64,000 bases of DNA from a virus (lineage: Duplodnaviria; Caudoviricetes): IMG/VR virus record IMGVR_UViG_3300042268_000564; one strand, given 5' to 3'. Position 1 is the first letter of the stretch; the number at the start of each line of letters is the position of its first letter. Below, piece by piece: positions 1 through 64,000 of the stretch. The position numbers and the translations under genes are program-made. The notes below the pieces were generated by a model. That model worked only from the letters and a program-made list of their open reading frames with translations, was not told where the DNA came from and made no database searches.

Positions 1-1
1 T

Positions 2-613
2 ATGAGTAAATTGGTCGACGTTTTTGTTCAGGCACTTATTAAGGGCTATGAGCAAAAAACCCATGATGTCATTTGGGATGGGATGGCTACAATCCAAAAA
101 GCCCGTGAAGATGCAAAAGAAAAAGTGCATACTTTGTTAAAATTTGCTGTAAAAAATTGGCGCAATTACAAAGCCAAGCGTGGCGACATGGCGAACTTTT
201 ATGCTCTTTGCTACTACAACTACAAACATGGATTAGAAGTCAAAGATGTTAATGAATACTCAATCAAAAAGCCTGAATACGCTGAGAAAGACCCTGAATT
301 TATGAAAACAGCGGAACCTAAGCCTGTAGAGCAAAAAGAATTTGTGTTCGACACTAAGGCTCAGGTTGAAAAGATTGCCAGCAATGGAAATGGCAAAAAG
401 AATCCATACTTCTTGCCAGAGAGTATGAAATTCATTGACCCTGCCGTAGTAGCCGATATCTTGCATAAGAGTGGCTGCAAATGGCAAGATTTTGACGGAC
501 GTATTGTATATTCTGCCACAGCCGAGCAACACGAACAGGTAAAAACATTGCTCAATAACCTGTTTACCGCAATTCTGGAAGGGCATACCAAAGTTGAAGG
601 TGTAACCTGCTAA
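2..613 (+). CDS. hypothetical protein (may be 5'-truncated by window edge)
   Basis: 203-aa ORF followed by a hairpin terminator; no recognisable motif. Confidence 0.6.
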   Translation: MSKLVDVFVQALIKGYEQKTHDVIWDGMATIQKAREDAKEKVHTLLKFAVKNWRNYKAKRGDMANFYALCYYNYKHGLEVKDVNEYSIKKPEYAEKDPEFMKTAEPKPVEQKEFVFDTKAQVEKIASNGNGKKNPYFLPESMKFIDPAVVADILHKSGCKWQDFDGRIVYSATAEQHEQVKTLLNNLFTAILEGHTKVEGVTC

Positions 614-628
614 TATAGAGTAGATAAG

Positions 629-661
629 AAAAAGGTGTGGTATTTTTACCACACCTTTTTT
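629..661. terminator. bidirectional intrinsic terminator containing the palindrome TGTGGTATTTTTACCACA
   Basis: AAAAAGGTGTGGTA-TTTT-TACCACACCTTTTT between convergent ORFs ending at 613 and 671. Confidence 0.75.
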
Positions 662-670
662 ATTTGTAAA

Positions 671-1090
671 TCATAGGAGATTCATTGACGCTTTGTCTGC
701 GGGAGTTTGTCTGAAAAGATATTTTTGTTGGAGGTACAAGATACAAGTTAAGAGTTTGTAGATTCTTTTGAGGATTTTGTGGTTCAATTTTGTTTCGTTA
801 TCTTCTGTGTTGCCGTTTCTTTCGATGATGTTTATCATTAGCCTAAGCTCATCTTCAGGGACGGTATGGAGATACGCTACGTGTTTAATGGTTCTGCAAT
901 GGATTTCTAATCTGTTGAGGTTGTTAGATGGTTTAACCTCATCACAGCAAGCTTGTTTTTCCAATTCATCAGGAAGCCACTGTCCGTTAAAAGTTAAGAT
1001 TCCTACGGGGTGAGCCATTCTCAACTTGCGTTGGATGTAGACCTGCGCTGCCAGTTGTAAATGTGTTGTGTCAAAAGAATGAAAGGGCAT
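671..1090 (-). CDS. phage hypothetical protein, Cys/His motif (HPxG...CC...HCRTxxHVA)
   Basis: 139-aa ORF abutting the upstream ORF; clustered C/H residues suggest metal binding. Confidence 0.55.
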   Translation of the reverse strand: MPFHSFDTTHLQLAAQVYIQRKLRMAHPVGILTFNGQWLPDELEKQACCDEVKPSNNLNRLEIHCRTIKHVAYLHTVPEDELRLMINIIERNGNTEDNETKLNHKILKRIYKLLTCILYLQQKYLFRQTPADKASMNLL

Positions 1091-1606
1091 TTATTTTTTT
1101 GCTTTGTAATTGTTCCAGTATTCTACCAAACGTGCGACAGACTTTTGAGCTTGCTCAACAATCTCATCCGTTAACGTTTCATTTGTATAACGATGGACGC
1201 CTGTGTCGCATCCCCCGCTACACCAAACATGATGTAAAGCATCAAGCTCAAGATTTTTTTTATGAAGAGCTTCTTGTTGGATTGTAATCTGATGTTTTTG
1301 TTCCGAGAGTTTATGTTCAAGTGCTTCTAGCCGACTCGAACATTCAGTTCGTGGCGCAGTCTTAAAAGACAGTTGAAGCAGCAGGGTCAATAATTTTTCA
1401 TTATCTTGGATAATAGTTAAGATTTGTTCCACACGATAAGGAACGGCGATACAGTCACCTTTAATGTCGGCTTCTGGATAATTTTTTATTAAATTTGTGA
1501 TATGCTCTCGCAGTTCGTTCTTGGTATTATGTTTCCAACATTCAAGAGCATCCTCGAATATAGTGCCATCTTTTGCTTTATACGCTTTTATTTCCTGCAT
1601 TTGCAA
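1091..1606 (-). CDS. hypothetical protein with coiled-coil
   Basis: 171-aa ORF in a co-oriented gene run. Confidence 0.55.
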   Translation of the reverse strand: MQMQEIKAYKAKDGTIFEDALECWKHNTKNELREHITNLIKNYPEADIKGDCIAVPYRVEQILTIIQDNEKLLTLLLQLSFKTAPRTECSSRLEALEHKLSEQKHQITIQQEALHKKNLELDALHHVWCSGGCDTGVHRYTNETLTDEIVEQAQKSVARLVEYWNNYKAKK

Positions 1607-2336
1607 CCTCTTTAAAATAATAAAAAGCAGCTATCATCATTTGTGGCAAAATTTTATGGTCATTGAATCCATAAAGTCCACATGATACCAACGGGTGAAC
1701 CTCAATTACAAATGTTCCCTGTTTGTTTATCCCTACATCGAGTGTATATGCTGGCGGACAATCGTTGTAAGTGTCGACCATCTGCTGTATCAGGGGAACG
1801 TCGGGGAATAAAGTAAATTCTCCAAGATAGTGTTGCAGCCCGACCAGTTTTTTGTGCCAGACAAAAGCTCGCCATTCACTATCTATCTCAATTTCTTCAG
1901 ATATGAAGTAAAGGTCTGCTGGAATTTTTGTATTACTTGATGTTACATCAGTAAATTTTTTGTAAGCTGACGCAGATTTGATAAATAGTTTTGCTGGAGC
2001 TGGTGATTCCTCTGGAATCGACATAAATCCCACTTTGCGTTTAAGAAAAGTTTCTGTTTTAAGCTCTGTGGGAATGTTAATAGGCTTCGGTGGTGGTAAG
2101 TGTAGAATCTTGTCCATAAATTCAAACACAAATTCTAAAGTGCCTACGGGGGTATAATTTCCCCAATCATCTATAGGATGAAGTTCGGGCATATCTTTTA
2201 TTTGATTTAATTCACATTGCTGGTAAGAAAATTTAGGAATGCCAGCATACCAATTCTGATAATTAATTGATTCTATCAAATCAAAGGCGAAGTCGTGAAC
2301 AATACGATTGCCTACGGTTTGGATTAAAAATGTCAT
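1578..2336 (-). CDS. ATP-grasp domain protein (DUF4343/R2K-like)
   Basis: motifs LFIKS, SEWRAFV, AYTLDVG, FVIEVH, SCGLYG. Confidence 0.75.
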   Translation of the reverse strand: MTFLIQTVGNRIVHDFAFDLIESINYQNWYAGIPKFSYQQCELNQIKDMPELHPIDDWGNYTPVGTLEFVFEFMDKILHLPPPKPINIPTELKTETFLKRKVGFMSIPEESPAPAKLFIKSASAYKKFTDVTSSNTKIPADLYFISEEIEIDSEWRAFVWHKKLVGLQHYLGEFTLFPDVPLIQQMVDTYNDCPPAYTLDVGINKQGTFVIEVHPLVSCGLYGFNDHKILPQMMIAAFYYFKEVANAGNKSV

Positions 2337-3560
2337 TCTGCAAATACCTTTTCGTATTCAGCCTCCATTTTTTTAGGGCTTGGAAGCGATTTTTTGGGCA
2401 CTACAGGATGTTTCTTTGCATCTTTGATGATTGTATTCATTAATGCAACAAAATCATCGACAGAGGCTGCATTTATTTGAGCGTCCTGATAAAGCCAAAT
2501 TGTAGGTTTACGTTTTCCTATTTGTTTCCAGAACACTTCTTTCAAGGTGAGGTATTCATTGCCATCAGCATCAAAATCTTGAACAAGCTGGTAATACCAC
2601 CAGCGTTTTATGTTTTTACTCATGATATGTTATCCAGTGTGTCTTCCGCATCTTTTTGATTGTCTACAGTTTTCATGTTGCCGTCGCATATAACTTCGAT
2701 AGCGAGTCTTACATCATTTTCACCGAAGACGCTTATGAGCTTATCGTAAAGCTTCATACAGGTTTCTTTTGTCATTGGCTTTTTTCCTGTTAATTGAACA
2801 ATGTTGCTCATGCAGCTTTTTCTCCTGACTGCGGTGTTTTATTTTCTGTAATTATACCTGCTGCTTTTGGCAGTTTTTTAAGGAACCTGAACACGAAACG
2901 TCTGGCAGGTACAAAAAAGCATTTAAGTAATTTGTCTGCTGATGTTGGGAAACGATAAGCCTCTTTGAATTCGGTCTTAAACACATTTACGTCATTCTCG
3001 AATTCTTTTTTAGAGGATGGTTTGTGACTCATTACAAGAATATTCTGCCCAATCTGCTTGTTTCTACAGTAAGCAACGGCTACCAAGTAAACGGTTTCAC
3101 CCTGCTGGACTAATTGATAGGCATCTTGTTTTTTCATAACTGGCTCCTTTTACATTTATTATAAATGTGAGCCAAGGCATGTCAAGTTATTTCTTCTAAT
3201 CTAAGAAAACAGACCAAGCAAAATGCAAACTTAGCTTCAAGAGGTTTAATATAAAATGTGCCAGCATCTTGTTGCCCACAACAATCACACTTTAATGAAT
3301 CAGACTTTTTTGCCAATAAGAAACATGCGCGGCATACAGTGTAACCGTCGTAACATAAAATCTGTTTATTCTGGCAGCAAGTCTTCGTCATAATCTACAG
3401 GCATTAACTCATTCTTTTCAAGCCAGAGTTTTAATCTGGCGGGTGTGTCTTTACCTTCCTTTACAAGCCTTACAAGGTAGGGTGGGATTTCATTAGGCAT
3501 TATCATCATTTCTACAATTTCTACAATGTGTCCATCTTTTGTTTGATAATATTTTGGCAA
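2333..3560 (-). CDS. run of small hypothetical ORFs (2333-2623, 2620-2811, 2808-3137, 3182-3391 with CxxC pairs, 3366-3560)
   Basis: overlapping start/stop junctions typical of translational coupling. Confidence 0.55.
3158..3185 (-). promoter_or_regulatory. TTGACA-N16-TATAAT promoter
   Basis: perfect hexamers, 16-nt spacer; TGA of the -35 box is the stop of ORF 3182-3391; AAGGAG RBS downstream. Confidence 0.8.
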
Positions 3561-3600
3561 AGCAAGGTCGCTCCATTCTGTAGCTATTCTATGTAATACT

Positions 3601-3966
3601 TTAACGTATTTTGATTGTTGCCTCCGGGTCAGCAGCCATCACGATTTTTGCCAACGCCAAAAGATTAACAAGGGCAAGCCTTGCGTTGCCTTCTGTGCCG
3701 TCCCAGTAATTATCTGTCTCGGTTTCAGGTGATAGCTTATTGATGGCTGTTTCTAAAATGGTAATAATTTGTTCAAGTGATTTTCCCTGTAGGGAATAAA
3801 TACCATTCGGCATTATCTTGTAATAATGAGAGCTGTAATTGTAGGTAATATTCAGCCAAGCTTCATCAGTGCCGCCAAGTGCACAAATGCCGCCACTGAG
3901 TTCGTGTTTTTGCCCTAATATTACGGGGCCGCCACTTTTCTTGTCGAAAGACACATCATAACTCAT
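3601..3966 (-). CDS. phage hypothetical protein (NITYN ... YWxxTEGNA)
   Basis: 121-aa ORF with GAGGTG RBS and its own promoter at 3984-4011. Confidence 0.65.
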   Translation of the reverse strand: MSYDVSFDKKSGGPVILGQKHELSGGICALGGTDEAWLNITYNYSSHYYKIMPNGIYSLQGKSLEQIITILETAINKLSPETETDNYWDGTEGNARLALVNLLALAKIVMAADPEATIKIR

Positions 3967-3983
3967 AATTTCACCTCAAGCTC

Positions 3984-4011
3984 ATTATAAAATTTAAGGC
4001 TTGAATGTCAA
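3984..4011 (-). promoter_or_regulatory. TTGACA-N16-TATAAT promoter
   Basis: perfect hexamers, 16-nt spacer. Confidence 0.8.
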
Positions 4012-4039
4012 TTACAAAATTTCTGAAATAAATAACATG

Positions 4040-4228
4040 TCACAATCCAACTTTAAGAACAAAGGAACATTTCTTAGTATCAACTTTGTTGAACATCTTC
4101 TTAGCCATACTGTAATATTCAGCCTGAAACGCTGCAATTTCAACCATCTGTTCTTTGGGAGTAAGAGTAGAAAGCTCTTTTACCACCTGAAGTTTGTTGT
4201 TATAGCTTGCAGTTACAGTTGCGTTCAT
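4040..4228 (-). CDS. small hypothetical protein
   Basis: AAGGAG RBS; promoter at 4269-4296. Confidence 0.6.
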   Translation of the reverse strand: MNATVTASYNNKLQVVKELSTLTPKEQMVEIAAFQAEYYSMAKKMFNKVDTKKCSFVLKVGL

Positions 4229-4268
4229 GTTTGACTCCTTTGTTTTTTCTTATATTTCTTATACTTTA

Positions 4269-4296
4269 ATTATAACAAAATACAAAAAAGTGTCAA
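4269..4296 (-). promoter_or_regulatory. TTGACA-N16-TATAAT promoter
   Basis: perfect hexamers, 16-nt spacer. Confidence 0.8.
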
Positions 4297-4343
4297 GCGA
4301 TTTAAGAAAAAAATATGGTAGATTTCTCTACCATATTCAGGAT

Positions 4344-4595
4344 TTATATTTTTCTTATGTTGATAATCACGCCGTTTTTTTGAGGATAAAACTCAACCAG
4401 AACCTCATCGTCAACTTTTGGGACAAAGTTTAACTGTTGTATCAGCTTTTTGACGAGCGTGGGTTTCCCGTTCAGGTCGAAAGTTACCTCAATTTGCATC
4501 CTTGACTGTAGGTCAGGGTAAATGCCAGTAATTTTGCCCTTATATCTTTTGGGTTGAATCTTGCTTTTGTCTATATTTTTACGCCAATATGTCAT
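4344..4595 (-). CDS. small beta-rich protein, possibly OB-fold; last gene of the FN3 operon
   Basis: ATGA overlap with the 267-aa FN3 gene; GKITGI...PKVDDEVLVEF pattern. Confidence 0.5.
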   Translation of the reverse strand: MTYWRKNIDKSKIQPKRYKGKITGIYPDLQSRMQIEVTFDLNGKPTLVKKLIQQLNFVPKVDDEVLVEFYPQKNGVIINIRKI

Positions 4596-5395
4596 TGTTC
4601 TTCCTGCGTCCAAGTAATGGTCATGTCGTGAGTTTCTTGGTCGACCACAAGGTCAATGTCGGCAGGAGCTGGCAGAACAGTTTGACCGCCAGCAGATGCG
4701 CTAAAGCTTACGTTTCCCGGAATCTTTAATGGTGTCGAGTCACCTCTTGCATCAGTAGCCTGTATCGCAAACCAATAAGTTGTGTCTGCGAGCAGATTGT
4801 AAAGCGTAAGAGATGTTTCAGTTTCAGCAACAATTACAGGTGAATTGGCAGGTATTAACCCATCGGCATCAAGAGTTAAGCCTGTGCCGTTATAATCGCT
4901 ATGGTAATCCATTTTATATAAAACCTTGTAACCAGTTGCGCCAATTACAGATGCCCATGTAAGCGTAATGCTGTTGTCTATATTGCGGATAATGTCTGCA
5001 TTTGCAGGTTGGTTGATTAAATTTAAAGTTGTAAAATTTTGAGACTCGACCGAAATGGTACCATTGCCAGTAACCGACCAAGAATATGTTGTATCTGAAT
5101 CGAGATATTGGTTCAACGTGGCACTTGTTACATCTGTAACGTTTTGTTGAATGTTGTTTATGCCATCCGTAACAGATAACAGGTAATTATTATCAAATGT
5201 CTTTACATCAAACCTGTTCGGGAATGTGTATGTGTCTGGCTGGTCGTTTATAACAGTTTTAATTCGCCAGTAATAAGTCCCTGATGGCAACGTAACGTTA
5301 ATTGCAGACAGAGAAATTGAATTTCCTGTTACAGCTATAGAGTGCAAAACGGTTGAAAAAATCTGATTGTCTGAAATTTGCAAATAATTTAGCAT
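4592..5395 (-). CDS. FN3/Ig-like protein: two N-terminal domains lacking strands A-B, one complete FN3, C-terminal A-B-only fragment
   Basis: YLQIS...GTYYWRI; YLLSV...TTYSWSV; SITLTW..GYKVLY..TTYWFAIQAT; ends PAPADIDLV..DMTITW; own RBS GAGGAAAGGA. Confidence 0.75.
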   Translation of the reverse strand: MLNYLQISDNQIFSTVLHSIAVTGNSISLSAINVTLPSGTYYWRIKTVINDQPDTYTFPNRFDVKTFDNNYLLSVTDGINNIQQNVTDVTSATLNQYLDSDTTYSWSVTGNGTISVESQNFTTLNLINQPANADIIRNIDNSITLTWASVIGATGYKVLYKMDYHSDYNGTGLTLDADGLIPANSPVIVAETETSLTLYNLLADTTYWFAIQATDARGDSTPLKIPGNVSFSASAGGQTVLPAPADIDLVVDQETHDMTITWTQEEQ

Positions 5396-5410
5396 AAGAA
5401 TCCTTTCCTC

Positions 5411-8400
5411 TTAAGGCACTGTCACAGTAACAGTAACAGGCTCTGAGTTAGCATATGTAATGCCATTTGTTAGTTCATATCTGTTTTTAACGACAATGTT
5501 ATATGTTAATACTGTGCCCGATGCTTGACCTAAAATCGCATCCGTATGACTAAATGTTGTTGCAGATTTGTCAGCCATAATATCAAGTCCTGTTTCAGCG
5601 CAAGTGATATGGTAAGCATAATGCAATTCCAAGCCATTAATAACATACTTAAGATGAAACCAGTTCAAATCAACGTTGTTCCCGTTAAGAGAAGCATTAA
5701 ATGAAGAAACAGGGTTTATTTGCGTATACATTCTTTCTGGCACAGGATAGCTACTGGCAGGGTCGTAATAGTAAGACAGCCCTGTGGATGATGTTTTTGG
5801 CTTGACAAGGATGTCAAATTCTAACCCGTCAGTTATAGATAGATTGGTAAATTGATAAACATCTGGAGTAGTGGCGATGTTTGTAGCTTGCACTACACCG
5901 CCAACTAATGCTTCTACTGTATAATCAGTTGCGCTCGGTGAAGATGTCCAGCTAATATTTAAAGTTTCAACATCGCTGCTAACATGTTGTAGTTGTAAGT
6001 TTTTAGGTGCAGTATAAGCTGTTATTGGGGCACTAGCCACAGACAGATATGGGTTGCCTTGCTTTTGAATTTGTGCAGTGATTGAAAAGGTTTCGCCAGT
6101 AGAGTTTTCTGGCGAAATAAAGCTGGAAATATTCTCTGCATAACTTGTAGCTGGCAAAGAAGAGGTTGTTTCTTCCATAGTAGATAAATTCACGAGGTGT
6201 AATTGTAACAAATCGCCAGATTCATAATTACTGCCATCCCAGCCCACACGAATTGTGTCAGTCTGAATTGAGCCAGTTTGTGAGAGTCCAGTGATGGTTG
6301 CAGGTGCGAGTTGTAATGCTACAGTTGGATGCCCTGATGTCATTGTTGCGCCATCACCATTATAAGATTCGACTTTAGCAAATAAATTAACAGCAGCAAC
6401 AAGCCCCGTTATTTCATATTGAGTGTCGACTGTTTCACCTGCTAATGTCCAAGTAGAGCCGTCGCCATAATAAACTTTGTATAATGTTGCGCCGCTGGAA
6501 GCAGACCATTCGATTGAAGCACTCGTTTCAGATGCATCAAGCTGTAAAAGATTGGTTACAGGCAATACTAATGGCAATAATGTAGTAATGGAGAGCGTAT
6601 TTGATGGAGTAGACCTTGTATTTATATCATTGTTGTTTTCTTTATATACAAGGAATGAAAAATCTTGCGCACATGCCAAAGTTAACGTTTTTTGTGTGCC
6701 TTCATAAACATTATGAATTTCATCAGTCGTCAAATTATGGAGATAGTAATAACCGACCACACCCTCAGACGAGAGCCATGTTAATGTAACCTCGCAATTT
6801 AATTCATCAATAGTCTGTTGTGACAGCAATGTCAAGGCGGTAGGTGCAGCGCATAATGTATTTGCCACTAAAGATGTTTCCGCTGAGACAAGGCTTTTTC
6901 TCTCTGATGTTATATAGCAATTAAAATACTGCCCCGCATCTATTGCAGCTAAGGTTATTATTGCTGAATTTGTGCCAGCAGGATAATTTTGGTCAAATTC
7001 AATCACGCTACTGCCTTGTTTTGTAGCCCAGACTCTATATGACTCTGCGTTAGACGATTCAACCCATCCCACCTCAATTGATGTTTCAGTTTTTGATAAT
7101 ATTGTGAAATCTGTTATAAGTTCAGGTGGGACACTTGCAGTTGTTACATTCAAAATGGGTGTTTTTTCAGAGGGCTGGATAGCATTGGCTGAACTTGGAT
7201 TGCTTGCGAGTGAATACATTTGCCAATCATAATTCGTCTCAGGAGTTAAATTGGGCACAGTAAAGTGGTATTCCGACGAGGAGATTACGAGTATTCCTCC
7301 ATAATCATCAGTATTTAAAGATATGTTCCCATCCGCAGTCTCGAAAACATACCCGTAAGCATCAGCATTTGAATAAGAGCCTGTATATGACATAGGTGTC
7401 CACGCAAAAGTAATTGACTCAGTCGTTGTAGATGAAACTATTAGGTCGTTGATTGGCGGAATGGCGGTAGTAACCCATATGTCTACAGGTTCGGAATATG
7501 TCCCATTTTTTATGGAGGTTATTGTATAGTGATAATTTCCATATGTTAAGCCCGTATGGATGTAATTTGTGTCTGTCGGGAGAGGTGTAAATGTTGCATT
7601 GGACGTCATATTAGTTTCAACAATGTGAAAGCCATCAACATCTGTTTCAGCATCCCATGTTAGCTCTATAGATGATGCAGTGACTTCGCCAAAGCTTACG
7701 TTCTGAACTGGAGCTGGCAACGTCGTTATCTGCAATGGTGCCGAAGGAACGGATTCTATGCCATATTTTATAGCTACAAGATAAAGATTATAATTGGTAT
7801 AAGACGTAAGCCCTGTTATTGTTCGAGAAATAGTTGTTGGAAAAGAAGTTGGCTGGTCAAAAAATTCATTTACGAGTCCTGTATCGTCATATATTCTATA
7901 GCCTTCTACCGCTGCAATTGCATCAAAAGAAACTGTTGCAGTAGTTGATGTCAATCCTTGTACAGATGGCGACACTAGCGCAGTGGTTTGTGTTGCGGTT
8001 TTAAACACTACAGCCTCTTGTTCTACACCGTCTTTTATCCCTGCGAGATACAGTATATATTGTGCCCCCACAAACAACCCTGTTAGCTCTAATGTAGTCG
8101 AACCGGACGGCAACGTCTCGTTAATATTACTTCCACCTGAGATACAATTACCCCATATATGATAGCCATTATTACAGCAGCCGTTATGGTTCCAATTTAA
8201 AGTGAAACTGGTTGTCGTTACATTAGTAGCGTTAATCCCTGTGACTAGCGTTGAGGCCAAAGTTTGCACAGTTACTTCACTAGTTGCTGATTCTACGCCG
8301 AGAGAATCTATTGCCGACACGCCAAGTGTGTGCGATGAACATGGTGTTAATGTGGTAAATGAATATTTCGACAATAGATTGGATACATTCTCTACCAGCA

Positions 8401-8593
8401 CAGAATCTTTGTAAATATTGTAACTGACAGCATATGGGTCAGGTTGCCACATCAAATCGCAACTTTCTGCCTGCAAGTTTAGAATTTTAAGAGTGGGCGG
8501 CGACTCTGTTGAGACGACCCACTTAAAAGTTAAATCTTCAAAATTATCTGTTGAATTATGCGCTGGGCTAACAAGTGTTATTTGTCTTGTCAT
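5411..8593 (-). CDS. large multi-fibronectin type III repeat protein (probable virion fibre/decoration)
   Basis: about ten S/T-rich repeats with LxW...Y.IY...GL...Y pattern over 1060 aa. Confidence 0.85.
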   Translation of the reverse strand: MTRQITLVSPAHNSTDNFEDLTFKWVVSTESPPTLKILNLQAESCDLMWQPDPYAVSYNIYKDSVLVENVSNLLSKYSFTTLTPCSSHTLGVSAIDSLGVESATSEVTVQTLASTLVTGINATNVTTTSFTLNWNHNGCCNNGYHIWGNCISGGSNINETLPSGSTTLELTGLFVGAQYILYLAGIKDGVEQEAVVFKTATQTTALVSPSVQGLTSTTATVSFDAIAAVEGYRIYDDTGLVNEFFDQPTSFPTTISRTITGLTSYTNYNLYLVAIKYGIESVPSAPLQITTLPAPVQNVSFGEVTASSIELTWDAETDVDGFHIVETNMTSNATFTPLPTDTNYIHTGLTYGNYHYTITSIKNGTYSEPVDIWVTTAIPPINDLIVSSTTTESITFAWTPMSYTGSYSNADAYGYVFETADGNISLNTDDYGGILVISSSEYHFTVPNLTPETNYDWQMYSLASNPSSANAIQPSEKTPILNVTTASVPPELITDFTILSKTETSIEVGWVESSNAESYRVWATKQGSSVIEFDQNYPAGTNSAIITLAAIDAGQYFNCYITSERKSLVSAETSLVANTLCAAPTALTLLSQQTIDELNCEVTLTWLSSEGVVGYYYLHNLTTDEIHNVYEGTQKTLTLACAQDFSFLVYKENNNDINTRSTPSNTLSITTLLPLVLPVTNLLQLDASETSASIEWSASSGATLYKVYYGDGSTWTLAGETVDTQYEITGLVAAVNLFAKVESYNGDGATMTSGHPTVALQLAPATITGLSQTGSIQTDTIRVGWDGSNYESGDLLQLHLVNLSTMEETTSSLPATSYAENISSFISPENSTGETFSITAQIQKQGNPYLSVASAPITAYTAPKNLQLQHVSSDVETLNISWTSSPSATDYTVEALVGGVVQATNIATTPDVYQFTNLSITDGLEFDILVKPKTSSTGLSYYYDPASSYPVPERMYTQINPVSSFNASLNGNNVDLNWFHLKYVINGLELHYAYHITCAETGLDIMADKSATTFSHTDAILGQASGTVLTYNIVVKNRYELTNGITYANSEPVTVTVTVP

Positions 8594-8611
8594 GTTTTAT
8601 ACTCCTCTGCT

Positions 8612-9943
8612 TCAAGCTGCTGGCGTCGTGACAGTGATTAACAAATCGATACCAACCCAATTACTGTTTTCATCTTTCGCTTTAATGGTTATGTAATTAT
8701 TCGTTTCAGGCTGGCTTGTAACATCCCAATATAGATTCGGGGGGAAAACTGTTTGTGATAAAATAACCCCATTATTTAACACGGTGTATGAGACGCCATC
8801 ATTGAACGGAAGCCAATTCACTGTGAAGGAGGTTGGCGTGAGATTAGTTACCCAAATTTGCGCAAGCGTTGTTGCGTCAATCGTTTCAATGCTGGTGTAG
8901 CTGGTTGCAAGATGCCCTCGCACGCCTAACGTGTAAGCGGTATCAAAATTCAAGCCTGTAAAAATATAAGACGTGGATGTTGTAGCAGCTATGGGTGTCC
9001 CGTTTAAATACACTGTATAGTTATCTGCACCGATATCAAACCATGTCATCGTAATGCTTTCCCCTTGCACGTCGGCAAGTTGTGGATTAAGCGCAGGAGG
9101 GTTCCATGATGAAGTTGTAACGATAATAGATGCTGGCGACGTTTCAACAGTGCCAGTCGGCGTGTCGCTTATCGCCACCAGTTTAAAAGAAAAAGTCGTG
9201 TCGGGGCTTACATCTGTAAAAACTTTATTGCCGATACCAATAACAAAAGTTTCTTCATATGACGACAAAGTGTCCCACAAGCGATAAGACTCTGCCCCCG
9301 AGGATTCAAACCATTGCAAAGTAAAGCCTGATTCTGTTATGGCAGAGGCTGTGAAGTTCGTAATGTCGTCGGGTGGGGAATTAACTGTTATTGTAGTCAC
9401 GGGGGTTAATTCGCCATCGACAAGAGCCGTCAAAGAAAAATCATTGTTGCTGCCAGCGGGGATTGCTATTGTAGCTTGTGTGATGTCTGCTGTAAAAGTC
9501 GAATCATATCCTAATGAATCCGCCCACACACGGTAACTTGTAGCGGATGGTATCGGCAGCCAAGACAATATTACCTCGGTAGAGGACAACATGTTAATAT
9601 CCGCAGTAACAGATGTGATTATATTAGGGATAAAACTTATGCTTGATTCACCATTGACGTTAACCGATGACACACCTAAGTTTTGATAAGAATTGGGAGC
9701 CAAATTCGCGATGTCAAAATAATTAACGATTGTATTGCCGATATTAATTTCATCTACGTATATATTGTAACTGGTTGAGTCTGGAACATGGTTCCATTGC
9801 AATGTAGCAGATGTTGCGCTATTGATTGATGATACCACTAAATTAGTCGGCGCTGACGGCGAAAGCCCCCATAAAAAGCTAGGCTTTATCGGAATGTCGA
9901 CATCATCTTGCGCTGGCGATATTAATTTAATTTTGCGAGACAT
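8612..9943 (-). CDS. multi-fibronectin type III repeat protein
   Basis: about five FN3 repeats (ATLQW..SYNIY; FTLQW..SYRLW; ITMTW..YTVY..GLNFDTAY); AGGAGAG RBS. Confidence 0.85.
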   Translation of the reverse strand: MSRKIKLISPAQDDVDIPIKPSFLWGLSPSAPTNLVVSSINSATSATLQWNHVPDSTSYNIYVDEINIGNTIVNYFDIANLAPNSYQNLGVSSVNVNGESSISFIPNIITSVTADINMLSSTEVILSWLPIPSATSYRVWADSLGYDSTFTADITQATIAIPAGSNNDFSLTALVDGELTPVTTITVNSPPDDITNFTASAITESGFTLQWFESSGAESYRLWDTLSSYEETFVIGIGNKVFTDVSPDTTFSFKLVAISDTPTGTVETSPASIIVTTSSWNPPALNPQLADVQGESITMTWFDIGADNYTVYLNGTPIAATTSTSYIFTGLNFDTAYTLGVRGHLATSYTSIETIDATTLAQIWVTNLTPTSFTVNWLPFNDGVSYTVLNNGVILSQTVFPPNLYWDVTSQPETNNYITIKAKDENSNWVGIDLLITVTTPAA

Positions 9944-10057
9944 ATATCTCTCCTTCGATGAGTTCTAAGAATACTTTAATTTATAATATGCTTGAAAATG
10001 AAAAGCCTTGCCAACAGGCAAGGCAAAAAGAAGAATAAAAAAATACCTTATTACACG

Positions 10058-10234
10058 CTACCGGAAATGTGAAAAAAAATAAGACACTACATTAACGTAA
10101 ATGAGACCGAAACAAATTATTAACAACTTAACTCTAATTCTAATCGTCAAGCCGTCAATAATTATAAAAAATATGGCTTGGCAGGCTAAAGTCAATATAA
10201 CGCCCACAATGAGAACACCTATAAAGGCAGCCAT
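10058..10234 (-). CDS. small two-helix membrane protein (58 aa; absent from ORF track)
   Basis: hand translation MAAFIGVLIVGVILTLACQAIFFIIIDGLTIRIRVKLLIICFGLIYVNVVSYFFSHFR; GAGG RBS. Confidence 0.55.
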   Translation of the reverse strand: MAAFIGVLIVGVILTLACQAIFFIIIDGLTIRIRVKLLIICFGLIYVNVVSYFFSHFR

Positions 10235-10248
10235 TTATTTTCCTCAAT

Positions 10249-10587
10249 TCAATCATATTTTATATTTGCACTATTTTCAGTGAAAAATATCTTAAAAATT
10301 GTTGTATTTTCGGACACCATTTCAGCTTGATTGATTTTGCCAGAATCAATCGTATAGTTTATAGCGTATTCAGATTTCATTTGCATCTCTGCGTCCCATA
10401 GTTCTTTTACAAGAAAAGGCCCGACTATGCAGGGCAATGAATTGCCAGCAATAAACTGAGCTATTTCATCAATAGAATTGAACCACGTTAAAAACGCATA
10501 TCCAGTTCTTGAGTAAGATGGTAAAGGTTCAAGCTTTTCTATCACCCCTATAAGTTTTATAGGTTCATTTTCTGTGTTTGTTAACAA
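10249..10587 (-). CDS. hypothetical protein
   Basis: 112-aa ORF overlapping the upstream phosphoesterase. Confidence 0.5.
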   Translation of the reverse strand: MLTNTENEPIKLIGVIEKLEPLPSYSRTGYAFLTWFNSIDEIAQFIAGNSLPCIVGPFLVKELWDAEMQMKSEYAINYTIDSGKINQAEMVSENTTIFKIFFTENSANIKYD

Positions 10588-11131
10588 AAATTAGCCCCTC
10601 TTTAATCATTTGCTCTCTGATTGGTTCCATTCTTTTTATAAAATCTTTAATATTGTGGGGCTTAAAATTATTTCCATCGACTCCTGCATCCATAGAAAGC
10701 CCTAATGGTGGCAACATGTCATGTGAATGTCCATAAGCATGAATTGTACCATAATGTGATTTATGCCAAACTCTATGAGCAAAGTGTGCCATAAAGATTT
10801 CTTCACCATAAATCTTGAATGTATAAGATTCATGCAGCTTTTGCCCATTTATTTTGCACCAAGTTTCCAGCCCTCTATCATGGTTCCCTTTAACAAAGAT
10901 TATGCTGCCATTTAATTTCTTGATATAATTATTTACAGCCTCATGATTGCCAAAAGCAAAATCACCGAGCATAAAAACTATGTCACCCTTGCATACAAGT
11001 TGGTTCCAGTTCATTATTATTGTGTCGTCCATTTCCTGCACAGATTTAAAGGGCCTGTTACAGTAGACACGGATTTTGTCATGTCCAAGATGTGTGTCTG
11101 CGGTTATCCAGTATTGTTTTTCTCTCTTCAT
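10565..11131 (-). CDS. calcineurin-like metallophosphoesterase
   Basis: DTH, LGDF, GNHD, GHSH motifs. Confidence 0.9.
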   Translation of the reverse strand: MKREKQYWITADTHLGHDKIRVYCNRPFKSVQEMDDTIIMNWNQLVCKGDIVFMLGDFAFGNHEAVNNYIKKLNGSIIFVKGNHDRGLETWCKINGQKLHESYTFKIYGEEIFMAHFAHRVWHKSHYGTIHAYGHSHDMLPPLGLSMDAGVDGNNFKPHNIKDFIKRMEPIREQMIKEGLIFVNKHRK

Positions 11132-11137
11132 GTCTTT

Positions 11138-11165
11138 ATTATAAACAGCGTTGAAGGGTTGTCAA
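11138..11165 (-). promoter_or_regulatory. TTGACA-N16-TATAAT promoter, leaderless
   Basis: TATAAT + 6 nt + ATG(11131); -35 contains the stop of ORF 11162-11464. Confidence 0.8.
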
Positions 11166-11464
11166 TACAAATCTTCGCTTATTAATGTTTCTGCCAATTC
11201 ATCAACTTGTTCAGCCATGTAAGCAATTTTTGCAGCATCTTGTCGATTGAGAAATCTATTTTTCGAGGTTAAAAATCCTTGTGTTACTGTGTAAGCCTTT
11301 TCCCAGCCCGTCGGATATAGTGCGTCTGCAATAAAGAAACAATCGCTGTGACGATAACCACAGACAACTACGCCTGTGTTAATATTCTTTGGTGATTTTG
11401 GACGGCACTTCACTCTGTCATCAATGTGCATTGCTGCGCACAAGATTCTTTCTGCCCTTTTCAT
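11162..11464 (-). CDS. phage hypothetical protein (ILCAA...GYRH..C...QGFLTS...SEDLY)
   Basis: motif pattern I recognise from large phages; function unknown. Confidence 0.65.
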   Translation of the reverse strand: MKRAERILCAAMHIDDRVKCRPKSPKNINTGVVVCGYRHSDCFFIADALYPTGWEKAYTVTQGFLTSKNRFLNRQDAAKIAYMAEQVDELAETLISEDLY

Positions 11465-11686
11465 GAGTCACCCTTTGCCATAGATTTCAGCGCGTCGAGC
11501 CAGCAAGCATCGTCTGGCATGGTTTCCCATTTTTTGGAAATGATATTAACTTCGTCAGGTGTTGCGACTTCATCCCAATTTTCATTCTTGCTGCCAAGTG
11601 CAAGTATTTCCATTGCTCGTTTTTGTGATACTGTGTTTTTCCTGAATAGATTATTGACAAATTGTCTTATCATCTTACTTCTCCAA

Positions 11687-12766
11687 TTAGCACAACCATG
11701 CCTTTGCAAGTCGTTTTATTTCGTCCATTTCTTTAAATTCTGCTTCAATAAGAGCGTTACCAATTTTTCCCAATTTTGAACGGTTATTAGTCATTGCCAA
11801 TTCGAAATCTTGGTCTGTTTTCCCGTCTGTTTTAAGCTTTTCAACAACCTCTTTCATTGTTAAATCACAGAATTCATCAATCCAGTCTGCAACAAAATAG
11901 AGCTTATTGCTATTTTTAATTACGCCAAATAAGATAGGGTCTTTTTTAGCTGCTTCTATCTCAGCCTTAGTCATGGCATTTGCGGCACCTTCAGGGTCGT
12001 AGTGGAAAACCACATAATTGTCGAATATTTTCAATTCGTCAGCAATCTTTTTCTTAGCCGCAACATCTACTGGCAAAACTCTGGTAAAGTTTTTCATCCA
12101 GTCCAGACGAAATCCTGAATAATATCTTTTTGGTTCTGGCTGTCCGTCTGTTGGCTTTTTATCGGGCTGCATTGTCAGGAATTCAATTAACATTTTTTCT
12201 GTGATAATTTTATTAAACCCACATGCTGCCAGCACTGCCTCATAAAGGAACACAATAGAATTGTCCTGCAAACTTTCAAATAGTGCTGTTTGCCCATTTT
12301 CTTTTGCCTGCTCAAGTAATTTCCCGTAAGCCGCAAGTTCTAGCAGCATTATTCCAACAATGCTGGCATCGTCATGATTTTCGGACGAGATTGAGTTAAT
12401 GCTTGATGCATTATCAACCACTTCCTCGAAAACTCTTTTAATATCTTTCAGGGCAGGTCTGTCACTTTTTTGTGGTTTAAACTTTGGCTTACGAAAGAAT
12501 AGAGTCTTTGTTATGGAATGAATAAATCTTTGCCACCAAGACATGGACGCCCAATCATAAAATTCGCACTCATCTCGATAAAGAGAATTGGAATCGATTA
12601 AGGCACCTGCTGGACGAGGAATATTTATTATTGAGTCCATGTTGATATTGAAGCCACCATTCTCAGTTGCATCGTCATCAACTCTGCTGTTTTTTACCCT
12701 CCACTTGGGAAGATTCATATCAGTTTCAAAATTTTGAAAAATTATAAGGCTGTCATTTCTAATCAT
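11687..12766 (-). CDS. phage hypothetical protein (FDNYVVFHYDP...DPILFG...LYFVADWIDEFCDLT)
   Basis: 359-aa ORF with a conserved-looking C-terminal block. Confidence 0.65.
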   Translation of the reverse strand: MIRNDSLIIFQNFETDMNLPKWRVKNSRVDDDATENGGFNINMDSIINIPRPAGALIDSNSLYRDECEFYDWASMSWWQRFIHSITKTLFFRKPKFKPQKSDRPALKDIKRVFEEVVDNASSINSISSENHDDASIVGIMLLELAAYGKLLEQAKENGQTALFESLQDNSIVFLYEAVLAACGFNKIITEKMLIEFLTMQPDKKPTDGQPEPKRYYSGFRLDWMKNFTRVLPVDVAAKKKIADELKIFDNYVVFHYDPEGAANAMTKAEIEAAKKDPILFGVIKNSNKLYFVADWIDEFCDLTMKEVVEKLKTDGKTDQDFELAMTNNRSKLGKIGNALIEAEFKEMDEIKRLAKAWLC

Positions 12767-12784
12767 GGATTTATATTACTCCAA

Positions 12785-13906
12785 TCAAATTTCTTGTGAA
12801 TATTCTACAGCTCTTCCTTTCAACTGAAACCTCGACCCCGTAACGGGGCACTTTTCAGCGACAGGAGCGTGTGATTCCCCAAATATATCGTAAAAGTATT
12901 CATCCGACATGAAAAGGATTTCATCGTGTTGAGACCATTTTACAATATCTTGTGCGAGGTCATAGAACCATTGCAATTGAATCTGTCTGTCAAAGTCTTG
13001 TGCCACATGCCTTAAAATGCAGCGATACAATTCATTTATTGCCACTTCTTCGCTGTGACCGGGATTCCGACAATGAAACATATCGTCGTCTAGTATTTTA
13101 TCAAGATTCCTAGAGTTTACATGAGGGAAGACATTGCTCCAACTTCCCTTGTCCAGTTCATATCTTTCTTCGGTTCTTGTATTGACCAAACAATATGTAG
13201 TGCCCATAATTAATTCAGTTTAAAATCTTCCGGCAAGGAAAATTCATGGCGTATTTTTTCAAGCGAATAAGGATATATGTAATCAACCACAACTTTGTTG
13301 CCATGCCAAGTCACATCGCTGCGGCTTAAGCCAGACTTGTTAAACAACTTTGTATTATACTCATGAAATACAGCTTGAAACATTATTGCCGTGGGAGCAG
13401 AATTCTTTACTTTTTCCCAAGCCTGTCTAAATACTTTTTCTACAGCTTTTTCATATTCAACATCGTGCTTCATTCTAAGTTTTCCAGCTCAAGAAAGATT
13501 TTATCTGGGACATTCATCGCAGGTATAGTAACCTTGCGATATATCGTATTGCCGACTACAAGGTCAACATCGGCAACCTCGAACATTTTGCCCTCTTTAG
13601 CGAAACCGTAAACCACAGGCTCATTATTTTCATTCATTCGGAAAAGTTTACAACTCTTTTTTACAGTCATTCTTGTCATGGTTTCTCCGCAGGTTTAGTT
13701 GGCAAGTGTCGCCATTCTACATCATACATAATGAAAGGTTTGCCACCTTCACGGATACACATGCAGTAACCTTCAGCCTGAGCCATCAAACGAATCGCAC
13801 CCTCAGCATCGTATCTGACACTCTCCATGTGAAGCTTGATACCAAGTGCCACGGTAAGCAATACAGAAATAGTTAACATTATCTTTATGGCTTGTGTTTT
13901 ATTCAA
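12785..13906 (-). CDS. run of small hypothetical ORFs (12785-13207, 13210-13473, 13470-13679, 13676-13906)
   Basis: tightly coupled co-oriented ORFs; 13676-13906 has an N-terminal hydrophobic helix. Confidence 0.55.
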
Positions 13907-14345
13907 GGGACATACCTCACAAGGGTAATATCCTCACCTTGCATAGCCTCATCAATTATAGCAGCAATTTTATTCCAATCACCGCCAGCAAGACCTGCAC
14001 CAATCAGTGGGATTCCAATTCGCTTGCCAGAAAATTCCTGTTTCATTTTTTCAAAGCAGGACTTAACGGCATCGTAATCAACAAGTTCTTTTTTGCCCCA
14101 GTATTCAAACTGAGTATAGCAATTGACAACTGTTACATTGCCACATGCTGCAAAGGTATAAGTTCCAAGCTTTTTTTGTCGCCAGCTTTAGTGTCCTTGT
14201 CAGCATACCAAGCTTCAGGGAAAGCCAGCCGGATAGACTTAGCTATGCCAGCACCCATCTTAACGAAGCAATTGCACCCGTGGGCTATTACATCAAATTC
14301 ACCCTGTTTCGCAAGAGCAATCAAGTCACCTTTAATCTCTTTCAT
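13903..14345 (-). pseudogene. macrodomain (ADP-ribose-processing) gene interrupted by a frameshift at an A7 run
   Basis: N-part GDL...HGCNC..MGAGIA; after the run at 14171-14177 the -1 frame continues KLGTYT...VNCYTQ...IPLIGAGLAGGDW...RYVP* (stop 13903-13905). Confidence 0.8.
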
Positions 14346-14767
14346 GCATTAATACTCCTTGAGGGAAACAATCTTATCTTCTTGAAAAATATCTGAGCCT
14401 ACAACATTTGTTATAGTATCTTTTGTTGCCATAGACCAATTTAATTCAGGATAATCTTTTGCCGAGATAAGTTCCTTTTTGATACAGCGCAACCTTAATT
14501 TATTGTAAAGAGCAATGTCCTCTATCAATGGTTTCCCTATGGCACACAGGATAGATTCACGTAAGGTGCTTACTATGGACACAAGCTCTCTATCTGATGG
14601 CTCAATTCTGTTCGTTTTGGACATCAGGCATTTCCTCAATGGTAACTCTTACCTTTTTACAATAAAGCTCCCATCGTTTCTTTTTATCTTTTACCATTAT
14701 TTTTACGGGTTCGTCTGTTACGGTATTCACCAGCAAATTTTCACCATCCATCGCTTGAGTAAATCCT

Positions 14768-15196
14768 TCAAATACTATCTTCATTGTTTTCTTTTTCCTT
14801 CTTTAACCCATGAACTACCTTACTTCTCTGACAATTGAAAAGTGTTGAGCTGCAACCATATCCGAAAGCAGGATTAATCCACGCACCCGGAATCTTAACA
14901 ATTTCGTCATAATGTCCACAAGCATACTGTTTATATTCGGCAGTCTCTTTATGTAATACAAGATGAACACACCAACCAGTATCAGGATTCACTGAGCCAT
15001 AAGCACAAGGAACCTTCATGCAACAGTAGCCACACATAACACAAGGATATATGGCAGCTAAATCACCCAGACTGGTCTTCGTCATTCTTGCCATCCTTGA
15101 CGGTATCGGGTTTATGGTAATCTTTAAAAGGGATAATTTTATTGCCAGATTTTTTGACAACAGGTTTTCGGTTCTTGGGTAATCTTTCAGGTACAT
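14768..15196 (-). CDS. Cys-rich CxxCxxCC protein (YkgJ-like metal cluster); true start probably near 15085
   Basis: CVMCGYCC..PC...C...C.HY. Confidence 0.55.
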   Translation of the reverse strand: MYLKDYPRTENLLSKNLAIKLSLLKITINPIPSRMARMTKTSLGDLAAIYPCVMCGYCCMKVPCAYGSVNPDTGWCVHLVLHKETAEYKQYACGHYDEIVKIPGAWINPAFGYGCSSTLFNCQRSKVVHGLKKEKENNEDSI

Positions 15197-15512
15197 CTAT
15201 CTGTTCATTCAGGACGTCAATGATGTCATCAACGTAATCAGGCACAGATGTAAGTTTAACAACTTCAAAGTAGGTGCCATTATCGTCTATCTTACCACTG
15301 GCTTCACCAAATAATGACCATGTGCTCGTGCCTACTACATGTTTATTAACGAGCTGAAGTATGTATGCAGACATGGCAACTTTCTGCTCGTCGGTAATAA
15401 TCCCTTCCCTTACCATAGCGTCAAGGAATACCAGACGGCAACGATTTATCTCAGACATTAACTCAGTCTGATAAGCAACGTGAGATAATAATTTGTCACG
15501 GTCTTTTCCCAT
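15063..15512 (-). CDS. hypothetical protein
   Basis: 149-aa ORF with GAGG RBS downstream of the duplicated promoter. Confidence 0.55.
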   Translation of the reverse strand: MGKDRDKLLSHVAYQTELMSEINRCRLVFLDAMVREGIITDEQKVAMSAYILQLVNKHVVGTSTWSLFGEASGKIDDNGTYFEVVKLTSVPDYVDDIIDVLNEQIDVPERLPKNRKPVVKKSGNKIIPFKDYHKPDTVKDGKNDEDQSG

Positions 15513-15544
15513 TAGGACAACCTCATTCCTTAAATATTACCCTT

Positions 15545-15614
15545 ATTATATAAGGTAGTTGATGGATGTCAATAAAAAAATTATATAAGGTAGTTGATGG
15601 ATGTCAATAAAAAA
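15545..15614 (-). repeat. 35-bp tandem duplication containing two TTGACA-N16-TATAAT promoters
   Basis: ATTATATAAGGTAGTTGATGGATGTCAATAAAAAA x2. Confidence 0.9.
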
Positions 15615-15800
15615 AGGGGAACAAAAGACGATACAGGGGATACACCGAGGGGGCTTTTTTAACAGGAAAGCCATATACTCATCAAGTAACATGGTCTGGG
15701 ATAAAACATATAAGCAGAGAGGTTACATGGCAAGATGTAAGCTCGTAAGTGAGAGAGAGGGGTATAGGGCTAGAACGTTACAAAATCAGGCAAGCAAGTT

Positions 15801-18328
15801 TTATAGCAATTCCATTTCATTTGGGGACGAGGGTTGTTGAATTATCACATTTGGAAACAATGCAGAAAGTGCTGATTGTAATATTGCTAATAATAACGTT
15901 GTTGGTGGGATTGTCTTTGCAAAGGCTGCCTTACTTTGTTTGCCATCAGACAGTTCATTTACAGTGAATAGTATTGGCACATTAATATCTTTTGCTGAGG
16001 CTGAATCTTGTTGCCAAAAATCACAGTCGTAACTTTTAATCACGAGTTTTTTCACATGAGAATTATCGTCTATTTGTTGCAAGTCAATTTGGCTGTCTTG
16101 CGACGATTCTTTCCCCTCAAAGAAAAATTCTATATTTGTCGCATTGTGATTTATAATTACATTTGTAGGCAAAGTAGGAACGTGTAGATTTGTCTTGTCT
16201 ACCCATACGGCAATTATGTAATGTTTTTTGCCACATTGAACTAATATGTTTTGTAGTATTGGACTTAACAAAAAAAACCTCCCAATAAAAAAGGGAGGTA
16301 AAAAACCAAACCGAAAAGGATAACCGAGCCTTTCCTATTAAATATATTACACTTAAATTGGTTTTTCGCCACCTGTTTATTGAACCACAAAACTATACAT
16401 GCTCCTAACGATTTCATTGTCATCGCTACACCTTGTTAGGAAGAGGTTCACAGATTCCCCTGAGAGAGCTTCATGTATCTCCATTGTAACAAATGGTGTC
16501 AACATGCGTTTTTGTTTAAGAGTTGGGAGGTCAAGGGGCAATGATTCTTTCCCATTAACAATGATTGTTAACCACTTGTCTGACAACAAAAATGTTTCGG
16601 CAAGATTTTCTTTTGTAGCTTTTTTAATGTCTGTTGTAGGATAGCTTTCAAGAAGTTTGTTCACTGTTTCTGTAAGCACTGGTGATTTATCGTTGAAATT
16701 CAGAATCAATTGATATCGTTTTGCTTCATTGGCTATTACAGAGAATAGGTCGCTAAGTTTTTGTTTCTTACACATGAATATTGCCATAAAAAATCTCCCT
16801 TCGTTTTTATTATAACGAGAGGAGCGCAAATGTCAACGAGATTGTGGTTCATACATGTTAGCAACCCAACCATCAATACAATCGTCCAGTTCGTCAGAGG
16901 GTTTCTTTGCAAATGCATATCTTGCTGCTTGCAGGAGTGCTTTATCTAATGCTTCGTTGCGTTGCCAAATCATTTGGGGGGCTTGTAATATGCCAATGGT
17001 TAATGTTTCTATTATTTTAGAAAACTCGTCCTGACTAATTAGTTTGTCGGATTTAAAAGTGTCTGTTATCAACGCTTTACGTTCTGTTTTGACTAATAAG
17101 GAAATTGTTAGAGAAAAGCCAATCCCTATCAAATTGGGGAAAATCTTTGTGCGCAATATTTCTTCGTATGTGTCTAATGATATATATATGTCTTTAGCCA
17201 GTAAGGTTTCGATAGCTATGATTGTTTTTGGAATAGCTTCATTTAAACGCTCGGCGAGACGTTTGGAGCCATCCTGCCCCATTTCTTCGACGATTTTAAC
17301 TCTGTTATGAAAAAGGACTTCGCAGCCTTTTTTATAATTGCGCAGAATCTTTCTAAATCTTAAATCTTCAGTCACAATCACGAACCAATAGGCAAAGCTA
17401 TCTCCATGCACAGTAAATATCCAAATTGGCAAGGCTGTAGCCAAGCATATCAAATCTAGCATTGTTTTGTAATAGTCGATACCCATCAAATCATTTCCCT
17501 GTTATAATCTTATTTTTTTGTTTACTTCTCGCCCAATTATCAATAAGGTTTCCTGTAAAGGCACTGTCCCCCAACATACTTTGTCGTTGTGCATTTTTTC
17601 GTTGAGATTCTTGATTCATTCGTTCAATCACTTCAGGGCTTTTATGTTTGAGATTGTTGTATTTGGCTATTCCTGCTTTAATGGGGTCAACCTTTCCTTC
17701 TACAAAGACACAGCAGTCGCCAAAGTTAAGCATTTCGCCAGTTTCCTTATCTATGGTGTGAGTCCAGCGAGCAACATTGTCTTTGAATTTTGTTTTACCG
17801 CAAATGCTGCATACAATATCTCTGCATTTTCCACATACCATTCTTTCTTCGCCATCTATTTCCTCGTAATATTTACTCAGGAAAGGTTCGTTCCCACAAC
17901 GATAACATTTGTCCATTATCTACTCCTATTATAAAACACGGTTTGATATTGTCAACTTAAAGATTCATCTGTCGGCTATCACATTTTTTTGCATCACCCT
18001 CATATATTGTTACCCAATAGTCTTGAACACATGAATCTTGCCTTAAAACTTCGCAATAGCCAGTTATTAATGCTTTCATTTGGTCTTGCGATGCGTTTTG
18101 TCCCATGCGCCCTACGGTTGCATCTCTGATTTTGAAATAAGCCTGATAAAGATTTTGTAACCACATTTCTACTGATGGTTGAGATGTCGGGTCAACCCCT
18201 GCCAATTGCAAGGCTCTTGTGCTAACAAATATGCGATTATACATCTGCACTGGATGATTTGTAGCCTTGAAAGACATTCTGAAGATAATGTCTTCTTTTT
18301 TATTCTCAAGCTTGGGTAGAGGTAGCAT
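15801..18328 (-). CDS. hypothetical ORFs (15801-16271, 16377-~16787, 16833-17489, 17491-17916 with CxxC zinc fingers, 17957-18328)
   Basis: co-oriented ORFs; N16 promoters at 16809-16836 and 17928-17955. Confidence 0.55.
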
Positions 18329-19154
18329 AGGGGTTCAATCCTGTCAAATTACATCTTTTCAAAAGCTCTGAAACCAATTTGCGCATGTGGTGAGATTCAT
18401 TCATCTCAGCTTTCGCAATAATCTTATTAATATTATTTACATGATTATCAGACTCACTAGAGGCGATAGTTATATTGCATGTGTCCTGTAGAATTTTGCG
18501 AATTGCATGGTAGTGGTTTTTGATTGCATGTTTATCTCTATTTTTATCCTGTCCTTTTTTTACGGCACTTTCTAAGAGTGTTGGGGAATATTTTTCGAGG
18601 AAGGGGTGACAATATCTCAGTGAGATACATGCTCCATCTACAAGTTTTCCTGCTGCGTCGGGTTCGATATCTAACATAATGCCTATTTCTGAATTGCAGA
18701 AATTTGCTCTATATCGCCAATACAATGCTTCGAATTTATCCCTTGAGAGAGCTTTGTAAATATCGCACCAGATGTCCATAACATAGGCTTGCTCGTCCAA
18801 TTCATAAGTGCCAAAAATGCCATCTTCATCGTCGGCAAATATTTCTACTGGCATTTCACCTTTCCATGTTTTTACGAGACTTTTGAAATAGTTGTAAACC
18901 CTATTGGAAAGTTTTGATTTTAAAAAGCCAGCGAGAGGAACCCCTTTACTGGCGTCAAATTCCTCCAATAGCTGAACAAAGATTAAAATTATCTGTTGCG
19001 ATAAATCATCTCTATCATATCTTGGGTCGCATTGCTTTGCAAGTTCTTTATAAATCAGGTTTTTATACCTGCGAATCATGATTGATATAATGGATTTTCT
19101 GGTGCCGGGATACAATTGCATCCAGCCAACCAGCTTTTCATCTTCCCAGTGCAT
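18306..19154 (-). CDS. sigma70-family RNA polymerase sigma factor-like protein
   Basis: region-2-like RYKNLI...DDLSQ...EFDASKGVPLAGFL and region-4-like HTH (SEIGIMLDI). Confidence 0.7.
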   Translation of the reverse strand: MHWEDEKLVGWMQLYPGTRKSIISIMIRRYKNLIYKELAKQCDPRYDRDDLSQQIILIFVQLLEEFDASKGVPLAGFLKSKLSNRVYNYFKSLVKTWKGEMPVEIFADDEDGIFGTYELDEQAYVMDIWCDIYKALSRDKFEALYWRYRANFCNSEIGIMLDIEPDAAGKLVDGACISLRYCHPFLEKYSPTLLESAVKKGQDKNRDKHAIKNHYHAIRKILQDTCNITIASSESDNHVNNINKIIAKAEMNESHHMRKLVSELLKRCNLTGLNPYATSTQA

Positions 19155-19229
19155 GTCTATTCTCCATACTGTAGTATATGTATACAGTATCTATTATATG
19201 CACATTAGAATGGAAAAAAATATTTTTTA

Positions 19230-21744
19230 TCAATCACCTTCAATGTGTAGGTGATGCTTGCAGAATCCACACCTGCACTCAGCATCGACCATGTCAGGGA
19301 GTCCTTTTATTACGGCATTAACAAATTGTTTTATTGAATTTTCCATAATTTTGTCAAGTTTTTCTGTAAGCTCTTCAAGAAAAACTTGTTTTTTATATAT
19401 AGGCAATAAATTTAATGAAACATCATAGCACTTCGTGCTGTCAGGCACTAATTTGAATTTTTTACGAGCGTTTCTGGCAAGATTCACCAATGCTTCAATC
19501 CTTGAGTTTTTCTCAATTTCTAACAGCGTCTTTTTAGCTATCCAAAATTTGTCCCATGCGTCACGAACGCCTTTAATTTTGTTTGTGTAAATTTTTAATT
19601 TGGCTCTACAATTCATATTGGGGCAAGTGATATCTTCAACTTTTTCGAGGACTATTGGCGTGTGCTCTCTTATGTAAGAGAATAAAACTTGTGAGCTTGT
19701 GTCCCATATTCCTTCTGCGCCAGTTTTAACATATTCCCTTTGCTTTGCTTCAGCATGGTGGCGAGATGGTGTAATGTCGCTATCGAGGACTAAGCACATT
19801 CTGTTCTTTGTCCATGTCCATGTATCGTATACATTTTCAGCAAAATTTTCAGCAATCGCTACAGTTTCTCTGCGGAAATCACTTTCGCACGTAGAAATAT
19901 CTTTTTTAGAAGGTTCTGTTGCCAGTGTTACTTTAAGCATTCGATTGTTCCCCCGACTTATTTTTTGTTTTAATTTCAGACAAGAATTTTTGCCACGCAT
20001 CAAATCTTTCTCCAGTCTGTTGAAAATTCACAGGACAAAGCACACACTCAAACAACCATGAGCCTAATTCCCAACTACCATTACGTTTTGGGCATGTTTT
20101 TGATAAAGGTTGTTCTGGAAGTTCTTGCTTCTCCCCATCTATTTCTTTGAAGCCATCACCACCAGCATTAATATTAGCCTGTTTAATAGTTAATGTATCG
20201 CACAAATACAATTCATCTCCTGCAAGTTCTTGATGTAGGTTAAAAACGGTTAATGATAAGTTCGCAGCTTTTGTAATCAGTGGTTTCAAGTCCTCAGAGG
20301 GCAAAACTGTTCGTCTCCCAGTTTGGTTATTTTGACTAACTTGTGGCTTGCTTATTAATAACAAGTTTTCGGGTAATGTCAAATTGTTATTTTGTAACTT
20401 TTTTTCCAAATCAAACAAACATCCCATGAAATCAGAATCGTCGAGTGAAATGTTTTGTTGAAAAACATCTGCCTGTTGAATAATTTGACTCGGCGCAGAG
20501 GCGTTCTTGTTGAAATTTTGTCGTGGCATTTCATCAAAAATGTTATTTGTTTTGCCTTCTATATCTATAATTTTTCTGCGTCCTTCATTTATGAAACGCT
20601 TTTCTCTTATTTCTTCCAGTAGTAGAATCAGTTCTTTTTCTTTTTCCCATAATAGTTCCCACGACATAAGACAGCCCTCCGTGTGTGGTTTGGTTATTTA
20701 TTATATATAATACGCACAATAAAAAAGCCAGAGAGCTTTTTCACTCTCTGGCTCGTGTATGTATACTGTATTTTAGCTTTTAGAATGATGTTGTGAAGTC
20801 CATTTGCCTGATATCGTTAGTGTTCAATCTGCGTGGCACTTCTTTTACGGGCACCGTTTTGCCAGTTTCTTTTATGCGTTTGGCAACTTCACGGGCTTGA
20901 GATAATGGCACCCATACGTATGTGTGTCGGTCTTTAGGGTTAAACACCATGATATGTTTTTCGACCTTGCCTGTTTCTTTATTGACTTTTGGTCGAATCA
21001 GTCCTTTCTGCGCAAGTAGCTCTTCAAAGTTCGTGGTGTCAGCGGTAGTTACATATTGGTAGGTAAAAACACCAGTATTATCTTTTGTCATCATCATGAT
21101 GATTGCGCTGCCACTGGCATCAACCTGCGTAGTTGTTTTCAAGACACCAAGTGATTCAAACAGTTCAATTTGTTTTTCACGTTCTTTTGCAACTTCGTCT
21201 TCTGTTTTTTCTGCCTGTTTCGGGGTAATGGAATATCCAAACAGGTCAAGAGCGGATACAGGATAGGCAAGGATAAGAACAAGGACAAGGCTCAATACGG
21301 TTCTTTTCATGGGCAGGCTCCTTTTCATTGTCTTTTTAACATTTCTTTATAAGCATCTTGTGGCATGTACACCGTTGACGCTTTGTTTCCTGTTACAAAT
21401 AATACGAAACCGTCTTCTTTTGCATGAACATTCACTTTGCAGGTTATAGAATTTATAATTTCTTGTTTGTCATTTACACAACAATGTAATGGAACCACCA
21501 ACGAGCGGTCTTTAGTCTTGCAGTAGATTCCATCAGTGGGAACATTCAGTTCTATGTCCTTCCAGTGGAAGTTGGTTTCTTTGGGTAACTTATATGGCAA
21601 AGTTACGAAACCTTTGTCAATAGAATCCTCAACAATATTCAAGCTTATACCATCTTTTTCTGTTTTTATTTCAGTCAAAACAGTCCAAGTTCGTATTATA
21701 AGTTCATGCAGTATTAATTGTTGCAATTCTTTCAACAGTTTCAT
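19230..21744 (-). CDS. hypothetical ORFs (19230-19940 zinc ribbon, 19933-20667, 20780-21328 with signal peptide, 21325-21744 leaderless)
   Basis: CPxxxC/CxCxxC motifs; MKRTVLSLVLVLILAYPVSA signal peptide; promoter 21751-21778 lies 6 nt from ATG 21744. Confidence 0.55.
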
Positions 21745-21936
21745 ACTGCTATTATAACCAAGCATAAAAAAATGTCAAGGGATAAAGAAAAATGAAAACC
21801 AAACTTGTGTCGAGCTTGTCCAGTTTTACTCAGAACGAAAATGAATCGAAAGAATTGAGCGAGGTCTTTGATGCCTACAAGTATTATTTAATGTATGGCG
21901 CAAAAGTAGAAACTACTTTGTGGACTAACAGGCAAC

Positions 21937-22494
21937 TTGAGTTATACAGGATACTATTGCAAGATGAGCAAGGCAGCGAAAACGATATTGTTACTTGATA
22001 GAGCTTATACTCCTTTAATGTTTATAAGTCGACGTAAGGCTTTAAAAATGGCTTTTACTGGCAAAGCTGAATTCCTTATGGATGAAGAAGTGTTAAGACT
22101 GCTTCATAAGATAATGCATAATCTTAATCAGTTCAGGGTTGCTCGCAAGAGACGTGGTGAATATGGCATCAAATATTCCATATTTTTGCGAGATAAAGAC
22201 ATCTGTCAATACTGTGGACGGCAACTGAATAAAAAAGAACGGACACTTGACCATATTCTTCCGAGAAGCAAGGGCGGTGAAACCAGTTTTTTAAACTGTG
22301 TTGCCGCATGTAGAAAATGTAATCAGTCCAAAGGTGATAAATCAGCTCACGAGGTTGGTTTAACCTTAATAAGAGAACCTTATGTTCCTACTCGCACAGA
22401 GTTATTGCAAGCTATGGACAAAGGTGGGATTTGGTCTCGCTTTGTAATCTGGCTAGAGGAAGGCTGTGGAATGCCTCAAGCGGAGGTCGCATGA
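21937..22494 (+). CDS. HNH endonuclease (McrA/HNH_5-like); likely start 21964
   Basis: RD..CQYCG...TLDHILPRSKGG...NCVAACRKCNQSKG. Confidence 0.9.
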   Translation: MSYTGYYCKMSKAAKTILLLDRAYTPLMFISRRKALKMAFTGKAEFLMDEEVLRLLHKIMHNLNQFRVARKRRGEYGIKYSIFLRDKDICQYCGRQLNKKERTLDHILPRSKGGETSFLNCVAACRKCNQSKGDKSAHEVGLTLIREPYVPTRTELLQAMDKGGIWSRFVIWLEEGCGMPQAEVA

Positions 22495-23345
22495 AAAGAT
22501 TAAAATTGTCTGCCATCAGGAAATTCTCATATTGTCCAAGATGGTATTACATCCAATATATCTTGGGCTTTAACCCAAAATCTCCAGTTAAATCGAAATT
22601 TCCTATCTTTGACGCTATAAGAGGCTGCGTTGTTAAAGGTAGCGATGAGGGCTATAGAGATAGAATCGCAGGCTTGATGGTTGGCGAAGAGTCGAAAGAA
22701 GAAGATGCCCCGTTCCATGAAATGGTTAGTAGAGGCGAGCTTTTATTAAAGCAAGCTTTAGATTGGCGTAAATCTTTGGACGAAATAATCTGGGCAGAGC
22801 AACTTATAGAATATAAAGTAGAAATTTCAGACGAGATGTCGCTGCCAGTTGTGGGCTATCCAGACATTCTTGCGAAGCATCAGGGCAAAACAAAGCTTTT
22901 CAACTTCCGAATGGGTTACACAGCCTATGGTGAAAGAGAAATTTATGGCGACATGTTGGAGCTTTATGTCTATAAAAAAGGTTTGGAAAAACATCTTAAA
23001 ATTGAGATAGACGAGGTAATAGTTCTTGGCATGATATTACGAAATCGTAAAGAGCGCAATTCTAAAAGAGCTACTACGCCAGTAACTGAGATTCAAGAAC
23101 ATGTGTTGGGCTTTGAAGAAGGATTTGGTGATGTGGTTGATACTACATTGCTTGGCGTGGCAGGGGCAATTGAAGCAGAAGCTTTTCCTGCATTAGGGCT
23201 GCAAACAGGCGTTTGTTCGTGGTGTCCTAACCGTGCAAGCATACATGGGCAAAGGTTTTGTTTTTTTTCGGATGAAATATTGAGAAAATTCGCTCAATCA
23301 TCTTTGCAACGAGCCAGTATAGACAAATGGCGAGACGATTTTTAA
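22491..23345 (+). CDS. Cas4/AddB-like PD-(D/E)XK nuclease-family protein with degenerate catalytic motif
   Basis: S.I..F..CPR, GYPD, C-terminal CSWC...C cluster; expected D/ExK reads NFR. Confidence 0.7.
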   Translation: MKRLKLSAIRKFSYCPRWYYIQYILGFNPKSPVKSKFPIFDAIRGCVVKGSDEGYRDRIAGLMVGEESKEEDAPFHEMVSRGELLLKQALDWRKSLDEIIWAEQLIEYKVEISDEMSLPVVGYPDILAKHQGKTKLFNFRMGYTAYGEREIYGDMLELYVYKKGLEKHLKIEIDEVIVLGMILRNRKERNSKRATTPVTEIQEHVLGFEEGFGDVVDTTLLGVAGAIEAEAFPALGLQTGVCSWCPNRASIHGQRFCFFSDEILRKFAQSSLQRASIDKWRDDF

Positions 23346-23355
23346 GGAGCTTTTT

Positions 23356-23640
23356 ATGAAACAGGCTTATAAGCATCTCAAGACAGGGAACATTTATTAT
23401 CTTGTAAAAGCGAATGTAATCTCTGCCACCAATGGCGACACAAATGAGGGCAAGTTACACGCTCTTTATGAAGACAAGTTCGGAAATCAATTCATAAGAG
23501 AATTGAAAGAATTTTCTCAGAAATTTAAGCTTATTTCTTGTAGGGATTGCGCACGGTTTTCGGGCTGGTGCAACGATTGTCGAGATTGTGAAGATTTTGC
23601 CAAGCATCAAAAGTTTGAATCTGTAGAAGATATAGCGTGA
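23356..23640 (+). CDS. DUF1653-like protein
   Basis: YKHLKTGNIY...LY....FIRELKEFSQKF. Confidence 0.6.
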   Translation: MKQAYKHLKTGNIYYLVKANVISATNGDTNEGKLHALYEDKFGNQFIRELKEFSQKFKLISCRDCARFSGWCNDCRDCEDFAKHQKFESVEDIA

Positions 23641-23851
23641 GGTAGAGAAATGACATCTTTACTCATTTGGTGCATTGCATTGCTATTAATCCTTTTAATC
23701 ATCAAAGGACGCTTCCTGATTTGGAATGTTTATCATTCCATAATTATACATCTTGCCATCAGGAAGGCTCAAAAGCGATTGCGAGCAATTGGCAAAGATG
23801 ATATAGCCAAGAATCTAACTTGGGACAAGAAATGGTACGGATATTAATAAT

Positions 23852-25180
23852 ATGGAATACAAAAGCTATCAATTAGAAAAAAAACTACTTGGCCAGCCAG
23901 CAAGTTTCTGGGAAACGTCTGTTTATTTGTTTATTGGAGAAGAATCTTATTTAAAAGAAGATTTGCTTTCCACTGTGATGAAGAAATTAAAGGTGCCAAG
24001 AGATGGGGCAATGAGGCTTGACGCTGCTACTTTGTCGGGTGAGGAAATATTTTCATCTCTGAATACAGCTCAGTTGAGTGATGAGCGGGTTATTATTATT
24101 GTCGAAAATGCAGACAAGATTCCTGCTGATACATGTCAAAGCCTTTATAATTTATGGGAAAAGAATGGTTTCCCTGAAGATTCTCTCCCTGTATTTATAG
24201 CTCAATCTGTCACAAATAGAAAATTGTGGGGATTGGTCAAAGAAGAAGGCATTTGGTGTAAATTTTATCAGATGTTCAGTGATGGCGTGCCACGTTGGAC
24301 ATTGAATAAAATGCAACAGGCAGGCATTAAGGCAGAGCGTGGGGTTGAGTTTATTATAAGTAGTCTTTGTAATCTTAACTTGCGACATATAGCAAAAGAG
24401 GTCGAGAAACTGGCAATCGCTGGCGACTACCTTACCGCTGACAATATTAAAAATTACATAAGAGGTACAGAGTCTTATGATAGGTCAACAGTGGAAGATA
24501 GTTTTATGGGCAGAGATTTGATAAGGTGCAGAACTTTATTGGGTAAGCTCATTGAGGTCGGTGATAATTCTGTTCGAGATTTCATTTTAAGCTTTAGCCG
24601 AATCACGAGACATGCGATTCAAGCAAAATATAGTCTCGATAATAAGGTGGCAGGAGCGCCAATAATTGCAAATCTCGGTGGACAATTACTTGGATTGACT
24701 GCTGGTGATTGGAACACTATTTCAAAGAAAATTGAGGTGGCGAAGCAGGGCAGCAGTCTTGTAGACAAAATTCCAATGGCAGAAAAAATGCGGTGGACTG
24801 GCAAGCTAAGTTTCATTCAAGAAGCCCAAGATGAGCCGAGTGATGCAGACGAGGGAACCGATAAAAAGGGACGCCGGAAATTACTCACTTACGACGTGGA
24901 TAAAGAGAAACGTCTGGCAGAAATAGAAGCGCAGAAAGCCTTGAGAAAGTGGGAAGAAACAGAACTCTATAATCATAATATTTGGTATCAAAAAAGCGTC
25001 TATGGGATTTTAAAAACATTCCACATGGCGACAGTTTATACAAAAGACGAATTGAGTCAAATGCTTGCAACTCTCTTAAAAATTAATGAATCTCTCTATT
25101 ATCAAGGCGAGTTTCAAATGCAAGAAAAATTGGATTGTTTGTTGATTAAATTGATGCAAGGTAAGTGCTTAAAGGCATAA
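23852..25180 (+). CDS. holA: DNA polymerase III delta subunit-like (clamp loader)
   Basis: VYLFIGEESYL, RVIIIVENAD, NLRHIAKEVEKL. Confidence 0.75.
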   Translation: MEYKSYQLEKKLLGQPASFWETSVYLFIGEESYLKEDLLSTVMKKLKVPRDGAMRLDAATLSGEEIFSSLNTAQLSDERVIIIVENADKIPADTCQSLYNLWEKNGFPEDSLPVFIAQSVTNRKLWGLVKEEGIWCKFYQMFSDGVPRWTLNKMQQAGIKAERGVEFIISSLCNLNLRHIAKEVEKLAIAGDYLTADNIKNYIRGTESYDRSTVEDSFMGRDLIRCRTLLGKLIEVGDNSVRDFILSFSRITRHAIQAKYSLDNKVAGAPIIANLGGQLLGLTAGDWNTISKKIEVAKQGSSLVDKIPMAEKMRWTGKLSFIQEAQDEPSDADEGTDKKGRRKLLTYDVDKEKRLAEIEAQKALRKWEETELYNHNIWYQKSVYGILKTFHMATVYTKDELSQMLATLLKINESLYYQGEFQMQEKLDCLLIKLMQGKCLKA

Positions 25181-25211
25181 TAAAGGTATACGAATTTCTC
25201 TGGAGGAACGC

Positions 25212-26579
25212 ATGGAATTTTATTTTTTAAACGCAGATGGCAAAGTTGTGTGTTATACTCCGTCTCAGTCGGAAATATTCACGCAGAGCAAGGGACGCAA
25301 AGATGTTACGACAATGACTGCCGAGTTCTGGGATAATGTTGGCAGAATTGGCGGCGTAATTGATAATGGGATGCAAAGTGACGTGGTAATCCAGCCTACA
25401 AATGACAACCTTCAAACTATTGGGGTGAGATATGTTGTGAGTCGTGGTGTAAATACTTATGTGGGCTTTGGTTCCAGCAATGAATACTCAACCACAAAGT
25501 CCGTAAGTAATTTTAATGATAAGTACGGCAATCCCAAAACTAGTGTTTCAGGGTCTGCGGTTCACGCACTCGAAATGGCTGTTAAAAGAGCTAAAAATAA
25601 AGCTATTGCAGCGGCATTAGGCTTGCCGCATGGCGAAGTGCACAGCGATAAAATTATCAGCATAGACTTGATAGCTCAAGGCATTTCAATTGATAGCCCC
25701 GACAAAATCACTATTTCAAGAGGCAGCGCACCTACGAAATCCTATAGCAGCAACAAGTCTTACAACAATAAGCCATCAGGCAATAACGACACGCCTAGTT
25801 GGGGAAGCTCATCTACAAAATCAAGTGGCACCTTTGCATCTAAAAATGGGGTTGCTCCTATAAGAAATAATGGCAATGAATCAAATTCACCACAAACCAC
25901 AAAAACGGTAAGCAAGCCAGCGTCTGCTGCTCCTACCTCTAACAATGCAGCTTCTGGTTCTGGCAACGATGACCCTGCTGATTTTGTCCTAACTTTTGGA
26001 AAGCACAATGGTAGAACTCTAAGAGATTTACTGTATAACAAAAGTGATAAGGGTTACATCTCATGGCTTGCAAAAGGTGAAAAAGATACGCCAGCAAAAA
26101 GAGCAGCTATAGCTATGTTGGAAAAGTATGGCGAGCTTTTTAATGATAGTGCCACATCAACCAACAATGTCGCAGATACGATTGATTACAGAGCGCAGCT
26201 TCAAATGGAATGGAAAAAACGTGGCTATGATGACACCAATGATGATGGTCGAGCAAAGATTAAGGAGTCTATAGGTTGGGCACTTAAGATTGACGGCAAT
26301 TTTAAATGGGAAGATATTACACAAGAACAAGCCCACAGCATCTTGAACCAAATAGACGTAGTATTCCCAGATGCAAATCAACCAGCACAAAAGATTCAGC
26401 ACGGAAAAGAAATAAGGTGCGCAGGGGTTAAAGAAGATGGCACGCCTTGCAACGAACTCTTGCAACCGCCTGTCGTAGAATTTTGCAAAAACAATGCAGA
26501 ACTTTTCCAGAACAATTATTATTGTTTTGCTCATCAGAACAGCTTTTTCGCTACAAGTAATGATGGCGAAATAATGTAA
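25212..26579 (+). CDS. Rad52/ERF-like single-strand annealing protein with FGKH domain and C-terminal zinc finger
   Basis: ALEMAVKRAKNKAIAAALG; S/N-rich linker; LTFGKHNGRTL...YISWL; C...C...YYC..H. Confidence 0.55.
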   Translation: MEFYFLNADGKVVCYTPSQSEIFTQSKGRKDVTTMTAEFWDNVGRIGGVIDNGMQSDVVIQPTNDNLQTIGVRYVVSRGVNTYVGFGSSNEYSTTKSVSNFNDKYGNPKTSVSGSAVHALEMAVKRAKNKAIAAALGLPHGEVHSDKIISIDLIAQGISIDSPDKITISRGSAPTKSYSSNKSYNNKPSGNNDTPSWGSSSTKSSGTFASKNGVAPIRNNGNESNSPQTTKTVSKPASAAPTSNNAASGSGNDDPADFVLTFGKHNGRTLRDLLYNKSDKGYISWLAKGEKDTPAKRAAIAMLEKYGELFNDSATSTNNVADTIDYRAQLQMEWKKRGYDDTNDDGRAKIKESIGWALKIDGNFKWEDITQEQAHSILNQIDVVFPDANQPAQKIQHGKEIRCAGVKEDGTPCNELLQPPVVEFCKNNAELFQNNYYCFAHQNSFFATSNDGEIM

Positions 26580-26646
26580 AAGAAAGTCATTCTGAGAGTA
26601 ATATAAAAGTCGGGGCAAAACCCGACTTTTTTTAACCAAGCCGAAT

Positions 26647-26922
26647 ATGAGACATTCAGATTTACTACAGAAATGTGCAGACAGAACGGGAGTATCGCTT
26701 CCAGTTGTAAAGCTCGTGGTTACAACTCTTTTTGAAGAGATACTGATTGCTTTATCCCTGCATAAAAGGGTCAAGATATCCAAATTTGGCATTTTTGAAC
26801 TTCGCAAGAAGAAAAACAGTGAATCGGCAGGTTATATAAAGATTTCTCAAGTGAGACTCGTGAAAAAGCTATTTGAACTTTTAAAAAACATAGGAGATAC
26901 CAAAAATGGCAAAAAAAGTTGA
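26647..26922 (+). CDS. HU/IHF-family DNA-binding protein
   Basis: L...ADRTGVS...VV...RVKISKFGIFELR. Confidence 0.75.
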   Translation: MRHSDLLQKCADRTGVSLPVVKLVVTTLFEEILIALSLHKRVKISKFGIFELRKKKNSESAGYIKISQVRLVKKLFELLKNIGDTKNGKKS

Positions 26923-28210
26923 CCTTTCCTCGGTAGACAAAGCAGAAGCTATGCGCTTGGCAATGGAAGCTTTCAAAAAAGATTACGGCGAAAGCGTTGT
27001 GTCGGGCGACAAGTCGATTGATGAATTGCGAGAGACCTTAATGAATGTCTCGGTTATTCCAACTGGCAGTTTATCTCTGGACAGCTCTTTGGGTGTGTGG
27101 GGTTTTCCTCGTGGCAGAGTTGTAGAGCTTTATGGGAAAGAACACTCAGGAAAAACATCTATCGCTCTTAGCACTATTGGTTGTTGTCAGAAAATGGGCG
27201 GCAAAGCTGTTTTTATCGATGTAGAAAATGCCCTTGACCCATTGTTTGCTATCAATAACGGGGCGGATTATAGTTCTTTGATTCATGTTAAACCAAAGTC
27301 TGGCGATGATGCAATGAACACTCTGGATTTTTGGTTGAAACAGAATATTGCAGCAGGGCAGTGTCTTGTTGATGTTATTGTAGTTGACTCAGTAGCAGCT
27401 CTTGTTACAGAAGGACAGATTGATAATGATATCGGAAAAGTTGACGTGGCTGTTGCAGCTCGTTTAATGTCGCAGACTATGCGCAAAATAACACCTCACC
27501 TCGGCGAAACAGTTGTCATCTTTATTAATCAGATTCGTGAAAAGCCCGGCGTTATGTTTGGTCCAACCGAAGACACCCCCGGCGGCAAAGCCCTTAAGTT
27601 CTATTCATCTGTAAGATGTGCGGTAAGCAAGAAAGAATCTCTCTACCTTATGGCAGACGGTAGCATTGAGGGCTACAATGATTCCAGCAAGAAAAAAATC
27701 AAAGAGATTGGTCGTAGAGTAAGGGTTAAGATTGACAAGAATAAAGTTGCGCCAAAAGGTATCGAGGCTGAATTTGACTATGTTGAGGGGACAGGTATAG
27801 TAAGAGAAAGAGAAATCGCATTACTCGGTATAGAGTATGGTGTAATTTCTCAGGGTGGTGCCTATTATTCTGTTCCGGGCAGAGAGAATAAGATACAAGG
27901 ACTTGGCAATCTTGTTAATGAAGTGGCAAGTGATGAAAAGCTGCAAAACGCAATCTTGAATGAAATCAAAACGGTTGTATACCAATTGCGCAAAAATAAA
28001 GTGGAAGAAGCTTTGAAAAAGATTCAGGAAAATGCTACCAGTTCTGGTGGAAACATTTTTAATCTATGGGCGCAAGGTGAGACAGAAAAAATTGATATCT
28101 TTGACAATGACCAGCAGACCCCACCGAAAGAAGAGCCTGCAAAGCCCGAAGATAACAATCCAAAGCCAGACGGTAAAAGCGATATGAAATCCTCTCGCAG
28201 ACGACGATAA
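26906..28210 (+). CDS. recA: RecA recombinase
   Basis: IPTGSLSLD, PRGRVVELYG..SGKT, VVDSVAAL, ARLMSQ, FINQIREKPGVMFG, GGKALKFYSSVR, KNKVAP. Confidence 0.97.
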   Translation: MAKKVDLSSVDKAEAMRLAMEAFKKDYGESVVSGDKSIDELRETLMNVSVIPTGSLSLDSSLGVWGFPRGRVVELYGKEHSGKTSIALSTIGCCQKMGGKAVFIDVENALDPLFAINNGADYSSLIHVKPKSGDDAMNTLDFWLKQNIAAGQCLVDVIVVDSVAALVTEGQIDNDIGKVDVAVAARLMSQTMRKITPHLGETVVIFINQIREKPGVMFGPTEDTPGGKALKFYSSVRCAVSKKESLYLMADGSIEGYNDSSKKKIKEIGRRVRVKIDKNKVAPKGIEAEFDYVEGTGIVREREIALLGIEYGVISQGGAYYSVPGRENKIQGLGNLVNEVASDEKLQNAILNEIKTVVYQLRKNKVEEALKKIQENATSSGGNIFNLWAQGETEKIDIFDNDQQTPPKEEPAKPEDNNPKPDGKSDMKSSRRRR

Positions 28211-28232
28211 TTAACCAAAGGAGCAACTAATA

Positions 28233-28625
28233 ATGAACGATGAAATGATGAACGATTCTACCTCTATGGATATTCCCGAAGATGCAGCCGAGCTTGATAT
28301 CCAACTCAAGAAAACTAAGCTCAGTGAAACTTATGCCATTAACGGCGCGGACGATATTGACTCCGTCAAGTCCAGACTGGATGAAAAATATCTTGACCCA
28401 TCAATATCCGTAAAAAAAGCAGTGCTTACCCTGAAGGTGAATATGGAAGCCAACCCGACTGAAAAGTCGCCTGCTAAAATTACAAGTTTTGCAGAAACCT
28501 ATAAGATTGACAGCCATGATGACCTTGAGGCATTTATTACAGTGTCGAAAGAAAGATTGAGCGATGAAAATCTTATCTTGAAATCTGCGAGCATTGCTTT
28601 TAAACTGGATTACGAAACTGAATAA
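28233..28625 (+). CDS. hypothetical protein with internal two-fold repeat
   Basis: ETYAI..ADDIDS...KKAVLTLKVNME / ETYKI..HDDLEA...KSASIAFKLDYE; AAGGAG RBS. Confidence 0.6.
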   Translation: MNDEMMNDSTSMDIPEDAAELDIQLKKTKLSETYAINGADDIDSVKSRLDEKYLDPSISVKKAVLTLKVNMEANPTEKSPAKITSFAETYKIDSHDDLEAFITVSKERLSDENLILKSASIAFKLDYETE

Positions 28626-28638
28626 TGGAGGGCAACTA

Positions 28639-30750
28639 ATGGCGGTTAGAAAAACGGCGGGTAAGCCAAAAACAGCCACAAAAAAGAGCAGCACCAAAAC
28701 AACAAAAAGTTCTGCACCCAAAAAAGCCCCTGTGAAATCGTCGGGTGGGTTTAAGAGAACAAGAAGTGCTGCTCCAAGAGTGTCAGGGTCAGGCGACAAA
28801 TTGGTTATTCTTGAATCGCCAAATAAGATTGCCAAGGTAGCTCATTATTTGGGCAGCGGCTTTCGGGTCGCTGCTTCTTGTGGGCATGTAAGAGAAATTC
28901 CAACCAAAACTGTAAACAAGAAAAAGCCTCTGGACAAAAAAACTTGGGATGTGAATTTTGTTGTTTCTGATAGCAAGAAAGATATCGTAGATTTTTTGAA
29001 AAAAGAAGCAGGGACTGCGAAAGAGATTTATCTGGCAACTGACCCTGACAGAGAGGGTGAAGCAATCGCATGGCATCTTGCAGAACTTTTGAAGGGTTCT
29101 ACTAGGGCACCGTTTTATCGGCTTACATTTAACGCCATCACACAGCAGGCTATTCAGCAGGCACTGAAGAACAAGTCCAGTGTTAATATGGACATGGTTG
29201 AATCGCAGAAAACTCGACAGGTTATGGACAGGCTTGTTGGTTTCAGCCTCTCACCTCTGGTACAAAAAGCAGAGGGTGGCAAGAGTGCAGGTAGAGTTCA
29301 GAGCGTTGCATTAACTTTTGTAGCAAATCGTCAGAAAGAAATTAACTCGTTCGTTCCTGATGAATTTTGGGAACTTGACCTTGTTGCAAGCCTTGACGGA
29401 TTCCCTGCAAAAATGAGGCTTTTTAACTATAAAGATAAGCCTATCAAAATCACCACAGAACAAGATGCTATAAGAATTTGCGACGAAGTTACCAAAATCA
29501 AAAAAGCAAGTATCGTGGAAGTAAAAGAAGTTGACAAGACTCGAAAGCCGAAAGCACCTTTTACTACCTCAACAATGCAGCAAGCTGCATCTACATTTCT
29601 GAACATGTCATTGAAGCAAACAATGGATGCTGCACAGAAGCTTTTTGAAGGTGCTCATATTTCTTACCATCGTTCCGACTCGGTGAGATTAGAGCCTGAG
29701 CAAATTGACGCAGCAAGAGATTTAATCCTTCAGAATTATGGTAAAGCTTATTTGCCTGCCAGTCCTATCATCTATACTCAAAAATCAGCAAGTAAGGTGC
29801 AGGATGCACACACTGCTATTCAACCAACCCACCCAGACGTATCATCAATCACTGGTAGCTCGGCAGAACAGAAACTTTATGCCCTTATCAGAGAAAGATT
29901 CCTTGCATGTCAGGCAGCAGATTGTAAATACAAAACTAAGACTATCATCGTGCAGATAGGCGATTATAAATTCAAGCTTGCAGGCTCTCACATAACTTTT
30001 GATGGATTTTTGAAGGTTATGGGTAGAGATGACGAAGATGAATCTGATGGGAATATGAAAGTGCCCGATGTAACCACAAAGTCCCTTGTTGGCTTTGTGA
30101 AGATGGATAAGACGCAAAAATTTACTAACCCACCGCCATATTTCAATGATGCAAGCTTGGTTAAAACATTGGAAGCGAACGGCGTTGGTCGTCCGTCTAC
30201 GTATGCAAGTGTTATCGACACTCTTCTTGACAGGAAATATACTGAAAAAGACGGCAAGAAACTTGTTGCTACTGAGCTTGGCATAAAAGTAAGCGATTAT
30301 TTGCAGACTGAATGTTCAGATTTTATCAATGTTGGATTCACTGCTGATATGGAGAACCAACTCAATGAGATTGAAGATGGAAAGAAGAAGTGGACTGGCG
30401 TTCTTGATAAGTTTTGGCTCAAACTTGATACCAGTGTTAAAGCCGCTGATAAGAAGCTTGGTGGTTTTCAAGACACTGGTAAAAAGTGTCCTGACTGCGG
30501 CTCAAGTGTTGTTAGCGGCAACGGTAGGTTTGGGCCTTTCTGTAAGTGCTCAAATGAGGACTGTAAAACCAAGTTTGATAAAGAGGGAAATTACAAGGCA
30601 CCTTTGCCAGTGGTTGGCACATGTAAAAAATGTGGTTGTGATGTTGTGGAGCGACAAAGCTTCAAAGGAACCTTTCTGGCATGTTCTGGGTTCCCAAAGT
30701 GCAGGACAATCTACGAGCTTTCATCGAAAGGTGAGTTAATCGCTAAATAA
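28639..30750 (+). CDS. topA: DNA topoisomerase I (type IA) with C-terminal zinc ribbons
   Basis: LVILESPNK, ATDPDREGEAI, SAGRVQS, ISYHRSDS (catalytic Tyr), GVGRPSTYA, CPDCG/CKKCG. Confidence 0.96.
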   Translation: MAVRKTAGKPKTATKKSSTKTTKSSAPKKAPVKSSGGFKRTRSAAPRVSGSGDKLVILESPNKIAKVAHYLGSGFRVAASCGHVREIPTKTVNKKKPLDKKTWDVNFVVSDSKKDIVDFLKKEAGTAKEIYLATDPDREGEAIAWHLAELLKGSTRAPFYRLTFNAITQQAIQQALKNKSSVNMDMVESQKTRQVMDRLVGFSLSPLVQKAEGGKSAGRVQSVALTFVANRQKEINSFVPDEFWELDLVASLDGFPAKMRLFNYKDKPIKITTEQDAIRICDEVTKIKKASIVEVKEVDKTRKPKAPFTTSTMQQAASTFLNMSLKQTMDAAQKLFEGAHISYHRSDSVRLEPEQIDAARDLILQNYGKAYLPASPIIYTQKSASKVQDAHTAIQPTHPDVSSITGSSAEQKLYALIRERFLACQAADCKYKTKTIIVQIGDYKFKLAGSHITFDGFLKVMGRDDEDESDGNMKVPDVTTKSLVGFVKMDKTQKFTNPPPYFNDASLVKTLEANGVGRPSTYASVIDTLLDRKYTEKDGKKLVATELGIKVSDYLQTECSDFINVGFTADMENQLNEIEDGKKKWTGVLDKFWLKLDTSVKAADKKLGGFQDTGKKCPDCGSSVVSGNGRFGPFCKCSNEDCKTKFDKEGNYKAPLPVVGTCKKCGCDVVERQSFKGTFLACSGFPKCRTIYELSSKGELIAK

Positions 30751-30777
30751 AAAAAGGGGCTTTTAAGCCCCTTTTTT
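30750..30777. terminator. bidirectional intrinsic terminator
   Basis: AAAAAAGGGGCTT-TT-AAGCCCCTTTTTT between convergent genes. Confidence 0.85.
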
Positions 30778-30789
30778 GTTTCAGGTTGA

Positions 30790-31419
30790 TTATTCGATAA
30801 TCATTTTTTCGAGTGCAGTTTCATTAGCCATGTCTGCTGCCTTAGCGTCTGCGATAACTTTTTGCAGATTCATTCTTGATTTGATAAGGTCGAACACCTT
30901 ATTTTTAATCTGGCGAACACGCTCTCTGGTAAGTCCTACTTCTTCTGCAATCTGTGCACCAGCTCTACCATTACCTTCAATATGGCTTCTCAGGTAAGCT
31001 TTTGTAACTTTTTTTTCAGTCTCTGGCAGAGATTCAACAACTTTTCTGATTGCGGCTATGATGTCTCTTGTTACTACAGTTTCTTCAACATTTTCATTGC
31101 TTTCTATGAGACTGTGTAATGTCGAAGGGTTGCCATCAGTATTGCTAATTTCCATGTCGAGAGAAACCATATTTGTGATTTCTCTTTTGCGAGCAGTGAT
31201 GTAACGTTTAATGTTTCTTGGAACGAAGTAGCATACCCATGTTTCAAGAGCTGCACCACGAGTAGCATCGAAAGCCATGATGGCATCAGCAACTACGTCC
31301 TGAAGCACTTCCATCTGTCTCATTGTGATGGGGAATTTCTGCCAACTTCTTATGGCTGCGATTATCATAGCGGTATCTATATTGTAGATTTTGTTTCCAA
31401 TAGTTTCCATTTGATTCAC
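30790..31419 (-). CDS. sigma70-family sigma factor-like protein
   Basis: AIMAFDATRGAALETW, VSLDMEI, IAEEVGLTRERVRQI; N16 promoter at 31453-31480. Confidence 0.8.
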   Translation of the reverse strand: MNQMETIGNKIYNIDTAMIIAAIRSWQKFPITMRQMEVLQDVVADAIMAFDATRGAALETWVCYFVPRNIKRYITARKREITNMVSLDMEISNTDGNPSTLHSLIESNENVEETVVTRDIIAAIRKVVESLPETEKKVTKAYLRSHIEGNGRAGAQIAEEVGLTRERVRQIKNKVFDLIKSRMNLQKVIADAKAADMANETALEKMIIE

Positions 31420-31526
31420 CTCGGTTTGGTTTTTTGTTTTTTCTATACTTTTATTATAATCAAATATAAAAAAGTGTCAAGTGGTTTAGCAAAATTATTT
31501 TATTTATTTTTTATGGGGGTGGGAGA

Positions 31527-32252
31527 TTAGCTGTTAAGGCTTACTTCGGCAACAATTTTTTCTTTTACGGTTTCGAGTAAATCTTTAACTTTACTGGTGG
31601 GAATGTTTAATTGCTTTGCTGCGAATGTTGCATTATTCTCAGCGCACAATCTCAACACGGCTCTGTCTCTCTCAGAAAGTCTCCCCATAACAGTAAAGAG
31701 AGCTTGTTTTTCGATATTTCGAGTTACTGTGTCTAAAATATCATCACTTGCGCTGTCCGACACAACAGTAAAGAACTCAGTTTCATTGTCGTCCATTACT
31801 GCATTGAGAGAAACAATTTGTTTTTTCTTCTCTCGAATCAGTTTCTGATAATATTTTGAAATTGCAAACCTTGCTCTACTAAACATAAAAGTGGACATTT
31901 TTGTATTCTTGGTGGGGTCAAATTTGGCTATCCCCTGCGAAATGCCTTCCATGCCTGCTGCAACCATTTCCATAAAAATGGATTCCATCTCGAAATTATC
32001 ACAACCGACAAGTTTTCGTCGATATTGATGTGCCACATTGTAAGCAATTTTTTCAAATTGAGATAAATCTACAGCTTCGAAACTTGCTCGGCGTCCAATA
32101 CGTTTTCCACTTACTTCAGACATCCTTGTTAGGCCTACGCTAACTGCTGCTTTGAGTTCTTTCAGAGCGTTATTGTTTTTTAATTCCTCTTTTTGCTCAA
32201 ACCCGGCCATTCTATTTATCGCATCAAAAACCCGTCTTTTTAATTCCTTCAA
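31527..32252 (-). CDS. sigma70-family sigma factor-like protein
   Basis: GMEGI..GIAKFDPTKNTKMSTF..SRARFAI, VSLNAVM, LSERDRAVL...AKQLNI. Confidence 0.8.
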   Translation of the reverse strand: MKELKRRVFDAINRMAGFEQKEELKNNNALKELKAAVSVGLTRMSEVSGKRIGRRASFEAVDLSQFEKIAYNVAHQYRRKLVGCDNFEMESIFMEMVAAGMEGISQGIAKFDPTKNTKMSTFMFSRARFAISKYYQKLIREKKKQIVSLNAVMDDNETEFFTVVSDSASDDILDTVTRNIEKQALFTVMGRLSERDRAVLRLCAENNATFAAKQLNIPTSKVKDLLETVKEKIVAEVSLNS

Positions 32253-32293
32253 AATGACACTCCGTATTTTATTATTGGTTTGGCTGCGGCAAC

Positions 32294-32399
32294 TGTGTTA
32301 TTTTTTACACATAAAATTGTATTTTTACATTGTGGTAAAAAATAACACATTCATTGAATTTGATTGTTTAATCATAATGACAGATAAAGAAAAAGTCAA
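32294..32399 (-). promoter_or_regulatory. TTGACT-N17-TATGAT promoter (32371-32399) with downstream operator-like inverted repeat (32294-32349)
   Basis: TGTGTTATTTTTTACACA ... TGTGGTAAAAAATAACACA upstream of sigma gene 31527-32252. Confidence 0.55.
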
Positions 32400-32627
32400 C
32401 TATCTAAAAAACTTTTTTATTTTGACTTAACACATGCTGCTGTTGATGAGGACAAGCGAGATAAAATAATACTTGTTCCTATACATTATATTTTGTGCAC
32501 GGCAACAAAGTGCGAAATATTTACTACTTAAGCTGATATTTGAAAATAAATATTTCTTTTGGTGGTAATATATTTGATAAGTGAAGTCCCATATTTGGTG
32601 GGCAGAAATCTTAAAGGAGGCTTTTTT

Positions 32628-33446
32628 ATGTTAATAAAAAGCTATGAAATGCAGGTTTTGGTTAATGGGAAGCAAGTAAAAGAGTACTCACATAATGGAA
32701 ACACCTTTATTGAAGGTAAGCGTGGCAGTGACTTTGAAATTTTACTGCGCAATAATACGCATCGTAGGGTCATGGCTGTATTGTCTGTAGATGGGAAAGA
32801 TGTAACTACTGGCGAAGACTGCGACCCTGAAAATAGTGGCGGCTATGTAATTCCTGCCTTTGCACATATTAAAATCCCCGGCTGGCGGCTGAATGAAAAC
32901 GAAGTGGCAAAATTCGTATATGATAGTCCCGATAATTCATACGCTGCTACTCAAGCAAACGGCAATGACGAACTTAATCTTGGCGTGATTGGTTGTGTGA
33001 TATTTCAGGAAAAAGAGTTACAGTTGTGGAATGGGAACAATGGATGGATTTGGAATGATTGCATCGCTAAAGATACAATTCCTACTCGCACAGGTGGCAC
33101 AAGCGATTTGCCGAGACCTTTTGAGGTTTGGTATGGAAGCAGTGCTGCAAATAGTAATTATGAATCGCAAACAGTGTCAGCAACATATAATGTGAATAAT
33201 TGCAGTTTGTCATCAGGAAGTCAGATTGGAACAGGTTTCGGCAGCAAAAGCAATCATGCTGTTACCTTTACATCTTTCAACAAAGAAACTACTCCTGATG
33301 CTTCCTTAGTTATTTATTACGACACAAGAGATGGATTGAAGGCAAGAGGGGTTCCACTGGCTCCACTTGTTGCTGTAGTTCCAAATCCATTTCCTGCTGC
33401 GAAATCAAAAAACATGTGCACGCCGCCTAAAGGTTGGAAAGGATAA
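32628..33446 (+). CDS. conserved hypothetical protein (VLSVDGKDV...GWR...LGVIG...IGTGFG)
   Basis: AAGGAGG RBS; terminator at 33461-33490. Confidence 0.7.
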   Translation: MLIKSYEMQVLVNGKQVKEYSHNGNTFIEGKRGSDFEILLRNNTHRRVMAVLSVDGKDVTTGEDCDPENSGGYVIPAFAHIKIPGWRLNENEVAKFVYDSPDNSYAATQANGNDELNLGVIGCVIFQEKELQLWNGNNGWIWNDCIAKDTIPTRTGGTSDLPRPFEVWYGSSAANSNYESQTVSATYNVNNCSLSSGSQIGTGFGSKSNHAVTFTSFNKETTPDASLVIYYDTRDGLKARGVPLAPLVAVVPNPFPAAKSKNMCTPPKGWKG

Positions 33447-33726
33447 TATGTAGCAATCGTAAAAAGGCACGTAAATTACGTGCCTTTTTTGCACTCTGCC
33501 TTTTTGAAAGTATCTTGTAAATGAGGTGGAGGGTATGTGATGGAAATAGAAATGGCTGTTAAGAGCTTGGTGAAAACTTATGGTGGTGAAGAATGGTTTA
33601 TTGGCGTGCGTATCCCTTACGAGGAAGATTTGATTATAATGTATGTCACTTGCACGCCAGACATATTAAGTCTGCCTGCGGCGTGGAAAAAATACTCACT
33701 GCATGTGATGCAAAAAAATCGAAAGA

Positions 33727-34278
33727 ATGTTGCATAATGACAAAAAAATAATATATGCAGGGATTGGCTCTCGTGAAACCCCTGCTGATATATTGAAATT
33801 AATGCAAGACCTTGCTGAGAAATTGGCGAGGTCTAATTGCATTTTAAGAAGCGGCGGAGCTGATGGAGCAGATACTGCATTCGAACAGGGCTGCGACCTT
33901 GCTAATGGACAAAAAGAAATCTATCTTCCTTGGCGAGGGTTTAATAATAACAAGTCGCAGTTATTCGACCCATCAAATACTGCCTATAAAATTGCTTCCG
34001 AAACACACCCCGGATTCACATATCTTAAATCTCCTGCCAAACTTTTAATGGCAAGGAACACTCACCAAATATTAGGGGAATATTGCGATACCCCTGTAGA
34101 CCTGATTTTGTGCTGGACACCTGATGGTGCGACTACAAAAACATCAAGCAAAACAGGTGGAACTGGTCAAGCTCTAAGATTGGCAGCTAAGTATAATATA
34201 CCTATCTATAATCTTCAGATAGTTGCAGTAAGAAAGGCTTGGCAGAACTGGCTTGAAAATATATCTTCACCCGAATAG
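33727..34278 (+). CDS. SLOG-superfamily (DprA/Smf-like Rossmann) protein
   Basis: YAGIGSRETP, LRSGGADGAD, ARN, GGTGQA. Confidence 0.8.
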   Translation: MLHNDKKIIYAGIGSRETPADILKLMQDLAEKLARSNCILRSGGADGADTAFEQGCDLANGQKEIYLPWRGFNNNKSQLFDPSNTAYKIASETHPGFTYLKSPAKLLMARNTHQILGEYCDTPVDLILCWTPDGATTKTSSKTGGTGQALRLAAKYNIPIYNLQIVAVRKAWQNWLENISSPE

Positions 34279-34729
34279 AATCAAAAAAGTCGCAAGAGCA
34301 GCAGTCCACGCAGCGGTGAGGGCAAAAACGATAAAACGTGCATGTCGTTGTGAAATCTGTCAATATTCTATTCGACAATTGTTAATAGAGCGAGATTCAT
34401 TTGCTGACAGATTCACCCAGCCGTCAAGGCAAAGATTCCCATTGGCTGCTCATCATCACAATTATTACAAACCTTACAATGTGTGGTGGCTTTGCGACTT
34501 CTGTCACATGACCCTGCATCGTGCGCAAGAGGAATTTAATTTTATATGCCTTACTCTTGAACACGCAAAAACTACGGTTGGAAATTATAGTGCTTGGCGC
34601 AACAAAGATGGTTATCAAGGCTACATCAATAAAGAGATAGAATGGGCACGTAAAGAACTGGAAATACTTGAAAGACGAAAGCAGAGATTGCAGGTTTACT
34701 TATCGAGATTAACCAATGAAAGTTTGTAA
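34253..34729 (+). CDS. HNH-like zinc-binding protein
   Basis: CEIC...HHHNYYKPYNVWWLCDFCH..LH. Confidence 0.6.
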   Translation: MKIYLHPNRIKKVARAAVHAAVRAKTIKRACRCEICQYSIRQLLIERDSFADRFTQPSRQRFPLAAHHHNYYKPYNVWWLCDFCHMTLHRAQEEFNFICLTLEHAKTTVGNYSAWRNKDGYQGYINKEIEWARKELEILERRKQRLQVYLSRLTNESL

Positions 34730-35176
34730 TCTAAGAATTTGTCCCACACTCTTAAACAAAATTCCAAAGTAGGTTGAGCACCCACATCTATCCCTGTTGC
34801 AGGCGACTTGATTAAATTTGCATATACCATTGTAATAAGGACGAGTTGATGAGTCCATAAGCCACCAGCTCTTATTGTCGGCATCGGATGTTTTCTTAGT
34901 CTAATGCTTATATAATCCTCTTGTGTCCCTAGTGCCAGCAGGTGGGTTCTTTTGGTGTTTTTAATATTAAGAGCCTTGTTGGATTGTCTGACTCTGATAA
35001 AGAAAAAGGGGATGTTTAATTTCCGCAGGTCACGTTTAATTCTGGCAATAGGGAAAAAGACAGTGTGGTTCCGTCCCTGTATCCATTTTGAGAATAAATG
35101 AATCTGCTCATTTGTCCATGCTTTTGCATCTGTCGGTATCATAAAGTTAAGACTCTTATTAAAGGTATACCATTAT

Positions 35177-36022
35177 ATGATACTTGATTCTTTGCATCTC
35201 AAATCATGCTTTGACGGCATGACTGAAATAGATAACGATAGTGTTGATTTAATCATGACCTCACCACCTTATCCAGAGGGGATGAGGGATTATGAAATTG
35301 ACTGCTCCCCACCACCTGATGATTATGCAACTTGGATTACTCCTTTTCTTAAAGGTGCCCGTAGAGTATTAAAGCAAAGCGGTTCTATGGTGTTGGTTTT
35401 GATGGATAAAATTGTTGACGGTGAAATCCATCCATATATTGACGACCTGAAAAGAAAATGTCGTGAGCTTGGCTTTGCTTTGATTGACGATATAATTTGG
35501 TATAAATCGAATAGTTTGCCAATAGGCGACTACGAAAAAAGACCTTTGCGCAGATATGAACATTGTCTATGGTTCGTTAAAAATGTGAAAACATATAAGT
35601 GGAACGGTGATATGATACGGCAAGAATATTCTGAAGCCACAATAAAAAGATATAGCCCCGGCGACATGCGCACATTGCACAAGCGTTCTGGTGGGCAAGC
35701 AAATCAGACATGGGTTGGCGTAAAACCTAACAAAAAGGGTGCCGCTGGTGGCAATGTTATATATGGTGCAAGATTTTGTGGACGAGACCCCGGACATCCT
35801 GCAAAATATCCTGATTATTTGCCTGAATGGTTTATCAAAACAATGACTTACGTCGATGACGTGGTGCTTGACCCATTTGCTGGCTCAGGAACAACATTAA
35901 TGGTGGCGAAGCAAAACGGACGTAAATATGTTGGATATGAGATTGCACAGAAATATTACGATAGGGCTATGCAGGATTTAAACATGACATGGCGAGAATA
36001 TGACATGACGGAGGTCGTATGA
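35177..36022 (+). CDS. beta-class DNA amino-methyltransferase (N4-C/N6-A)
   Basis: TSPPY precedes HPAKYP and DPFAGSGTT. Confidence 0.92.
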   Translation: MILDSLHLKSCFDGMTEIDNDSVDLIMTSPPYPEGMRDYEIDCSPPPDDYATWITPFLKGARRVLKQSGSMVLVLMDKIVDGEIHPYIDDLKRKCRELGFALIDDIIWYKSNSLPIGDYEKRPLRRYEHCLWFVKNVKTYKWNGDMIRQEYSEATIKRYSPGDMRTLHKRSGGQANQTWVGVKPNKKGAAGGNVIYGARFCGRDPGHPAKYPDYLPEWFIKTMTYVDDVVLDPFAGSGTTLMVAKQNGRKYVGYEIAQKYYDRAMQDLNMTWREYDMTEVV

Positions 36023-36636
36023 GTGGGAATTTAATAGTTGTAACCGGTCCAATGTTCGCAGGAAAGACGACACGTCTTGCATCTTTCCTCGAAAAGAAAA
36101 AAATAGTTGTTTGCCATAAAACAGATGAAGCAGATGAAATAGTAATAAAACTTGAGAAATTTCAGGTATTTAACAATGAAAAAGATAGAAGCAGACGTGG
36201 TGATGAACCAGCAATAACAACTCATTCAAAGAAAAGATACCCCGCTCAGTGGTTAGGTGAACTTGAGATTGAACAAATGCTCAGGGAAGAATTATCGCAG
36301 CTTGATAATTGTGATTTGGTGATTATTGATGAAGTTCAGTTTTTTAGAAAACAAACTATAATCGCTTTTGTTGAAGAGCTGCAAAAGAATAATATTCATG
36401 TTTGCGTAGCAGGTCTTGCTCAGGACAGTTATGGGAAACCATTCGGTGCTATGGGTGAATTAATGGCAATGGCTGACAAGATTTACCTTGAAAAGGCAAA
36501 ATGTGACACTTGTGGTGCCCAAGCAACTAGAACACAAAGAACAGTGAATACAGAAGGCACTATTCTGGTGGGTGGTGAGAATATGTTTTCACCGAGATGT
36601 ACTGAACATTGGAGTGCAGTACCAGTTAATGGTTGA
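36019..36636 (+). CDS. tdk: thymidine kinase
   Basis: GPMFAGKT, IDEVQFF, AGL..D..GKPFG, CxxCG...PRC..H. Confidence 0.92.
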   Translation: MSGNLIVVTGPMFAGKTTRLASFLEKKKIVVCHKTDEADEIVIKLEKFQVFNNEKDRSRRGDEPAITTHSKKRYPAQWLGELEIEQMLREELSQLDNCDLVIIDEVQFFRKQTIIAFVEELQKNNIHVCVAGLAQDSYGKPFGAMGELMAMADKIYLEKAKCDTCGAQATRTQRTVNTEGTILVGGENMFSPRCTEHWSAVPVNG

Positions 36637-36665
36637 CATTACAAAAGAACCTCATATAATACTGA

Positions 36666-38119
36666 ATGGACATGACCAGAAAAAATTCACCTGTAGACAT
36701 AGACATTTTCATGAATATGGCTCACCAGTCCACTGGTGGGCATCTTCGTGATTTGTTTTATTTCTTTTGTGTCGCAGATAAAGAACCATTCAGCTCTTAC
36801 TTGCCCGATTCCCCAAGAATCATCGTCACATCATCTGAAATGGGTGGCAGACCGATAAATACGAATTTTATTAATCAACCTGTAATTCCGATACTCGCAT
36901 CAAAAAGATATGCAAATAATTTTAGTGCGTGGCAATGGGATGAGCTGTGCTATACGGCATCTGCGAAACAGCGAGGTTATAAAGCCAAGTTCAAGCAACG
37001 AAAAGATTTGGACAAGCTTATCTTGATGGCTCATAAACATAAAAAGTTTTTCGACGAAGACTTCTCTATTTATAAACTCATTAATTACCCTCTAGTTTTT
37101 AAACTTATGGAAACATTTGTTTCCCAACTTGATGAGAGCGCAAAAATGCTGTTTTGTGACAAAGAGTCGCCTTTGCAGATATTAATGTCTGTTAAAAATT
37201 TTCTGAATCAAATTTGTAACGTGGCGAATGGAAATACAAGTGCAAGGGTGGATTATTTTTGTGAATCAAGATTTATGAGCTATTGTGTTTTTGGTGAGGT
37301 AAAAACAAAGTTCACTCATGATGAGCCAGCAAATTTTTACGATAAAAAAGCCCTTGATGATGCAATCTTGAAATTTAAGAGTAGTTTAAATGTTGCGGTT
37401 CAATCTGTTGCAATTGATGAAATAAACTTGTTGGATTCAGTGGGGTTGTTATGAGCGGGGTTAACATTACAATGGTTGTGAGTAAGAAAGAGCTTGGTAT
37501 TAATATTAACGAGTTGAAGTCTAAGCTTGCGGTCTTCAGAAATGCCAGCGGGACGTCTTTTGCGAAAGAGGGTGAACTTAAAATATCTGCGAGGGTGAGA
37601 GCAGTCTATGGCAGCAATAAAAAGCCCTCGATAACCGTCCCTTCTTCGCCATATAATTTGCAAAAAATGGAAAAGTCTGTTTTGGTAGGGATACATAGCG
37701 ACTATGTATCTGGCCGAACAGTTGGCGACGACATAGTGTTTACTTTTCATGTGAATAAGCCTGTCGATGGGCTTTCTTTTATATACGACTTTTTCTTAAA
37801 GTTGGACAAATACCCATTACAGCACGCCGTTTGGTATAGCCCTGAGAAATTTTTAATTAATTTTGACGACCTTCCCTCAAACCTTAAAATAGGCGTCGAT
37901 GGTCATTCTTTACGAAGAGTATTGCTTCCCTCAAAATTTGGCACATTAAAGGCAAATTGGACAAAAATGTCTTTCTTACTCTCTGCCACTTACGGGATTG
38001 ATATTGCGTCTAAAGCTGAAATGCAAGCATTTTATAATGTGCCAGCAGTGAATGCTGTGAGCTTTGCAGAAGCCAGCGTAAAAAAAGCAAAAGACAAAAT
38101 AATCCTTCCTACTTTTTAA
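36666..38119 (+). CDS. two hypothetical proteins (36666-37454 leaderless, 37451-38119)
   Basis: N16 promoter 36633-36660 lies 5 nt before ATG; ATGA coupling. Confidence 0.6.
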
Positions 38120-38159
38120 AAAGTATTAATCAGACTAAACCTGATGGGAGGGATGGCTT

Positions 38160-38750
38160 TTGATTTATGGTGGAAGCAGAATTTTTAAAGTTATAGGCAA
38201 TCAATACGTCTTACATCGAAAGAAAATGATTCATAGTTGTTTCATTGCAGACGGTGTTGTTATTCCAGAACAGCCAAAAGGAAAACTTAAGTTGCTTTTT
38301 CAGACTGTTGACAATATTATTGAGTTTCTTCCGCCATTGCAAAATGTCGACGAAGTGAAGGCTTTCTTGGGAAATCTTATAACTAATATCGGGATATCTA
38401 AAAGAACAGGGAAAACATTTTACACGTCGCAAGCAGGCTGTAAGTCCCCTAAAGGTGACGATGTTGATTGGTATATAGACCAATGGTTGTTACGAGTAGA
38501 AAAAGTTTTTAATGAGCCTGACACGCAACCACTATGGGAACTTTTATTAGACCTTGAAATAATTGCTCCTGCTAACAATATGAATAGTACTGTCGCACAG
38601 CTCACATGGGCTGCTATCAGACATGGATGTGGCAAGCCTGTAGCCTTTATCCCTATAAACGAAATTCTCACTTATAGAGACCTCGTTAAGTCTCGCAGGA
38701 ACGAACAAGAAGCACACTTTAATTTTAAACAAAAAATGCTTGACAATTAA
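38160..38750 (+). CDS. degenerate Fic/Doc-fold protein
   Basis: LEIIAPANNMNSTVAQL aligns by eye to FExIHPFxDGNGRxxR; GGGAGG RBS. Confidence 0.45.
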   Translation: MIYGGSRIFKVIGNQYVLHRKKMIHSCFIADGVVIPEQPKGKLKLLFQTVDNIIEFLPPLQNVDEVKAFLGNLITNIGISKRTGKTFYTSQAGCKSPKGDDVDWYIDQWLLRVEKVFNEPDTQPLWELLLDLEIIAPANNMNSTVAQLTWAAIRHGCGKPVAFIPINEILTYRDLVKSRRNEQEAHFNFKQKMLDN

Positions 38751-38807
38751 CATCTCTCATTTATAATAAGCGCAAGAGATATAAATTAATTTTTGGAGCT
38801 TATTATT

Positions 38808-40526
38808 ATGATAACTGCCAGCCAAGGGCAAATTGCTGAAATCAAGATTGGTGACACCCAACAAATATGGCGCATGTTGGGTCCTTCTTTATATTCAATG
38901 CGCCCCTTGTTCCCTATCACTATTAGGGAAATGTTTCAAAATTCAGTGGACGCACAAAAGGCAAAGGGTGTTGAAAACCCTGTGGATTTTAGAATCGTGC
39001 AGGATAAAGACGGCAACTTAACAGTAACTTGTGAAGATGCTGGTGTTGGGATGACAGAAGATATAATCCTAAACAAATTTCTTGCAATCGGTGGCAGCGA
39101 AAAAGGCAGTGACAAGGCTACTGGTGGATTTGGAATAGCAAAAGCATCTATTATCGGTGCCTGTGCTGGATGGTCGCTTTATACCAAGAAATCATATTTG
39201 GATTCAGGTATGATTGGGAAGTGTCCTGTGGCACAGGTTTCTGAGGAAGTTGATGGATGCAAGATTGTTCTTAACTATAATTTTAATGAGGAAAATCTTG
39301 GGCTGAAATTCACATATGGGATGTTGGACAATGCAATGGCATATCTTGCCACATCACAATATCCAGCCAGAGTATATATTGAAAAAAATGGTAAGAGTAG
39401 CAGCACGGACTTACATGGCTACGCACCAAATGAAAAGATGCATATTGCAACTATAAGTAATAATGCTTATAAGGCAAAATTGTACCTCGCACCACAAATC
39501 AAATACTCTTATTTCAGTGCCTATTTTTGCGATTTGCAATGGGATGGATATAACAACAACGTAAGCCTTGAGGGTAAAATTATTTACCGCTTGAATGGCT
39601 TGACACAGTTTATTACTTGGGGTGGTGATTGTAAGTTTAATGTTCTGGTTGACATTGAAAGCTATGTTAAACCTACTGACAGTGAATACCCATTTTCTGC
39701 ATCAAGAGAGACGGCAAAGGCAGACTTGCGAAATCTGGTAGAAGAAAAAACAAAGAATTTTTTCAAGAACCCAGTGACCACACAGCAGCTCATCGGCAAT
39801 ATTGAAAATAATGTTGCAGAGCAGAAGGTGCAATATTATGATGGCGAACTTGTCCAGACGGCAATTTTTACCAGTGCTGCATTACAAGTAGCCGATGATG
39901 CACCTGTAGCTGCCACAATAGCAAAAACTGATGTAGAAGTGACCATAGATGAGATAGAGGAACAGGTCGCAACATTGCCAGAGCTGGACGCAACTTTTGT
40001 AATAAGAAAGAAAATGCCTGAAAAATTGGTCGCAGAAAATACAGGTTTTGGACGAACGGCAGTGCAATTCTCTAATGAAGAAACTACCATTTCTCCTGTG
40101 GCGTGGAAGATGTGCATTAAATATCGTGATGCAAGCGTCTTAAAAAAGCTGGTGCAGAAAAAATATGCAAAAATTCTGCGTGTTTGGACAGAATTAATGC
40201 AAAAACTTATGGAAGCCAACCCTGCAATTGCTCATTCTTTTGCGATTGGATTTATAACAAATGAACATAGGTTTGCTGAAAGATTCGACGATTATAAAAA
40301 TAATACAGTGTATTATCTGATTGACCCAACAACGATTAAAATTTCAGGTGGGCTTGATACGGTTTTGCAGATGCTCCAGTATGCAGCGCACGAGTTGGCG
40401 CATTCAAAGTTTTATTCTCATGATGAGAATTTTACCTGCGAGTATCATAGAGTATGGGACAATTTTATGCAAAAATTTGGCACAAAAACTTTGCGACAAA
40501 TAGCTAAGGTTTTTAAAGCAAAATAA
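38808..40526 (+). CDS. GHKL (HSP90/rIIA-like) ATPase with C-terminal HExxH motif
   Basis: IREMFQNSVDA, EDAGVGM, GGFGIAK; AAHELAH...H; N16 promoter 38740-38767. Confidence 0.8.
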   Translation: MITASQGQIAEIKIGDTQQIWRMLGPSLYSMRPLFPITIREMFQNSVDAQKAKGVENPVDFRIVQDKDGNLTVTCEDAGVGMTEDIILNKFLAIGGSEKGSDKATGGFGIAKASIIGACAGWSLYTKKSYLDSGMIGKCPVAQVSEEVDGCKIVLNYNFNEENLGLKFTYGMLDNAMAYLATSQYPARVYIEKNGKSSSTDLHGYAPNEKMHIATISNNAYKAKLYLAPQIKYSYFSAYFCDLQWDGYNNNVSLEGKIIYRLNGLTQFITWGGDCKFNVLVDIESYVKPTDSEYPFSASRETAKADLRNLVEEKTKNFFKNPVTTQQLIGNIENNVAEQKVQYYDGELVQTAIFTSAALQVADDAPVAATIAKTDVEVTIDEIEEQVATLPELDATFVIRKKMPEKLVAENTGFGRTAVQFSNEETTISPVAWKMCIKYRDASVLKKLVQKKYAKILRVWTELMQKLMEANPAIAHSFAIGFITNEHRFAERFDDYKNNTVYYLIDPTTIKISGGLDTVLQMLQYAAHELAHSKFYSHDENFTCEYHRVWDNFMQKFGTKTLRQIAKVFKAK

Positions 40527-40633
40527 TTTTTACGGCTCCAAAAATAATGTTTTAACGCTGGCTTGCTTGCCAGCGTTCTTTTTCTGCCTCAGATAAAGTA
40601 TTGAATAGATACTTATTTTTAGGAGGTAATATT

Positions 40634-43228
40634 ATGACTGAAAACAGGCTTCCTCCGTTCATGGAGGCAAAGAAAGAAGAATACTCGGTTGCAATTTCTA
40701 TTTTGAAATCATTGCTTGCAGACCCTAATAATTTTACTGAGATGGACGCAGAAACAGCAAGGGGCTTACTCACTGGCAGATTAGAAACTCTTGAATCTGA
40801 ACTCGCTGTGCTACAGCAACAAATAGACAGCTTGGCTGCGCCTGCTGGATTAACGGGCGATATTGATACACATTTTCATAGTGCGGACAGAGACTTGACC
40901 TTGTCGTCTGGACAATTACCATTGGGCAATAATACCGATGAAGTTTTGAACCATATTAATAATAATGGCTCGTCCAATCCTCACAACATTACCTATTTGA
41001 TTTTAGGTGCCGACCTTGGCGGCATGACATTTACGGGGGCAGGACAAGCTACAGACGCGACAGACATCCCTAATTTTTTACAAGTTCAAAATGTGGTTAA
41101 TGATGCTGTAGTTGCAGCATTGGCTGGAATTGACATGAGTGGATATGAGCCAGCCTTCACTAAAAATACAGCATTTAACAAAAATTTTGGTAATAACGTT
41201 GGTGATGTTGCGGAAGGGAATCATGAACATGTTCCAGCACAGGTAGGGCTTGCCAACGTTTTAAACGTGGAACAGCTTCCTGCGTCCGAAAAAGATGCAC
41301 CCGGTGGTGTAGCGCCAATAGATTCTAATCGAAAAATTCCTTTAGAAAATATTCCCGACGTGCTTTTGGGACAAGTAAATTATGTCACAAATTGGAATGC
41401 AAGCACCGACACGCCGTCTCTTCCTGCTGCGTCCACGGTAAAAGGTGATTATTATATAGTTAATACTGCTGGCACCTATCAGTCAGTTGCTTATGAAGTT
41501 GGCGACTGGATTATATCAGATGGCACTGAATGGAGCAGAGTTAAAAATACTGATGCAGTAAGAACTGTTTTTGGTTTAACTGGCGACATTACTGCACAGC
41601 CTGAGCATTATGCTGCTTTTTATGAAACGAAGTTTGTCAAGAACACGGCATTTAATAAAGACTTCGGACAGGACGCAGGAACGGTCTCAGAAGGCAATCA
41701 TAATCATGACGGGGCATACGAGCCAGTGATTACGAAGAATACTGCTTTCAATAAGAACTTTGGTGTAAATGCAGGTGAGATTGCCGAGGGGAACCACGCT
41801 CATGTTGGATATGCTCTAAGCTCGGACGTAGGCGACATCACAAGCAATCCAATCAATGTTGTGTCACCTGCTGTATTCGCTGTAAATTCCGATGATGTGG
41901 AGATTGCGCACGTTGCGCCGTCTGATGTAACTACACCCTCGAAATATAAACTCGCATTAAATATTAAGAACGGGGCTGAATTCAACTTTGATTTTGCAAC
42001 AGACACGATAATATTGAGACCTGCAAACTCAGTGCAATTCAGTTCGCAGCACCAAGCGACGCCATCATTAACTACATTGCAGCCCGTGAGTGGCGAGTTA
42101 GGGTCTTACGAACTGGCAAGCAGTCCTTTGAGCCTTGCAGCTTATAATCAACCGGGCGGGCTGGGCACGCCAACTATTACCGTAGATGACTTTTCCCCGG
42201 GTGGCGTCAATCTTTCTGTCGCTGGCAATATTTCATCTTATAGTAGCGTCAGAGTTGTAATGACTTACCAAGATGCAGGCACGATGTTCATATCTTTGCT
42301 GGACAATACTGAGACACCGTTTGTGGATAATGTGCAAATGGCGAGTGATTTCATGGGGGGCTTCACTTATTATTACTCTAACGGTGATGACTCAATGGAC
42401 ATTTCTGTTTATAACACGTATACGCTTATAACGGGCAATACTTATAATGCTACATATCCTGTTAATGCACCTGTTGTAGTGGACAGATATTTTATTCAAG
42501 TTAAGGTTGATGGCACAGACTATTATATCGGTAATGATGGCTCTGTTTCTGACGGCAGCGACAAATCTTTGGCTATTTTGCCCGGAACAACTCTTGGTGT
42601 TCTGCCAGAACAGCTCGACAAAAATATCATTGAACTGCTTGGCACTACAAGTTTTGACGAAGCTTATTATAATAATAATAAAACAATTTATGGCGTCTTC
42701 AACGACATTAAAAACAAATTAAATACCAAAGCAACTATTGCAGATTTGAACAGTGCAGTTCCAAATTCAGGAACCATCAATATGATTCCTGAATTCGCAA
42801 ATACAGTTTTTGCCTCTTTAGGTGCCACTAATACATTGGGAACAATGAGAGGTGATTATGATATAGGCTCAAATAAAAATTGTTATAAATTCACTTCGAC
42901 AGAAACGTCTATTCAACAATATAGCATTATTTCATTTGTAGAAGTGCCGTATAACTTCAACGCTTGGTCTACAATAAATATGAACTATAAAACAGTTGGT
43001 AGCGGCATTGTCACGGTAAAAATCTTTGACTGTAACAATATTGAAATATTAACACTGCCCATGTCATCATCGGGTGATTGGGTCGTCAATAGCTTGTCGG
43101 TGTCTGATATAAACACGCTAAACTTGGCTGATTGGTCGGGGAAGCTTTTCAGAGTTGTGACAACAGTTGAAGCCAAAAGCGGTGATGAATGTTATGTGGG
43201 TGAGTTTGAACTTAATTATATAAAATAA
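40634..43228 (+). CDS. tail-fibre-like structural protein
   Basis: three YE..F.KNTAFNK.FG...G.V/I.EGNH.H repeats; QVGLANVLNV, WNAST..P.L...GDYYIV; AGGAGG RBS. Confidence 0.7.
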   Translation: MTENRLPPFMEAKKEEYSVAISILKSLLADPNNFTEMDAETARGLLTGRLETLESELAVLQQQIDSLAAPAGLTGDIDTHFHSADRDLTLSSGQLPLGNNTDEVLNHINNNGSSNPHNITYLILGADLGGMTFTGAGQATDATDIPNFLQVQNVVNDAVVAALAGIDMSGYEPAFTKNTAFNKNFGNNVGDVAEGNHEHVPAQVGLANVLNVEQLPASEKDAPGGVAPIDSNRKIPLENIPDVLLGQVNYVTNWNASTDTPSLPAASTVKGDYYIVNTAGTYQSVAYEVGDWIISDGTEWSRVKNTDAVRTVFGLTGDITAQPEHYAAFYETKFVKNTAFNKDFGQDAGTVSEGNHNHDGAYEPVITKNTAFNKNFGVNAGEIAEGNHAHVGYALSSDVGDITSNPINVVSPAVFAVNSDDVEIAHVAPSDVTTPSKYKLALNIKNGAEFNFDFATDTIILRPANSVQFSSQHQATPSLTTLQPVSGELGSYELASSPLSLAAYNQPGGLGTPTITVDDFSPGGVNLSVAGNISSYSSVRVVMTYQDAGTMFISLLDNTETPFVDNVQMASDFMGGFTYYYSNGDDSMDISVYNTYTLITGNTYNATYPVNAPVVVDRYFIQVKVDGTDYYIGNDGSVSDGSDKSLAILPGTTLGVLPEQLDKNIIELLGTTSFDEAYYNNNKTIYGVFNDIKNKLNTKATIADLNSAVPNSGTINMIPEFANTVFASLGATNTLGTMRGDYDIGSNKNCYKFTSTETSIQQYSIISFVEVPYNFNAWSTINMNYKTVGSGIVTVKIFDCNNIEILTLPMSSSGDWVVNSLSVSDINTLNLADWSGKLFRVVTTVEAKSGDECYVGEFELNYIK

Positions 43229-43290
43229 CGCTTTGTTGGCTGGTCAACTGACCAGCCAACAGTTCTATTTTGTTGTGGAGGTAAGAAACT

Positions 43291-44088
43291 ATGAGTTCGT
43301 CACCTTATGGTGAAAACATCGATTTATTGATGCGACAAGGGAAATTTTTCAGTTCAGCAGGGGATTGTCAATTTTGGCTGCCAGATTCAATTGATTACAG
43401 TAATTATACTACAGGGCTTGTCGCATGGTATGATGCGTCCGATTTGTCAACAGTCACAGAAACAAATAGCGTTGTTGATGAATGGCAAGACAAATCAGGT
43501 AATGGTTTTCATTTGCTGCCTGAATTGGGCACAACAATAACCGGACAATCGACTGTTAATGGATTGAATGTGTTAAGTTTCGACGGTGCTGCTAATTTAA
43601 TAACATTAAATGACATATTGCTTGCCAGTGCAGATACAGACACATATACCATATTTGCAGTTTTTCAATCTTCAGGTAGCGACATTCAACATTGTCTCAA
43701 GATTGGTGATGGAACATCGGGTGGTACGACCATTCAACTAAGAGCAAGAACTACAACTCAAGTGGAACATTGTTGGTGGACTCATTCTTATATGTCAGAT
43801 GTTGGAACATGGATTCATGGACGTCCAAATTTAGCTACAATTGCGAATGAGTATGGCGATGGTGGAATAGCTTATACCCGAGTTAACGGCATGGAAAATG
43901 TCTTTGACCACGGGAATAGTTTGAGCTTGAGTAATGGTGCAAAATTACGAGTTGGTGCAAGAAATGGCGTCAGTAAAGAATTCTTGTCAGGCATCGTTGC
44001 TGAAATAAAAATTTATGACATTAAGCTGGCAATTGAACACATCTTAGGAATAGAAGCAAGCCTTGTGGATAAATGGAATATAACATAA
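43291..44088 (+). CDS. LamG/concanavalin-like domain protein
   Basis: GLVAWYDASD...WQDKSGNG.HL...FDG...GIVAEIKIYD...KW. Confidence 0.75.
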   Translation: MSSSPYGENIDLLMRQGKFFSSAGDCQFWLPDSIDYSNYTTGLVAWYDASDLSTVTETNSVVDEWQDKSGNGFHLLPELGTTITGQSTVNGLNVLSFDGAANLITLNDILLASADTDTYTIFAVFQSSGSDIQHCLKIGDGTSGGTTIQLRARTTTQVEHCWWTHSYMSDVGTWIHGRPNLATIANEYGDGGIAYTRVNGMENVFDHGNSLSLSNGAKLRVGARNGVSKEFLSGIVAEIKIYDIKLAIEHILGIEASLVDKWNIT

Positions 44089-44129
44089 TAAATTATTATA
44101 AAACAACATTTAAACTTAAGGAGATTCGT

Positions 44130-44624
44130 ATGGGAAAACTTGGCAAGCATCTTTTAACTGCTCAGGACAGCCAGCTCTTAAAAGAGCACCCTGAAATTAT
44201 TGAGCTATTGCAAAAAGCATATAATAATGAATATCTTGCGTGGCTCGCCTATCAACGTGGAAAACATGTTATTTTTGGTCCTTGGCGAGAGAACATCATC
44301 AACCACTTTGAAGAGCACGCTGAAGAAGAACTTGACCATTCAAATTATGTGGCTGATAGACTTGTAGCTCTTGGCGAAATGCCAATGCTTGATATGAAAG
44401 CACTTGAAAGAGCTAACAAGGACATCACGTCTACGAAAGATTGGCTTGAATTTACTGTGTTGCTCGAAGGTGAAGCGGTACAACTTTACGGTGAAATTCT
44501 AAAATTACTTGAAAATCATCCAGACATGAGAAATGTGTTTGAAGGTTATGTGACAACAGAACAGGGGCATTTTGAAGACTTTGAAAAAATGCTCAGAAAT
44601 ATGCCTGAAATTATGGCGAAATAA
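44130..44624 (+). CDS. ferritin-like (bacterioferritin/Dps-type) protein
   Basis: NE..A...Y, HAEEELDH...ADRL..LG, E..A..LY, EQGH. Confidence 0.85.
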   Translation: MGKLGKHLLTAQDSQLLKEHPEIIELLQKAYNNEYLAWLAYQRGKHVIFGPWRENIINHFEEHAEEELDHSNYVADRLVALGEMPMLDMKALERANKDITSTKDWLEFTVLLEGEAVQLYGEILKLLENHPDMRNVFEGYVTTEQGHFEDFEKMLRNMPEIMAK

Positions 44625-44685
44625 TAGACATCTTGCGACAAGAGGTAAAGGTGGGGGGCAGATTGCCTCTCACCTTTTTTAAAGA

Positions 44686-45276
44686 ATGAAGAATACAAAA
44701 TCAACAAAAGTATCGGTAACAAAGCAATCTTTAGGATTGCGGGAAAATGTTACCTTAAAAAACTTATCGCAAAGCATAGCCAAACTTAACAAATCTGCAA
44801 TAACGGCTACCGTGAACTATGTTGCCAGACGGATTCTAAAAGAAACAAAGAATATGAAAGGCGAGCTAGTCTTAACTCGTAAAAACGGCGTGTTAAGCTT
44901 TGCTGTTCAACAAAAGCCTACAGTCAAAATCAATCCAGCGAATGTTTTTAAAAATAAAACCAATCAAATGATATCGGGGTATAAAAACCCTGCGAAGCAA
45001 GCCGTTGGAATCATGGAAATGATGGCGGATACAAAATTTGCAACTTTTGTAGAAAATATGCCAGATAAATTTGTAGAATCCAAGACGACTTTGGACATGT
45101 ATGCTATGTATAACAATATGATTAAAGACGCTTTTGGGAAAAGCAAAGTTACTGAGGACATAGACAGAGAACTTGCTGCCGCAGGGGTTGATACAACTCA
45201 AAGAGTCCCAAAAGAATACAGCAATAGTGTCGATGACATTAAAAATCGTTTCAAAAAGCTTGGCAAGAAAGATTAG
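44686..45276 (+). CDS. hypothetical basic protein
   Basis: 196-aa ORF after a hairpin at 44648-44680. Confidence 0.5.
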   Translation: MKNTKSTKVSVTKQSLGLRENVTLKNLSQSIAKLNKSAITATVNYVARRILKETKNMKGELVLTRKNGVLSFAVQQKPTVKINPANVFKNKTNQMISGYKNPAKQAVGIMEMMADTKFATFVENMPDKFVESKTTLDMYAMYNNMIKDAFGKSKVTEDIDRELAAAGVDTTQRVPKEYSNSVDDIKNRFKKLGKKD

Positions 45277-45716
45277 AGCATGTCCACAGCTTTTTTCTCA
45301 GCATCAGAGATGTTTGTAACGATTGTTGTTTTTGCTACAACCAGTTTCTGGAACGCTGGCAAAGTAGTTACTTTAGGTGCAACGGCTTTGATGAGTTGAA
45401 TCGCTGTATCAGTATCCATAAGAGCTTCGTCGGTTGAGTAGTAGCCTTTGTGTGATTTTTCATTCAACTTATCCATTGCTTCTGAAATAGAAACAACTTT
45501 TACCTGATTGGTTTTACCAATGCGCCCCCATGTGGTGAACGCTACATGATAGCCATGTGTTTTGATAACAAATACATGGTATTCTTTATTGTGATTGCTT
45601 TCTGTATTTTCCATGCGCACAACAACAGAACGAGGGTCGTTCATATCATTAGCGGCACGTCGTCTACCACCCATAACTGGGGTATATCCATTCATATTCC
45701 GATACTTGGCTGACAT
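45273..45716 (-). CDS. WGR domain protein
   Basis: HNKEYHV...TWGRIG...EK..KGY; N16 promoter 45746-45773. Confidence 0.8.
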   Translation of the reverse strand: MSAKYRNMNGYTPVMGGRRRAANDMNDPRSVVVRMENTESNHNKEYHVFVIKTHGYHVAFTTWGRIGKTNQVKVVSISEAMDKLNEKSHKGYYSTDEALMDTDTAIQLIKAVAPKVTTLPAFQKLVVAKTTIVTNISDAEKKAVDML

Positions 45717-45769
45717 ATTAAGGCTCCTTTTTTATTGTTATTTTTATTATAATGAAATACAAAAAAATG

Positions 45770-46411
45770 TCAAGCCCATTTTATTTCTGGCAGGTCATTC
45801 TCTTTCAAGAATCTGTTGGCTTTGGAAAAATGTTTGCAGCCAAAGAATCCTCTATATGCAGACAGTGGCGAGGGATGTGTCGCAGTTAATACAAGGTGCT
45901 TGGAACTTGTTATGAGGCTTTGCTTTTTTTGAGACTGATTTCCCCACAGCATAAAAACTTTTGGCGAATTATGAGAGTTCAATATTGAAATAACCTTGTC
46001 TGTAAATTGCTCCCACCCAAAATCATGATGTGCCATAGGCTTCCCCAACTCGGTAGTCAGATATGTATTTAAAAGCAATACACCTTGTTTTGCCCAAGGG
46101 ATTAATGTTGGGCAAGGCGAGGCAGTTATTCCTATGTCAGATTGAATTTCTTTGAAAATGTTGGCTAATGATTTTGGGATTTTTACTCCCTGATTGACGG
46201 CAAATGCCAATCCATTCGCATTTCCCTTAGTAGGATATGGGTCTTGCCCTAATATAACCACTTTGACATTGTCTATAGGTGTCTCTACAAAAGCTCTCAG
46301 TATAGATGAGTAGTCTGGAACATAATTAGGATATGCTTTTAACAACTTCTCCATTATCTGGACAAAATAAGGTTTTTGCATTTCATTTTTTATTTCTTGC
46401 CAGTGACTCAT
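45770..46411 (-). CDS. ung: uracil-DNA glycosylase (family 1)
   Basis: VKVVILGQDPY, GLAF, QGVLLLN, HPSPLS. Confidence 0.96.
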   Translation of the reverse strand: MSHWQEIKNEMQKPYFVQIMEKLLKAYPNYVPDYSSILRAFVETPIDNVKVVILGQDPYPTKGNANGLAFAVNQGVKIPKSLANIFKEIQSDIGITASPCPTLIPWAKQGVLLLNTYLTTELGKPMAHHDFGWEQFTDKVISILNSHNSPKVFMLWGNQSQKKQSLITSSKHLVLTATHPSPLSAYRGFFGCKHFSKANRFLKENDLPEIKWA

Positions 46412-46540
46412 AAATATTCCCCTTTTGTTTGTCTAATAAACATTATAGAGGCACAGATAAAAAAGTCAAAAAAAAGATTTGACAATTGTTAGTTGCTATT
46501 TATAATACAAGTAACAAAAAAACAAATAGGAGCCAAAATA

Positions 46541-48196
46541 ATGCGTATACTTGAACAGCTCGAACCCGAAGTAAGTCAGATTGTAAACAAAGTAAACAAA
46601 TCGAACTGGAATTCTGATTCAAAGAAATCTGAGACTGTATTGCAAAAACTGTTTGAAGCTCTGTATGACAAGTGCCTGAAAATTGCCAAAGGTGATATTA
46701 ACAAGGCTATGGCTATTTATCATTCTGCGAATTACATGCTTGATAATAGCAACCTGAATGCCAGAGACTATGAACTTATGGCTAATATGGCTCTTACAAT
46801 CAACACTAACAAAGCATCCGAACATAGAGTCGCAAATCCACTCCCTAATAAGGTTGTGAAAGAGATTGAAAAACAGGCAATGAATAAAAAGTGTCCAGCA
46901 GGGCATGTTAGATTGGCTGGTGCTCTCAAATCAGTTGTAGTACAGTCAAATGTAGCCGTGTTGACACCTTGGATTCCTGAAGACGATATCAATGATGTTG
47001 TATGTATGCAGTCCTCTTGGGGTGCACCTGCTAATGATAGCATTTTCAAAGCAGGGTATCTTGTTGTATACAGAACGAGATTCAAAGGTAAAACCAGTTA
47101 TCTCACTGATTTTTCAGATATTGAAGATGATGATAAGGGATTGACTGCATCCGGCTTTTCAAGAATTATTCTTGCCCTGCATGACAAGATTGTTGAAATA
47201 GACGGGGCAAGAGACGCTTACAACTTCTTTGAAACCCTTGTAAAAAATGTGGAGCAGGAAGTTGGTGAAAAAATCTTTGTAAATACCATCAAAGCCTATG
47301 CAGCGACAAAGGCTCTTAAACTCGATGGCAACACAAGTGCAGAGATTATCAACTGTATTCTTGCTCATAAAAAGCCACCTACAGGCGCAAGTGCACTCAA
47401 GATTGACGACAGCATCAATATCGAATCAGGGCTTGAATTGCTCTATCCTTTCACTCCTATTGTTTCCTCTCAGTGGCACAACAGACGACAGGATTACGGT
47501 TTTGTTGATGGACATTATGTTTATCACCTAAGTGCTTTCAAAGGTGCTTATACTCAGCAAATGCTTGTTGGTAGCAAGTTCAAAATCATGGTTGCTGGCG
47601 ATGTAAGTTATGTATTCGCTGGCAATGTGCAGCAAAATGCTTCTATCATGGAAGTGTCTGATTCTTGCAACCTGAACGCTGCTTATTCGCTTAAAATTGA
47701 CGTGGGCAAAAAAGTAATCGAGACAAACATTGATGAATTACTTTCAGGTGAATGTGATTTAACTGGACAGTCAGAACTGGTTGTTTCCCCGAACTTCATA
47801 GAAGTTTCTCAAACAGTGCCCGACAAAAGCTCTTTCACTTTCAAAAATGACATTGGTGATGTGGAAGTTACAGACAATGGTTTGCCAAGTTTTGTCAAAG
47901 CTGGCAATATCATATCTCTTGAAGTGGTATCAGGTGGCAAAAATAAAAAAGATGAACGTTTAACATGGGGCTTGCCAATCCAGAAAAGCGACTTCGACAG
48001 CATTCTGCCTTATCTGAAAATCCTGCATGGTCAGAACTTAAACATCAAAGACAGTAGGCAGATGTTATTCCAAGTTCAAGACAAGGCTTGTGGCGGTGAC
48101 AATAATCCTGCAATCAAAAAAATCAGCTCTATCGGTAAAGCAACACTGATTGCACAGATGATTCCGGGGCTGGAAAACTTTTTGCTTGACAATTAA
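46541..48196 (+). CDS. large hypothetical protein upstream of MoxR-vWA
   Basis: AGGAG RBS; N16 promoter 46479-46506. Confidence 0.7.
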   Translation: MRILEQLEPEVSQIVNKVNKSNWNSDSKKSETVLQKLFEALYDKCLKIAKGDINKAMAIYHSANYMLDNSNLNARDYELMANMALTINTNKASEHRVANPLPNKVVKEIEKQAMNKKCPAGHVRLAGALKSVVVQSNVAVLTPWIPEDDINDVVCMQSSWGAPANDSIFKAGYLVVYRTRFKGKTSYLTDFSDIEDDDKGLTASGFSRIILALHDKIVEIDGARDAYNFFETLVKNVEQEVGEKIFVNTIKAYAATKALKLDGNTSAEIINCILAHKKPPTGASALKIDDSINIESGLELLYPFTPIVSSQWHNRRQDYGFVDGHYVYHLSAFKGAYTQQMLVGSKFKIMVAGDVSYVFAGNVQQNASIMEVSDSCNLNAAYSLKIDVGKKVIETNIDELLSGECDLTGQSELVVSPNFIEVSQTVPDKSSFTFKNDIGDVEVTDNGLPSFVKAGNIISLEVVSGGKNKKDERLTWGLPIQKSDFDSILPYLKILHGQNLNIKDSRQMLFQVQDKACGGDNNPAIKKISSIGKATLIAQMIPGLENFLLDN

Positions 48197-48245
48197 TGAC
48201 GCTTGTTTATAATAACGACAACATAACAAACAAAGGAGCCGAGAT

Positions 48246-49703
48246 ATGGGACTGCTAACAGAAATCGTTGTAGGCTGGGACAGTATAGAGCCGATTCTTC
48301 TCGCGTGCATTGCCTGTGAAAAGAATATTATTCTTAGAGGTAAGCATGGTGCCAGTAAAACAGCAGTGGCAAAAATCATTGCTGAATCTCTTGGCAGTAA
48401 GCATCGCCACTACGATGCTACAAAGGCTGACCTGATTACAATTGCGGGTATTCCAAACCCAAAATCAATCTCAGACCCTGAAAAGCCAAGGCTGGAATAC
48501 GCAAAGCACGACCAAACCATCTGGGAAGCCGAATACATCAGCATCGACGAACTTACTCGTGCCCCAAGAGAAGCGCAGAACCTGTGGCTTTCAATTCTTG
48601 AAGAAAAAACTCTTCAGGGGAAACCTCTTGTGTATAAGGCTGCTATTGCAACCATGAACCCTAGCACCTATGCGGCTACCAACAGGGTTGACGAGGCATT
48701 GTTTGACCGCTTTTACGCTGTTATGGACGTGCCTGACATTATGCGTGAAGGTGATGCCAGAAAAAATATATTAGCAATGCTGCAAATGACCAGAGACGGC
48801 AAAACTGTTCGTGATGAAAAACAAATTGCGGTGCTTGGACAAGCAATGGATGAGATTCGTTCTACATTCCAAAGCTTTAAGGCTCAGGATGCTCTTGTTA
48901 ATCCTGTTGAGAGCTATGTGGCTGCTTTCTTTGTTGAGCTGGCTGCTAACCACAAGGGTTATATCTCAGGCAGAAAATTTGACCATGTAAGAGACTGCAT
49001 TTATGCAGTAGCTGCATATTTCAAAACAATGGAGAACCTTGGCAGCAAAGTTAATGCACCTGACGGGTTATTTGCTATCGCTGCACAGCACGCAGTAACC
49101 TTTGTAGTTGGAACTGCTCTGGATATTCAAGCAACAACCATATTCTCTTGCCATGAAAAAGCCGTAAAAGTGCTTAAAGGGCTGTCTGGTTCTGCCTCTG
49201 ACACTATCCGCAAAGAGATTCATGCAGCAAATACCATCAAGAAAAGAATTGCTGTATTGGAAAAACATATCAACGCAGTAGCATCATTACCACCATCTGA
49301 GATGCACGCTGTAATTGCTACAGCGACTAATGATTCAATGCTGGTTGACTTTAAAGATAAGAAGGTAGATAAAAAATCTGCAATCCTTGGCGTGGCTGAA
49401 GCTGTTGACAATATTGTTCCATTTCTTGAAAAACTGCGCACTATGAAAAATCCTGCTGCGAAAGCTGCCGCAAGCTCAATGGCTGGCTCTTACCTCAGCG
49501 AAGGGCTGGCTCAGATTAACAATTTCATTGAATCAATGTCAGACAAGCTGCTGGGCAACAACACTGTAAGGTATGTAACCTACAATAAACTGGCTGGCAA
49601 AAAAGTTGAAAATCCTTTCACTAAAGTTTACGAGAACGGATTCAGCAACGGCATGACCGCAGCGGTTGAAAACCTGCTTAAAGAAATGCAGAAAATCAGT
49701 TGA
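48246..49703 (+). CDS. MoxR/RavA-family AAA+ ATPase
   Basis: GKHGASKT, IDELTRA...QN, ATMN, EALFDRF; N16 promoter 48186-48213. Confidence 0.88.
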   Translation: MGLLTEIVVGWDSIEPILLACIACEKNIILRGKHGASKTAVAKIIAESLGSKHRHYDATKADLITIAGIPNPKSISDPEKPRLEYAKHDQTIWEAEYISIDELTRAPREAQNLWLSILEEKTLQGKPLVYKAAIATMNPSTYAATNRVDEALFDRFYAVMDVPDIMREGDARKNILAMLQMTRDGKTVRDEKQIAVLGQAMDEIRSTFQSFKAQDALVNPVESYVAAFFVELAANHKGYISGRKFDHVRDCIYAVAAYFKTMENLGSKVNAPDGLFAIAAQHAVTFVVGTALDIQATTIFSCHEKAVKVLKGLSGSASDTIRKEIHAANTIKKRIAVLEKHINAVASLPPSEMHAVIATATNDSMLVDFKDKKVDKKSAILGVAEAVDNIVPFLEKLRTMKNPAAKAAASSMAGSYLSEGLAQINNFIESMSDKLLGNNTVRYVTYNKLAGKKVENPFTKVYENGFSNGMTAAVENLLKEMQKIS

Positions 49704-49760
49704 CAATTTTAACAGCTTGGTTATAATAAAGATAACCAAGCTGTTAAAGGATAAAAAACA

Positions 49761-51674
49761 ATGACTAAAAAAGCCGAGCAAAAAGAAAAAGTTGAAAAGA
49801 AACTGGACAGATTCGAGCTTTCCAAGAAGCTTGGAAAAGTCCTGAGTGAAATCAACATACATGGATTGGCAGGGCATGTAAAACTTGCTAGTCCTGAGAA
49901 GATATCAACTGCTTGCTGGCAATTCAATGCCAAGACAAAAGCGTTTACAATTTCGGTGAATATCGAGCTTGTCGACGAGCTTGAGAATGACGAGCTTCGC
50001 ATGTTGCTCGAACATGAACTGTTGCATCACTTCAGGTATCAAAACTGCGACAATCGCAATCCAATCATGACAAATATCGTATTGGATACGGCTATCAACA
50101 AAATGCTGTATCTCTACAGTCCTGAAGTAATGTCATCGATGTCTGATAAAATCTACTTTAAAGAAATGACGAGAGAGCAGGGGTTAGCTTCACCAACAAT
50201 TCTTGCTTGCCCTACACTTTTGCCAGAAGAAATAGAAGCTATTCCTGATGAAAAGATACGGGAAGCTTACATTTCTATTTGGGGCAGCAGACAAACCCCT
50301 GCCGACTATGACCAAACATTGCCTGACCCTACCGAATTGTTTTTTAATCTGGTTCAGATTATTTCTGAAGACGATGCAAGCTCACCTTTCGGGGAGAATT
50401 CCGATGAGGATGGCAATGGTGAGGGTTCAGACGGTGACGGTGAAGGTGAAGGCTCAGATGGTGATGAAAGTGAAAGCTCTAGCTCTGGCTCTGGTAAAGG
50501 TAAAAAATCAAAGGGCAAAAACGGCAAGAAGCAAAAGAAACAGAAAAAGAAAAATCGCTGTAAAATCGTTGATGATGAGGATGAAGAGTCCGATGGCGAA
50601 GGTGATGACAGCGATGGTTCCGGCTCTGGCAAAGATAAAGACGATAAAGAATCTGACGACAAGGAAGATTCAGATGGAAGTGGTTCTGGCAAGGGTGATG
50701 AAGAGTCTGATGAAGACTCAGACAGCGATAATAGCGGTGACGGTGACGATGAGGGTGATAGCGACCCTGACCGTATGGACGAGGGGTATAGCGACATCTC
50801 TGATGAAGTGGCTGAAATGGACAAAGCCATGTCTGACAAAGCCACTGGTGCAGGAAAGGGTGCCAGCTCAATTCAAGTATGCACAAGCATTACCACACAG
50901 ATTAATGCCAAAGAGCTTGAGAGACGACTGCAAGAACTTATTCTTGACCGCACTATAGAAGAAATCTCTAATGCTGTTATTGGTAGCATGGGTGACGAAA
51001 TCGTTTCTCTGCCTTATGCAATAAGACCTACCAATACAACATTGACACATATTGCCTGTGGGCTTAATGAATCAATCCCTCTTTACTGGAACCATAGAGA
51101 CGGCAATACAAAGCCAAAGCTTGCTGTTTATATCGATGTGTCTGGCTCAATGAGTGGGTTAATCCCACTGGTAAGGTCAATTATCATTAAGATAACTGAG
51201 TATCTACCGTCTATCGTGTTTGCCTTTGATACAGGTGTAGCACCTATTTATACCAGTCATTTTGCTGACGCTCACCTTTGCGGCGGCGGAACTAGCTTTG
51301 ACACTGTATTTGACCACATTTGCGCATCACCAGAAGAGCGCAGGGCATGGCTTGAGAAATTTATTAAAAACTGGCAAAAACAATTAGACAGATATGACAG
51401 CGATATGCGTGGCATTGCTGTTGATGGAGGTATGTTGGACTCTGAAATCATGACAGATGATGCACCTGCGATTCTGTTGATTACAGATGGTGAAGATAGA
51501 TTGGACAACCACTATATTAAAAAGTTCAAAGAACTTAATAAAAAACTCATTGTATTGCAATTTGCAGGGGGGTGGGGTGGTTTTAATGTGAAAGATAGTG
51601 TGTTTTATCCTATCGCAAATCAACTGTTCCTTGCTAACAGTAATGGGGAAATTAAAGAAAAACTCTGTGCGTGA
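49761..51674 (+). CDS. metallopeptidase-like (HExxH) + acidic linker + vWA domain protein
   Basis: EHELLH; D/E/G/S linker; MIDAS DVSGS, GGGT, ITDG; N16 promoter 49700-49727. Confidence 0.88.
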   Translation: MTKKAEQKEKVEKKLDRFELSKKLGKVLSEINIHGLAGHVKLASPEKISTACWQFNAKTKAFTISVNIELVDELENDELRMLLEHELLHHFRYQNCDNRNPIMTNIVLDTAINKMLYLYSPEVMSSMSDKIYFKEMTREQGLASPTILACPTLLPEEIEAIPDEKIREAYISIWGSRQTPADYDQTLPDPTELFFNLVQIISEDDASSPFGENSDEDGNGEGSDGDGEGEGSDGDESESSSSGSGKGKKSKGKNGKKQKKQKKKNRCKIVDDEDEESDGEGDDSDGSGSGKDKDDKESDDKEDSDGSGSGKGDEESDEDSDSDNSGDGDDEGDSDPDRMDEGYSDISDEVAEMDKAMSDKATGAGKGASSIQVCTSITTQINAKELERRLQELILDRTIEEISNAVIGSMGDEIVSLPYAIRPTNTTLTHIACGLNESIPLYWNHRDGNTKPKLAVYIDVSGSMSGLIPLVRSIIIKITEYLPSIVFAFDTGVAPIYTSHFADAHLCGGGTSFDTVFDHICASPEERRAWLEKFIKNWQKQLDRYDSDMRGIAVDGGMLDSEIMTDDAPAILLITDGEDRLDNHYIKKFKELNKKLIVLQFAGGWGGFNVKDSVFYPIANQLFLANSNGEIKEKLCA

Positions 51675-52989
51675 CATACCACGGGGCAAGCCCTGTGGCT
51701 TCTCGTTTCAATGACTGGCGTAATCGTCTGTCTCCACGAGCGTAATAGATTCGGAGATGCCCTCCCCTATCAAATTCTGTTTATCAAATGAAAAATCCCT
51801 AATGTTACATGATGCTAAAAAGTCCCTATCATGTTCAGCACCACAATCACATATCCACATTCTGTCAGACAATATGAGGTCTTTATTTATTTTTCCACAC
51901 ACATTGCAGGTTCTTGAAGATGGTTCAAACCGTCCTATTCTAAGAATGTTTTTACCTGCACAGCCTACTTTGTGGATGAGAAAAGAAACAAACATAGACC
52001 ATCCAACATCTCCGATATGTTGTGCCAAACAATGATTCTGCATCATACCTTTTACATTCAAGGTTTCAATACAATATGTGTTGATTTGGTTTTCATCAAC
52101 TAATTGTCTCGAAACTTTATGCAAAAAGTCTCTTCTCTGATTGCTTATTTTCTCATGTATTCTTGCTACTCTTTTCCTCTGTTTGTTTCTTCTATTACTC
52201 TCTTTGCTTTTTAGAGACAGCTTCCTTTGTTCTTTTTTCAGTTTTCGTAAAGATTTCTTCAGATGTTTGGGATTTTCAAATCGCTTTCCATTGCTACAGA
52301 CGGCAAACTCTTTAATTCCTAAATCAATCCCTATTGCTTTATTTATATCTGGATTTTCTCTTTTTGGTTCTGAGACAGTTTCCTCAACTAAGATAGAAAC
52401 AAAATACTTGTCGGTTTTGGTTTTGCTTATAGTGGTTGTTTTAATCTTGCCTTCAAATTGCCTGTGAAACTTGCATTTAATACCTTCTCGGAATTTCATT
52501 ACATACAATTTATTATTTTCAAAGTCAACTTCATTTTTTTGCGGAAACTGGCATGACTGTTTATCACGTTTTGATTTGAATTTAGGAAAACCTTTTTTCT
52601 CCCTGAAAAACCTTGTATATGCTCGGTCAAGGTTTACTAAAGACGCCTGTAAAGATTGGCTATTTATTTCTTTAAGCCATTCAGTTTCAACCGTGTTCTT
52701 CATTGAAACCAAATTTTTCTGTATTTCAAATCTTGAAAGAGTCTTCTTTTCTTTTATGTAATACTCGATTTTTCTATTCAAGGCATAATTATAAATATAT
52801 CTACAACAGCCGAAGTGCTTTGCAAGCAATTCTTGTTGCTGTTTGTTGGGGTAAAGTCTATATTTATATGCCTTTAATCTTTTCATCCCTGCAATATACT
52901 ACATTATTTAGAAATTATCGAGTGTTTGTCTAAATTATTTCGTCAATTCATCCCGATGCAAGCCTACGGGGATTTCTTGGCAGACCTTC
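51671..52989 (-). mobile_element. non-autonomous IS200/IS605-family (IS1341-type) element
   Basis: right end GAAGCCACAGGGCTTGCCCCGTGGTATGTCAC ending at 51671; left-end hairpin ~52945-52978; flanking TTAA at 52990-52993; no tnpA. Confidence 0.8.
51708..52886 (-). CDS. tnpB: TnpB RNA-guided endonuclease
   Basis: KAYKYRLYP, GIDLG, IETL, CNVCG/CDCG, DRD; RuvC D-E-D intact. Confidence 0.95.
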   Translation of the reverse strand: MKRLKAYKYRLYPNKQQQELLAKHFGCCRYIYNYALNRKIEYYIKEKKTLSRFEIQKNLVSMKNTVETEWLKEINSQSLQASLVNLDRAYTRFFREKKGFPKFKSKRDKQSCQFPQKNEVDFENNKLYVMKFREGIKCKFHRQFEGKIKTTTISKTKTDKYFVSILVEETVSEPKRENPDINKAIGIDLGIKEFAVCSNGKRFENPKHLKKSLRKLKKEQRKLSLKSKESNRRNKQRKRVARIHEKISNQRRDFLHKVSRQLVDENQINTYCIETLNVKGMMQNHCLAQHIGDVGWSMFVSFLIHKVGCAGKNILRIGRFEPSSRTCNVCGKINKDLILSDRMWICDCGAEHDRDFLASCNIRDFSFDKQNLIGEGISESITLVETDDYASH

Positions 52990-53028
52990 TTAACGGTATT
53001 ATATAGTTAAACACAGGGAGACGCTATA

Positions 53029-54696
53029 ATGCCTTTTGACAAGAACACGAAATTTTTTTCCAGCCCCATAATTTATCAGGGTCGTGGCGTTTACATCAAT
53101 GGTGGTAAGACTTATAAGCCTATTGCCATTGATGTCCGTCATTTTATTCAAGTCAACGACTTCTTCTTGGACAGGATTGTTAAAGAAGAAGGTATCTGGG
53201 ATTTGCCTGACAATGATAGCATTGCTCTGGCATGTTTGCGCTTTGTAAGGAAACATATCAAATATACCCCAGACAAAGAGCAAATGGGGGTAGACGAATT
53301 CTGGACATTCCCTAATGAGACTCTTGCTTTAGGAAAAGGCGACTGCTTTGCTGGTTATGAAGAGATTTACACTCAAAATGGAATAAAAAGAATTGACGAA
53401 TTGAAAGTTGGCGATATCGTCCTGTCTTACGATTTTGAAAAGAAAGAATATGTTTACAAGCCAATTGTTGCGGCATGGGAAAAAGATGAGCTGGAAATAA
53501 ATCGAGTTTATTTTAGGAATGGACAATGGATGGACGTTTCTGAAAACCATCCTATGTGGTGCAGGTATAGTCAAAAACATTCTAATTATGAAAAAAGATA
53601 TTTGTCCTCTATCGACTTAACAAGATGGTGGAAAAGAAAAGTTCCAATAGCAAAAAAAATTCCTTATCAAATCAAAGACATGAAATGGCTGACAGACGAC
53701 TTGTGCGTAGTGTTGGGACATTTTCTTGCTGAAGGATGGATTAGACCTAGAGTTAATGTTCCTCATGAGGCATGGACAAGTGGTAGCGAAACAAATACTC
53801 ACATAATTCCTATTTTAGAAAAATATGACATGCCATACAAAACTAGAATCAATGGGTCAGGCGTTACATGTCTAAGATTTTTGGAAGAAAATTTTGCAAG
53901 TTTTCTTTGCAAGCAATTAACAAATAGTTTTGATATCCATTTGGAGGAAAAAATATTTCATCTTCCTGAATCAAAATTAGACAAAATCCTTTATGGATAT
54001 TGGCTTGGCGATGGCACCAAAAATTTAGGGAAAGGGGACAAAAGGGGATTTAAGCAAAGTCGGGAGGCTGTTTATTCAACCTCCTCAAAACAATTTGCCG
54101 CTGATATCCAACGTATCGGATTGCAAATAGGCAAAACCTTCCATATTCAATTCCAGAAAAATCATGGGGGCGCAGGTAAAAAGCCAATTTATAGAATTAC
54201 TTATAATCCTGTTAGCTTCTTTTTGCAAGAACATGGATATAAGGATGTTTCTGAGGTTAGTATAAAAAAGATAGAGCGTTTGGAAAAAACAAAGATGTAT
54301 GACATAACTGTAGCAGATACTCATACGGTTATAATGAAAAATGGGATTATAACTCATCAATGCGACGACGGGTCCATCCTCCTTGCTTCTCTTATGAGAA
54401 ACGCTGGGATTCCTGCATCTAAAATCCGTGTTTGTGCTGGATGGGTAGATGCGGGTAAAAATGCACCACTTGGTGGACACGCTTACACTATCTATAAAGC
54501 TTCTGATGGTGAATTTCGTGTACTCGATTGGTGTTACCTTCCTAATGATTTGCCAGTCTTGCAAAGATTGCCGTATTATCAAGAACCTCGTTATAAAGAT
54601 ATTTGGTTTACTTTTAATGATAAAGGGTCTTGGTCTAAGAATCGAATCCCAACTACAATTTTTAAATCATGTCGAAAGACGAGTTTGCAGACATGA
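53029..54696 (+). CDS. transglutaminase-like cysteine protease interrupted by an intein
   Basis: exteins FPNETLALGKGD|CDDGSILLASL...GHAY...LDW (C-H-D triad). Confidence 0.88.
   Translation: MPFDKNTKFFSSPIIYQGRGVYINGGKTYKPIAIDVRHFIQVNDFFLDRIVKEEGIWDLPDNDSIALACLRFVRKHIKYTPDKEQMGVDEFWTFPNETLALGKGDCFAGYEEIYTQNGIKRIDELKVGDIVLSYDFEKKEYVYKPIVAAWEKDELEINRVYFRNGQWMDVSENHPMWCRYSQKHSNYEKRYLSSIDLTRWWKRKVPIAKKIPYQIKDMKWLTDDLCVVLGHFLAEGWIRPRVNVPHEAWTSGSETNTHIIPILEKYDMPYKTRINGSGVTCLRFLEENFASFLCKQLTNSFDIHLEEKIFHLPESKLDKILYGYWLGDGTKNLGKGDKRGFKQSREAVYSTSSKQFAADIQRIGLQIGKTFHIQFQKNHGGAGKKPIYRITYNPVSFFLQEHGYKDVSEVSIKKIERLEKTKMYDITVADTHTVIMKNGIITHQCDDGSILLASLMRNAGIPASKIRVCAGWVDAGKNAPLGGHAYTIYKASDGEFRVLDWCYLPNDLPVLQRLPYYQEPRYKDIWFTFNDKGSWSKNRIPTTIFKSCRKTSLQT
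53344..54360 (+). mobile_element. intein (339 aa) with LAGLIDADG homing endonuclease, C-terminal Gln
   Basis: starts CFAGYEEIYT; SENHP block B; LGHFLAEG and LYGYWLGDG; ends MYDITV...IITHQ followed by Cys. Confidence 0.92.
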
Positions 54697-55451
54697 GAGT
54701 GTTGATTGTAGACGGGAACAATATCGGTGCAATCGCATGGTATGGTTGCTGCAAAAAAGGTCGAAAGCCTAACGCTGCACAAATTGTAGCAAGGTTCAAG
54801 CAGCATCTTGGCAAATTTCGCACAGATTATTTAGCTGACACTGTTTATGTATGTTGGGATGGCAGTGTTGACGATGAACGCCGTCAACTTCTTCCTACTT
54901 ACAAAATGCGTGAAGACAAGCCTGATGGCTATTACGAATTAATGGCTCAGGTAAGAAAACTTGTTGAAAACACAGACTTATACATTTCTGTGTATTCGCC
55001 TGATAAAGAGGCTGATGATTTTATTGGGTTAATTGCAAGATATTTTGACAGTCCGAGAAATACGGTTATAATAGTATCCAGCGACAAAGATATGTTTCAA
55101 CTGATTACAGACAATGTGGTTGTGGTAAGACCGAATGAGCCGCCAGAAAAACGGCTGCTTGACAAGACTGTGTTCAAGCAAAAGTTTGGGTTTGACCCTA
55201 GCTTATTTGTAGATTATTACTGTATGGTTGGTGATTCAAGTGATAAGATACCCGGTGCCAAGGGTATCGGCAAGAAAACAGCGGCAGAGTTGGTGCAGAA
55301 ATTTGGAAAAATAGAAAACATATATGCATCTCTGGACAAAGTTGGCGATAAGACAAAGCAGAAGCTTATTGAATCTAAAGCAGATGTTGATGTAGCCAAA
55401 AAGATTATGACTTTAAAAGAAATTCCCATGTTGGATTGGATGGTATTTTGA
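54693..55451 (+). CDS. 5'-3' exonuclease / flap endonuclease (Pol I N-terminal-like)
   Basis: IVDGNN, YK..R, EADD, SSDKD, GDSSDKIPGAKGIGKKTA. Confidence 0.93.
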   Translation: MRVLIVDGNNIGAIAWYGCCKKGRKPNAAQIVARFKQHLGKFRTDYLADTVYVCWDGSVDDERRQLLPTYKMREDKPDGYYELMAQVRKLVENTDLYISVYSPDKEADDFIGLIARYFDSPRNTVIIVSSDKDMFQLITDNVVVVRPNEPPEKRLLDKTVFKQKFGFDPSLFVDYYCMVGDSSDKIPGAKGIGKKTAAELVQKFGKIENIYASLDKVGDKTKQKLIESKADVDVAKKIMTLKEIPMLDWMVF

Positions 55452-55900
55452 TGGAGCGAAGTTTGGGTGCTGGCAAGCCCGTAAAGAAGGTAAGACGACA
55501 GCGCAGGACACGAGTTTTTTTTGAAGAGGCTAATGAAAGGTTAAAGGCTTTTGTTAATAAAGAAGCAAAAATCAGGGATAATGACATCATCATGATTCGA
55601 GAATTAGCAAATTTGTTCAATCGTAGCGTGCAAACAATACGGGAATGGGCTAAATCTGGCAAGATTCCATTCCACAAAACAACAGCAGGACGCTACTATT
55701 TCTTACGCTCCGATTTTGCAGAGTTTGACGGAATCAAATTTGACGCTTACACGCCTAGGCAAGTGGCAGAAAAATTAAATAAGACGATAGATACTGTATT
55801 AAGATGGATTAATGAAGGCTTGTTGCCTGCGAATAAGATAGGTGGACGTTGGCAAGTGACAGAGGAAGATTTACAAATGTTCCTTGATGGGGGAATGTAA
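55451..55900 (+). CDS. tandem excisionase-type HTH DNA-binding protein
   Basis: ELANLF..SVQTIREW...GKIP and QVAEKL..TIDTVLRWI..G.LPA.KIGGRW. Confidence 0.8.
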   Translation: MERSLGAGKPVKKVRRQRRTRVFFEEANERLKAFVNKEAKIRDNDIIMIRELANLFNRSVQTIREWAKSGKIPFHKTTAGRYYFLRSDFAEFDGIKFDAYTPRQVAEKLNKTIDTVLRWINEGLLPANKIGGRWQVTEEDLQMFLDGGM

Positions 55901-57518
55901 TGAGAGATGTAGTTGTTGTTAGACCTTTGTCAGGAGTCTTTGTTGTAAAGTGCCCGTTATGTAATACAGAAAAAGCCGTTGACAAGACTGGGAATCTCGC
56001 AGCTTCAGCCAAAGAGTTTTGTGACGGCTGTGGGGCTTTGTATAATTTCCAGCTATTGGCGATACAGCCATTGAATAAATCATTAGACACTGACACCTAT
56101 CAAGACGACGACATAACAATGATGATGGCGAAGGAAAATGATTCGCCATTTGAAGCTTATGACGATTCAAAAGATATGGCACAGGTTGTGGGAACACAAA
56201 AATTAACAGTTGAAAAACATGCCTTTTATATGGGCGAAGTAATATGCCCTTTTTGTAATGAAGGTTGTGTGGTGACTTATAATGCACCAGAGCCACATTT
56301 GGCTCAATGGTGTCCTGTTGAAACATGCAAGGCTGAACTTGTGGTAACAATATGGGTAACGCAAAGTGTTGGCGGTGACCTGACTGATTGGTATAAACCG
56401 AACGAAAATAATGCCGAGGAGAAAGAATAATGTCTACATGGATTTTTACGAATGAACATGATGAGCTTTTAACTGTGCCTTACCTTATCAATGGCGAAAG
56501 AATGAAACGGTTTGTGGGTGTGAAAAGCAATACTACATATTTCATGGGCAAATTAACATTGTCGCCAAAAACAAAGAATGAAATAAGAAACGAAATGCTT
56601 GCCCCCTATAAGAATGTTGATGCCAAAAGACTTCCTGAACTTGAAGACAGGGTTGACATGCTATTGAATACTATAAATTTAAGTGAATTCGGCGATGCAG
56701 CTAAAGCTGAAGTTGGTGCCACACAAATTGCAGGGATTAAGGTGTTGCCAGTTTTTGCTTATAAATCTGTAGGCTTTGATTTCTGGAAACAAAAGTTGCC
56801 AAAAACTACCGCTGCAAAGTTAAAAAAGGTTAAGCCTGTTGTTGATGATAAAGATGGTGAAAGGGTTAAGACTGTTAAGCCGACGACAAAAAAGCCAGCA
56901 GTAACGCCATCAAAAGCAGCACCGGAAAAGAAACAGCCTACTGTTGCTGACAAAACTACGCCAGCCTCAAATAGGGCGGCTATGGCGGCTAAAATGGCAG
57001 CGTCAAAAGAATTGTCTGAAAAAACAAGAGCAATCATAATGAAATAATCTGTAACAATCAAGAGAAGAGGGGCTTTTGTCCCTCTTTTTTTTATTCCCGA
57101 AAGTATTAAGAAAGGACTAATAATTAGTAACGCATTCATTAGGAGTTGAGAGGAAATGGCTAATTTAACAGGTGCTTTGGTAGCAGTTAAAGTAGACGCT
57201 GAAACAGTGATTGTCATGCAGTCAAAGCATGGTGGCAACATTTTTAATATGGGGCGTGCTCTTCTTTATAAATATACAGACGCCGAAAAAGCCATTGAGC
57301 TTGTACAACATGGACAAATCTTTTTTTTAAAAATGAATGGCATTGAAGCAGCAAAATTTCATGTTGACCCCATAACCATAAATAATGAAGACCAGCTTTT
57401 AAGACTGTCTAAAGGAATGGGTTATGCCAATATTTATATTTATGACAAAGAATGGCTATACTATGTAAGAGGGACTGAGAAGTTTATGCCTCTTGTAGAA
57501 TTGCTGCCCAAAAATTAA
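55900..57518 (+). CDS. hypothetical ORFs (55900-56430 double zinc ribbon, 56430-57047 with K/A/P tail, 57156-57518)
   Basis: CPLC/CDGC/CPFC motifs; TAATG coupling; terminator ~57065-57092. Confidence 0.6.
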
Positions 57519-57519
57519 A

Positions 57520-58401
57520 TTAATGGGTGGTATAATCCTCTTCTGACTGTGCAGAATGGCTTAATGCAACTTTGATTGTTGTCTTTTTAAAGTCTTCCAA
57601 TAACTCGCTATGAGCTTGTTTAGAGATTTTTGTTCTTTTATAAAGTTTTGAAACATAATTATAATCTTGCATTATGTCCTTTTTTTCATTTACAAGATGC
57701 TTCGCAATTCCATAACAGTCAGAACTGTCATCTACTTTGATATTAAGTGTTACGGTCTCAAAGCAACCAGTAATAAAATCAATGAACGTATTTCTACTGA
57801 ATATATTATCGATATTATCTGAATCATCGCTCTGCAAATAACCGCCAAGCATGGAGCCTAATTTGCAAGACATCCTTAAAAGGGATTCTGCCGCAAGCTG
57901 ATGTGTTTCTGCAAGAACCTTTGCATCTACTTTAGATTTGAATGTTTTTTTTGCTTTTTCAGGGTGTTTTGACAAGCCGTTTACAAACTGTTGAAATAAC
58001 TTAGTCAAGTCTGATGTTGTTTCTACAACCTCAGTTACAAATTTTTTATCATCAAGCAAAATAGTAAGAAGATTTATCTGGCGAGGGATAGATATTTTAT
58101 ACTCGCTCATTTTTTGAGCCATCCCCGTTAATATTAAACTTCCTATTTGAATAATGTCACCTTTTGCGAACATGTGATGCATAGCTTGGTTCAATTTTTG
58201 TTCGAGAATAAAATTACACATAGCTCGGCTGAGAGTTACTGCGTCTTTTTTATTCTCGATAGAAAAGATTTTCTGATAAAAAGAACCTACTGATTGAATG
58301 ATTTCTTTTTTTGGTTTTTCAACCATTACCATTCCGACTGTTGAGTTAAAGATTTCCTTGAGTTCTTGTATTTTTTCTATTAATGACTTCATAGTTTCCA
58401 T
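57520..58401 (-). CDS. hypothetical helical protein (leaderless)
   Basis: TTGACA-N16-CATAAT at 58408-58435, 6 nt before ATG. Confidence 0.65.
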   Translation of the reverse strand: METMKSLIEKIQELKEIFNSTVGMVMVEKPKKEIIQSVGSFYQKIFSIENKKDAVTLSRAMCNFILEQKLNQAMHHMFAKGDIIQIGSLILTGMAQKMSEYKISIPRQINLLTILLDDKKFVTEVVETTSDLTKLFQQFVNGLSKHPEKAKKTFKSKVDAKVLAETHQLAAESLLRMSCKLGSMLGGYLQSDDSDNIDNIFSRNTFIDFITGCFETVTLNIKVDDSSDCYGIAKHLVNEKKDIMQDYNYVSKLYKRTKISKQAHSELLEDFKKTTIKVALSHSAQSEEDYTTH

Positions 58402-58465
58402 GTATTTATTATGGCGTTGACTTGATGATTGTCAAGTTACTTTTTATTATACTTTTTGCAGTGAA

Positions 58466-59584
58466 CTACCCTTGCCTAAAGGCAATGGCTTCCTGAATGT
58501 TTAGTTCAGTTCGTCCTGTTTCCAGAACGGCTTGTCCCAAGCAATAAATGTTTTTAGCGGCATTTACATCTCTATCTGTTTTGTTTCCGCACTCACAATC
58601 CATTGTTCTGTCCCAAAGTGGTTTATTATGTATTTTACCACACTGGTTACAGGTCTTGGACGTGTTTCTTGGGTCTACTTCTATAACCCTATTGGTTTTA
58701 TATTTCAGATAGTTGATGAATGTTGCTATTTGGGAATTTCTCAGTTCCCTATTTATTCCAGTTTTGTTGCTTTCTGACATCTCTTTCAGTGCTAAATTCT
58801 CTACTACGATTGTATCATATTTACTGGATAGGTCTTTACTGACCTTGTGCAAGAAGTCTTTTACTTTGCGCTCCTTAACACCATACAACCTTTTTATTGT
58901 AATTGAAAGAAACTTGAACCTACGACTACCTTTCTTTGTGTTTTTGTCCCTCCTTGATTTTAGTTTATTTATCTGTTTATCAAGATATTTTGCGTGTGGT
59001 TGATTCTTGATTATCGTTCCATCAGATAGAGTTGCTATATTTGTTATTCCAACGTCAACACCTATCATACCACTGCTCTGTTTGGATTTTACATAATCAG
59101 TTGCTACTATCAAATACCACTTATCATTTTTTGTTGTTACCATAACTTGCTTTATGTTGCCTTGTATATTTCTATGATTTTTGAAACCAATCTTACCATA
59201 CACTTTTGTTATAAACTTATTGCGTTCAATACTAAATCCTTTCTGTGGATACAAAATACCAAAGAAATTTTTACAACTTCTAAACTTTGGAAAACCTTGT
59301 CCGTCTTTGTAATGTTTGAAAAATGCCTTATATGTATTTTCAAGACGTAGCGTTACCTGTTGCAATACTTGACTATGTATTTCTTTTATTAGTTCATCTT
59401 GGTTTCGTAATTGTGTCAATTCTGCCTGTTGCTGTTTACGATAGATATTTGTTTTGTCTTTCTTATACGTCTCTATCCTCTGATTAAGAAAATAGTTATA
59501 CAACCAGTTTAATTTATTGGCGTGTTTCCATAACTTAATTTGCTGTTCTTTGTTTGGATACAACCTAAATTTGTATGCTATCAT
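58466..59584 (-). CDS. tnpB: TnpB RNA-guided endonuclease; right end at 58461
   Basis: AYKFRLYP, GVDVG, VVENL, CNQCG/CECG, DRDVNAA; right end GAAGCCATTGCCTTTAGGCAAGGGTAGTTCAC. Confidence 0.93.
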   Translation of the reverse strand: MIAYKFRLYPNKEQQIKLWKHANKLNWLYNYFLNQRIETYKKDKTNIYRKQQQAELTQLRNQDELIKEIHSQVLQQVTLRLENTYKAFFKHYKDGQGFPKFRSCKNFFGILYPQKGFSIERNKFITKVYGKIGFKNHRNIQGNIKQVMVTTKNDKWYLIVATDYVKSKQSSGMIGVDVGITNIATLSDGTIIKNQPHAKYLDKQINKLKSRRDKNTKKGSRRFKFLSITIKRLYGVKERKVKDFLHKVSKDLSSKYDTIVVENLALKEMSESNKTGINRELRNSQIATFINYLKYKTNRVIEVDPRNTSKTCNQCGKIHNKPLWDRTMDCECGNKTDRDVNAAKNIYCLGQAVLETGRTELNIQEAIAFRQG

Positions 59585-59678
59585 TTCTGCGCCGTTCTTT
59601 GATTTTCTACGTAATCTTTAAAGTATTATAGCTATTGAGCATATCGCTCAAAAAAAGTTATGAGGAGATAATAAATTT

Positions 59679-60392
59679 ATGAGAAAACTTTTTATCACAA
59701 TTCTTTTGGTAATGGTAGCTGTTACTTGTCAGGCAATGACCTTTGATGTTGGAACTGGATATTTCAGCCAGTATGTATTCAGAGGGCAAAGATTGATTGA
59801 TTCGCCTGTTCTTATGCCATCTGTTTGTTTGAATGGTGAGCATATTGAACTCAGAGCAACCAACATTTATGACATGGACAAAAAAGATTACTACAAGAAT
59901 GAATTTCAGGTCACTTTCAAGACTGAAATTGAAAAAGTTGGTGTTGATGTTGGTTTCCTTCGCCATGACCTTGCTAATGCTGGAATTGATACCAATGAAT
60001 TTTTTGTAAAAGCAGCTTGGAATAGAGAATGGCGTCCAACTTTCGCAGTTTATTTTGACGTTGAAAAAGGTAGCGGTCAGTACCTTCAGGCAGGACTTGA
60101 AAGACAGTTTAAAGCTGACAAAAATACTGTAGCTTTTGGTGGTCGCTTCAGTTATATCCTTGATAATGGGTATATGGGACTTGATGCTGCTGGCAAAGAA
60201 TTTTCAGGAGCTTACAATGGCGAGCTTTACCTTACCTCTAAATTCAATATTGGCAAGCACATCGTCGCTGAACCTATGATTGGCTACACTTTCCCGCTTT
60301 CCAACGAAGCTGAAGGTGCTATCAAGAGATTAAGTGTAAAGAACAAGGAAAACACTCTTTACGGTGGGATTACACTCACAACAAGCTGGTAA
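59679..60392 (+). CDS. outer-membrane beta-barrel protein (TorF/TIGR02001-like)
   Basis: signal peptide, SQYVFRG, alternating amphipathic strands, C-terminal Trp; GAGGAG RBS; terminator 60406-60433. Confidence 0.7.
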   Translation: MRKLFITILLVMVAVTCQAMTFDVGTGYFSQYVFRGQRLIDSPVLMPSVCLNGEHIELRATNIYDMDKKDYYKNEFQVTFKTEIEKVGVDVGFLRHDLANAGIDTNEFFVKAAWNREWRPTFAVYFDVEKGSGQYLQAGLERQFKADKNTVAFGGRFSYILDNGYMGLDAAGKEFSGAYNGELYLTSKFNIGKHIVAEPMIGYTFPLSNEAEGAIKRLSVKNKENTLYGGITLTTSW

Positions 60393-60432
60393 AATAGCTT
60401 AAACCAAAAGGAGGCTTTTAAGCCTCCTTTTT

Positions 60433-62267
60433 TTATTCTCTGCAAATCTCTAATCCAAGACATAATCCATTTATCTGTAATACATCGCACGTCTTTGATA
60501 AATTGTGATAATCCAGTTTTTCCACCTCTTGATAAGAATGAACAAATACTGATTCAATCTTTTTATCGTCTTTAACAGCCTCATTAATGGACGATGCCCA
60601 CACCAACGGATGCGCCGAAATAAGCAGTCCGAATTTTTTGGCATCTATCATTCTATTTCCCATTTCTGAATATATGCCTTCATGCCGAATTGTAGCAACC
60701 ACATAATAATAGCTCATATCAATTCTCCTTCATTTATATAATATTCTTTTGACTTGCTTGACATTTATTTGTATTTCGTTATAATAAAGATATAAATAAA
60801 TAGGAGGTTCGGTATGAATAAGCAGGAATGGCAAGAATGGCAAGCAAAAGCAATTGCTGGCACTGTTCAAGATAAGGATAATCCTGTATTTCTTTTCTGC
60901 ATGACCGAGACTCAAATGTTGGTGGACATTGTTAATGGCAAGATTAATCCTGTGGAACTTGCCAAGCGAGAGCTTGAGAGTCGCAGGTTCGATATAAAAT
61001 CAGGGAGGTTCGTATGATAGAAAAAGCTTGGCTTTCAAAAAATGATGGAACGCTCCAGCCTATTTGGGTTGAAACTACCAAAGATGGCAAGCAGGTATTG
61101 CACGAAACAAAACCATGCAACGGCACCAAATAGACCTCAATAAAACTCAAATTATAGCCCTGCAAGATGCAATTGAGGCTTTGTTGGATTTTGGGACTTA
61201 TGCCGACCCTGAAACTTTGGCATATGAACATGGGATTTCTTACGCTAAAGCTCGCAATGTGTTTAATGCAATACACAATAGTGACTTTGAGAATGTTTAT
61301 GCTCAACTCAGTATGGCAAGCAAGTCGTTTGGATTTGCTAAAACAAAACAATACAGCATGACATGTTCATTCGAGATTATATCTGGAATGGATTATGTGA
61401 TGGAAGCATTACATAATTACATTGAGGACGATATTAATCTGCACATGGACATGTTTGAAGAAATGTTTGGCTCGAAAAATGCGAAGAAAATAGTGGGTGA
61501 GCTTGAAGAATTAATGACAAAACTTCTCGAAGCGGCTGCGATTATGAAAGAGCCAGAAAGAGAGATTACCGAGCAGGACATTGTTACAATTGAAATGCTT
61601 TGAATTGTGTGGTAATTTTACCGCATAGTTGTGGTATTTTAGCTACACGTGTGGTATTTTTACCACAGTCAGTTCTAAAAAAAGAGAGAGTGATACACTC
61701 TCTCTTTAATCGTTGGTTGAGTTTAGGTTAAGTTGTACCGTGTTGTAAAAAGCTTTCTAGTGTTGTGTTGATTTTATGTGCTTCATCGGCAAATTCTTTA
61801 AAAATATTAATGATACATTTAGCCATTTCTTGTGGCATCTTCCTGATTTCACCCATAGCGATAGCGTAAGCAGTTTGCATCTGTTCGTTAGTATTTGACG
61901 GTTTGGTCTCATCAAGGGCGTTCATGATTTCAGTGCTGTTCTGATGTTTTTTCAGCTTGATATTAAGTGTTTTCAAAACTGGAATTGCATCAGGGCTAAA
62001 CAATAATCTGTTTTTAACAATATAGATGAGTTTCTTTTCCAAAAGTTTATTCTTGATTTTACTCACGAGATGATAGAGCCGAAAACGGTTGATGCCAAGC
62101 TCTTTGACCACGGTGCCAGTCTTGCACAGGTCATTGTGAGCTGGCATATTAATCTCTTGAGCAGGCACTTTGGTTGCTGCGCTGGCGTTTACTTTAACAA
62201 CTGTCTTGTTGCTGTGCTTCTTACGTTTTGCGTTCCCTCTTTTTTTGTTTTTAGAACGATTGACCAT
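60433..62267. CDS. hypothetical ORFs (60433-60717 -, 60814-61017 +, 61115-61603 +, 61728-62267 -)
   Basis: RBS present for most; N16 promoter 60758-60785 before 60814. Confidence 0.55.
61608..61667. repeat. three tandem 18-bp imperfect palindromes TGTGGTAWTTTWRCYRCA
   Basis: copies at 61608-61625, 61630-61647, 61650-61667; third is identical to 636-653. Confidence 0.8.
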
Positions 62268-62447
62268 AAAAATCCTCCCATAAATTTATATTTGTTAAAG
62301 TCAACGTAAACATTTTTTAGGTGGATGTCAAATAAAAAATAAAAATAGAGGTGTGATATCACACCTCTATTAAAAACATCTTATTTGTTTCTGTTGGCGA
62401 GAAGCTTGTTTATGTTGTCTTAACTTTGCTTTGCTTGAACGATTAAA

Positions 62448-64000
62448 TTAGATTGCAGTGATTGTCGCAGGAACTTCTACGCCGTTTACTTTGATTTTGT
62501 AAGAATCTGCCCCATTCGGTGGTGTATCCCAAGTGATAACGACGTCGTTTGTTTTTGTGTCAGTAATTATACTGTTTAAAGGTGCGTCAGGCAGAGTGAG
62601 TATATTTACAATCAAAGTCGCAGACTCGGATTCATTCCAACTAGTTTGATATACCTTGAAATTATAATCACTGTTTGCTGATAAGCCCACTACACTTGTT
62701 GATAGAATGTCGTTCGGCATTGTCTGAATAGGTATGCCGTCTTGATATAATGTGCATGTTGCATAAGTCGCAGAAGTAATCAAAACAGTTATATCTGGCA
62801 CATCTCCCAATCCAGCGTATTCATATCCAAAACCTGTTATACTTCCATCCCCATGTAATACATAATTATAAAAATAATTGGATTGCAAACTTATAACATT
62901 TGTTAGTTCAGCAGGGATATTATTTATTGCCCCGTTATAATCGCTCCCCCAACCAACAATAGTATTGTCAGCTTTTAAAGCCATGCTTCTGAAAAAACCA
63001 CCAGTTATATCAATAACACCAGTTAAGCCAGTTGGCACGTCGCATTGTCCATAATCATTGCGTCCCCAAGCTACTACCGTGCCATCTGTTTTAAGTGCTA
63101 ATGAGTGATTCGGGCCTGCGGCTATTTTTTTAACACCAGTTAAGCCAGTTGGCACGTTGCACTGACCGTAATCATTGCGCCCCCAAGCTACTACCGTGTT
63201 GTCGGGCATGAGAGCTAATGAATGAAAATTGCCACAAACGATTTGTTTAATATCTAGCAACTCTGTGAAAGGCACATCACATTGTCCATACGTATTATCA
63301 CCCCAAGCAACAATATTACCAATTGCTTTTAAAGCAAGGCAAAAATCTTGTCCTGCGGCTATTTTTTTAACACCAGTTAAGCCAGTTGGCACGTCGCATT
63401 GTCCGTAATCATTGCTCCCCCAAGCTACTACCGTGCCATCTGTTTTAAGTGCTAATGAATTCCATCTACTTGCCACAGCCTGTCTAACACCAGTTAAGCC
63501 AGTTGGTACGTCGCATTGACCGAAGTTATTGTCGCCCCATGCGACCACTGAGGCATCCGCTTTAACGGCTAATGTGTGAATAGCACATGAGCTTGTACAT
63601 AAGCCTAAAACGTCTTCGGTAGACGAAGTTATAAGATTATCCCAGCTTAAGTCAACTGTGTTTTTTGTTATTGCGTCAACAGTGATAAAACCACTAGCGG
63701 TAGTTGTAGTATATGTAGACGACATTGCTGATTCGTTGGTTGCGCTGACAGCTTTAACTGTAACGTTATATATAGCGTTTTCAACAAGCCCACTAAAACT
63801 TATGCTGTTTGCCGTTGTGGTGTTATACAAGCTGCTGTTCAAATATACCTCATAAGATGTTGCGTCAGCAACCGCATCCCACGTCAAGTCAAAGCCTGTG
63901 GGGTGAGAATTCGTCTCTATTAAATTCGTTGGCGAATTTAATAGCGTCAAGGTTGTTGCAATATTCCCTGCCGACTCACCTGTTTCATTAACTGACTTAA
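62448..64000 (-). CDS. FN3 + 7-bladed RCC1-repeat protein (5' end lies beyond the window)
   Basis: frame open to the window edge (KSVNETGESAG...); seven HSLAL..DGTVVAWG.N.YGQCDVP repeats, ~117-bp DNA units. Confidence 0.9.
   Translation of the reverse strand, partial: KSVNETGESAGNIATTLTLLNSPTNLIETNSHPTGFDLTWDAVADATSYEVYLNSSLYNTTTANSISFSGLVENAIYNVTVKAVSATNESAMSSTYTTTTASGFITVDAITKNTVDLSWDNLITSSTEDVLGLCTSSCAIHTLAVKADASVVAWGDNNFGQCDVPTGLTGVRQAVASRWNSLALKTDGTVVAWGSNDYGQCDVPTGLTGVKKIAAGQDFCLALKAIGNIVAWGDNTYGQCDVPFTELLDIKQIVCGNFHSLALMPDNTVVAWGRNDYGQCNVPTGLTGVKKIAAGPNHSLALKTDGTVVAWGRNDYGQCDVPTGLTGVIDITGGFFRSMALKADNTIVGWGSDYNGAINNIPAELTNVISLQSNYFYNYVLHGDGSITGFGYEYAGLGDVPDITVLITSATYATCTLYQDGIPIQTMPNDILSTSVVGLSANSDYNFKVYQTSWNESESATLIVNILTLPDAPLNSIITDTKTNDVVITWDTPPNGADSYKIKVNGVEVPATITAI

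Follow-up and report, generated by a model that had tools for sequence, protein, structure and literature searches.

Three adjacent minus-strand genes in the window, a 64,000-nucleotide stretch of viral DNA corresponding to C1:31068-95067 within one 393,839-bp contig, probably encode a branched virion fibre whose proteins would be held together by non-covalent fold completion. The genome contains tail sheath, baseplate and wedge genes, along with a weak major-head match, and the source phage is therefore a jumbo myovirus (394 kb). The ORFs, lengths and termini of the three genes agree with those given in the first-pass annotation. Fibre A (443 aa; 8612..9943, minus strand; homologues P0164-P0166 and in L025) consists of a type-A tag, an orphan hairpin of strands A and B, followed by five FN3 domains. 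Fibre B (1060 aa; 5411..8593, minus; homologues in L032 and L025) consists of a type-B tag followed by about ten FN3 domains, and in both fibres the complete domains run from residue 29 onward. The third protein, a hub or adaptor (267 aa; 4592..5395, minus), comprises two units of strands C-G, termed sockets 1 and 2, one complete FN3 domain and a C-terminal A-B hairpin. Each gene has a separate translation start with its own purine-rich RBS. In the proposed assembly, the A-B hairpin of fibre B would complete hub socket 1 and that of fibre A hub socket 2, producing two predicted seven-stranded FN3-type sandwiches. With less confidence, the C-terminal A-B hairpin of the hub would complete the half-domain at the N-terminus of a protein from the tail cluster, most likely the product of C1:241160-241702, so that the hub would turn one anchor site into a two-fibre branch. 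We infer that the fibre sits on the virion, is expressed late and serves adhesion to the host or to a surface.

The anatomy of the half-domains was defined with a module HMM of 99 positions, built from 86 intact L.SP-type modules of unrelated proteins. A model of a bacterial relative of the module resembles 6i60_A (Z 11.0, rmsd 2.8 over 105 residues), with many FN3 arrays scoring equally, its Atlas neighbours carry PF25788 and fn3, and the intact relatives of the module are predicted to have an FN3-type fold. Tag A (fibre A residues 1-28; 9860..9943, minus) and tag B (fibre B residues 1-28; 8510..8593, minus) map to HMM positions 4/5-24, while hub sockets 1 (residues 2-67; 5195..5392, minus) and 2 (residues 68-124; 5024..5194, minus) map to positions 36-87 and 41-81, and the halves are thus complementary without overlap. 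The seven strands of an FN3-type sandwich in one chain (A-B-C-C'-E-F-G) are present in the fibre domains and in hub residues 127-230 (PF00041; PF25788-like L.SP module), but in neither the tags nor the sockets alone. Joining a tag to the first hub unit covers HMM positions 4/5-80 at 31-38 bits, and among 2519 candidate starts genome-wide the best acceptor for either tag is the hub N-terminus (30.9 vs 11.8 and 38.0 vs 19.2 bits). For tag A and tag B alike, unit 1 gives a higher score than unit 2, and the HMM scores give no decision on which tag belongs to which socket. In the FN3 topology, strand G ends at the pole from which the next domain continues, which is also where strand C starts, and the direct G-to-C link between the two hub units therefore fits a tandem array in which the hairpins are supplied in trans.

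Tag A residues 1-32, tag B residues 1-32 and hub residues 1-125 were folded together by complex prediction. The ipSAE values were 0.63, 0.70 and 0.70, against 0.16 for the best of three controls, with contacts agreeing at 96% or more and a hub pLDDT of 88; 58 of 80 solved pairs and 2 of 110 mismatched ones attain the ipSAE mark, a calibration that applies only roughly here, the job being unlike those used to derive it. The prediction seated tag B in socket 1 (tag residues 22-23 contacting hub residues 27 and 43) and tag A in socket 2 (tag residues 22-25 contacting hub residues 90-93 and 106-108). In both predicted sockets, strand B of the tag pairs with strand E of the socket, which is the B-E pairing of the FN3 sandwich. 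Since the halves of a split domain may pass complex prediction through their likeness to solved FN3 folds, the result supports the geometry, not the binding. Folding the hub alone by AlphaFold2 with a two-sequence alignment was uninformative (pLDDT 39.7), and the low value is no evidence of misfolding. The earlier proposal that the two tags complement the two hub sockets is upheld by conservation of the break points, by independence from gene order and by the passing complex prediction, and we regard docking of this kind as highly probable.

A different reading would keep only socket 1 as a socket, with the second C-G unit a self-sufficient appendage and the two fibres competing for one site. 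The preference of both tags for unit 1 in the HMM scores would fit this reading, as would L028, where only a type-A tag gene lies beside the hub. In addition, the large bacterial proteins P0021, P0023 and P0050 consist of AB-CG-CG repeats with a 172-aa period, one A-B for every two C-G units, so the second C-G unit might go unfilled. However, the model of the hub fills both sockets, replacement of tag A lowers the score to 0.16 and the hub pLDDT to 63, and the tags form two subfamilies. Moreover, the complete domains of the bacterial model (pLDDT 94.7) have a paired strand E, which is unassigned in the orphan unit, suggesting an open groove. The bacterial repeats may therefore be either arrays in which the second unit stands alone, which would weaken the case for socket 2, or multi-socket scaffolds; we favour the latter, at one locus, because strand E is unassigned and because the gene preceding P0050 has an orphan A-B hairpin at its end. 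Altogether, competition for a single site is unlikely, and filling of both sockets is the reading adopted below.

The split into three ORFs is not an assembly error, because the contigs agree, homologous hubs keep the break points and one relative places the hub first. The hub was found on 11 contigs from several samples; four other assemblies cover the entire region 4301-10100 at 100% identity, and three further assemblies match it in part at 99.98-100%. Five homologous hubs, with 29-48% identity to that of the window, retain both break points: all six members of the family begin at strand C and stop 1-7 residues past strand B (strand-B Trp), two of the homologues having extra FN3 domains between these conserved ends. 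That the half-domains are non-functional remnants of rearranged FN3 genes, or an artefact of assembly, is consequently the least probable of the alternatives; repetitive FN3 genes are in general prone to recombination, but the identical sequence recurs in several samples, the break points persist at such protein identities, and the genes have their own RBSs and a conserved promoter motif. Conservation has already largely refuted this reading.

A search of related genomes for ORFs with tags, as the first-pass annotation had recommended, recovered type-A and type-B tag genes beside homologous hubs. In three phages, a single hub occurs with one tag of each type, in two gene orders: hub, A-type gene and B-type gene in L032, and A, B and hub in L025. 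In L025 the type-A tag is internal (L025:1380-1715), near the C-terminus of a longer RCC1/FN3 fibre and followed by one last FN3 domain, and it is still an orphan. The break points are thus conserved while gene order and cargo change. The bracket-like nesting previously described is reproduced by the pairing in the complex prediction, but the corresponding gene order is not conserved and is therefore not part of the mechanism. Similarly, the notion of interchangeable fibres has to be narrowed, given that the tags fall into two subfamilies (within-type scores of 46-71 for A and 39-56 for B; between-type scores of 10-49) and look socket-specific rather than freely interchangeable.

These comparisons also bear on whether the halves are joined covalently, at the RNA or protein level, into one chain by readthrough, splicing or ligation. 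Both junctions in the window are in frame, and that between B and the hub has a single stop; among relatives, however, 6 of 10 junctions are in frame, against a background of 27 of 65, which is no enrichment, and there are junctions with 2-3 stops and junctions out of frame. The gene order is reversed in L032, and with the tags at N-termini, hundreds of residues from the sockets, readthrough or splicing would join them in neither order. There is no invariant Lys in either tag family that could form an isopeptide bond, and covalent joining is accordingly very improbable, non-covalent completion remaining the preferred reading. No fused ancestor with both tags and both sockets was found in a search of 1.84 billion representatives or in a search of longer proteins, which weakly supports its absence. 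Searches for relatives found none in viral_contigs, no match to the hub among cultured phages and, in metagenome_contigs, only distant bacterial proteins with generic modules.

The third A-B-only fragment reported at the end of the hub was confirmed at about residues 241-267 (4595..4675, minus). It lies behind the complete FN3 domain of the hub (about residues 127-230; 4706..5017, minus), which is of the subtype preceding the anchor in all tail-bearing proteins. In total, 13 distinct proteins stop 1-8 residues past the strand-B Trp behind a related FN3 subtype, and seven of them are not hubs, having GLUG/RCC1, LRR or plain FN3 heads. The locus itself behaves as a slot for cassettes, flanked by a phosphoesterase gene and an 83-aa gene, and cassettes are exchanged in it. 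The slot holds A, B and the hub in the window; in L030, the syntenic slot lacks a hub and contains a single tail-bearing LRR fibre in place of all three genes, and in L032 it holds a 1586-aa fibre with the tail in addition to a hub, A and B. Given the tail on non-hub fibres and the cassette swaps at the slot, the hub tail thus appears to be an anchor common to unrelated fibres, and the trio of hub, A and B would be a branched substitute for a single fibre.

The 83-aa gene (4344..4595, minus; homologues in L032 and L030) overlaps the hub stop and always closes the fibre cassette. It is 71-74% identical across three phages (window, L032 and L030), far more conserved than the fibres, and gives a weak hint of an OB-fold (Pfam E 0.13). 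A terminator-like hairpin, a consensus match only, lies 3' of it (4311..4338, minus).

The first-pass annotation left open whether the hub docks on another protein or polymerises. Head-to-tail polymerisation would place the tail hairpin in socket 1 of the next hub, with the tags capping or decorating the chain, and two scores are compatible with it: the L.SP HMM gives 29.1 bits for tail and unit 1 together, and among 2600 donors for socket 2 the tail comes 5th. Unit 1 by itself, though, already reaches 27.4 bits, and the L.SP signature that marks the socket-type module is missing from the tail. Socketless fibres also bear this tail and the L030 slot has no hub, while in three phages two tags match two sockets, all of which makes polymerisation quite improbable. 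Docking is favoured instead because the tail is common to non-hub fibres and because a candidate acceptor lies in the tail cluster.

This candidate, C1:241160-241702, is outside the window, approximately 200 kb away, in a tail cluster after baseplate genes, and belongs to a family of six members (52-66%) that always start at strand C. With the HMM of this FN3 subtype only, it is the top-ranking of 1537 starts as a partner for the hub tail, and in the opposite direction the hub tail leads 2600 termini as its complement, both by small margins (19.2 vs 16.1 bits; 19.1 vs 15.6); it was not at the top with two other HMMs. By hhalign (probability 29%, E 6e-4), global alignment failed and local alignment was weak, and Atlas searches with the acceptor and the 83-aa protein returned only leads under 0.9. 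We therefore lean only modestly towards this protein as the acceptor of the hub tail. Three proteins of the tail cluster, including the candidate acceptor, have a seemingly common C-terminal domain (L009:669-4307, 5161-5700 and 7154-8185), which may serve for onward attachment of the acceptor.

The promoter-like motif TAAAGTATT occurs 21 times in the genome, compared to 7.4 expected, with 18 copies within 150 nt of an ORF start, mostly 27-60 nt upstream. Copies in the window are at 9970-9978 (minus), 35 nt upstream of the fibre A gene, and at 59619-59627. It lies 33-46 nt before gene A, the candidate acceptor gene and two other half-domain fibre genes, an arrangement that suggests co-expression, and it is kept upstream of homologues in L032, L030 and L021. 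We consider it a candidate late promoter of the clade. The shared motif and the position of the candidate acceptor also hint, indirectly, at a place for the complex on the virion.

The view that no such system has been described for phage FN3 proteins holds for this architecture, but the principle has a phage precedent. In Lactococcus phage Tuc2009, a 25-residue hairpin of BppU completes domain 2 of BppA to give a titin-like domain (PMC4742702), so fold completion between proteins of a phage virion is already known. In both cases a hairpin of about 25 residues from one virion protein completes the beta-sandwich of another and attaches an accessory adhesion protein, here in prediction only. Tuc2009 has one joint, with a C-terminal donor on the baseplate protein of a small siphophage, whereas the present system has N-terminal or internal donors, long FN3 fibres and a two-socket hub with a third joint, whose predicted partner lies some 200 kb away. 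BppU-like_C gave a sub-threshold match (E 0.0015) on an intact FN3 domain of fibre A, and no Tuc2009 chains were among the PDB sequence matches for the sockets. In the Ackermannviridae, the tailspikes of CBA120 branch through complete gp10-like XD domains of TSP4 (PMC8825819); the likeness lies in a baseplate-anchored adaptor with several separately encoded, exchangeable receptor-binding proteins. XD domains, however, have complete T4 gp10-like folds, sit on trimers and bind the surfaces of their partners, in contrast to the FN3-type fold completion predicted here, and the hub has no Pfam or PHROG match to a gp10-like domain and aligns to FN3-type modules. The likeness to the systems of Tuc2009 and CBA120 would be one of working principle. 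A literature search found no paper on a two-socket FN3 hub, most subscription papers being outside its reach. What is new is the bivalent branching hub, together with the use of several different split points within a single genome; the principle is known.

Chaperone-usher pili also contain incomplete Ig-like folds that are completed by the N-terminal extension of another subunit. That donor-strand exchange involves one G strand, a chaperone and an usher, and yields a linear polymer in the periplasm, whereas the present donors are two-strand A-B hairpins starting from residue 1-5, with no signal peptide, in a phage cassette locus where no such machinery was seen, and the product would be branched and finite. 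Recruitment by several sockets recalls the cellulosome scaffoldin, a multi-socket scaffold that recruits tagged cargo through cohesin and dockerin, which are complete folds. The tag-catcher logic recalls SpyTag/SpyCatcher, an engineered and covalent pair; unlike in that pair, no conserved isopeptide residues are present here.

If the model is correct, a jumbo phage could swap or multiply its adhesion fibres with the tail unchanged, each fibre needing merely a tag of about 28 residues or a C-terminal anchor. The tags and sockets would be natural, probably orthogonal pairs on an FN3 scaffold, and matching orphan half-domains across a genome would provide a rule for reading assembly order from sequence. 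As a tentative extension, which we hold to be possible but doubtful, the whole fibre apparatus of the clade might be a genome-wide plug-and-socket network, in which FN3/Ig domains split at several loops serve as orthogonal connectors for the products of genes as far as 200 kb from one another and hubs set the branching, the same chemistry being used in bacteria as scaffolds of 10-20 sockets that recruit a tagged partner.

Other genes of this genome start or end mid-domain at other loops. A 1363-aa FN3/RCC1 fibre (window 62448-64000; C1:93515-97606, minus) ends after strand C' and is best complemented by the N-terminus (strands E-F-G) of the product of C1:140852-143752 (48.8 vs 37.9 bits), with an RCC1 propeller inserted at the same B-C loop. 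The latter product itself ends mid-domain, and the expected partner of its tail was not recovered by HMM. L032 has an unrelated 848-aa fibre with the same ending as the 1363-aa fibre. In the tail cluster (L009; C1:240284-255999), a 344-aa gene starts with strands F-G and a 90-aa gene lacks F-G, while 280- and 378-aa genes lack strand G; these truncated termini are kept in L021, L023 and L024, and a search for an acceptor of the 90-aa gene (C1:245362) gave none.

Among bacteria, L031:508-12458 encodes a secreted protein of 3296 aa in which the AB-CG-CG unit is repeated ten times. The gene before it, of 667 aa, ends in an orphan A-B hairpin, and the two are possibly a multi-socket pair of the scaffoldin kind; in P0021 and P0023 the repeats number 16-19 or more. 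No close relative of these scaffolds was found in genome_contigs. We also observed that database protein P0002 (L001:10001-10726) is mis-started, the gene beginning 25 codons earlier at L001:9926, as called correctly in L032. By eye, window 53029-54696 encodes a 555-aa transglutaminase-like protein that is apparently interrupted by an intein, and window 48246-51674 a MoxR-type AAA ATPase followed by a VWA/metallopeptidase-like gene.
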